The notes beneath the pieces are model-generated. The model made no database searches and was not told the origin of the DNA. It saw only the letters and a program-made list of their open reading frames with translations. This document shows, one piece after another, positions 1 through 30,146 of a stretch of 30,146 bases of DNA. The position numbers and the translations under genes are program-made. This DNA is from an uncultured Pseudomonadales bacterium (GTDB lineage: Bacteria > Patescibacteriota > Microgenomatia > UBA1400 > PJMF01), in assembly GCA_964612735.1 (NCBI GenBank), contig CAZTEB010000005.1, positions 4,080 to 34,225 of the forward strand, read 5' to 3'. Numbering within the stretch: the stretch's first letter is position 1; every line of letters begins with the position of its first letter.

Positions 1-1221
1 GCTGTAGTCATAGGCTGGGTCGTTGATCAAGACATCATCATCTTGATCAGTTAAGCCCGCTGCCACCAAGAAGTGACCGGGTATTTGTAGAATGGTTGGT
101 TGGAGTTGAGCGAGTTCGGCACGAGTGGTGGCAAGTGCTGCATTGCGTTGTGTAACCTCGTCGGCAGTTTGGTCGTTCAAGCTGGTTTGAGTTGATTGGT
201 ATGAGTACTCCAGCTTAGGTGTAGTAAATGCTTCGCTAAGTTGTTGAGTCAGTCGAGTAGCTGCTATCCAGTTAAATAACCCATCGCCTACATAGCCGTC
301 TGGTTGATTGATCAGCCAAGTATTGAGGGTATCTGGAGTCAGCGGCGTGCCGTCGGGAAATTCTGTCATGCCATAGTAGTTCATGACCATTGCCATCGAA
401 GTAGTCAGACAGCCCCACCGAGACATGGTTGGATGATGGGACCAAAGACGGGCTGTGTCATATTCGTGCTCTGCCCAACTGGGATCAGTCTGTGTATAAA
501 TTGGGACACCGATCCCGGTGACAGGTTCAGCTTGGTCTTCTTCTGGAAGCAACTCGCGAACAACGACGTTGTCATAGCGAACTTGGGTCGGAAAAATGCT
601 GCCCGCGCCAGCTTTCAGTCCGATCTTTCCTACGTTGCCGTCCCAGGTCCAGTCTTGCTTAGTGATCAGTTCTTCATCGTCAATCATGATCTGAATCCAG
701 CCTTGGTAGAGCCGAATCTTGATATGATAGGTATGGTTATTTGCCAACTCAGCCGAAGCAAAAATGTTAAAAGGTGTGGCGCCATCTTTGACTCTAACTA
801 AATTGAAGCCGGTGGTGCCTAAGAAATGAAGCTCGTACCAATTCAGCAGATCTTCAAACCCAAATGAAATATTTCTATCAAAACCTTGAAGTGGCGTGAA
901 CTCAAATGCATACTCGATATTACCCCAGCTAGGATCCCAGTAGTCATCTTTAGGCACCAGTTCAGTTACGTGCGAGCGACGGTCGACGGTGACTGTTGCT
1001 GCGCCCTCGATGATTTCCCAGGGAGTACCACCTTCACGAACTTGTTGCCACTTATCTAAGCCATGTTCAAAATCATCTTTAAATAGTATCTGGCCAGTTT
1101 GTAGTTTCGGCGAGGATACTTCTTGTGCTTGAGCTGATGGAGGTGCCAAGGTAACAGCAATTCCAAGCCCTGCCGCTACCAGGCTAGCCACCAACCACTT
1201 TTTCCGGTATGCTCGCTGCAT
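1..1221 (-). CDS. Secreted C39-like (papain-fold) cysteine peptidase with N-terminal ConA/DUF1080-like beta-sandwich; runs off the window edge
   Basis: Not in the ORF track. Manual translation from ATG 1221 gives 407 codons with no stop to base 1: signal-like MQRAYRKKWLVASLVAAGLGIAVTLAPPSAQA, then FKDDFEHGLDKW...VRYDNVVV, then YTQTDPSW...WGCLTTSMAMVMNYYG...GHFLVAAG...INDPAY (Q, C, H, D pattern of Peptidase_C39_2-like proteins). Confidence 0.85.
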   Translation of the reverse strand, partial: MQRAYRKKWLVASLVAAGLGIAVTLAPPSAQAQEVSSPKLQTGQILFKDDFEHGLDKWQQVREGGTPWEIIEGAATVTVDRRSHVTELVPKDDYWDPSWGNIEYAFEFTPLQGFDRNISFGFEDLLNWYELHFLGTTGFNLVRVKDGATPFNIFASAELANNHTYHIKIRLYQGWIQIMIDDEELITKQDWTWDGNVGKIGLKAGAGSIFPTQVRYDNVVVRELLPEEDQAEPVTGIGVPIYTQTDPSWAEHEYDTARLWSHHPTMSRWGCLTTSMAMVMNYYGMTEFPDGTPLTPDTLNTWLINQPDGYVGDGLFNWIAATRLTQQLSEAFTTPKLEYSYQSTQTSLNDQTADEVTQRNAALATTRAELAQLQPTILQIPGHFLVAAGLTDQDDDVLINDPAYDYS

Positions 1222-1956
1222 ATGAATCCTGTCCGTACCTTTTACGATCGTTATCATCGCCAGAATGATGAGTACGCCGGTGTGATCTCTCGCACCAACT
1301 GTACCTATTGGTATATCTTGGAATACTTACATTTAGCTGTACCCAAGTTGAGCAATTTGCGCGTGCTCGATGTGGGGTGTGGGGTGGGTACACTGCCGCT
1401 ATATCTAGCGAAGCATGGAGCACTGGTGCGTGGTATCGATATCTCTGCTCGGGCTATCAGAATTGCTCAGAAGGCAGCAGAGCTCAGTGGTCTTGATGAT
1501 GCGGCGACGTTTGAAGAGGTTGAGCTCAAGCGAGGTGCAAAGAAATACGACCTAGTAGTGTGTAGCGAAGTGATTGAGCACATCCCTAATGATGTCGCGT
1601 TTATGAAGCAGCTAGCTAGCCATCTTAAGCCAGGTGGAGTACTACTACTGACTACGCCATCACGAGATAATGTGCTACATCAACTATCTTTTTATGAAGA
1701 ATTTGATAAAGAAGTGGGTCACCTGCGCAGATACACAGAAGAAGAGGTGATTCAATTGATTGAACAGGTTGGTTTAGAAGTGGTGAAGCTGAGGAGCGTC
1801 GAGGGACCACTTCGGAATCTGCTATTCACTACCTCGCTGGGGTTTTTAGTTAGGGGCATCAAGGGACCGCTGGTGCCGATCTTCCATTGGTTTGATCGAG
1901 TGAGCGCCAAGCTGTTTGGGGCGGCAGATATTCAAGTGATCGCTCGGAAATCATGA
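1222..1956 (+). CDS. Class I SAM-dependent methyltransferase (UbiG/Methyltransf_11-23-like)
   Basis: VLDVGCGVG motif I, GIDIS, YDLVVCSEVIEHI, LKPGGVLLLTTP; GHLRRY typical of glycan-locus methyltransferases. Confidence 0.9.
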   Translation: MNPVRTFYDRYHRQNDEYAGVISRTNCTYWYILEYLHLAVPKLSNLRVLDVGCGVGTLPLYLAKHGALVRGIDISARAIRIAQKAAELSGLDDAATFEEVELKRGAKKYDLVVCSEVIEHIPNDVAFMKQLASHLKPGGVLLLTTPSRDNVLHQLSFYEEFDKEVGHLRRYTEEEVIQLIEQVGLEVVKLRSVEGPLRNLLFTTSLGFLVRGIKGPLVPIFHWFDRVSAKLFGAADIQVIARKS

Positions 1957-2912
1957 AACTACTCCATATTACGCCTTCGTATATTCCTGATCGCGGCGGT
2001 GTTGAGACGCACGTTAGCGAAGTAGTTCAACTTCAGCAAAAAGATCACCAGGTCGACGTATTGGTGATGCCGAAGGTGAGTTCGAAGCTAGCTGTTTGGA
2101 AGTACATGTGGCGGCATCGAGCCCAGTTTCAGTGGGCTGACGTAGTCTTTATTCATGATATTTTTTGGAGCATTTTGCCAGTCTATCCATTGGTTGTTAG
2201 AAGAGTAATCACAATTTTTCACGGGTGGGAGGGTGTCTACCCAGTTCCATATAGGAATAAGTTGCAGCGTTGGGTAGCAGCCCAACTGTCTACGGCTGCT
2301 GTACATGTTGGCGCTTGGATTCAGGAGTTCTATTGGGATAGGCCGACGGCAGTAATTGAAGGCGGTATTCGTCTGCCCACATCGGTATCCTCGAAAAAGT
2401 TAGACTCAAAAGCAAAATCAAAAAAAGAGATTTCTGTTGTGTTCGTGGGTCGGCTTGAGCCAGAAAATGACATCGAAGCGTACTGTGTTTTGCTTGATCA
2501 ATTACTCGCAGATGGTGGCAAAGTTAGCGTGACTTGGGTGGGTGATGGTAGTTGGCGCAAGCGCTGTCAGCACTATGGTGAGGTTGTGGGAATGGTTGAA
2601 AACGTTGATACACACCTAGCCAAAGCTGATGTTGTTTTTGCAGCTTCGTATCTCTCAATTCTGAACGCGTTTGCTCACGGTAAGCCGGTGGTGGCACTCT
2701 ACTCCCACTACTTAAAACAGCGATATCTAGAGACGTTTTCGGGTGCTGAATTGCTGCTCATGTCCAGTGATATTGCTCGAATAAAAGAAGAACTACTAGC
2801 ATTTTTGAGTACACCAGCGAAGTATCAAAAACTCTCAACTAGAGCCCAAAGATTTGCCAAAGAGAACAGTTGGGAAGAGGTGGTCGGGGTGTATGAGGGG
2901 CTGCTAGGGTAG
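1953..2912 (+). CDS. Glycosyltransferase family 4 (GT-B)
   Basis: YIPDRGGVETHV, VVFVGRLEPEN, WVGDGS, ADVVFAASYLSILNAFAHGKPVV; ATGA overlap with upstream gene. Confidence 0.88.
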   Translation: MKLLHITPSYIPDRGGVETHVSEVVQLQQKDHQVDVLVMPKVSSKLAVWKYMWRHRAQFQWADVVFIHDIFWSILPVYPLVVRRVITIFHGWEGVYPVPYRNKLQRWVAAQLSTAAVHVGAWIQEFYWDRPTAVIEGGIRLPTSVSSKKLDSKAKSKKEISVVFVGRLEPENDIEAYCVLLDQLLADGGKVSVTWVGDGSWRKRCQHYGEVVGMVENVDTHLAKADVVFAASYLSILNAFAHGKPVVALYSHYLKQRYLETFSGAELLLMSSDIARIKEELLAFLSTPAKYQKLSTRAQRFAKENSWEEVVGVYEGLLG

Positions 2913-2952
2913 TTGCGGTAGCTTTTTGGTGTTTGTATGGTATCTTCGTGCT

Positions 2953-3681
2953 ATGAGTACTGAGCGACTCCAGCTTCATCGAGTAAGTACCGAGCTGAGC
3001 ACTTGGTTTCCAACGACTGACATCTCTGAGATTACTGTGTGCTCGACTCAGGCGAATCTTTTGAATGTACTACTTCTAGAGTTGGGTGGTCGAGAAGGAT
3101 GTAAGTATTCGGGGCTTTTTGAGATCTACCGTAGGTGCGAGGCATCAGATTGTGATGCCATCTCAAAGAAAGTCGTCTTTATCTTAAAACGCTATCTTTC
3201 ACTTAAGCCCTGTATAGAAGCTGCGCTTGTCTCTGGACAAATGAGGGAAAGTGGGCTTCCTGTGCCGCCAACCACGCGGTTCTTTTCACTAGAGGATAGT
3301 AGTCACAGGCTATTTCATTACTTGTTGATGACGAACCTAACGTACGGCAACAGATACTTGGTGTGGGGTAAAAGTGCTTCGATGACTAGGGAACAAAATA
3401 AGGATCTCAAGAGAATGAACTTAAGCTCAGATGATATTGCTTTTCTGGCTGTAGCTGTGGAGGAGGTGGCCGTTCAAGCAGCACAAGCGGGACACCTTTT
3501 GGGACAGGACAATTTTCACATTAGAAGGGAGTGCTCCACACAGCAGTTGGATGTAGTGTTGCTTGATCCCAACCAAATGAACAGAAGGCAGTCCCCATAT
3601 CCTAATTTAGAGAATGTTAATAAAGCTCAAGCTACAAACTTTATCAAGGACCTAAAAATGGAACTACTGTGTAGCTCTTAG
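2953..3681 (+). CDS. Hypothetical protein with weak kinase-like (Kdo/APH/RIO-type) features
   Basis: 242 aa from ATG 2953, preceded by TG-G-TATCTT and a 6-nt spacer; FILKRY, GLPVP, YLLMTNL, HLLGQDNF, VVLLD in kinase-fold order. Confidence 0.55.
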   Translation: MSTERLQLHRVSTELSTWFPTTDISEITVCSTQANLLNVLLLELGGREGCKYSGLFEIYRRCEASDCDAISKKVVFILKRYLSLKPCIEAALVSGQMRESGLPVPPTTRFFSLEDSSHRLFHYLLMTNLTYGNRYLVWGKSASMTREQNKDLKRMNLSSDDIAFLAVAVEEVAVQAAQAGHLLGQDNFHIRRECSTQQLDVVLLDPNQMNRRQSPYPNLENVNKAQATNFIKDLKMELLCSS

Positions 3682-3701
3682 TCTAGCGTGAGCGTCTCGC
3701 T

Positions 3702-4931
3702 TTACTTTGAGTACGACTGAAGTACCTCTGCAAGTGGTTTTAGCACGGTGTCTCTGTTAAATGTTTTCTGTACGAACTTCTTTCCAGCACTTCCCAACCT
3801 CTTCCTCAGCTTCAAATCCCGCATCATCACTTCCAGCTGCTTGGCTAAACTTTCAGCAGAATGTGGTTTGAATAGTAAGCCATTTTTCCTATGATTCACG
3901 ATCTCTCGTTGAGGACCAAAGTCTGTAGTGATCACGGGTACACCCAGTGCCATCGCTTCAATAGTCGTCATCCCAAAACCATCGAGCTCCCAAGCTCGGG
4001 TGAAGGTAAAAATATCACTCGCAGCTACAATGCTCTGTTTACGTTCCTGAGTTATAAAGCCAGTAAAGTGTGTATGATCATTAACCTGCAACTCAGCTGC
4101 TTTGTCCATCAGAAGTGCTTTCGATGGTCCATCTCCAATTACTACCAATTTCCATTTTTTACTCACAGTAGGATTAGTTTTTATCAATGTGGCATAAGCT
4201 TCAATCACCAGCTCTACTTCATTTTCACTCGCCAGTCTTCCCACATACGTAATGATCTTGTGCGATTCCAAAGAGTTTTTTTGTTTCCATTTTCGACCAG
4301 CTTTTCGCAGTGAGTCTAGCTCAGATTTCGAAAATGTTTGAGTGCTGGGATACACCAGCGTTATATTCTTCTTGGCAATGCTTGCATTTTTGTGCATACT
4401 CTGAATGGTCCATTTTGATGTTGAGATAAAGTGGCTTGGTAGGTTTTTTGTCAGAGAATACATCAATTTTGGAAAACCCCAGTTTTTCTTGAAGGTTGGT
4501 TCTAGGGGCCCAATCTCGATCCAGATTAGTGGTGTGGTGAGCGCAGTAACCAGTGGTGAGAATGTTAGTCTGTCGCTAAAACCTGGAAAGAGACAGATGA
4601 CTTGTTCGTAGTTGTTTTGAAGTTTTTGTAGTGTTTGATAGCACCAAAGCAATGCGGGTGGCGCTGCAAAAAAATACTTTATCAGTCCTTTGTAGTTGCC
4701 GATAAAGTCAAGCCGATAGGGTGCTTTGATCAGAGAGACGGAAGTGATCCCACGGTCTTTGAAGTATTCTGAGTAGATATGTGCCACATGATCATTATTA
4801 GTTGCGACCGTTAAGCTGTAGCCTAGTTCTATGGCATACTCGATTAACGACAAAAGATACCACTCAGCACCCCCCATAGCAGGGGTATCAAGTAGCGTAA
4901 AAATGTGCGTATTACCTTTGGCGCGCTTCAT
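3702..4931 (-). CDS. Glycosyltransferase family 4 (GT-B)
   Basis: MGGAEWY, YVGRLASEN, VIGDGP, DGFGMTTIEAMALGVPVITTDFGPQREIV. Confidence 0.92.
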   Translation of the reverse strand: MKRAKGNTHIFTLLDTPAMGGAEWYLLSLIEYAIELGYSLTVATNNDHVAHIYSEYFKDRGITSVSLIKAPYRLDFIGNYKGLIKYFFAAPPALLWCYQTLQKLQNNYEQVICLFPGFSDRLTFSPLVTALTTPLIWIEIGPLEPTFKKNWGFPKLMYSLTKNLPSHFISTSKWTIQSMHKNASIAKKNITLVYPSTQTFSKSELDSLRKAGRKWKQKNSLESHKIITYVGRLASENEVELVIEAYATLIKTNPTVSKKWKLVVIGDGPSKALLMDKAAELQVNDHTHFTGFITQERKQSIVAASDIFTFTRAWELDGFGMTTIEAMALGVPVITTDFGPQREIVNHRKNGLLFKPHSAESLAKQLEVMMRDLKLRKRLGSAGKKFVQKTFNRDTVLKPLAEVLQSYSK

Positions 4932-4973
4932 GGTGTGGTTTATTGTAGCCGAAGACTGCGTCTCTTCCAGACG

Positions 4974-6155
4974 CTATTTTATGGAGAAGGTTGTAGTCAG
5001 TTGTTGCAGTTCTGCTTTGGTAAGCTCGGGGTTGTTTGCAAAGTAGAGGCCTTGATCATGAATGAGCTCAGCATTTGGACAAGCTCTTAGTTCGGCATCT
5101 AACTCAGTGTGTTTGGTGAAAAAAGGCTGCTGTGCAATGTTGCCACCAACGATTGGTCTTATCTCAACCTTGCTTTTACAAGCAGCTACTAGCTTTGATC
5201 GTATCTCTGGAGTCTTGCAGACGAGTGGGAATGCAAAGTTTGAGATAGTGTCTAAGTGATCAAAACGCATTGGGTAATACCTATCATCGGCATATAACTT
5301 TTCTGCAAGTGTGAAAAAATTCTGCTGTCTTTTTTCTACTATTTCGTCAGCATACGAAAGTTGTTGTGTACCGAGAAATCCTGCGATTTCTGTTGGCCGC
5401 AGATTATAGCCTAAGTCGTAAAAGGTGTAGCGTGAGTAAAATCCTGAGTTGACCTTGTGAAGAGAGCGAATCTTCTTTTGATCTATCGTAGCTATGTTCC
5501 TATCCCAGCCATGGGCGCGAACGACGCGCAGCATGTTGGCTAATTCCTCGTCATCAGTGCAGACCATACCACCCTCGATGGTTGATAAGTGATGACCTAC
5601 ATAAAAAGAGAAGGTGCTTGCTAGGCCAAAGTTGCCAAGTTTCTTCTGATTGTAGACACTGCCTAGTGACTCACACGAGTCCTCGATGAGAATAATATTG
5701 CGATCTTTACATAGCTGTACGATCTCCTCGAGATCGTCGCAGAAGCCGAGTAAGTGCGTAATAAACAGGGCCTTGAGTGGAGTTTGTTCCAGCTTGGTTC
5801 GTAGCGTATCACTTGAGACATTGAGCGTGTCTAACTCGACATCAACTGGTATGGGACGTAGACCAAGCTCTAAAAGTGGCATTACGTTAGTCGACCATGT
5901 CAGTGCCGAAAAGCCAACCTCATCACCTGGTTGTAGCTTGCCCATATTCAATAGGGCTTGAATAAGTGCCAGGTTGGCCGAACTTCCGCTGTTTACAAAG
6001 ATGCTATGACCTCGCCCTTGCCACTGGCTGAACTCAGTTTCAAACGAGCGACAGTGGTCATTGAAGCTTAGTATTGGAGTCTTGGCTATCATGGCTGATA
6101 GCGCTCGCTTTGATTGAGCTTCCTTATAGAAGGTTGATTTTATAAGCTTTATCAT
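4974..6155 (-). CDS. DegT/DnrJ/EryC1/StrS-fold PLP enzyme, ColD-like nucleotide-sugar 3-dehydratase
   Basis: VNSGSSANL, EDSCESLG, SFYVGHHLSTIEGG (His at the usual PLP Lys position), RAHGWDRN, GYNLRP. Confidence 0.85.
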   Translation of the reverse strand: MIKLIKSTFYKEAQSKRALSAMIAKTPILSFNDHCRSFETEFSQWQGRGHSIFVNSGSSANLALIQALLNMGKLQPGDEVGFSALTWSTNVMPLLELGLRPIPVDVELDTLNVSSDTLRTKLEQTPLKALFITHLLGFCDDLEEIVQLCKDRNIILIEDSCESLGSVYNQKKLGNFGLASTFSFYVGHHLSTIEGGMVCTDDEELANMLRVVRAHGWDRNIATIDQKKIRSLHKVNSGFYSRYTFYDLGYNLRPTEIAGFLGTQQLSYADEIVEKRQQNFFTLAEKLYADDRYYPMRFDHLDTISNFAFPLVCKTPEIRSKLVAACKSKVEIRPIVGGNIAQQPFFTKHTELDAELRACPNAELIHDQGLYFANNPELTKAELQQLTTTFSIK

Positions 6156-6230
6156 GGTTTTGGTGTACTATATATCAGACTATTCTAGCGCATTACAAAG
6201 TAATGTCTTGGGTATATCAAAAATGCAGCT

Positions 6231-8432
6231 ATGAACATTTCTCTCATCATCACGGTGCTAAACGAAGCAGATTCGCTGGAGGCTTTGTTGGTGAGCGTTG
6301 AAGAACAGCGGCGAAGACCCGATGAAGTGGTGATCGTAGACGGTGGTTCTAGTGATGGGACTTGGGAGCAGTTACAAGCCTGGCAGCAAAAGTGGCAGCG
6401 GCAAAAAACTTCAAAAACGCTCTCAATTCAAGTCGCCCAACAGCACGGCAATCGTAGTGTGGGTCGTAATCACGCTATAGAGCTAGCTAGCTACGATTGG
6501 TTGGCAGTTACTGATGCCGGCTGCGTGTTAGATACTAACTGGCTGCACGAACTCGAGGCGACTGCCAATGCCAATCCAGAAGCTCAAGTGATCGCTGGTT
6601 ACTATCAGGGTGAGGCTGTCACATCTTTTCAACAAGCTGTAGTGCCGTATGCCTTAGTGATGCCAGATCGAGTCGATCCGGAGTCATTTTTGCCGGCTAC
6701 TCGTTCAATGATGCTCCATCGATTGGTGTGGGAGAAGTACGACAGTTTCGACGAGTCATTATCAGATAATGAAGATTATGCACTTGCTCGAGAGCTCAAG
6801 GCTGGTGGGGAAACGATAGTGTTTGCACGACAGGCTGTAGTTTGGTGGCGACCGCCGAGTGATCTACTTTCTTTCTTTTGGATGCTGCTGCGTTTTGCTC
6901 GTGGTGATGCTCAAGCAGGTCTATTTCGCCCCAAGGTCCTACTGCTTTTCTTGAGATATGTGATTGGCGTTGTAACAACTGGAGTTTTGTTTCTAGTAAA
7001 TGTCTGGCTAGCGCTGAGCTTTGTGATTAGTACTAGTAGCTTGTACGCAGGTTGGGCTGTCGTGAAAAATAAACGCTTCGTGCCAAATGGTTGGAGATGG
7101 TTGCCGACGCTGCAACTGGTAAGTGATGGGGCAGTGATGATCGGGACACTCTGGGGCTTGGTGAAACGACGAGCGGGACTTGTATTCATGGCTCTCTTTA
7201 TTCTCAGCTCGATACTCTACTTAGCAGGTGTGATGCGAGTTGGTACCGCTATCTGGGGTGATACCCATTACTACTACGCTTACACTCGGTCGTTGGTGAT
7301 GGATGGCGACATTGATTTTTACAATGAGTCACAGCATCCTGAGTTTGGCTTCCCCAATGGCCAAGTGATTATCGAACAGACCAGTAGAACCGAGAACGTC
7401 TTTTCCCCAGGCGCGCCACTGCTGTGGCTGCCTGGGTTCTTAGTGGGGCGAGCTTTAACCCAAGTGGCAAACGTCGCTGGCGCTACTCTACCAACCGATG
7501 GTTATTCACTACTGACTCAGGTGACTGTTGGTGTGAGTACTGTGTTGATGAGCGTAGCGGGCTTGTGGCTAGTGTATAGGTCACTGCTTACTCTTGGTAA
7601 ACGAAATGGTGATGTGCTTGCACAAAACTCTCAAGCAAGGTGGTTGACTGTCACTACGTTATTGGTAGCTACACCAGTTTTTTTCTACACGGCGCTCGAT
7701 CCTTTTAACTCGCACTCGGCGTCGTTACTGTTGTCATCACTGGCACTGTGGTTGAGCACTCGACTATTGGTCAGTACTACTCATCAGCGCTTGGCATTGT
7801 GGTTGTGTTTGGGGGTGGCGTTGGGATGGTTGGGATTAGTGCGCAATCAAGACATATTGTTGGTGTTGCCGATTGGGTTAGTAATACTGTTTAGAGCATT
7901 GCAGCAGCGATCGGCTTATGAGCTAAAGCAGTTAGTTTTGTTTAGTATCGGAGTTATCTCTATCTTCAGTATTCAGGTAGCTACTACCTACTATCTCTAC
8001 GGTCAGTTTGGGAGCCCCTATACCTTGCGTGGTCAAATGCTAAATTGGGGACAACCTGACATTATTCGTGTGTTGTTCTCGCAGGGAAATGGATTGTTGT
8101 ACTTTGCACCTGCGCTTCTACTTGCTCTGTATGGATTGGTAAAAACAGCACTTCAAAAGAATGAATCACTACTGCGAACGCTAGCTATGGCTGGCCTGTC
8201 ATACTTCTTGCTTGAGCTCTATGTGATCGCCAGCTGGGGACCAGAAATCGTAGGCGGCCCGTATGGTTCAAGGATGTTTATGGGTACACTGCCGTGGCTG
8301 GCGGTAGGATTATTCGCAACCTTAGCGAGCATATGGTCGAAAAAAGCATGGAGATTTTCCACGTTGTTATTGCTTGCTTTGGCAGCAAGTTGGAGCTGGT
8401 GGCAGACAGCTGTGATGCTGATGAGGTACTAA
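6231..8432 (+). CDS. GT2 glycosyltransferase fused to a multi-TM GT-C-like domain
   Basis: N-terminal ISLIITVLNE, IVDGGSSDGT, VTDAGC, NEDY; after about residue 315 GDTHYYYAYTRSLVMDGDIDFYNE and many hydrophobic segments, LVRNQD, YGSRMF. Confidence 0.8.
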   Translation: MNISLIITVLNEADSLEALLVSVEEQRRRPDEVVIVDGGSSDGTWEQLQAWQQKWQRQKTSKTLSIQVAQQHGNRSVGRNHAIELASYDWLAVTDAGCVLDTNWLHELEATANANPEAQVIAGYYQGEAVTSFQQAVVPYALVMPDRVDPESFLPATRSMMLHRLVWEKYDSFDESLSDNEDYALARELKAGGETIVFARQAVVWWRPPSDLLSFFWMLLRFARGDAQAGLFRPKVLLLFLRYVIGVVTTGVLFLVNVWLALSFVISTSSLYAGWAVVKNKRFVPNGWRWLPTLQLVSDGAVMIGTLWGLVKRRAGLVFMALFILSSILYLAGVMRVGTAIWGDTHYYYAYTRSLVMDGDIDFYNESQHPEFGFPNGQVIIEQTSRTENVFSPGAPLLWLPGFLVGRALTQVANVAGATLPTDGYSLLTQVTVGVSTVLMSVAGLWLVYRSLLTLGKRNGDVLAQNSQARWLTVTTLLVATPVFFYTALDPFNSHSASLLLSSLALWLSTRLLVSTTHQRLALWLCLGVALGWLGLVRNQDILLVLPIGLVILFRALQQRSAYELKQLVLFSIGVISIFSIQVATTYYLYGQFGSPYTLRGQMLNWGQPDIIRVLFSQGNGLLYFAPALLLALYGLVKTALQKNESLLRTLAMAGLSYFLLELYVIASWGPEIVGGPYGSRMFMGTLPWLAVGLFATLASIWSKKAWRFSTLLLLALAASWSWWQTAVMLMRY

Positions 8433-10015
8433 TGTCAACAGGTTTGTTTTTAGTTTTTCAGCGCTATGCTTCAAAAATAGCAGTGATCGGCTTTCTGCTC
8501 TTCACCTCACTTTTCTACTTTCAACAACTCAATTTCAACACCTCAGACCTTGGCCGACACATCACTAACGGCCGCGTCATCTTAGAGACAAAGCAGGTGC
8601 TCTCGACTAATTATTACTCTTACACACATCCTGATTTTCCTAGCGTTAATCATCACTGGTTGTTTGGCGTACTAGTGTATCTGATCCATCAGCTTGCTGG
8701 CTTCATAGGAATTACGGTATTTGCCGCAGTACTTGGTGTGACTACCATGGCTTTGTGCCTAGACTTGGCTCGCAGAAAAACAAACTGGAAGTATGCAGTA
8801 CTGGCTGGAGTAGTACTACTGCCGTTGATTACTACTAGGATTGAGCCGAGGCCGGAGTTAGTTAGTTTGCTCGGCGTTAGCTTATTTATATGGCTGCTAG
8901 ATCGCTATGCTAGCAAACACATTTCTTTCACACAGCTGACTACGGCCATAGTTGGTTTTCAGATTTTGTGGGTGAACACTCATCTCTTTTTTATCTTTGG
9001 TCCATTTGTAGTGGGAGCGTGGTGGTTGGAGACTTTTTTTACACACTGGTTAAGTGAGCGGCGTCAGTCATTAGTTCGAGCTTCTGTCTTGTTGGCAGTC
9101 GTTTCGGCAGCTTGTTGTATTCATCCTGCTGGCATCTGGGGAGCGCTGCAGCCACTTCGTATTTTTGAAAACTATGGTTATGAGATTCTTGAGAATCAAA
9201 GCCTGTGGTTTGTAATCCAGAGGCTAGGTCAGCCGGTGTATTGGTATGGGTTACTGTTGGTTGGCTTGAGTACTTTGCTACAGATCGGTACTACTAAGTA
9301 TAAGAACTGGAAAGGTGAAATCAGTGTGGTCGTCTATTTAGTCACTTTTGGAGTGATGACTTTGATGATCAATCGCGCGCTACCATTTTTCGGCGTGATA
9401 GTGTTGCCGATTTTTGCCGTGCACCTAAAGAGATTTTTTGATCGCTATTATCAACAACTACACGTAGTACTTCGATCAGACGTTGGAGCTGCAGTACTAG
9501 GCGTGCTTGGATTTGGTGGTGTTGCTCTTGCTGGTCTGAGTGGCATGTGGTGGCCTTTGGGTTCGAGGTTTGGTTTGGGCCTACTTCCTAGTTCAAGTGC
9601 TTCTGCGGACTTTTTCAAAGACCACAGCATTCAAGGTCTCATCTTTAACAACTACGATATAGGGGGATACCTGATTTATCATCTCTATCCTGACCAAAAG
9701 GTATTCGTAGATAATCGGCCCGAATCCTATCCAGCTGACTTTTTCAGTGATGAGTACATTGCAGCACAAGAAGACGAAGAACGATGGCAACAACTTTTGG
9801 AGCAGCATGATTTTAATGCTATTTACTTTTATCGTCACGATCTGACTCCGTGGGCTCAGCCATTTTTAATCAAGCGTCTTCATGATCCGCTGTGGGTGCC
9901 GGTGTTTGTAGATGCGTACAGTATTATTTTTGTGAAAGACGCCCAGCAAAACCAGCAGTTGATCAAAGAGTTTGAGTTACCCAGCGAGTTGTTTGGAGAA
10001 ACTAGGGTAGAATAG
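8432..10015 (+). CDS. Polytopic membrane protein, putative GT-C-fold glycosyltransferase
   Basis: ATG 8432 overlaps the upstream TAA (TAATG); SDLGRHITNGR, YSYT...NHHWLF, RPEL, WVNTH, C-terminal NNYDIGGYLIY...FVDNR. Confidence 0.7.
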   Translation: MSTGLFLVFQRYASKIAVIGFLLFTSLFYFQQLNFNTSDLGRHITNGRVILETKQVLSTNYYSYTHPDFPSVNHHWLFGVLVYLIHQLAGFIGITVFAAVLGVTTMALCLDLARRKTNWKYAVLAGVVLLPLITTRIEPRPELVSLLGVSLFIWLLDRYASKHISFTQLTTAIVGFQILWVNTHLFFIFGPFVVGAWWLETFFTHWLSERRQSLVRASVLLAVVSAACCIHPAGIWGALQPLRIFENYGYEILENQSLWFVIQRLGQPVYWYGLLLVGLSTLLQIGTTKYKNWKGEISVVVYLVTFGVMTLMINRALPFFGVIVLPIFAVHLKRFFDRYYQQLHVVLRSDVGAAVLGVLGFGGVALAGLSGMWWPLGSRFGLGLLPSSSASADFFKDHSIQGLIFNNYDIGGYLIYHLYPDQKVFVDNRPESYPADFFSDEYIAAQEDEERWQQLLEQHDFNAIYFYRHDLTPWAQPFLIKRLHDPLWVPVFVDAYSIIFVKDAQQNQQLIKEFELPSELFGETRVE

Positions 10016-10960
10016 ATGGTGATGAAACCAAGTAAAACAGTCATCTTTCTCTCGCTCGTTGCAGCAGCGACGTTGTGGAGTTCCTCGCCAGTCGTTAATA
10101 AGATATTGCTCAAAGAATTACCTCCATTGACCGTGGCGTTTTACAGATATTTTTTCGCACTCGTAGTGATGTTGCCGTTCTTCTTTGGTGAGTTAAAGAA
10201 GAATCCTCCGATTACTTGGCAGCTGATTGGAATTAGTTTGTTGGCTACAGCAAACGTGACAATCTTTCTTTTTGGTTTGAGGCTAACTGTGCCTAACGCT
10301 TCTTCAATTTTGTATGCAACTACTCCATTGCTAGTTACTCTCTATGCAATGCCACTCCTTAAGGAATATCCATCGCTTAGAAAAAGTGTGGGAGTTGGGA
10401 TTGGTTTGGTTGGTGCGTTGATGGTGATAGTGCTGCCTGCACTGCGGCAAAACCAAGAGCTGTTTGGCAATTGGTTGGGAAATCTGATTATTTTCACTGC
10501 CGTTAACACGTGGGCAGGATATACGATTGGCTCTCGATATCTAAGTGCTCATAAAGGTTATACGTCACGATTTATCATGATCTTTTCGTTCATGGTAGCC
10601 ACAGTGGTGTTGGCGCCACTAATGATAGGCATAGAGGGGGTGAATATTGCCTCAGCTCTACGACCAGAGTTTTTAGCACTTCATCTCTACATGGCGTTAT
10701 TTGTGACAGTGGTGACATACTTTTTGTACCAGTGGGCGATCAGTCACAGCTCGGCTAGCACTGCTTCATTGATGGGTTACATCCAACCACCAACCACCTT
10801 TGTATTAGCATGGTTGTTTTTGGGAGATAGATTGACGTTTGGTATGGCAGTAGGAGCTGCTTTGGCATTGATCGGAGTGTATGTGGCTACCGAGACTGCG
10901 AAGACGAGTAAAGTGGAGTCACTAAAATTATTTTTCAGATCACTTTTGAAGCAATCATAA
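10016..10960 (+). CDS. DMT/EamA family transporter
   Basis: About 10 TM helices in two repeats; LWSSS, PLTVAFYR, ASTASLMGYIQP, LGDRLT. Confidence 0.9.
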   Translation: MVMKPSKTVIFLSLVAAATLWSSSPVVNKILLKELPPLTVAFYRYFFALVVMLPFFFGELKKNPPITWQLIGISLLATANVTIFLFGLRLTVPNASSILYATTPLLVTLYAMPLLKEYPSLRKSVGVGIGLVGALMVIVLPALRQNQELFGNWLGNLIIFTAVNTWAGYTIGSRYLSAHKGYTSRFIMIFSFMVATVVLAPLMIGIEGVNIASALRPEFLALHLYMALFVTVVTYFLYQWAISHSSASTASLMGYIQPPTTFVLAWLFLGDRLTFGMAVGAALALIGVYVATETAKTSKVESLKLFFRSLLKQS

Positions 10961-11342
10961 AACTGATTCCCGCTACCACCGCAGTTAGCGCCGTTCCCCA
11001 AGCTACATCGATTACCACTATCTGCCACGGCCAGTCCTTCAAAGTAGCCCAGTTAGTCAGATCGTAGGTCATGTAGGTGAGGAAGCCAAAGAGTGCTCCG
11101 TTTATTAGAGCTCGCTGTGGTGAGGCCTCACGTAGTGCGGGCACTAGCGCAAAGAACAGAATCCCTACTATATACAGTGCGTAGAAAAGCAAGGCAGCTG
11201 GCCAAACTACAGTAGTTGCCAAGAGATGACCGAGATAGTTGTTATACAGTTTGCGGGCGATGAAGCCTAACCAAATTACGTCTATGCCAAAAAAGACCCC
11301 AGTGGTAATTACATATAAAAGCGCGTATTGAGTAAGTTGCAT
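10935..11342 (-). CDS. DUF2177 family membrane protein
   Basis: IDVIWLG, AALLFYALY, GALFGFLTYMTYDLTNWATLKDWP, DVAWG. Confidence 0.85.
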   Translation of the reverse strand: MQLTQYALLYVITTGVFFGIDVIWLGFIARKLYNNYLGHLLATTVVWPAALLFYALYIVGILFFALVPALREASPQRALINGALFGFLTYMTYDLTNWATLKDWPWQIVVIDVAWGTALTAVVAGISFMIASKVI

Positions 11343-11378
11343 ACCCCTAGTATACCTAGATTTGGTAGACTACCTCCA

Positions 11379-11927
11379 ATGCAAAAAGTATATTTTGTAA
11401 CAGGCAACGAAGGAAAGTTTAAAGAAGTTCAAGCGTTCTTGGGAGATGTGGTTGAGCGAGTCGAAGCTGATACCACCGAGGTTCAGTCTATCAGCGTCTC
11501 AGAAATCGCAGCCCTCAAAGCTAAAGAAGCCTATGCCCAGCTCCACAAGCCGGTCTTGGTAGAAGACACGGGATTGGCTATTACTGCTTGGAATGGTTTG
11601 CCGGGACCATTGATCAAGTGGTTTTTAAAGACAGTACACACGGATGGCTTGTGTCGGATGTTGAGTGAGTTTCAAGATCGCTCGGCCGTGGCGACTACGG
11701 TGTTTGGTTACTTTGATGGTGAAGAATTGATGACGTTTGTCGGTGAAGTGGCTGGTAGTATTGCGGATGCTCCTCGTGGTGACAATGGCTTTGGCTGGGA
11801 TACTGTTTTCATTCCCAAAGGTGGTGACAAGACCTTTGCGCAGATGACGATGGAAGAGAAAACGGCTGTCTCGATGCGGGGTCGGGCTTTGGAGAAGTTG
11901 AAGGTGTGGTTGGAGGAGCGAAGCTAG
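11379..11927 (+). CDS. rdgB: Ham1/RdgB non-canonical purine NTP pyrophosphatase (ITPase)
   Basis: FVTGNEGKFKE, VLVEDTGL, GLPGPLIKW, GFGWDTVF, EK...SMR; start re-assigned to ATG 11379. Confidence 0.9.
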   Translation: MQKVYFVTGNEGKFKEVQAFLGDVVERVEADTTEVQSISVSEIAALKAKEAYAQLHKPVLVEDTGLAITAWNGLPGPLIKWFLKTVHTDGLCRMLSEFQDRSAVATTVFGYFDGEELMTFVGEVAGSIADAPRGDNGFGWDTVFIPKGGDKTFAQMTMEEKTAVSMRGRALEKLKVWLEERS

Positions 11928-11938
11928 CAAGATCTTTG

Positions 11939-13168
11939 CTAGGCACCTTGAGTGTCAAATGAGTAGTGGGCGGTTTGGAATGCGCGCACGAGCTCGAGCA
12001 CTTCGGCTCTCACTGATGTTCCTTTAAAACTCTGATCAATGTACTCTGCTACTTTTTTAACTTCTGCCTCTTTCATCCCCCGCCGTGTAATTTCTTGCGT
12101 TCCCAATCTAACAAACATGCCACCTTCAAGTGGATTGTCAAAATTAACCGTAATATTGTTGTCGAACAGTTGATCATACAGCTGCTTGTAGTTGCCAACT
12201 TTATCAGTGAATAAATGAACTTGATGGTTTTCCGATAACCTTCCCGTATTTGCTTTTCTCACAGAATAGCCTAGTCTCTCCAGTTCTTCTCCCAGGGTAT
12301 TGGAGTTGGCAATTATTTGCCCAGCGTAGGCTTCACCGAACTCAGCCATTTCTAGAAGAGTGACAGCCAAGGCAATTACGTGATGAGCATGGGGGCTAGA
12401 ATACAGGCAACCATCAATAACCTTCATCGCCGCACTCCCAAGCTTGTCATCCTTGAATGCAATCATGCCTTTTTGAGGACCGGGAAGTGTCTTGTGAGTG
12501 TTTGCGCAGATGACATCAGCCCCTTCAGAGAACGGTGACTGAAATTCTTGACCAAGAATCAGACCCATGGTGTGGCTGGCGTCATAGATGATAATGGCTT
12601 CGTCACCAAGTGCTTGGCGTATTTCCATGAGGTTGTGTGGGTTAATATAATACGAAACGTCCATATAAAAAGCTTTTGCATTTGATTTTTTGAAATCAGT
12701 ACTGAGCCGCTCCACATCAAATGATAGTGAGTCAAAGTTATATGAGGCAAACACGTGCTTGCGACCAACCCTATCCAGTATGCCCTTGGTAGCAAAGTGT
12801 CCTCCATGATCATGATGCACCGTCATTACGGCATCACCTGGTTCTGTGGTGGACAGGATGGCACACATCATAGCGTGGACACCCGAAAGACAACTAAGAC
12901 TAACATGTGAGGCACCAAGAATTTTCTTGGTAGCTTCTTCAGCTGTAGTTACTAGTTCATGAATCCCAGGAAAACCTAGGGCTGTGAATGGACCTAAGTC
13001 AACTTTTTCGTCTGTACCTGGTCCGATAAAGTATCTATCTGCTAGACGAGAATCCATAAAAGAGCGAGCAGTGTCAAACATCAGGGGCTCGTTAGCCGTT
13101 AGATGAAGAAAGGTGTCATTTCTCTCTTCTTCTTTTTTAATGTTTGTAAGCAAGTTGGTGATATTCAT
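11939..13168 (-). CDS. SHMT-fold PLP enzyme resembling L-threonine transaldolases (ObaG/ObiH-like), not canonical GlyA
   Basis: LHLTANE, HGGHFA, YDASHTMGLILG, NTHKTLPGPQKG, NHQVH, RLGTQEITRRGMKE, YSFD; lacks GlyA-typical LIASEN, YAEGYP, GHLTHG and LRGPRGG. Confidence 0.8.
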   Translation of the reverse strand: MNITNLLTNIKKEEERNDTFLHLTANEPLMFDTARSFMDSRLADRYFIGPGTDEKVDLGPFTALGFPGIHELVTTAEEATKKILGASHVSLSCLSGVHAMMCAILSTTEPGDAVMTVHHDHGGHFATKGILDRVGRKHVFASYNFDSLSFDVERLSTDFKKSNAKAFYMDVSYYINPHNLMEIRQALGDEAIIIYDASHTMGLILGQEFQSPFSEGADVICANTHKTLPGPQKGMIAFKDDKLGSAAMKVIDGCLYSSPHAHHVIALAVTLLEMAEFGEAYAGQIIANSNTLGEELERLGYSVRKANTGRLSENHQVHLFTDKVGNYKQLYDQLFDNNITVNFDNPLEGGMFVRLGTQEITRRGMKEAEVKKVAEYIDQSFKGTSVRAEVLELVRAFQTAHYSFDTQGA

Positions 13169-13183
13169 GAGTCGAGTATACCA

Positions 13184-15016
13184 CTACCGCTTCAACGCTT
13201 TAGTGATATCCGCCTTGCGAAGTCGCAGGAACTCAGGAGTGACTTCAAGCATTTCATCTTCAGCAATGATCACCAAGAACTCTTCGAGCGATGGCTTCCA
13301 AGCAGGTGCCAGCACAATGGTGGTGTCAGCTGCTGCAGCTCGCATATTGGTAAGCTTCTTGCCCTTGGCTACATTGACCACCATGTCTTCGGAGCGAGTG
13401 TTGATACCTACTACTTGGCCGGCATAGATTTCCTCACCAGGATCGACTAGCATTTTGGCGCGCTGTTGGGCTTTGTCTAAGGCATAGGTAGTAGCTGTAC
13501 CAGTCTCGTGAGCGATGATGGCACCACCTCGTTGCTGTTGTGCATGATCTGAAAGTGGTCGGTACTCTAAGAACAAGGTATTGATGATGGCTGCACCTGA
13601 AGTAGCAGTCAGGAGCTCATGGCGGTAACCAATCAAGTTAGCTGTCGCCATCTCGTACTCAAAGCGGACGCCATCCGTAGTCGTTATCATGTTTTGCAGG
13701 TGGCCTTTGCGTTGAGCCATGCTGGTGGTGATAGTGCCGGTGTAGTCCTGAGGAACTTCTATGGTGACTGACTCCCAAGGCTCGTGCTGTTGGCCATCTA
13801 TTTCTTTGATTACCACTTCAGGTCGTGAGACCGAAAACTCATAGCCTTCGCGGCGCATGGTTTCTATCAGGATAGAAATGTGCAGCTCACCACGGCCGAC
13901 GATGGTGACGCTCTCACCAGATTCTGCAGGTTGCATTCGCAGGCCTACATTGGTTTCTAACTCTTTATTCAATCTGTCACGAAGTTGGCGTGAAGTGGAG
14001 TAAGTAGCGTCACGGCCAGCAAAGGGTGAAGAGTTCACAGAGAGCTTCATCTTCACAGTTGGTTCACTAATCGAAAGCGATGGCAGTGGAGCTGACTTTC
14101 CTAGTTCACAGATAGTCTGACCAATTTGAGGTTTAGCGAAGCCACTAATGGCGATGATGTCGCCGGCGCTGGCAGTCGCAACTGGTTGTCTCTCAAGGCC
14201 ATGGTGGGTGAAGAGATGCTCTACGTTGCCTTCAACAACTTTGGCGTCTGAGTCTGCGCTGACGAGTTGGACGCGCTGGCCTTTGGAAATAGTTCCTTGA
14301 AAAATACGACCGACGATGATCTTACCGATATGGGAATCAAAGTCGAGCGAATTTACCTGAAGCTGAAGCGGCTTACTAGCATCTCCAGTCGGAGCTGGGA
14401 CGGTTTTGATGATGTTCTCGAATAATGGTGCTAAGTCTGTGCTATCAGTGATATCCATGGAGTGATCGGGATTCTCAGCAACAGCTGTTCCTACGATGCC
14501 GTCGATGCCCCTGGCATACAGTATTGGGAAATCAAGCTGCGACTCGTCACTAGCTAGTTCTAAGAATAAGTCGCCAATTTCTTGCTCTACGGCGGCGAGT
14601 CGCTGATTTTTTCTGTCCACTTTGTTGATAACTACCAGCGGCTTGAGTCCAAGTTGAAGAGCCAGTCGTAGTACGAAGCGAGTTTGAGATAGCACGCCTT
14701 CGCTGGCATCAACCAGCAAGACACAGCCGTCTGCCATGTTCAGCACGCGCTCTACTTCACCAGAGAAGTCAGCGTGACCCGGGGTGTCTAAAATATTTAT
14801 CTTGTAGTCGTGCCAAAAGACGGCGGTGTTTTTTGACAAAATAGTCACGCCGCGCTCACGCTCTAAGTCATTGGAGTCGAGGATGGTGGTTTGCTCGAGT
14901 TCCTTTTGGTGAGCCGCAAAGGTTTGAGTCTGCTTGAGCATAGCATCCACCAAGGTAGTCTTACCGTGGTCGACGTGGGCGATGATGGCGATGTTGCGGA
15001 TGTTTGACTGCTGCAC
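13184..15016 (-). CDS. typA: Translational GTPase TypA/BipA
   Basis: [70 protein letters not shown]; GTG start. Confidence 0.97.
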
Positions 15017-15061
15017 TGGTAATTATCCTATAATATTTTATATGGTGTTGAACAAGGGACC

Positions 15062-15090
15062 ATTTTAGGCTAGATCTCGAGAAAAAGCAA
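15062..15090 (-). promoter_or_regulatory. Sigma70-type promoter for typA
   Basis: Minus strand TTGCTT-17 nt-TAAAAT, with AGGA upstream of the GTG start. Confidence 0.6.
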
Positions 15091-15135
15091 GGGAAAGCCT
15101 TGTGTTGCAGTGGCACAGAAACCAGAGACGAAAGG

Positions 15136-16263
15136 CTACAGTCCAGTATGAAGTTGAACTGCTAGCTGCTCTCCAAACTCCCCAATGTTTTCAAAATTAC
15201 TTTCGGGATTATCATTTAACGCTTTTATAAAGAGCTGTTTAATCTCTTCCCTGGCTTGAGCGGGCACTCCTAGTCTTTCTAGTCGCAAATCTAGATACAC
15301 ATGATGCATGGTGTGCATGCCAGTCCAGCGCTGCATACGATTTGAGGTTCCTTGTGCCGTGATTTGTAATTCGGGTAGGTCGCAAGCAAGCACTCCTGTT
15401 ATCAATTCAAAACACACCAGCGCATAAGTGAAGGTATCTGACTGAAGTCTATATCTATTGTCATTAAGGTAAAGCCATGGTGGTGTATATGCTGGAGTTG
15501 CATACAAAGCGCCTGGTCGCCTATGCTTTGTCTCAAATACCTTGGTAGATACATTGAGATCAACTAAATATACATGCCCATTCTTTGTCAAAATAAATTG
15601 ATGGGGTTTAAGATCACCATGGTCTACATCGTGTGCATGAAGCTGTGACATGATAGTTGTAGCTTGAGTCACAAACGCGATGAGCTCAGTAAGTGTGGTG
15701 AGAGGTTTTACATAGAGATCTTCTCCGTCTATGTATTCCATGATTAAGCAGTAAGACTCATTGCCTGAGCTCTCTTGGTATACGACCAGGTCGTAAACCT
15801 TTGGTATTCCCTTGGTGTTTACGAATCCTGCTAACACGATCGCTTCCTGCATTTGGATGGCATCCCAATCAGTCATCTGCCCTCGTGTTCGCTTGGAGTT
15901 CACCATCTTAAGTGCTATCACTATTCCCAGGTTGTGATCCCAACCAAAAAAGACATCGCATGACGCGCCTGAACCTATGAGTTCTGCAATGCTGTAGCGT
16001 TTGTTGACCTCTAAGAGATTCTCAGGTGAAAAATCTTTAGGTACTGAAGGTCGTTCTACCCAAGCTTGAAGATAGAAGTAAGCTTCTTTTTCGAGCAAAT
16101 CACTTATCCTAGAGGGTTCATCTTCTTCAGCATCCCAGTGCCAGTAATAGTAGTCACGAGGATTGCCTTTTACTATTTTTAGTGGGGATACTTCAAAAGG
16201 CGCACTTGCGCCCTCAGGCCACTGCCACGAGTGGAGTTCTCGTGGGTCGTATCTTTCTGACAT
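15136..16263 (-). CDS. Hanks-type Ser/Thr protein kinase with deviant motifs
   Basis: IGSGASCDV, IALKMV, LIMEYIDG, HGDLKPHQ, YLVDLN, ATPAYTPP, SDTFTYALVCFELITG. Confidence 0.82.
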   Translation of the reverse strand: MSERYDPRELHSWQWPEGASAPFEVSPLKIVKGNPRDYYYWHWDAEEDEPSRISDLLEKEAYFYLQAWVERPSVPKDFSPENLLEVNKRYSIAELIGSGASCDVFFGWDHNLGIVIALKMVNSKRTRGQMTDWDAIQMQEAIVLAGFVNTKGIPKVYDLVVYQESSGNESYCLIMEYIDGEDLYVKPLTTLTELIAFVTQATTIMSQLHAHDVDHGDLKPHQFILTKNGHVYLVDLNVSTKVFETKHRRPGALYATPAYTPPWLYLNDNRYRLQSDTFTYALVCFELITGVLACDLPELQITAQGTSNRMQRWTGMHTMHHVYLDLRLERLGVPAQAREEIKQLFIKALNDNPESNFENIGEFGEQLAVQLHTGL

Positions 16264-16273
16264 AGTGCGGTGC

Positions 16274-16283
16274 AGTATATACT
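16274..16283. promoter_or_regulatory. Palindromic bidirectional -10 element between kinase and greA
   Basis: AGTATATACT is a perfect palindrome giving TATACT on both strands, 10 and 11 nt before the two divergent ATGs. Confidence 0.55.
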
Positions 16284-16294
16284 ACCCTCTAACC

Positions 16295-16768
16295 ATGACA
16301 ACGCAAGGCCAACCCATTCGCTTCACCAAACAGACCTTCTTAGAAATGAAGGCACGGCGGCGAGAACTGTATCGTCTGCAGGAGGAAGTGTTGGTGAGGC
16401 TGAAGATGGCCAGAGAAATGGGTGACTTATCAGAGAACGGAGCGTACAAGTATGCCAAGTTCGAATTAGGTAACACTCGGCGTGAGCTAGGCAAACTTAA
16501 TCGACTTATCGCCAATGGTGTGATTGAGGAATCAAAAGAACACTATGATCAGGTCGAATTTGGTTGCACCTTTACGATTCAACAGGCTGACAAGCAACTC
16601 ACCTTTATGTTGGTCAGTAAACACGAGTCAAATCCCTCAGAGTGCAAAATTTCCGATGACAGTCCGATTGGTGCGGCTGCCCTAGGCAAAAAAGTTGGAG
16701 AGAAGTTTGTGGTCAAGTCGCCAAAGGGTGAAGTAGAGTACGAGGTGGTGGAGATTGGGGTGGGTTAA
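16295..16768 (+). CDS. greA: Transcription elongation factor GreA
   Basis: AREMGDLSENGAYKYAK, ISDDSPIGAAALGKKVGE; start re-assigned to ATG 16295. Confidence 0.92.
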   Translation: MTTQGQPIRFTKQTFLEMKARRRELYRLQEEVLVRLKMAREMGDLSENGAYKYAKFELGNTRRELGKLNRLIANGVIEESKEHYDQVEFGCTFTIQQADKQLTFMLVSKHESNPSECKISDDSPIGAAALGKKVGEKFVVKSPKGEVEYEVVEIGVG

Positions 16769-16793
16769 GCGCTGCATCACAAGATGTGGAAAG

Positions 16794-17405
16794 CTACTTC
16801 TTTTCACCTTTCGCTAGCAACCAAATCGCGAATGTCATCTCACCTAAGATGCTCGGCACTGCTACCATTGCCAAAAATACATCAGCATAGGCGTCGTAAT
16901 TTGGTAAGACGAAGTGGGCACTGGTGTCAACGATGTAGGCGATACCAGCTAGAGTAATCGCAGTAGCTATCCATTTGGGCATAGTGATGATCCTAGCCAG
17001 GAGAATTAAGTGAAAGCCAAAGAAAAATAGCCCTAGTAACCAAATGATGTTAAATCTGTCCACGAGTCCCAGTATTTGCTGAGCATCAGTGAGCGGCAGT
17101 GCTTCAACCAAAGCAAAAACGGCTACAGCCATGATGCCTGCATGCAAGACCCTAAAAAGGGTACTTAGCAGCGACAGTTGATTTTTAGATCCCAATATTT
17201 GTAGCGCCCAAGCGACTATCACATCAAAAACCGCGGTCACTAGAAAAGCCATGATTCCTAGTCGCACCACTAGCTGGCTTCCTTCAAGTGTTTCGATGGG
17301 ATGTGTGGCAAGAGACTCTAGGGCAAAGAAGTTGGCAAATATAGCAGCGAAGAAAATAACGACGTAACTCCAACCAGCGATGAGGGCGATGTTTCTTTTT
17401 TGCAC
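16794..17405 (-). CDS. DUF4386-like membrane protein
   Basis: ALIAGWSY, FDVIVAWAL, FFGFHLILL, GEMTFAIWLL; GTG 17405 lies 6 nt after TATAGT, so it is preferred over TTG 17429. Confidence 0.7.
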   Translation of the reverse strand: MQKRNIALIAGWSYVVIFFAAIFANFFALESLATHPIETLEGSQLVVRLGIMAFLVTAVFDVIVAWALQILGSKNQLSLLSTLFRVLHAGIMAVAVFALVEALPLTDAQQILGLVDRFNIIWLLGLFFFGFHLILLARIITMPKWIATAITLAGIAYIVDTSAHFVLPNYDAYADVFLAMVAVPSILGEMTFAIWLLAKGEKK

Positions 17406-17444
17406 AGTACTACTATATAGATTTTTCAAGTAAAGCGCATGAGG

Positions 17445-17458
17445 AAATAGCGAGGTAT
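17445..17458 (+). repeat. 14-bp direct repeat, left copy (AAATAGCGAGGTAT)
   Basis: Exact match to 27148-27161; intergenic between DUF4386 and cupin. Confidence 0.6.
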
Positions 17459-17480
17459 GAGAGCTTAGAATCAGCGTGCT

Positions 17481-17834
17481 TTACAGTTCTTTCTTATCTC
17501 CACCCAAAACACTCGGAGCATGGATTGTAAAATTCTGAGTGTTCGGTTCAACAGAGATCACTTCTTCTACTAAGCCCTTATCGAAAACAATATATTCGCC
17601 TTCTTTAACTTCAACAGTTTCTCCATCAATAGAAAAAGTCATACCTCCCTTAAGAACGATTACGACAGTTTTTGTTTTAGTGTGAATATGTGGTGCAGCA
17701 CGAAATCCGGGTTCAAGTTTTCCAAAAACTATTTCAGCATTTGAATCGTGCCGTATCGAGGATTCTTCAATGAAAGAGCCGATCAGCGCATGTTTGTCAC
17801 TCTCAATAAAACTATGTTTTTCAAAAGGTTTCAT
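17481..17834 (-). CDS. Cupin domain protein
   Basis: PGFRAAPHIHTKTKTVVIVLKGGMTFSIDGETVEVKEGEYIVF. Confidence 0.8.
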   Translation of the reverse strand: MKPFEKHSFIESDKHALIGSFIEESSIRHDSNAEIVFGKLEPGFRAAPHIHTKTKTVVIVLKGGMTFSIDGETVEVKEGEYIVFDKGLVEEVISVEPNTQNFTIHAPSVLGGDKKEL

Positions 17835-17935
17835 AGTGGTGATTGTTGTTGTTGAAGCCGCATTGCGGTCCTGGTGGTATGAAGTTAGAACCTACTTCAT
17901 GACCAACTATGATCCTATTTTAGCCACAAACTTGG

Positions 17936-18508
17936 CTAGTTACTAGTATTAAGCCGAAGTTCTTCAGGCAAGAATTGATCAATTTCTTCATCTGACCAAG
18001 TAAATTCTTCACCGCTAATACTTCCTCTTTTATTAAGCCTCCTCTGAGCCTCTTGGTATTCACTGGGCCCTGTTTGTGGAGATAAATCACTTATTACTTG
18101 GTACTCCCGTTGTAATGAGTCTCTCTTTTCGATAATAGCTTTTTTGGGAATAGCTTGGTTCATTATGTCTGTTATCAATGATCTATATTTGTCTCTTAAA
18201 CCCATATATTTTAGTGCAGAGTTTTTATGCAGCACCATTTTATCCTCATAGCTAAAAGAAAGTTGTATGATTAAGAAGATAATCTCTGCCACACTTAGCC
18301 CCGCTCCTAAGTATGATAACCAAATTTTGTCTGGTTGAGCTGTTTGCACTAAAAGTAAAACTAAAACAACTGAAACTAGTGCTATGTTAACAATTTTAAC
18401 GTAGTATGAATTTTGTGTTTGCTTTTCAGATGCTACTTCATGAACTTTGTGAGTGAATACTGTGTTCGCAAATGTCTGCCTAACTATGGCTAAATTTTGT
18501 AAATCCAT
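17936..18508 (-). CDS. SLATT (SMODS/SLOG-associating 2TM) effector, SLATT_4-like
   Basis: VRQTFANTVFTHKVHE, two TM helices, HKNSALKYMGLRDKY, SPQT, FTWSDEEIDQFLPEELR; ATG 18508 with AAGG upstream, 4 nt after the CD-NTase stop. Confidence 0.85.
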   Translation of the reverse strand: MDLQNLAIVRQTFANTVFTHKVHEVASEKQTQNSYYVKIVNIALVSVVLVLLLVQTAQPDKIWLSYLGAGLSVAEIIFLIIQLSFSYEDKMVLHKNSALKYMGLRDKYRSLITDIMNQAIPKKAIIEKRDSLQREYQVISDLSPQTGPSEYQEAQRRLNKRGSISGEEFTWSDEEIDQFLPEELRLNTSN

Positions 18509-18512
18509 ATCG

Positions 18513-19391
18513 TTAACCTTTAAATTTTGAACCATATATTTCCTGCCACTTACTGTTAGCTGAATATGGCCTGTCTTTTTCTTCATATTCTATAGCCTCA
18601 AGTGAAATGTTGTAACACCTTAATGCTTTATAATCGAAGCTTCCTTTTCTCCAAACGTACTGACTGCTTCCTGGTGCTAACCAATAATTCTGATCTTCAT
18701 TTTGATTTTTAAGAAACTTAAAAAAATCTCTTGTCATGTAATCATAGTAAACATATGATTTATCGTTGTTTTCCCAGTCTAATAAAAAATTATGTGCCAA
18801 AGTATCGATCAGTAAGCCACCAATAGGTACGTTCCATTTATCTTTCCAGCATCTCACCATCCTACATAAATTTTTTAAATTACCACTGTATTTATTATTT
18901 GCTTCTCTAATAGCTTCGATTTCTGGTTTGGGGTCTGTTTTTTTCCAGCTACCTCCATCATGTGTATCGGGATAAGCATACCTGCCGCTTTGATAGAGAA
19001 AACCAGGCACTATTTCAAAACTAACCCCATCTTCAAAGTTAATTTGAACAACTTGTCCATCTCCTTTAATGTGGCTTGTAGAGTAAGTTTTTTTTAGTGA
19101 ATCTCTGACAGCTTGTAAAAGAGCTGATTGTCCATTTCCCAAATGATTGTCGTACTTTTCATATTCTCCCCAGGGCAACTGCATAAGTATGTCGATGTCG
19201 CTGATGTGAATATCGGTATCTCTACCATATGAGCCCACGTAAAGGCTATGACTTGTTTTAGAATCACTATTCCAAAAATCAATATTAAGCTGTTTTGTAA
19301 TTCTGCCGTACCTATAAGAAATATCTTTAACTACTTCCGAATCAATCCTTATGTCATTACAGAATTGTTTAAATTTTGTTGATACACTCAT
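18513..19391 (-). CDS. SMODS/cGAS-DncV-like nucleotidyltransferase (CD-NTase), CBASS cyclase
   Basis: YVGSYGRDTDIHISDIDILMQLP (GS...DxD), GDGQVVQINF, FEIVPGF, YPDT...WKKTDP, LCRMVRCWK, GLLIDTL. Confidence 0.92.
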   Translation of the reverse strand: MSVSTKFKQFCNDIRIDSEVVKDISYRYGRITKQLNIDFWNSDSKTSHSLYVGSYGRDTDIHISDIDILMQLPWGEYEKYDNHLGNGQSALLQAVRDSLKKTYSTSHIKGDGQVVQINFEDGVSFEIVPGFLYQSGRYAYPDTHDGGSWKKTDPKPEIEAIREANNKYSGNLKNLCRMVRCWKDKWNVPIGGLLIDTLAHNFLLDWENNDKSYVYYDYMTRDFFKFLKNQNEDQNYWLAPGSSQYVWRKGSFDYKALRCYNISLEAIEYEEKDRPYSANSKWQEIYGSKFKG

Positions 19392-19428
19392 ACCACTCCT
19401 GAATCATAAAGTCACACAATATAGGGTT

Positions 19429-19962
19429 TTAACTCCCTGACTTTTTTATTTGCTTCAAATACTTAATATTTTCATCCACAAGGTAAACAGTGTGGTATTT
19501 AGCTCCTGCTTTTGTTTTCAAATCTCTTGCCTTAAGTTTACCTTTTCTAACTAATTTTCGTGCTGTTGATGGGTGTAAACCATACTCATCCTTTAACTTC
19601 CAGCTAGAGATAGTATTTTTCCAGTGACAAGCAGATGCTGGTATTACTCCCTGTTCGATATTCCATTGGCAGTCCATACACCTCTGCCCATTTTCATCCC
19701 ACCATGTCTCTGTGCCTGAAATACTCTTGTGACAAATTAGGCAGTTGTAGACACCCTCATGTTCACCGAGGTGAAAGCCTTTGGGGTGATCTTTGAGTTT
19801 CTTTTTTCTCCGAAAATCAATCTGAGCCTGTTCCATTAAAAGTTTGACTAAGCCCACTAAGTTTTCTCCTTGCTCACGCGCTTCTGCATCCGTGAGGACC
19901 TTGCCGTATTCTTTTTTGGCTATTTCTTTGAACTCTTGTATTGCTTCATCTGGTAGAGACAT
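19429..19962 (-). CDS. Hypothetical protein: helical N-terminus, CxxC...CxxC Zn finger, C-terminal excisionase/MerR-like HTH
   Basis: CLIC-17 aa-CMDC; LKDEYGLHPSTARKLVRKGKLKA; ATG overlaps the DUF2188 stop (TAATG). Confidence 0.65.
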   Translation of the reverse strand: MSLPDEAIQEFKEIAKKEYGKVLTDAEAREQGENLVGLVKLLMEQAQIDFRRKKKLKDHPKGFHLGEHEGVYNCLICHKSISGTETWWDENGQRCMDCQWNIEQGVIPASACHWKNTISSWKLKDEYGLHPSTARKLVRKGKLKARDLKTKAGAKYHTVYLVDENIKYLKQIKKSGS

Positions 19963-20201
19963 TAGTGCTTCCTATCTCTTGGTGGGTAGGGATCGTTACC
20001 TGGTTTAACAGTGTCGCTGTCTCGTATTGCACCATCTCTACCGTGGATTCTGACTTCACCACCGCCGGAATTACCTGAGTAAGTTTTTGCTTGCAGTTCA
20101 GCCTCCCTTTGAGTTGAGTGAATGCTACTAGCTTTGTTTGCACCTGCTCTACGAGCGTTCCAAGTGCCATCTTTATTTGGGGTTACGTGGTAGTTTGCCA
20201 T
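19962..20201 (-). CDS. DUF2188 family protein
   Basis: YHVTPNKDGTW, TQREA, EVRIHGRDGAIRDSDT, DPYPPR; AAAGGA RBS before ATG 20201. Confidence 0.85.
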   Translation of the reverse strand: MANYHVTPNKDGTWNARRAGANKASSIHSTQREAELQAKTYSGNSGGGEVRIHGRDGAIRDSDTVKPGNDPYPPRDRKH

Positions 20202-20219
20202 GATGTTCCTTTTGTAATG

Positions 20220-20272
20220 TTTGCTAACTGTAAAGTAGCTTAACATATAATTTAGACTTTGCAAATAGTAAA
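20220..20272. promoter_or_regulatory. Two candidate repressor operators in the divergent promoter region
   Basis: TTTGCTAACTGTAAA (20220-20234) and TTTGCAAATAGTAAA (20258-20272): 12/15 identical, each a near-palindrome TTTGC-N5-GTAAA; TATAAT lies between them at 20246-20251. Confidence 0.6.
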
Positions 20273-20277
20273 CTCAT

Positions 20278-20634
20278 ATGACACAATATAAACATATGAG
20301 CAATGATACAACTTACTCTAGTATTAGCCAATTTATCAAAGATAAGCGTGAGCAAATTGGTATGACTCAAGACGAATTGGCTACAAAGGTTGGAGTTAAA
20401 GCTGCAACAATAAGTCTCTATGAATCAGGCGACAGGAATCCTGATTTAGATAGACTAAAAAAAATTGCTGAAGCATTTGAGATTCCAGTTGCTACACTAC
20501 TAGACATTGAGGTTCCGAAAGAAAATTTGGACATAGCTTTAAGATCTGAGAAACTTAATGCGAAGCAGATTGATGACGTGAAAAGGTACATTCAGCTATT
20601 GAAATATGAACGGCAAACACAAAAGGGTAACTAG
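20278..20634 (+). CDS. XRE/HTH_3 transcriptional repressor (ImmR/CapH-like)
   Basis: IKDKREQIGMTQDELATKVGVKAATISLYESGDRNPDLDRLKKIAEAF. Confidence 0.9.
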   Translation: MTQYKHMSNDTTYSSISQFIKDKREQIGMTQDELATKVGVKAATISLYESGDRNPDLDRLKKIAEAFEIPVATLLDIEVPKENLDIALRSEKLNAKQIDDVKRYIQLLKYERQTQKGN

Positions 20635-21100
20635 AAACCAAATTAGAGCTAAGGTCACAAGGTTGCTTGATGAATGTGGCTTATCATCTCCACCTGTTAA
20701 AATTTCTCACATCATCAAACATTTAGATATCTTTGTTGATAAGGGCTTAACAGATTTTTTGGAGTCAAACAAGATTTCTGCTTTTATCGACCTTGAAGAC
20801 AAAATCATTGAATACAATGATCGGCACCCAACTGTAAGAAAGAGATTCTCAATAGCTCACGAAGTTGGCCATCTTGTTTTAGGTCATTCAGTAAAAAGTG
20901 ACATTTTTAGTTATAGCTCAAGAGATCCTGTGGAAGTTGAAGCTAATATTTTTGCAGCTGAGTTGCTAATGCCTTTTAAGTGGCTGAAGGAAGATTTGAA
21001 AGGTTATGGTGTCAAAATTGATGAACTTGCTTATAAATATTGGGTCAGCAAGGAAGCAATGGGTTGGAGAATTTCGAATAGTGATTCTTTATTAGGTTAA
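20606..21100 (+). CDS. ImmA/IrrE family Zn metallopeptidase (CapP/ImmA-like antirepressor)
   Basis: RKRFSIAHEVGHLVLGH (HExxH), EVEANIFAAELLMP. Confidence 0.9.
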   Translation: MNGKHKRVTRNQIRAKVTRLLDECGLSSPPVKISHIIKHLDIFVDKGLTDFLESNKISAFIDLEDKIIEYNDRHPTVRKRFSIAHEVGHLVLGHSVKSDIFSYSSRDPVEVEANIFAAELLMPFKWLKEDLKGYGVKIDELAYKYWVSKEAMGWRISNSDSLLG

Positions 21101-21132
21101 AAGCATTACAAATATCTGATTTGTGATTGATA

Positions 21133-21175
21133 TTGACAAACCCACAATACATATTCTAATATACGAATATGTATT
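21133..21175 (+). promoter_or_regulatory. Promoter and palindromic operator of the copper operon
   Basis: TTGACA(21133)-18 nt-TAATAT(21157), ATG 6 nt later; perfect inverted repeat AATACATATTC-N8-GAATATGTATT at 21146-21175. Confidence 0.75.
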
Positions 21176-21648
21176 CACAGATATTCAAACTACATGCTGA
21201 CCTACTAAAGTCACTTGCACATCCTCGCCGATTAGAGATTATCCACTTACTTCGTAGTCAAGAATTACCTGTTTCTGATATTCATACTATGCTTGATTTG
21301 CCTCAAGCAAATATCAGCCAACATTTGATGGTTCTGCGAGATGCAGGAGTTGTTGTTACTCGCCGTGATGGTAAACAAGTTTTTTATAAGTTGAGCGATA
21401 AGAACATTATCAAAGCCTCCGACTTGCTTCGTAAAGTATTGATTGAGCAACACAAAGATACAGAATTAGCTGATGAGTTCACTCTCAAAATGCAGGAGTT
21501 AGTGCCGTTAGTTCAAGATCCTGTATGTCATATGAGAGTTTCGCCCAAAACCGCTGGCTTCCACCTAGTACATAAAAGACAAGACTACTACTTCTGTGCC
21601 AGTGGATGCTTAACAAAATTCAAAAAGGAGCCTGCCAAGTATGTCTAA
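21169..21648 (+). CDS. ArsR/SmtB regulator fused to a C-terminal YHS/TRASH domain
   Basis: LAHPRRLEII, QANISQHLMVLRDAG, RRDGKQVFY; DPVCHM...YYFCASGCLTKF. Confidence 0.88.
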   Translation: MYSQIFKLHADLLKSLAHPRRLEIIHLLRSQELPVSDIHTMLDLPQANISQHLMVLRDAGVVVTRRDGKQVFYKLSDKNIIKASDLLRKVLIEQHKDTELADEFTLKMQELVPLVQDPVCHMRVSPKTAGFHLVHKRQDYYFCASGCLTKFKKEPAKYV

Positions 21649-23863
21649 AAGCCAATCAATTTCATTTCACGTCTCAGGCATGCACTGTGCTAGCTGTGCC
21701 AGCAATATCCAGCGTAAGCTTAGAAAAACCGATGGCATTGCAGAAGCAACAGTCAACTATGCCAATGAGCAAGCGACTGTTAATTTTGATGAGTCAAAGG
21801 TAAAGAAAAATGATATTGCTAAAGCTGTGTCTGATGTTGGATATATGGCTCACATTGATGTTGATGCCGATGCTGATATCGCTGAAAAAAATAGAACCGC
21901 TGAAATTGCTGACCTGAAACAAAAGTTAGTTGTAAGTGGAATCTTGTCAGGTATATTGATGGCGAGCATGATTCCTGGGCTACCAATGTGGCTTCATAAT
22001 CCTTGGCTACTTTGGCTTCTTGCCACTCCTGTTCAGTTTTGGGCTGGAAAACGTTTTTATCAAGGTGCTTGGTCAGGATTAAAAAATTTCTCAGCAAATA
22101 TGGATACCCTAGTAGCTATGGGAACTTCTGCTGCCTATTTTTTCTCAGCTTTTGTTGTTCTCTTTCAAGACTTGCTGACCAGCCAAGGAGTCGCAACGCA
22201 TGTGTATTTTGAGGCATCAGCAGCAATTATTACCTTCATTTTATTAGGAAAGTTTTTAGAAATTCGTGCTAAGGCAAAAACGTCATCTGCTATCAAGGAA
22301 CTGCTTGGGTTACAGGCTACATCTGCTCGGGTGAAAAAAGATGGACAGTGGGTTGAGGTTCCTTTGGAAGAGGTGAAAGTCGGCGATGTCCTCTTGGTTA
22401 AACCTGGTGAAAAAGTTCCTGTCGATGGGAAAGTAATTGAAGGTGAGTCGTCTATAGATGAGTCTATGGTCACTGGTGAAAGCTTGCCAATAACTAAAGA
22501 AAATGGTGACAGTGTCATCGGTTCTACTATTAACCAGTCAGGCTCAATTCAAGTTGAAGCTACCAAAGTGGGTAGTGATACTATGCTTGCCACTATCATC
22601 AAACTTGTTCAACAAGCCCAAGGTTCAAGACCTCCAATCCAAGCATTAGTAGATACTATTGCTTCTTATTTCGTTCCTGCAGTGATTATGCTCTCACTTA
22701 TTACCTTTGCTACTTGGTGGTTTTTTGGACCAGAACCAAAATTACTGACGTCTTTGGTTAGCATGATAAATGTATTGATTATTGCATGCCCCTGTGCTCT
22801 AGGATTAGCTACGCCAACCTCACTTATGGTTGGTATTGGTAGAGGTGCTCAGTCAGGCATCTTGATTAAAGATGCTCAGGCACTAGAAATTGCTGGAAAA
22901 GTCAAAGCGATTGCTTTCGATAAAACAGGTACGCTCACAAACGGGAAACCAGAAGTACAACAAAGTGAGTATGTAGATGGTTTTAGCAAAAAAGATGTTG
23001 ATGCTGCAGTCTTAGCTGTTGAGTCACTTTCACACCATCCTTTAGCTCAAGCGTTAGTTTCCTTTGTTTCTACAAATAAGCAAAAGGTAATGGGTGCAAC
23101 CCAATTTAAGGACCATGCTGGTAAAGGTGTTTCTGCTACTGTTGGTAAAGACACAGTATTAATTGGCACGCTCAGTTTTCTAAACTCACAGAAAATTGCT
23201 ATTGACCCATCTCTAGAATCCACAGCGTCTGGTTGGCAAAAACAGGCTCAGTCAGTTGCACATGTAGCAATAAACAGTACACACGCAGCTGTCTATGGTA
23301 TTGCAGATGGCGTTAAAGAGTCTTCAAAATCAGTTGTCTCTACCTTGCAAAAAATGAGTATCACCCCTGTCATGGTTACAGGAGATAATAAACAAACTGC
23401 TGAGGCTATTGCGAAGCAGCTAGGCATCAAAGAAGTTCGCTCAGAGGTGTTGCCTGCTGATAAAGAGCAGTTAATTCATGAGCTTAGAAAAAACCATGGT
23501 GTTGTGGCAATGGTTGGTGATGGCATTAATGATGCTCCAGCTCTAGCTGCAGCTGATGTCAGTATTGCCATGGGTGGAGGTACTGATGTAGCGATTGAGT
23601 CAGCGGGAGTAACTCTGCTGAGAAGTGACATAGGGTTAGTGCCTACCGCTCTAGATTTGTCTAAAAAGACTATGACTAATATCAAGCAAAATCTGTTTTG
23701 GGCATTTGCTTACAATGTAGTGCTTATTCCTGTTGCTATGGGTGTTTTATATCCGTTTATTGGCATCATTTTAAGTCCAATCATGGCTGGTGCTGCAATG
23801 GCTTTCTCCAGTGTCAGTGTTGTTACTAACGCTCTCAGATTAAGGTCAGCAAAATTATCATAA
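21641..23863 (+). CDS. copA: Cu(I)-translocating P1B-1 ATPase
   Basis: GMHCASC, TGES, CPCALGLATP, DKTGT, SHHP, GDGINDAP, YN, MAFSS. Confidence 0.95.
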   Translation: MSKSQSISFHVSGMHCASCASNIQRKLRKTDGIAEATVNYANEQATVNFDESKVKKNDIAKAVSDVGYMAHIDVDADADIAEKNRTAEIADLKQKLVVSGILSGILMASMIPGLPMWLHNPWLLWLLATPVQFWAGKRFYQGAWSGLKNFSANMDTLVAMGTSAAYFFSAFVVLFQDLLTSQGVATHVYFEASAAIITFILLGKFLEIRAKAKTSSAIKELLGLQATSARVKKDGQWVEVPLEEVKVGDVLLVKPGEKVPVDGKVIEGESSIDESMVTGESLPITKENGDSVIGSTINQSGSIQVEATKVGSDTMLATIIKLVQQAQGSRPPIQALVDTIASYFVPAVIMLSLITFATWWFFGPEPKLLTSLVSMINVLIIACPCALGLATPTSLMVGIGRGAQSGILIKDAQALEIAGKVKAIAFDKTGTLTNGKPEVQQSEYVDGFSKKDVDAAVLAVESLSHHPLAQALVSFVSTNKQKVMGATQFKDHAGKGVSATVGKDTVLIGTLSFLNSQKIAIDPSLESTASGWQKQAQSVAHVAINSTHAAVYGIADGVKESSKSVVSTLQKMSITPVMVTGDNKQTAEAIAKQLGIKEVRSEVLPADKEQLIHELRKNHGVVAMVGDGINDAPALAAADVSIAMGGGTDVAIESAGVTLLRSDIGLVPTALDLSKKTMTNIKQNLFWAFAYNVVLIPVAMGVLYPFIGIILSPIMAGAAMAFSSVSVVTNALRLRSAKLS

Positions 23864-23875
23864 GGAATACATACT

Positions 23876-24991
23876 ATGAATCTTTTTGTCATTTTTCTCA
23901 CGGGTTTAACTACAGGCGGTTTATCCTGTCTTGCAATGCAGGGAGGGCTACTTGCTAGTGTGATAGCAAACCAAAAAGACCAGGAACATGATGAGGTTAT
24001 AGGTGATAAAGAAGCTAAAAAGAAAAAAAGAAAGCAGAAATACCTACAGTCACTACAAAAAAACAAATTTAGCTTAGATTCATTTGATCAGCTTGATTGG
24101 TTGCCTGTGACTATGTTCTTGGTTGCTAAGTTGGTTTCGCATATAATGCTCGGCTTTTTGCTTGGTTTACTAGGTTCTGCAATAACACTCAGTTTAGGAG
24201 TTAGACTAGCATTCCAAACATTTACTGCTCTATTTATGTTTGCAACGGCCATGAACCTTTTAGACGTGCACCCAATCTTTAGATTTGTCGTGTTTCAACC
24301 ACCTAAGTTCATTCAAAGAATGGTTAGAAATTCAAGCAAGAGTAAGGCTCTATTTGCTCCAGCAGTTCTTGGTTTTATGACTATTTTCATTCCCTGTGGA
24401 GTTACACAAGCTATGGAAGTATTAGCTATAAACTCAGGCAATCCTGTTTATGGGGCTTTAATTATGTTTTCCTTTGTACTAGGAACTACTCCATTGTTTG
24501 CTGCACTAGGTGTGGCTACAGCCAAACTGAGTGAAGGCTGGTATAGCAAATTTACTAAGTTTGCAGCCTATGCTTTGGTGGCAATGGCAATCTATAGCTT
24601 TAATGGCGTGCTAATTGTGATGAATGCACCAATTACAGTCAACAAGCTAGTAAGTCCAATTACCTATTTCTTTTCAGATGAGCGTTTTGAGAGGTCATCT
24701 GCATCTTCTGCAACGGTAGTAAACGGCATGCAACAAGTTGCTATTGGTGTTTTTAATCAAGGATACTCGCCGAACTATGTACAAGTACAAGCTGGTGTAC
24801 CCGTTCAGCTAACACTGCAGAGTAACGAAACATACTCATGTGCATTGGCATTTGTCATGAGAGAGTTTGGGATTAACACTTTCTTAGAAGCAACTGATAC
24901 CCAAACCTTTACATTTACTCCAACAAAACCAGGTAAATACACCTACACCTGTTCTATGGGTATGTATACAGGAGTGATGGAAGTTATTTAG
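23876..24991 (+). CDS. DsbD_2/TauE-like membrane protein with C-terminal cupredoxin-like domain
   Basis: GGLSCLAMQGG, FIPCGVTQA, FVLGTTP; C-terminal GYSPN...SCA...YTCSMGMY. Confidence 0.8.
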   Translation: MNLFVIFLTGLTTGGLSCLAMQGGLLASVIANQKDQEHDEVIGDKEAKKKKRKQKYLQSLQKNKFSLDSFDQLDWLPVTMFLVAKLVSHIMLGFLLGLLGSAITLSLGVRLAFQTFTALFMFATAMNLLDVHPIFRFVVFQPPKFIQRMVRNSSKSKALFAPAVLGFMTIFIPCGVTQAMEVLAINSGNPVYGALIMFSFVLGTTPLFAALGVATAKLSEGWYSKFTKFAAYALVAMAIYSFNGVLIVMNAPITVNKLVSPITYFFSDERFERSSASSATVVNGMQQVAIGVFNQGYSPNYVQVQAGVPVQLTLQSNETYSCALAFVMREFGINTFLEATDTQTFTFTPTKPGKYTYTCSMGMYTGVMEVI

Positions 24992-25004
24992 AAAGGAACA
25001 ATCT

Positions 25005-25250
25005 ATGCTCAACGTTTTCAAACAGAAACCAAAAGGAGAAACAGCCATATTCAAAATTGATGGTATGCACTGTACGAGCTGTAGTATGAATATTGACGGA
25101 GAGTTGGAGGATACCGAAGGCGTTATCTCTGCATCTACATCATATGCAAAAGCAGCAACGACAGTTGAGTTTGATGAGACTAAGGTTTCTAGAGAAAAAT
25201 TGAGGTCAATTATTGAAAATCTAGACTATACAGTAAAGGAGTTATCATGA
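25005..25250 (+). CDS. copZ: CopZ-like heavy-metal-associated chaperone
   Basis: IDGMHCTSC, GVISASTSY; AAAGGA RBS. Confidence 0.85.
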   Translation: MLNVFKQKPKGETAIFKIDGMHCTSCSMNIDGELEDTEGVISASTSYAKAATTVEFDETKVSREKLRSIIENLDYTVKELS

Positions 25251-25696
25251 AAAAATTGAGTTTAGTAGGTATCTTATTCGTATCAGCAGTTGTGCTTTCT
25301 GCGTGTACGGGGGCAAGTAATCAAGACCAACAGAATGGTAGTGAAGCACAGCCTACAACTCCACCTGTGACTGAGTCAGCAAACCAAGACTCAGCTAATT
25401 TAGTTGAATCAGCTCAAGAATATGACATTGTCATGGACAACCATTCTTTTTCTGAGACTAACCTCGTTGTGAAGGCTGGTGAGGAAGTTGTGATTAATTT
25501 AACTAATGAAGAAGGCTACCATGATCTTGTTATCGATGAGCTAGATGTTCACAGTGAACATCTTAAGGTAGGTGAAAATGAAGTCCTTACCTTTACTGTT
25601 AACCCAGAGCATATTGGCCAAACTTATGAATTTTACTGTAGTGTTGGCAGCCATCGCGAACAAGGCATGGTTGGGACAATCCAAATTATTGAATGA
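25247..25696 (+). CDS. Cupredoxin (type 1 Cu) lipoprotein
   Basis: Lipobox LSAC; GYHDL, FYCSVGSHREQGM (His, Cys, His, Met ligands); ATGA overlap. Confidence 0.85.
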   Translation: MKKLSLVGILFVSAVVLSACTGASNQDQQNGSEAQPTTPPVTESANQDSANLVESAQEYDIVMDNHSFSETNLVVKAGEEVVINLTNEEGYHDLVIDELDVHSEHLKVGENEVLTFTVNPEHIGQTYEFYCSVGSHREQGMVGTIQIIE

Positions 25697-27153
25697 TCTC
25701 AAAACATACTATTCAGCACTATGTTCCACTGATGATTCTCGCATCTTTCATACTGGGATTTGTAGTAGTAATCACCAAACCATCTTTGTCTTTACCTAAT
25801 CTTACTGAATCGATAACAAACAATCAGATGAAGCCGCAGTTAAAACAAAGTTTTGCTTCTTACTCAGAAGAAATTGAAGAATCTGGTGAAGAAGTTGTTT
25901 TTGATTTAGTGGCAGATGAGTCCACTATTAGTTTATTTGAAGGAGTTGAGACACAAGTTTGGTCGTACAATGGTCAAGTTCCTGGACCAGAGATAAGAGT
26001 GAAATTAGGTCAAAGAGTTACGGTTAACTTTATAAACAATCTTCCGCAACCTACTACTATCCATTGGCATGGGGTACGAGTACCAAATGAAATGGATGGT
26101 GTGCCAGACATCACTCAGGACCCAATACAACCAGGTGATTCATTTACGTACTCATTTGTACCGAAAGATGCAGGAACATTCTGGTTTCATCCTCATGTTA
26201 GAGGAGCAGAGCAAGTGGAAAAGGGTTTATATGGAACTTTGATTGTTGAAGACCCTAGTGAGCCTCAGTTTGATTCAGACACAGTGTTTGTGGTTGATGA
26301 TTGGCGATTGCAACAGAATGGCCAAATAGACCCACGCTTCGTTACAAACCATGATTTAGCTCATGATGGTAGGTGGGGCAATGCTATTACGGTCAATGGT
26401 TCAACAAACAAGCAGGCTTCTTTTTCAGCAGGTGCGAGTAACAGACTTAGGTTTGTTAATACTTCAAATGGTAGAGTGTATCGTCTGGATTTTGGTGGGT
26501 TAGCTAATAATGCTCAAGTAATTGCTGTAGATGGTATGAAGGTGGGTGAGGTTTTTCCAGCACAGGGTTTTGAACTTGCCCCAGGCAATAGAGTTGATGT
26601 TGTTTTACAGATTCCAGATTCCATGGCTCAATCATCATTTACTGTATATGATACTTTTACCCGAAATAGAAATAGTTTATTCAATATAACTATAGGTGAT
26701 TTAACGACCACAACTTTCAGTGGTGATTTGCCTGTTGATAGCTCGTTTCCTGATTGGTCAGAGGCTAATAAACTCAAACCTAATGCTGAATATGTTCTAA
26801 ATGCACGCAGAACTTCTGGCATGGGGATGATGGGTATAGAGTGGACCATCAATGGACAGGCCTATCCGAATGTAAATCCAATCACGCTGAAACACAACGA
26901 AATTCAGAAGATTCGTTTTACAAATAAATCTGCTCGGTTGCACCCCATGCATTTGCACGGTCAGTTCTTCCAAGTTATTGCCAGAAATGGGCAACCAGTT
27001 GATGAACCCTACTGGCGTGATACAGTGCTTTTACACCCGAGAGAAACTGTAGATATTGTATTGCTTCCTTTGGATAAAGGAACATGGGCAAATCATTGTC
27101 ACATTTTAGAGCATGCAGAAGCGGGAATGATGACAGTTGTTGAAGTCAAATAG
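25693..27153 (+). CDS. Multicopper oxidase (three-domain laccase/CueO-like)
   Basis: IHWHG, WFHPH, HPMHLHG, HCHILEHAEAGMM. Confidence 0.93.
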   Translation: MISKHTIQHYVPLMILASFILGFVVVITKPSLSLPNLTESITNNQMKPQLKQSFASYSEEIEESGEEVVFDLVADESTISLFEGVETQVWSYNGQVPGPEIRVKLGQRVTVNFINNLPQPTTIHWHGVRVPNEMDGVPDITQDPIQPGDSFTYSFVPKDAGTFWFHPHVRGAEQVEKGLYGTLIVEDPSEPQFDSDTVFVVDDWRLQQNGQIDPRFVTNHDLAHDGRWGNAITVNGSTNKQASFSAGASNRLRFVNTSNGRVYRLDFGGLANNAQVIAVDGMKVGEVFPAQGFELAPGNRVDVVLQIPDSMAQSSFTVYDTFTRNRNSLFNITIGDLTTTTFSGDLPVDSSFPDWSEANKLKPNAEYVLNARRTSGMGMMGIEWTINGQAYPNVNPITLKHNEIQKIRFTNKSARLHPMHLHGQFFQVIARNGQPVDEPYWRDTVLLHPRETVDIVLLPLDKGTWANHCHILEHAEAGMMTVVEVK

Positions 27154-27161
27154 CGAGGTAT
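27148..27161 (+). repeat. 14-bp direct repeat, right copy (AAATAGCGAGGTAT)
   Basis: Exact match to 17445-17458; overlaps the last codon and stop of the multicopper oxidase. Confidence 0.6.
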
Positions 27162-27274
27162 TTCATGCTTACACGGCTGTTAAACTGAAATATATTGAAC
27201 TCAAGGAAATTTAGCAAGCCACATCAAACTATTCAGTGGTACGAGACGGGTCTATCAGAACTTTTCGATTGTTG

Positions 27275-27359
27275 CGGTGGGAGTGGGATTCGAACCCACG
27301 AAGCTCTGAAGAACTACGGTTTTCGAGACCGTCCCGTTTGACCACTCCGGCATCCCACC
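27275..27359 (-). tRNA. tRNA-Ser(CGA), CCA not encoded
   Basis: Acceptor GGTGGGA/TCCCACC, anticodon arm ACGGT-CTCGAAA-ACCGT, long variable arm, GGTTCGAATCC; TATAAT at 27374-27379. Confidence 0.95.
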
Positions 27360-27433
27360 TCGTTGCACTGGGAATTATACCGCACTATCCAGACAGAAAA
27401 TCAGTATGGTTATGGTGTCGTAGAAAGTGTTCG

Positions 27434-28360
27434 TTACTCACTGTGGTCGTCTTCGTGATGATGGAGTTCCTGGTCGTGCTCTTCAAGAAGATACTCCATT
27501 TCCATGTGCGCATCATCATCTTCATCTGCATGCTCTAGTTCATCATGGTGCTCGTGATCGTAGCCAGCTTCTAATGCTCGATGAGTTGCGGCTTCTTGAG
27601 CTGACGTAAGCTGTAGTCCTCCTGCGATGACAGCGATTCCCGCTAGAAATAGCACGATGTGCTGAACCTTTTGAATCACACCGTGTTCTGAAGTATGAAG
27701 CTCTGGAATCAAGTCTGATAAAGCGATGTAGAGAAAAGTGCCTGCCGCAAACGTCACTAAGTACGGGAGGACTGGTAGTAGTTGGTCTGAGAACACGACG
27801 GTGACACCAGCTCCTAGGAATGCAGCGAGAGCTGACCCTACGTTAAAAAGTAAAGCTTTTCGCTTAGAAAAACCCGCGGCAACCATCACGCTGAAGTCAG
27901 CAATTTCCTGGGGGATTTCATGAGCGGCGATGGCGAGGGCAGTTAAAAGACCGAGCTCGGGTTGAACTAAGAATACGCTTGCGATCAGCACGCCGTCGAT
28001 AAAGTTGTGAACACTATCTCCGACTGTGATCAAGTAACCAGTAGTGCGAGTGAGTTTTTCCTGATGATGATCTTCATGCTCATGGTGATGGTGGTGCCAG
28101 ATAAACTTTTCTAAGATAAAGAAAAATACGATTGCACCCAGAAGCGTCATGCCGACCGATGCTCCAGATAGTTCATGTAGTGATTCTGGTAGTAAGTGAA
28201 GGAGTGAGGTGGCGATCATGACGCCTGAGGCAAATGCCGTCAGCCGAACTGCTAATTTTGCGCTGAAAGATGAGGTGGCTGCTAACAGCACGCTGCCTAC
28301 CAATGAAGCCAGACTGCCTACAAACACTAGTCCAAAGAGTGGTAGTACAGAAATGTCCAT
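27434..28360 (-). CDS. ZIP family divalent metal transporter with His/acidic C-terminal tail
   Basis: HLLPES, HHHHHEHEDHH loop, GDSVHNFIDG, AHEIPQE, LYIALSDLIPELH. Confidence 0.92.
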   Translation of the reverse strand: MDISVLPLFGLVFVGSLASLVGSVLLAATSSFSAKLAVRLTAFASGVMIATSLLHLLPESLHELSGASVGMTLLGAIVFFFILEKFIWHHHHHEHEDHHQEKLTRTTGYLITVGDSVHNFIDGVLIASVFLVQPELGLLTALAIAAHEIPQEIADFSVMVAAGFSKRKALLFNVGSALAAFLGAGVTVVFSDQLLPVLPYLVTFAAGTFLYIALSDLIPELHTSEHGVIQKVQHIVLFLAGIAVIAGGLQLTSAQEAATHRALEAGYDHEHHDELEHADEDDDAHMEMEYLLEEHDQELHHHEDDHSE

Positions 28361-28476
28361 CGCTATCCTGAGCTATGAGTACTGTCCCATACTATACGCT
28401 AGAATCTAGTATTATGCAACAGAGTTGCGTTGATTGAGGTATTTGAGTGAGCTTTGTGTTTCTGTGAGGAATGATG

Positions 28477-28550
28477 TGCACCCGGCGCGATTCGAACGCA
28501 CGACCTTCTGTTCCGCAAACAGATGCTCTATCCAACTGAGCTACGGGTGC
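28477..28550 (-). tRNA. tRNA-Arg(GCG), CCA not encoded
   Basis: Acceptor GCACCCG/CGGGTGC, anticodon arm TCTGT-TTGCGGA-ACAGA, GTTCGAATC. Confidence 0.93.
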
Positions 28551-28583
28551 TTGATGGGCGCTCACAAACTGCGCCAGAGGTCT

Positions 28584-28612
28584 ATTTTAGCCTGGAGTGC
28601 CAGATAAGTAAA
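28584..28612 (-). promoter_or_regulatory. Sigma70-type promoter for tRNA-Arg
   Basis: TTTACT-17 nt-TAAAAT on the minus strand. Confidence 0.55.
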
Positions 28613-28615
28613 TGT

Positions 28616-29308
28616 CTACGCAGTATCAAGGGGGATTTTTTCTTGAAGCCAACTGGCAGTTTTGTCGTAAAAGGTGTCTTTTGGTTTTTCGTTGAGTAGT
28701 ACTTCGGAGAGCATCTGTGTCATCTGATCTTTGCTTTGCTTGCCAAGCAGGAGCGTCAATCTACCGGGAAACCGCGCAATCTCGATATGAAGTACGTCTT
28801 CACCGTGTCGCTCATCAAACCAAAATCGCCCCATCTCCTCCCAGTAGTACAGATTTTCGTCATGACGAATGCCGTACGTGGTCAGTTTATTAGTGACGTT
28901 GTCAGGCGGCACACTCGAGAGTACGTAGGCCAAGAACGCGACTGAGATAACGACTGCGATAGGTAAAAACTGACCTGCAAAGAACAAGATTAGGGAAATG
29001 AGTAGTGTGATAATCGCCACCGTGCTGAAGAATTGGCGATTGCGTTTCTTAAACGGGCGACTAGCAGCTTGCCACTCTAAGATAACTTCTTCTGGGACGG
29101 GTTTAAATTGACCAGGAATGAGCTCTGATTCTTGCCAAGCTGAGTGTGGTTGTTGAGCGCCACTATCAGCCTTTTGCTGTGGTGGTTGAGCTGGCCGTTG
29201 TTGTGGGGGTTGGGAGTGATTTAGCTCTGGTGCAGGACTGGAAGTAGCCGGAACTGATTGATCAATTGTCTGACCGAATGTGGCTTGGGTGGGTGAGGCA
29301 GTGTTCAT
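28616..29308 (-). CDS. Conserved hypothetical membrane protein (P/Q-rich N-terminus, 2 TM, PH-like C-terminus)
   Basis: QPPQQRPAQPPQQ, EWQAASRPFKKR, two TM helices, YGIRHDENLYYWEEMGRFWF. Confidence 0.7.
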   Translation of the reverse strand: MNTASPTQATFGQTIDQSVPATSSPAPELNHSQPPQQRPAQPPQQKADSGAQQPHSAWQESELIPGQFKPVPEEVILEWQAASRPFKKRNRQFFSTVAIITLLISLILFFAGQFLPIAVVISVAFLAYVLSSVPPDNVTNKLTTYGIRHDENLYYWEEMGRFWFDERHGEDVLHIEIARFPGRLTLLLGKQSKDQMTQMLSEVLLNEKPKDTFYDKTASWLQEKIPLDTA

Positions 29309-29389
29309 AGTAAAGCAAGCACAGCTGGGGCTGCGTCTAGTTCACTATACACAAATCAGGCTTGGGGAGGAAGTGGTGACGGACGTCAT

Positions 29390-30031
29390 CTAGCCCAAGT
29401 GGGCATCATCATTGATGGTGCTGATTTTCCACTCATCTTGCTTGGAGAACCGATCAGTTTTTTGACTTAAGACGGTGATGCCTGTGTTAGAAAAAGCGAT
29501 GGAACTGAATAGTTTGACTGCTTGATCAAAAGTGATGTCTTCTCCAATCATCATGATGCCGAGCAGCAGGTTTAGTACAAAGCCATGAAAAACCACTACA
29601 ATATTTTTTTCTGGTCTACTTTTGAGCGTTTCATATATGCCAAGCATTCTAGTTTTGAGCTCTGAAAAACTTTCTTCATCTGAGTACTTCCAATCTTGAT
29701 CCTCTGACCGCTTTGCCAGCTTTTCTCTGACAGCTTTTGCCTTAGTGTCATCGAAGCTAGTGCCCAAGATCTCTGATGGCCAGTCGTATTCATGGAGATC
29801 ATTGATGGTTTCGATCTCGTGACCAGTTGCTTTGGAGATTGCTTGAGCCGTTTGTTGAGCTCGCTTATAAGGACTACAAAGTAGAGCTTCGAACTGGATA
29901 TTTTTGAAACGATGGGCGACTAGTTTTGCTTGGCTTTCACCAATCTCAGATAGTGGTGAGTCGCCACCTTGGTGGATTCGTTGTTGGTTGCCAAGGCTTT
30001 CTCCGTGACGGACGAGGTAGATTTTTTTCAT
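29390..30031 (-). CDS. Histidine phosphatase (phosphoglycerate mutase-like)
   Basis: IYLVRHGES, LSEIGESQA, CSPYKRAQQTA, LHE, VVVFHG, INDDAHL; the longer track start lies inside the tRNA. Confidence 0.9.
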   Translation of the reverse strand: MKKIYLVRHGESLGNQQRIHQGGDSPLSEIGESQAKLVAHRFKNIQFEALLCSPYKRAQQTAQAISKATGHEIETINDLHEYDWPSEILGTSFDDTKAKAVREKLAKRSEDQDWKYSDEESFSELKTRMLGIYETLKSRPEKNIVVVFHGFVLNLLLGIMMIGEDITFDQAVKLFSSIAFSNTGITVLSQKTDRFSKQDEWKISTINDDAHLG

Positions 30032-30035
30032 AGGG

Positions 30036-30118
30036 CGGAAGTGGTGGGATTCGAACCCACGTAGGCGTAAGCCTCCGGTTTTCAAGACCGGTGCAATTGA
30101 CCGCTATGCGACACTTCC
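30036..30118 (-). tRNA. tRNA-Ser(TGA), CCA not encoded
   Basis: Acceptor GGAAGTG/CACTTCC, anticodon arm CCGGT-CTTGAAA-ACCGG, long variable arm, GGTTCGAATCC. Confidence 0.95.
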
Positions 30119-30146
30119 TGATTGCGTCACCTACATCAGAGGTGAG

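Follow-up and report, generated by a model that had tools for sequence, protein, structure and literature searches.

A threonine-transaldolase-like enzyme of the SHMT fold, predicted to act without folate, from a rare accessory gene family of Patescibacteria

The gene at 11939-13168 (-) of the window, which is the whole stretch of 30,146 nucleotides analysed here, probably codes for a PLP enzyme that works without folate and belongs to the L-threonine-transaldolase (TTA)-like branch of the serine hydroxymethyltransferase (SHMT) fold, and not for a second GlyA, its reaction being assigned from its family. By every sequence and structure criterion applied, the product is a TTA-like enzyme with a predicted activity, and the family around it is a subfamily of TTA-like enzymes without prior characterisation. 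The likeliest function, by analogy with characterised members of the branch, would be threonine-dependent retro-aldol/transaldol chemistry without folate on some aldehyde. The gene belongs to a rare accessory family in Patescibacteria and is no oddity of one genome.

To our knowledge, nearly all known threonine transaldolases come from the antibiotic pathways of actinomycetes and pseudomonads; as biocatalysts they are in demand for making beta-hydroxy amino acids. A well-conserved, compact (409 aa), single-domain clade in the ultra-small Patescibacteria extends the TTA family to organisms of minimal metabolism. The carriers, judged by this genome, do not make threonine, which raises the question of what role a costly, threonine-consuming C-C bond former has in them. 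Literature searches returned no paper on a Patescibacteria TTA clade or threonine aldolase. Database names of these genes are routinely 'serine hydroxymethyltransferase' or 'DegT/DnrJ aminotransferase', and metabolic reconstructions could therefore miscount one-carbon metabolism.

Table 1. Positions, in window coordinates, of the candidate gene, its functional segments and its immediate neighbours.
Feature	Position	Strand	Basis	Remarks
SHMT-fold PLP enzyme gene, threonine-transaldolase-like branch	11939-13168	(-)	ORF, PF00464, TIGR04506, AlphaFold2 model, trees	409 aa
Codon of K226, PLP Schiff-base lysine	12491-12493	(-)	alignment columns	E. coli K229, ObiH K234; within NTHKTLPGPQKG
Loop 1, residues 46-65	12974-13033	(-)	alignment	ObiH Tyr55-Pro71 mobile loop; site of the GlyA YAEGYPGKRYYGG folate/substrate motif
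Loop 2, residues 340-354	12107-12151	(-)	alignment	ObiH Glu355-His363; ends at carboxylate-binding R354
TGgTATACT extended -10-like motif	13175-13183	(-)	sequence reading	6 nt before the ATG, right after the typA stop
typA/bipA	13184-15016	(-)		upstream of the candidate, same strand; stop at 13186-13184
rdgB/HAM1	11328-11927			convergent with the candidate, 11 nt from its 3' end

The candidate ORF is intact, and its ends in the ORF list agree exactly with the interval given above. Seven motifs had been listed for it in the sequence-only reading, and all are there: LTANE (residues 23-27), GGHFA (122-126), YDASHTMGLILG (195-206), NTHKTLPGPQKG (223-234), HQVH (315-318), TRRGMKE (361-367) and YSFD (402-405). 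A residue-by-residue alignment makes all seven visible in ObiH as well. The Pfam SHMT profile PF00464 matches the candidate over its full length (~96 bits, E=2.4e-27), the NCBIfam FTase profile TIGR04506 scores 261 bits (E=2.5e-77) and the SHMT profile NF000586 scores 194.5 bits; the last two scores lie under their curated cut-offs (650 and 335 bits, respectively). The TIGR04506 match is limited to positions 3-411 of the 609-position model, and the candidate is single-domain. With a score below the cut-off and no C-terminal aldolase II-like domain, the candidate does not have FTase equivalog status. Among solved structures searched by sequence, ObiH (7k34; 160.5 bits, E=6.6e-46) and the archaeal M. 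jannaschii SHMT (4bhd; 159.3 bits) tie, and every bacterial SHMT structure scores at most 93 bits. The E-values of the PF00464, ObiH and TIGR04506 matches indicate that the motif set is not a product of chance. The top match in a plasmid tblastn search is FTase (196 bits), with GlyA at about 100-110 bits, and an Atlas search gave only unnamed SHMT-domain clusters, mostly from Actinomycetota. Identity to characterised TTAs is only about 30-32%. HQV, GMKE and YSFD are present in the archaeal M. jannaschii SHMT too, so that these three motifs alone exclude bacterial GlyA only, not an archaeal-type SHMT.

The candidate is distinct from the housekeeping GlyA. Its genome, which measures 895 kb in 72 contigs, is 95% complete and, judged by its relatives, falls in Patescibacteria, carries a separate, canonical glyA on another contig, whose product scores 439.6 bits against PF00464 compared with 95.5 bits for the candidate, and folD and thyA are present in the same genome. 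The contig with this glyA (C20) is only 3.2 kb long (3233 bp). That it might be mis-binned was considered and is answered by the other carriers of the family: in 5 of 5, a paralogue scoring 92-117 bits accompanies a canonical GlyA at 465-502 bits, and in three of them the two genes share a contig. The separate glyA here and the pair of genes in all five other carriers thus set the candidate apart from GlyA. Identity to E. coli GlyA is 46-57% for canonical CPR GlyAs and 24-26% for the candidate family; the candidate itself is 24-28% identical to GlyA.

Residues were compared in an alignment of 162 sequences anchored by E. coli GlyA, Streptomyces cattleya FTase and archaeal-type SHMT representatives; clades received their labels indirectly, by searching the PDB with representative sequences. 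All PLP and retro-aldol residues are kept in the candidate (Y46, S95-G96, H124, D196, H199, H225, K226 and R354). H124, D196 and K226 correspond to H131, D204 and K234 of ObiH and are invariant in 70 family members. Y46, R354 and the pair H315-Q316 correspond to ObiH Tyr55 and Arg366, which bind PLP and carboxylate, and to the His324-Gln325 network (PMC8072733); the HQ pair is found in archaeal-type SHMTs too and does not discriminate alone. GlyA (E. coli b2551 and the genome's own copy) and M. jannaschii SHMT (4BHD/4UQV) share with the candidate fold-type I, the PLP lysine motif and the His/Asp/Arg set, whereas the candidate lacks their folate residues and differs from them in loop lengths.

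At the folate-specific positions, E. coli E57 is replaced by I48, Y64/Y65 by T62/A63, L121 by H119, R235 by Q232 and N347 by D344, and the GlyA YAEGYPGKRYYGG segment is missing, in line with the earlier statement that GlyA signatures are absent. The E57 column holds M, F, I or L across the candidate family and L in FTase; in archaeal-type SHMT representatives, E57 and N347 are for the most part retained. Derived states common to the candidate and FTase are N26, a hydrophobic residue 48, M100, F125, T127, N223, Q232 and K233. Only the candidate family has H119, F343 and D344; H318 is found in its nearest clade as well. Judged from the aligned residues, the predicted enzyme retains the full equipment for PLP-dependent C-alpha-C-beta cleavage but no longer has that for one-carbon transfer to folate.

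Two loops differ in length from those of true SHMTs. Both are folate-binding regions in SHMTs and shape aldehyde specificity in TTAs (PMC10495429, PMC8072733). Counted between its anchors, loop 1 has 18 residues in the candidate and 18-19 in the family; FTase has 21, and SHMTs of bacteria and archaea alike have 11. For loop 2 the corresponding lengths are 13 in the candidate, 13-15 in the family, 13 in FTase and 19-22 in SHMTs. The net difference from true SHMTs is a loop 1 that is longer by 7-8 residues and a loop 2 that is shorter by about 6, as in FTase. Both loops align with those of ObiH with almost no length difference, although ObiH mobile-loop residues W68/F70 are F61/L64 in the candidate, and ObiH E107 is M100.

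Two trees were built, a FastTree of 162 rows and an IQ-TREE (LG+C20) of 71 rows to which S. clavuligerus OrfA was added; ObiH, LipK and M. jannaschii SHMT are absent from both. In each, the candidate family (support 99) and S. cattleya FTase share a clade (support 100), FTase being the closest to the candidate among the anchors placed. The IQ-TREE puts OrfA in a wider clade of 52 rows (support 99) around the candidate family and FTase. Archaeal-type SHMTs are basal and, like bacterial SHMTs, outside the TTA-like clade in both trees; canonical GlyA is set apart in both by a long branch with full support, which measures 0.89 (support 100) in the FastTree. The phylogeny thus bears out the proposed transaldolase branch as far as FTase and OrfA represent it. 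An AlphaFold2 model computed from a 70-sequence alignment has the SHMT fold (pLDDT 96, pTM 0.93), and a Foldseek search with this model ranks ObiH first (TMq 0.89), followed by M. jannaschii SHMT (0.85-0.87) and bacterial SHMTs (0.80-0.84). This ranking of a predicted structure is consistent with the trees but not decisive, the TM-score margins being small. Trees, residues, loop lengths and the top Foldseek match to ObiH all agree with the earlier placement in the transaldolase branch of the SHMT fold.

These data also bear on the idea that the gene encodes a genuine archaeal-type SHMT, acting on folate or another pterin as a redundant second GlyA. The near tie of ObiH and M. jannaschii SHMT in sequence score and fold, and the HQV, GMKE and YSFD motifs common to the latter and the candidate, speak for it; yet the equivalents of E57, Y64/Y65 and N347 are lost, although archaeal-type representatives mostly keep two of these, the loop lengths resemble neither type of SHMT, both trees leave archaeal-type SHMTs outside the clade with support of 99-100, and canonical GlyA, FolD and ThyA are already in the genome. 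We regard it as very improbable.

The characterised relatives differ from the candidate mainly in context. FTase of the fluorometabolite pathway has an N-terminal SHMT-like domain that is 32% identical over 98% of the candidate and, like the candidate, has the long loop 1, the short loop 2 and the common derived residues; unlike the single-domain candidate, it continues into a C-terminal class II aldolase-like domain, and the candidate has no pathway context. ObiH/ObaG of Pseudomonas fluorescens, the best structural match at 30-31% identity, is encoded in the obafluorin biosynthetic cluster beside aldehyde-forming steps, and the candidate is not. OrfA of the S. clavuligerus clavam paralogue cluster stands further off, with 31% identity across 81% of the candidate; it falls outside true SHMTs together with the candidate, and its cluster includes a ThDP enzyme, Rid, an aminotransferase and a dehydratase. 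OrfA and the active KaTTA have been assigned to one sequence cluster (Jones et al., 2023; PMC10495429). Thr-specific transaldolase activity has been measured in several divergent clusters, and some of the enzymes, such as BuTTA and PbTTA, have no biosynthetic-cluster context, so that such a cluster is typical of TTAs but not obligatory (PMC10495429). NoTTA and DbTTA, which are TTA-like, gave no product (Jones et al., PMC10495429), and clade membership is thus no guarantee of activity.

Modelled on the characterised enzymes, the predicted reaction would start with L-threonine forming an external aldimine with the PLP anchored at K226. D196 would contact the pyridine nitrogen, H124 would provide stacking, and Y46 and R354 would bind phosphate and carboxylate. 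Retro-aldol cleavage would then release acetaldehyde and leave a PLP-glycyl quinonoid, which might react with a second aldehyde in the former folate pocket to give a beta-hydroxy-alpha-amino acid. This pocket would have been rebuilt by the longer loop 1, the shorter loop 2 and the residues H119, H318, F343 and D344. The presence of H119 and D344 suggests that the acceptor may be polar.

Sequence does not tell capture of the quinonoid by an aldehyde, as in a transaldolase, from its protonation, as in an aldolase. The enzyme might accordingly be a folate-independent aldolase that splits L-threonine or another beta-hydroxy amino acid into glycine and an aldehyde, or synthesises threonine in reverse, with a salvage role in an auxotroph. 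Such an enzyme would keep the same retro-aldol residues, and SHMTs without the Glu57 equivalent retain folate-independent cleavage of beta-hydroxy amino acids. The genome, at 95% completeness, yielded no classical threonine aldolase (PF01212), and no ThrC, an absence that this completeness leaves unproven; lacking ThrC, the cell must import threonine. Nor was a Zn- or Fe-type ADH for acetaldehyde removal found, with the same reservation. These gaps, to which the lack of a conserved aldehyde-supplying partner may be added, keep the aldolase a live competitor. Three points weigh against it: the enzymes with which the candidate nests were shown to accept Thr rather than Gly as donor and to retain the glycyl quinonoid, a salvage function predicts a wider and more vertical spread than 3 of 301 genomes, and glycine is already supplied by GlyA. 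On balance we consider the aldolase unlikely, and transaldol chemistry is preferred.

Gene neighbourhoods were surveyed at loci from 20 species-representative genomes with 8-kb flanks. At either threshold, E<1e-8 or E<1e-3, each neighbour family is confined to at most 3 of 21 loci, and a Pfam tally of flanking genes found no family in more than 2 of 77. The earlier statement that no biosynthetic cluster is visible is upheld by the wider sample: neither a cluster nor an aldehyde-forming partner occurs near the candidate in the window or is conserved around the 20 orthologues. Tight partners vary by locus and include GNAT, D-2-hydroxyacid dehydrogenase, GT2, aminotransferase, SAH hydrolase, ThDP enzyme with alanine racemase, VOC with methyltransferase, cupin, Ldh_2 and an Asn-synthase fusion. 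The candidate family thus seems to be plugged into differing small-molecule gene sets, genome by genome. The description of the gene as a stand-alone copy holds in that it has no conserved partner, and requires amendment in that it is a member of a rare Patescibacteria accessory family instead of a one-genome curiosity.

At one locus, in Parcubacteria RAAC4_OD1_1 (L052:6621-10484), three genes follow one another at spacings of 4-13 nt (a ThDP enzyme, the TTA-like gene, an alanine racemase), and a homologue of this ThDP enzyme lies four genes upstream at a second locus (L038). The arrangement in RAAC4_OD1_1 resembles the logic of obafluorin synthesis, where a decarboxylase makes the aldehyde for the TTA. 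The ThDP enzyme of these two loci, a possible aldehyde supplier, has no homologue in the candidate's genome. Fused relatives comprise a GFO/IDH/MocA oxidoreductase with a TTA-like domain (P0124; Solirubrobacterales, 46% identity), an ATP-grasp L-amino-acid ligase fused to such a domain (P0163) and a B12-radical-SAM domain fused to one (P0208), besides FTase-like proteins with an aldolase II domain. The first three fusions may hint at partners that form the acceptor or use the product.

Such partners and fusions could point to another PLP reaction, with a non-threonine donor, a ketone or sugar/nucleoside-aldehyde acceptor, or an alpha-alkylserine-type aldol, in the decoration of surface glycans or small molecules. 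The linked GT2, GNAT, methyltransferase, aminotransferase, racemase, ThDP enzyme and 2-hydroxyacid dehydrogenases, the three fusion types and the family-specific, polar H119 and D344 lining the former folate pocket would suit it, but the partners recur in at most 3 of 21 loci, none is near the gene in the window, and all characterised members of the clade use L-Thr, which makes this quite an unlikely reading. Within the preferred threonine-transaldolase reading, a more specific proposal is a stand-alone, laterally shared TTA of primary or salvage metabolism, in which imported threonine would serve as glycyl donor to a widespread metabolic aldehyde, for instance formaldehyde, glycolaldehyde or glyoxylate, and yield serine, 4-hydroxythreonine or beta-hydroxyaspartate without folate; alternatively, a beta-hydroxy amino acid might decorate the cell surface. 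We offer this proposal as speculative and consider it unlikely.

Orthologues share 52-74% identity with the candidate. In a protein collection, over 120 clusters match at 62-74% identity, with Woesebacteria, Pacebacteria, Saccharimonadales and 'Patescibacteria group' as named sources; the cluster names carry almost no taxonomy or function. True orthologues occur in 3 of 301 genomes sampled across the phylum, a tally that counts one unpublished genome (G154) among those without an orthologue. Within the order of the candidate's genome, 2 of 61 genomes carry one, and the 4 others from its family carry none. Two orthologues (L005 in G234 and L082 in G356) were flagged for one in-frame TAA, yet tblastn recovers both full-length in a single piece.

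The similarity of the candidate to its orthologues does not follow that of TypA. By TypA, G305 is by far the nearest of five carriers (68% versus 44-50%), whereas the G305 copy of the candidate is 66% identical and the copies in G301, G302 and G304 are 70-72% identical. This incongruence in similarity rank fits lateral exchange within the phylum, and the family seems to be a rare accessory gene that moves between Patescibacteria lineages. GlyA identity to the other carriers is 63-66%, about equal for G301/G302/G304 and G305, and unlike the TypA ranking. Synteny of the typA region is not conserved in 10 relatives, and the insertion site is thus not definable.

The product of the convergent neighbour is an ordinary RdgB/HAM1 protein (TIGR00042, 163.8 bits; cut-off 145.35), and neither rdgB nor typA is adjacent to an orthologue in any of 23 other loci. 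The earlier suggestion that a variant ITPase next to the gene may point to nucleotide-related chemistry is therefore abandoned, the adjacency being unique to this genome. The annotated TTG start of rdgB creates a 15-nt overlap (11328-11342) with a divergent DUF2177 gene; the real start is probably an internal Met at residue 18, since the Ham1 domain starts only at residue 21. Farther from the candidate, the window encodes the DUF2177 protein, an EamA transporter and a Ser/Thr kinase.

The typA stop and the candidate ATG lie just 15 nt apart (TAG-tgg-TATACT-cgactc-ATG). The promoter of its own that had been proposed for the gene finds one element there, the extended -10-like motif, which is possibly the promoter of a leaderless mRNA if read at the level of the motif. 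The same 15 nt contain no -35 element and no SD on reading the sequence, and a scan for -35/-10 consensus sequences called no promoter between the typA stop and the ATG. The gene may instead be co-transcribed with typA.

Elsewhere in the window, a 573-aa ORF at 8294-10015 (+) is multi-pass membrane-like and has no Pfam match at E<0.01. The stretch at 18000-26000 has a G+C content of 0.365-0.417, compared with 0.44-0.48 elsewhere, with GC skew reversed at 18-20 kb, and has the look of an acquired island. This low-G+C stretch does not include the candidate gene, and the composition around the gene is normal.

Follow-up and report, generated by a model that had tools for sequence, protein, structure and literature searches.

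The six genes described here lie in a window of 30,146 nucleotides (the whole stretch of DNA that was analysed) from an uncultured CPR-type bacterium. They raise the question of what a CBASS operon with two additional genes, encoding a DUF2188 protein and a Zn-finger/HTH protein, represents when it stands behind a divergent pair of XRE repressor and M78 peptidase genes. The first-pass annotation had offered two answers: a CBASS of a new subtype, with two ancillary genes not recognised as standard Cap proteins, or a CBASS inserted behind the induction promoter of a mobile element. Matching of open reading frames recovered all six genes, as follows.

17936..18508, minus strand: SLATT effector, 190 aa, two transmembrane helices, SLATT_4 family
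18513..19391, minus strand: CD-NTase of the SMODS family, 292 aa
19392..19428, minus strand: intergenic spacer, 37 bp, behind the Zn-finger/HTH gene and ahead of the cyclase gene, with AGGAG before the ATG
19429..19962, minus strand: Zn-finger/HTH protein, uncharacterised, 177 aa
19962..20201, minus strand: DUF2188 protein, 79 aa, encoded at the head of the putatively regulated operon
20202..20277, no strand: divergent control region, 76 bp
20278..20634, plus strand: XRE-family repressor, CapH/ImmR-like, 118 aa
20606..21100, plus strand: M78 (HExxH) metallopeptidase, single-domain, ImmA-like, 164 aa

All family calls of the first-pass annotation were backed by profile searches, and its reading of the gene junctions held as well: CACTAATGTCT is the DUF2188 stop overlapping the Zn-finger/HTH start (the TAATG coupling), 37 bp precede the cyclase ATG and 4 bp separate the cyclase and SLATT genes. 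On the other strand, the XRE and peptidase genes overlap by 29 nt and are followed by ArsR-YHS and copA. The host genome, 895 kb at 95% completeness, and those of its relatives (0.7–1.5 Mb) fit the CPR host that had been suspected; among 40 relatives, no CBASS was found, bar one weak match. Among sequencing runs, the source DNA run alone was found to contain this sequence. The GC content is 0.35–0.39 across the locus, as compared with 0.45–0.50 in the flanks. The locus is probably a mosaic, put together from four modules that can be told apart: the switch, the DUF2188 gene, the Zn-finger/HTH gene and the CD-NTase + SLATT_4 cassette.

Judging from its sequence, the core appears to be an ordinary, self-contained two-gene type I CBASS, an anti-phage suicide system. 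The CD-NTase matches the PADLOC cyclase profile PDLC00786 over its full length (4.1e-137, 1–291) and Pfam SMODS (1.7e-48), and its translation carries the GS...DxD active-site motif GSYGRDTDIHISDIDIL; the nearest solved structures are 6p8u and 6p82 (2e-9). The adjacent effector matches SLATT_4 in Pfam (9.9e-32) and NCBIfam (7.3e-35) as well as the PADLOC 2TM effector PDLC00696 (1.5e-39), so that the initial type I call is borne out on both sides. Neither Cap2/Cap3 nor HORMA/Trip13 nor any other ancillary signalling gene was matched among the six proteins in PADLOC and Pfam. An effector start at 18508, on the ATG 4 bp past the cyclase stop, yields a protein of 190 aa and matches the partners of the closest cyclases, which measure 188–190 aa in three of four contexts; if it began at an upstream ATG, at 18586, the effector gene would share 74 nt with the cyclase gene. 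Upon phage infection, the cyclase would be expected to make a cyclic oligonucleotide that opens the 2TM effector and leads to cell death. More than 7,600 homologues of the CD-NTase were found at E<1e-30, the best at 65–76% identity. The four closest CD-NTase + SLATT_4 contexts (70–75% identity) are bare two-gene cassettes within type I/II restriction-modification operons, and the other four genes of our locus are absent from all of them. Since the closest pairs are thus free cassettes, the locus is better described as a mosaic than as a new CBASS subtype.

The divergent genes are, as proposed, a pair of the CapH/CapP or ImmR-ImmA kind. The repressor matches HTH_3 (4.8e-18) and PADLOC capH (6e-11, over positions 11–100 of the 103 in the profile), while the peptidase matches Peptidase_M78 (3.7e-21, ending at residue 157) and PADLOC capP (1.8e-24, only over positions 3–152 of 242); comparison with the PDB gave weak matches to IrrE and CapP, confined to the peptidase domain. 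The peptidase possesses an AHEVGH motif, and its sole cysteine, residue 24, lies before HEVGH, with none after. Accordingly, the cysteine-switch loop that runs from HExxH to the third zinc ligand in about a third of CapP proteins is not present, nor does this 164-aa protein have the three domains of CapP (peptidase, HTH-like linker and C-terminal GAF). Because it consists of a single domain and, unlike canonical CapP, has neither a GAF domain nor a cysteine switch, we regard it as ImmA-like. Moreover, CapP and IrrE owe their ssDNA groove to the GAF domain, and the inducing signal of CapP can therefore not be transferred to the present enzyme. How such a minimal peptidase, unable to sense ssDNA in the manner of CapP or IrrE, is triggered in a reduced genome becomes a question in its own right; the host genome does encode RecA.

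The control region holds two 15-mers of the form TTTGC-N5-GTAAA and a palindrome, TTTGCAAA, which we consider putative operators. It can be aligned almost base for base with that of the nearest relative, L039, in which both 15-mer positions are kept with one or two changes each. The repressor gene and a presumably co-transcribed peptidase gene would be read away from these 76 bp; by analogy with their families, the repressor would silence the minus-strand promoter until the peptidase, under stress or DNA damage, is able to cut the repressor.

The first gene behind this switch encodes a clear member of its family (Pfam DUF2188, 5.4e-20; PADLOC PDC-S16, 3.6e-23; PHROG 3220), present in a single copy in the host genome. 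Across 22 aligned homologues, the N-x-GGGE core of its GNSGGGE motif does not vary at all, and the PGNDPxPPxD tail at the C terminus hardly does. DUF2188 has been linked to 5JN6 and HicB (PMC13621843); this link was not reproduced here, the beta-beta-beta-alpha-beta-beta order of our model being only compatible with it. Neither Foldseek of the model against the PDB nor a profile search of PDB sequences with the family returned a significant match, and a predicted complex with the genome's own RecA spoke neither for nor against a DinI-like SOS modulator. Burroughs and Aravind, in 2020, were reportedly the first to link DUF2188 to defence.

In the loci that we compared, the constant company of DUF2188 is a repressor. 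A LexA-like repressor adjoins it in at least 12 metagenome loci and in 8 of 21 genome loci, and this LexA-like gene is a second paralogue rather than the best-scoring LexA of its genome. XRE/M78 genes adjoin it in at least five metagenome loci; among the 21 genome loci, two have an XRE gene, one of them with M78. Together with the present locus, the XRE/M78 arrangement is seen in L039, L049, L057, L061 and L109. What lies behind DUF2188 varies. The gene leads straight into CBASS genes in L047, L048 and L057, does so in L042 and L070 with SAVED effectors, and in L090, where a divergent LexA-like gene faces it, is followed by CD-NTase, HORMA, AAA and CARF-like genes, i.e. a type III CBASS. Elsewhere the cargo consists of MBL-fold, TIR, ResIII-helicase and further genes; the MBL-fold genes have no detectable kinship with the Apyc1-like gene of L003. 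DUF2188 is thus not a new Cap protein; it is a recurrent first gene behind damage-type switches, shared by CBASS of types I and III and by other cargo. Nearly always it comes first, whether the switch is XRE + M78 or an extra, presumably self-cleaving LexA-like paralogue. That it is strongly conserved whatever type of repressor adjoins it suggests that its target is a conserved cellular one, not the cargo.

The Zn-finger/HTH protein belongs to an uncharacterised CPR/phage family and is the one unstudied part of the locus. Searches of Pfam, NCBIfam, PHROGs and PADLOC assign it to no family, HTH_17 being matched only below threshold (0.005). The AF2 model (pLDDT 90) comprises an N-terminal helical hairpin, a CxxC-x17-CxxC zinc ribbon, whose cysteines C74, C77, C95 and C98 are invariant across 30 homologues, and a C-terminal winged helix of the Xis/MerR type. 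Residues 114–173 superpose on excisionases and on BldC/MerR domains at Z 5.0–5.7, a range typical of common small folds; Foldseek against the PDB yielded nothing significant, and a family profile found no match among PDB sequences. With a cut-off of E<=1e-3 the family comprises 1,330 representatives, and with one of <=1e-30 it shrinks to 147; a scan of viral contigs added a single distant relative. In 24 other non-redundant loci the neighbours are varied and include HEPN_AbiV, Hypoth_Ymh, DUF4238, DUF5677, SLFN_AlbA_2, a UvrD-like helicase, pAgo and PDC candidates. The module is also fused to unrelated enzymes, peptidases and kinases among them; for the N-terminal 350 aa of recurrent fusions of ~540 aa, no named relative was found in the Atlas. 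Zn-finger genes are enriched near LexA-like repressors and DUF2188, and may on this account be more than passengers. Most likely, the protein is a regulator that binds DNA and moves about in the company of genes from defence systems and mobile elements.

Comparison with L039 bears directly on its place in the operon. The two loci share the ImmA-like peptidase (77% identity), the XRE repressor (72%), DUF2188 (90%) and the CD-NTase (77%). In L039, the cyclase ATG lies 13 nt past the DUF2188 stop, with neither the Zn-finger gene nor the 37-bp spacer in between, and the Zn-finger gene is likewise absent from every other DUF2188–CD-NTase locus that was found. The gene is therefore an indel, an optional insert in the operon, and should be dispensable for CBASS. 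In this lineage, a zinc-ribbon and winged-helix gene may have been inserted between DUF2188 and the cyclase; the direction, insertion here as opposed to loss in L039, is read from outgroup loci and not from a rooted tree. The spacer contains a weak promoter-like match, TTAAAA-18-TATGAT (9/12), so the cyclase could own a promoter; such matches are not commoner than in shuffled sequence (12 found, 11.8 expected). A 10-mer, ACACAATATA, common to the spacer and the start of the XRE gene looks like chance.

Several other readings deserve to be weighed against the mosaic. The likeliest of them, which we nevertheless find rather doubtful, is that the Zn-finger/HTH protein, once derepressed by the switch, acts as a second-tier positive regulator and works like AlpA, either as an activator or as an antiterminator. 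Its C-terminal domain is of the Xis/MerR/HTH_17 type, a fold to which AlpA presumably also belongs, although the structural Z of 5–5.7 would suit many common small folds. In half of the 24 other loci, the Zn-finger gene is followed directly, in the same orientation, by a single gene of toxic type (AbiV-HEPN, Ymh, DUF4238 and SLFN are examples), but in about eight loci it stands alone or converges on the next gene. A LexA-like gene directly adjoins the Zn-finger gene in L033 and L139, and the protein remains 40–60% identical despite its changing neighbours, which fits DNA or RNA polymerase, for instance, as its target rather than the cargo. The cascade from the autocleaving repressor AlpR through AlpA to the alpBCDE lysis genes is established (PMC7969949). 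If the parallel were to hold, the protein would let RNA polymerase into lethal genes and provide a two-step safety catch for CBASS and for the other suicide-type genes that it precedes elsewhere. However, L039 and five other DUF2188–cyclase loci do without the gene, and the coding strand of the spacer holds no convincing terminator.

It strikes us as unlikely that the six genes are what is left of an ImmR/ImmA-Xis switch from an integrative element, with the Zn-finger/HTH protein as recombination directionality factor and the CBASS as cargo picked up behind Pxis. Such an origin would account for a single-domain ImmA-type peptidase and XRE repressor divergent from an operon with an Xis-fold protein, for the low-GC block at about 18–26 kb and for a direct repeat of 14 bp, with identical copies at 17445 and 27148, beside a tRNA-Ser. 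Yet the window contains no integrase or recombinase that could be found, and the peptidase gene is succeeded by ArsR and copA rather than by int. Of the 24 other loci, five have a large serine recombinase no more than 6 kb away from the Zn-finger gene; the remaining 19 have no recombinase nearby. L039 and many defence contexts also possess the switch and DUF2188 but no Zn-finger gene, and fusion to peptidases and kinases is unlike an excisionase. Somewhat less probable still is the new subtype, in which DUF2188, the Zn-finger protein or both would be true ancillary CBASS components such as a sensor or cyclase regulator. The two genes are translationally coupled here, DUF2188 stands directly ahead of CBASS genes in at least seven other loci (types I and III, SAVED effectors), and a DUF2188 gene flanks the studied Pa011 CBASS, too. 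But DUF2188 stands equally ahead of the MBL-fold, TIR and ResIII-helicase genes, with a cyclase downstream in only one of the 21 loci of the unbiased genome sample, and what accompanies it throughout is the repressor rather than the cargo. Both genes are missing from the closest cyclase–effector pairs, and the Zn-finger gene precedes a cyclase in this window only, being convergent in L022, the other CBASS-near locus. The upstream genes had been expected to track with CD-NTases rather than with unrelated cargo alone: DUF2188 and the switch do recur with CD-NTases, and the Zn-finger gene, missing from L039 and found beside unrelated genes in 24 loci, failed this check and its proposed role as an ancillary CBASS gene. 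Of the two original answers, a CBASS behind a mobile, inducible promoter module is the better fitting one, as the module occurs with other cargo.

The mosaic reading implies that CPR immune operons are built from interchangeable parts: a damage-type switch, DUF2188, optional DNA-binding genes and free-standing effector cassettes. The locus adds little to CBASS biology itself; the Zn-finger/HTH family, about 1,300 unannotated sequence clusters with a confident fold, is a defined candidate, open to testing, for a class of regulators new to defence islands. One may speculate, at rather long odds, that these proteins are CPR/phage-restricted second-tier regulators, made only once a damage-type repressor (XRE + ImmA or LexA-like) has been cleaved, that license the transcription of lethal defence cargo as AlpA does. 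If so, suicide-type immunity in ultra-small bacteria would be governed by a portable hub made up of the Zn-finger protein and DUF2188.

Among known systems, the cassette resembles the two-gene SMODS + SLATT systems of type I CBASS that are among those described by Burroughs et al. (2015) and Millman et al. (2020): only a few bases separate the CD-NTase gene from that of the 2TM SLATT_4 effector behind it, and Cap2/Cap3, HORMA/Trip13 and other ancillary Cap genes are absent. Its closest counterparts sit in restriction-modification operons without a dedicated regulator, whereas the cassette here is apparently wired to a stress switch. The likeness to the AlpR-AlpA-alpBCDE programmed cell death of P. 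aeruginosa (PMC7969949, PMC9371919) is one of wiring only (cleavable repressor, small DNA-binding protein, killing genes); AlpA lacks a zinc ribbon, no sequence relationship to the Zn-finger/HTH protein came to light, and an antiterminator role would be hypothetical. The ImmR/ImmA pairs of ICEBs1 and of phage phi105-type switches likewise have an XRE repressor in one operon with a single-domain M78 protease, an anti-repressor of about 165–170 aa, divergent from an operon with an Xis-fold protein. In contrast to these elements, our locus shows neither an integrase gene behind that of the protease nor any genes for conjugation or of phages, its first divergent gene encodes DUF2188 instead of an excisionase, and its Xis-fold protein carries an extra helical hairpin and zinc ribbon and is dispensed with in L039. 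With CapH/CapP-regulated CBASS it shares an HTH repressor and an HExxH zinc peptidase encoded upstream of the immune operon, on the opposite strand. It differs in the additional Zn-finger/HTH gene, in the CPR-type host and in its peptidase, since CapP, with linker and GAF, measures about 290 aa and has the inter-domain ssDNA groove. The published CapH/CapP set includes CBASS with 2TM effectors and DUF2188-first operons (Lau et al. 2022, bioRxiv 10.1101/2022.04.27.489752), so that DUF2188 behind such pairs is already published in part, and CapH/CapP-regulated CBASS are also reported by Calloji et al. 2026 (bioRxiv 10.64898/2026.05.16.725639). A CBASS behind a portable repressor/protease switch and DUF2188 is therefore an arrangement of a known kind.

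The locus at 17936–21100 places a standard type I CBASS behind a damage switch of a known kind and the DUF2188 gene that usually accompanies such switches. It departs from the pattern in two real respects: its peptidase is of a minimal ImmA type rather than CapP, and a gene of an unstudied Zn-ribbon/Xis-fold family has been inserted. The identities of the genes and the modularity of the locus are established. Four genes form a putative minus-strand operon, from which the XRE repressor and the peptidase diverge.

Genes of the locus, with best profile matches
20201..19962, minus strand: DUF2188 protein, 79 aa from ATG (Pfam 5.4e-20; PADLOC PDC-S16 3.6e-23)
19962..19429, minus strand: Zn-finger/HTH protein, 177 aa (sub-threshold HTH_17 match only)
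19391..18513, minus strand: CD-NTase (nucleotidyltransferase), 292 aa (SMODS 1.7e-48; PADLOC oligonucleotide cyclase 4.1e-137, end to end)
18508..17936, minus strand: membrane effector, 190 aa (SLATT_4 9.9e-32; PADLOC 2TM effector 1.5e-39)
20278..20634, plus strand: XRE protein, 118 aa (HTH_3 4.8e-18; capH 6e-11)
20606..21100, plus strand: HExxH peptidase, 164 aa (Peptidase_M78 3.7e-21; capP 1.8e-24)

The layout proposed in the first-pass annotation agrees with the open reading frames in the positions of all six genes, the TAATG overlap coupling DUF2188 to the Zn-finger/HTH gene, the 37-bp spacer before the cyclase and the 4-bp gap before the effector, all of which are visible in the sequence. 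Its family calls for the CD-NTase, SLATT, DUF2188, XRE and peptidase proteins are supported by profile searches (Pfam, PADLOC); for the Zn-finger/HTH protein, no family was found in Pfam, NCBIfam, PHROGs or PADLOC, the sub-threshold HTH_17 match aside. The CPR host that it suggested fits the genome, which is 895 kb long at 95% completeness and has relatives of 0.7–1.5 Mb. RecA and one LexA are encoded elsewhere in this genome.

Sequence comparison places the cyclase in a well-conserved family of very large size (>7,600 proteins at E<1e-30; best 65–76% identity). In all four of the closest cyclases inspected, a SLATT_4 protein of 188–204 aa follows within a few bases; each pair lies inside a restriction-modification operon, of type I or type II, and no XRE, peptidase, DUF2188 or Zn-finger gene accompanies any of the four. 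Accordingly, CD-NTase plus SLATT_4 makes up a type I CBASS module that is complete in itself and mobile between operons, and other defence operons seem to serve as its landing sites. The closest pairs in restriction operons (loci L037, 2629–4078, and L038, 5001–6452) lie between hsdM/hsdS and hsdR (type I) or downstream of an MvaI/BcnI enzyme (type II).

Scanning metagenomes with DUF2188 as the anchor gave 41 loci. The closest, the 1.5-kb contig L039, encodes the peptidase (77% identity), XRE protein (72%), DUF2188 (90%) and cyclase (77%) and has, between XRE and DUF2188, a control region nearly identical to that of the window, but its cyclase starts 13 nt after the DUF2188 stop and the Zn-finger gene is missing. 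Thus, the tracking of the upstream genes with CD-NTases, a point raised at first pass, holds for the switch and DUF2188, which recur with the cyclase in L039, but not for the Zn-finger gene. At least ten further loci have a LexA-type repressor of ~208 aa (LexA_DNA_bind plus Peptidase_S24) immediately upstream of DUF2188 on the same strand; in others (L033, L051 and L087) it is divergent, and in L049, L057 and L061 DUF2188 has an XRE and/or M78 gene beside it. The gene immediately after DUF2188 encodes an SMODS cyclase in 4 of the 27 loci scanned and a SAVED effector in two; elsewhere it encodes AGS_C, Cap15 receptor domain, TIR or MBL-fold proteins, a ResIII helicase or ThiF. One locus, from a genome of the host's order (L090; G037:C10, 5249–9703), in which a LexA-like gene diverges from DUF2188 followed by an SMODS CD-NTase, a bacterial HORMA protein, an AAA ATPase and a CARF_Card1-like protein of 263 aa, is a type III CBASS led by DUF2188. 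An XRE gene lies just beyond its LexA-like gene.

Of 400 genomes sampled without bias from the phylum, 17 contained DUF2188. A LexA-like gene adjoins it in 8 of the 21 loci and an XRE gene in two, one of them with M78; a cyclase lies downstream in only one. The constant pairing is therefore that of a repressor with DUF2188, and the cargo is swappable. Each of the five genomes checked (G037, G370, G049, G436, G105) encodes two full-length LexA-type repressors, the better-scoring one located away from DUF2188 and the lower-scoring one, a second paralogue, adjoining it. These adjacent paralogues have the look of additional SOS-type repressors carried on islands. Irrespective of which repressor or cargo adjoins it, the DUF2188 subfamily (22 homologues aligned; window 19962–20201) keeps an invariant N-x-GGGE core of its GNSGGGE motif and a near-invariant C-terminal tail, PGNDPxPPxD, which points to a ligand or host partner that is itself conserved. 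Lau et al. 2022 (bioRxiv 10.1101/2022.04.27.489752) have already catalogued DUF2188 operons preceded by CapH/CapP-like pairs and cite Burroughs & Aravind 2020 for the same DUF2188 link; the studied Pa011 CBASS is also flanked by a DUF2188 gene.

The 30 close homologues of the Zn-finger/HTH protein, all unnamed and mostly from CPR metagenomes, have in common four invariant cysteines and a conserved KGFHL motif. An exhaustive profile search yielded 1,330 cluster representatives at E<=1e-3 (147 at <=1e-30), placed by Atlas in CPR phyla and phages. The AlphaFold model (pLDDT 90) consists of a helical hairpin, a zinc ribbon and a winged helix. Foldseek found no solved relative, and AlphaFold DB holds only unnamed family members, longer fusions among them. 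With an independent aligner, residues 114–173 superpose on the GIsul2 excisionase, Pukovnik Xis, BldC and MerR N-domains (Z 5.0–5.7, ~53 residues, rmsd 2.0–2.3 Å), modest scores that agree with the weak HTH_17 match. The module is also fused to Peptidase_S51, AAA_18-type kinases and extra zinc ribbons (among P0031, P0041, P0089, P0113 and P0153, representatives from the profile search). In a recurrent fusion of ~540 aa, the part N-terminal to the module bears several additional CxxC zinc ribbons and matches no known family.

Among 24 other non-redundant loci, the Zn-finger/HTH gene lies tightly upstream of varied co-directional genes in 12 (HEPN_AbiV, Hypoth_Ymh, DUF4238, DUF5677, SLFN_AlbA_2/ATPase, UvrD-like helicase and unknowns), often where a type I restriction array ends, and is alone or convergent with the next gene in about eight. 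Neighbours match pAgo, PDC-S53, PDC-S68, PDC-S33, DUF4238-Pers, GajB-like and type IV restriction models; CBASS is near only once, in L022, where it is convergent. DUF2188 occurs within ~2 kb in L025, L033, L051 and L113. A LexA-like gene lies within 6 kb in 7 of the 24 loci; in the phylum sample, 3 of 23 loci have one within 1.5 kb. In both sampled genomes that contain DUF2188 and the Zn-finger/HTH gene (G370, G414), the two lie <=5 kb apart. Hence, the gene is not CBASS-specific, yet it belongs to the neighbourhood network of damage switches; it is enriched near the switch module and is not a random passenger. L003 is a prophage-like contig with a terminase; at 7373–8984, a 45-aa ORF and an Anti-Pycsar Apyc1-type MBL gene stand divergent from the gene of a LexA-like repressor, and a Zn-finger/HTH gene lies ~0.8 kb away.

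Directly after the peptidase gene in the window, an ArsR-family HTH fused to a YHS/TRASH metal-binding domain (21169–21648) heads a copA/DsbD-cupredoxin/multicopper-oxidase cluster. An exact 14-bp direct repeat, AAATAGCGAGGTAT, at 17445–17458 and 27148–27161, brackets a cupin gene, the CBASS locus and the entire copper-resistance cluster, with ~110 bp between its second copy and tRNA-Ser(cga). By chance, the two stretches that were compared should yield about 0.02 matches of this kind. A cyclase homologue was not found in 40 relatives of the host, one weak match excepted.

The best-supported mechanism, each regulatory step of which we infer from family knowledge, is an XRE/peptidase-switched CBASS. 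The XRE protein would repress the minus-strand promoter via conserved repeats in 20202–20277 until the ImmA-like peptidase cleaves it in response to a stress signal; DUF2188 and the genes for the Zn-finger protein, cyclase and effector would then be transcribed together. To make the cyclic oligonucleotide that would open the SLATT pore, the cyclase would still depend on a phage cue of its own. For the Zn-finger/HTH protein, a role as a DNA-binding regulator is favoured. More specifically, it might form a second regulatory tier comparable to AlpA of Pseudomonas, where alpA is derepressed once AlpR has cleaved itself and the AlpA protein enables polymerase to read through into lysis genes (PMC7969949). 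Conservation of the protein while the cargo changes, its position before suicide-type genes and its linkage to LexA-like repressors would suit such a role, which nevertheless appears doubtful given that L039 does without the protein and that the 37-bp spacer has no clear terminator.

Alternatively, the locus may be the relic of an ImmR/ImmA-Xis switch of an integrative element. The repeats at 17445 and 27148 beside the tRNA gene and the low GC of the locus (0.35–0.39 vs 0.45–0.50 in the flanks) point in this direction, as do recombinases near some Zn-finger/HTH relatives (a large serine recombinase <=6 kb away in 5 of the 24 other loci, none near the gene in the window). However, no integrase is present between the repeats or elsewhere in the window, and the Zn-finger/HTH module is fused to enzymes elsewhere. 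This origin is improbable. The first-pass annotation had also considered a true new CBASS subtype; this is made unlikely by the separability of the CBASS cassette, the switch with DUF2188 and the Zn-finger gene.

The XRE/peptidase-switched CBASS differs from CapH/CapP systems in its peptidase. The 164-aa protein lacks the architecture of CapP: it matches the capP profile only over 3–152 of 242, and its sole cysteine precedes the HEVGH motif. It is thus ImmA-like, not a canonical CapP, and ssDNA cannot be assumed as the inducing signal. What the XRE and peptidase switch of the window shares with both CapH/CapP and ImmR/ImmA is its layout.
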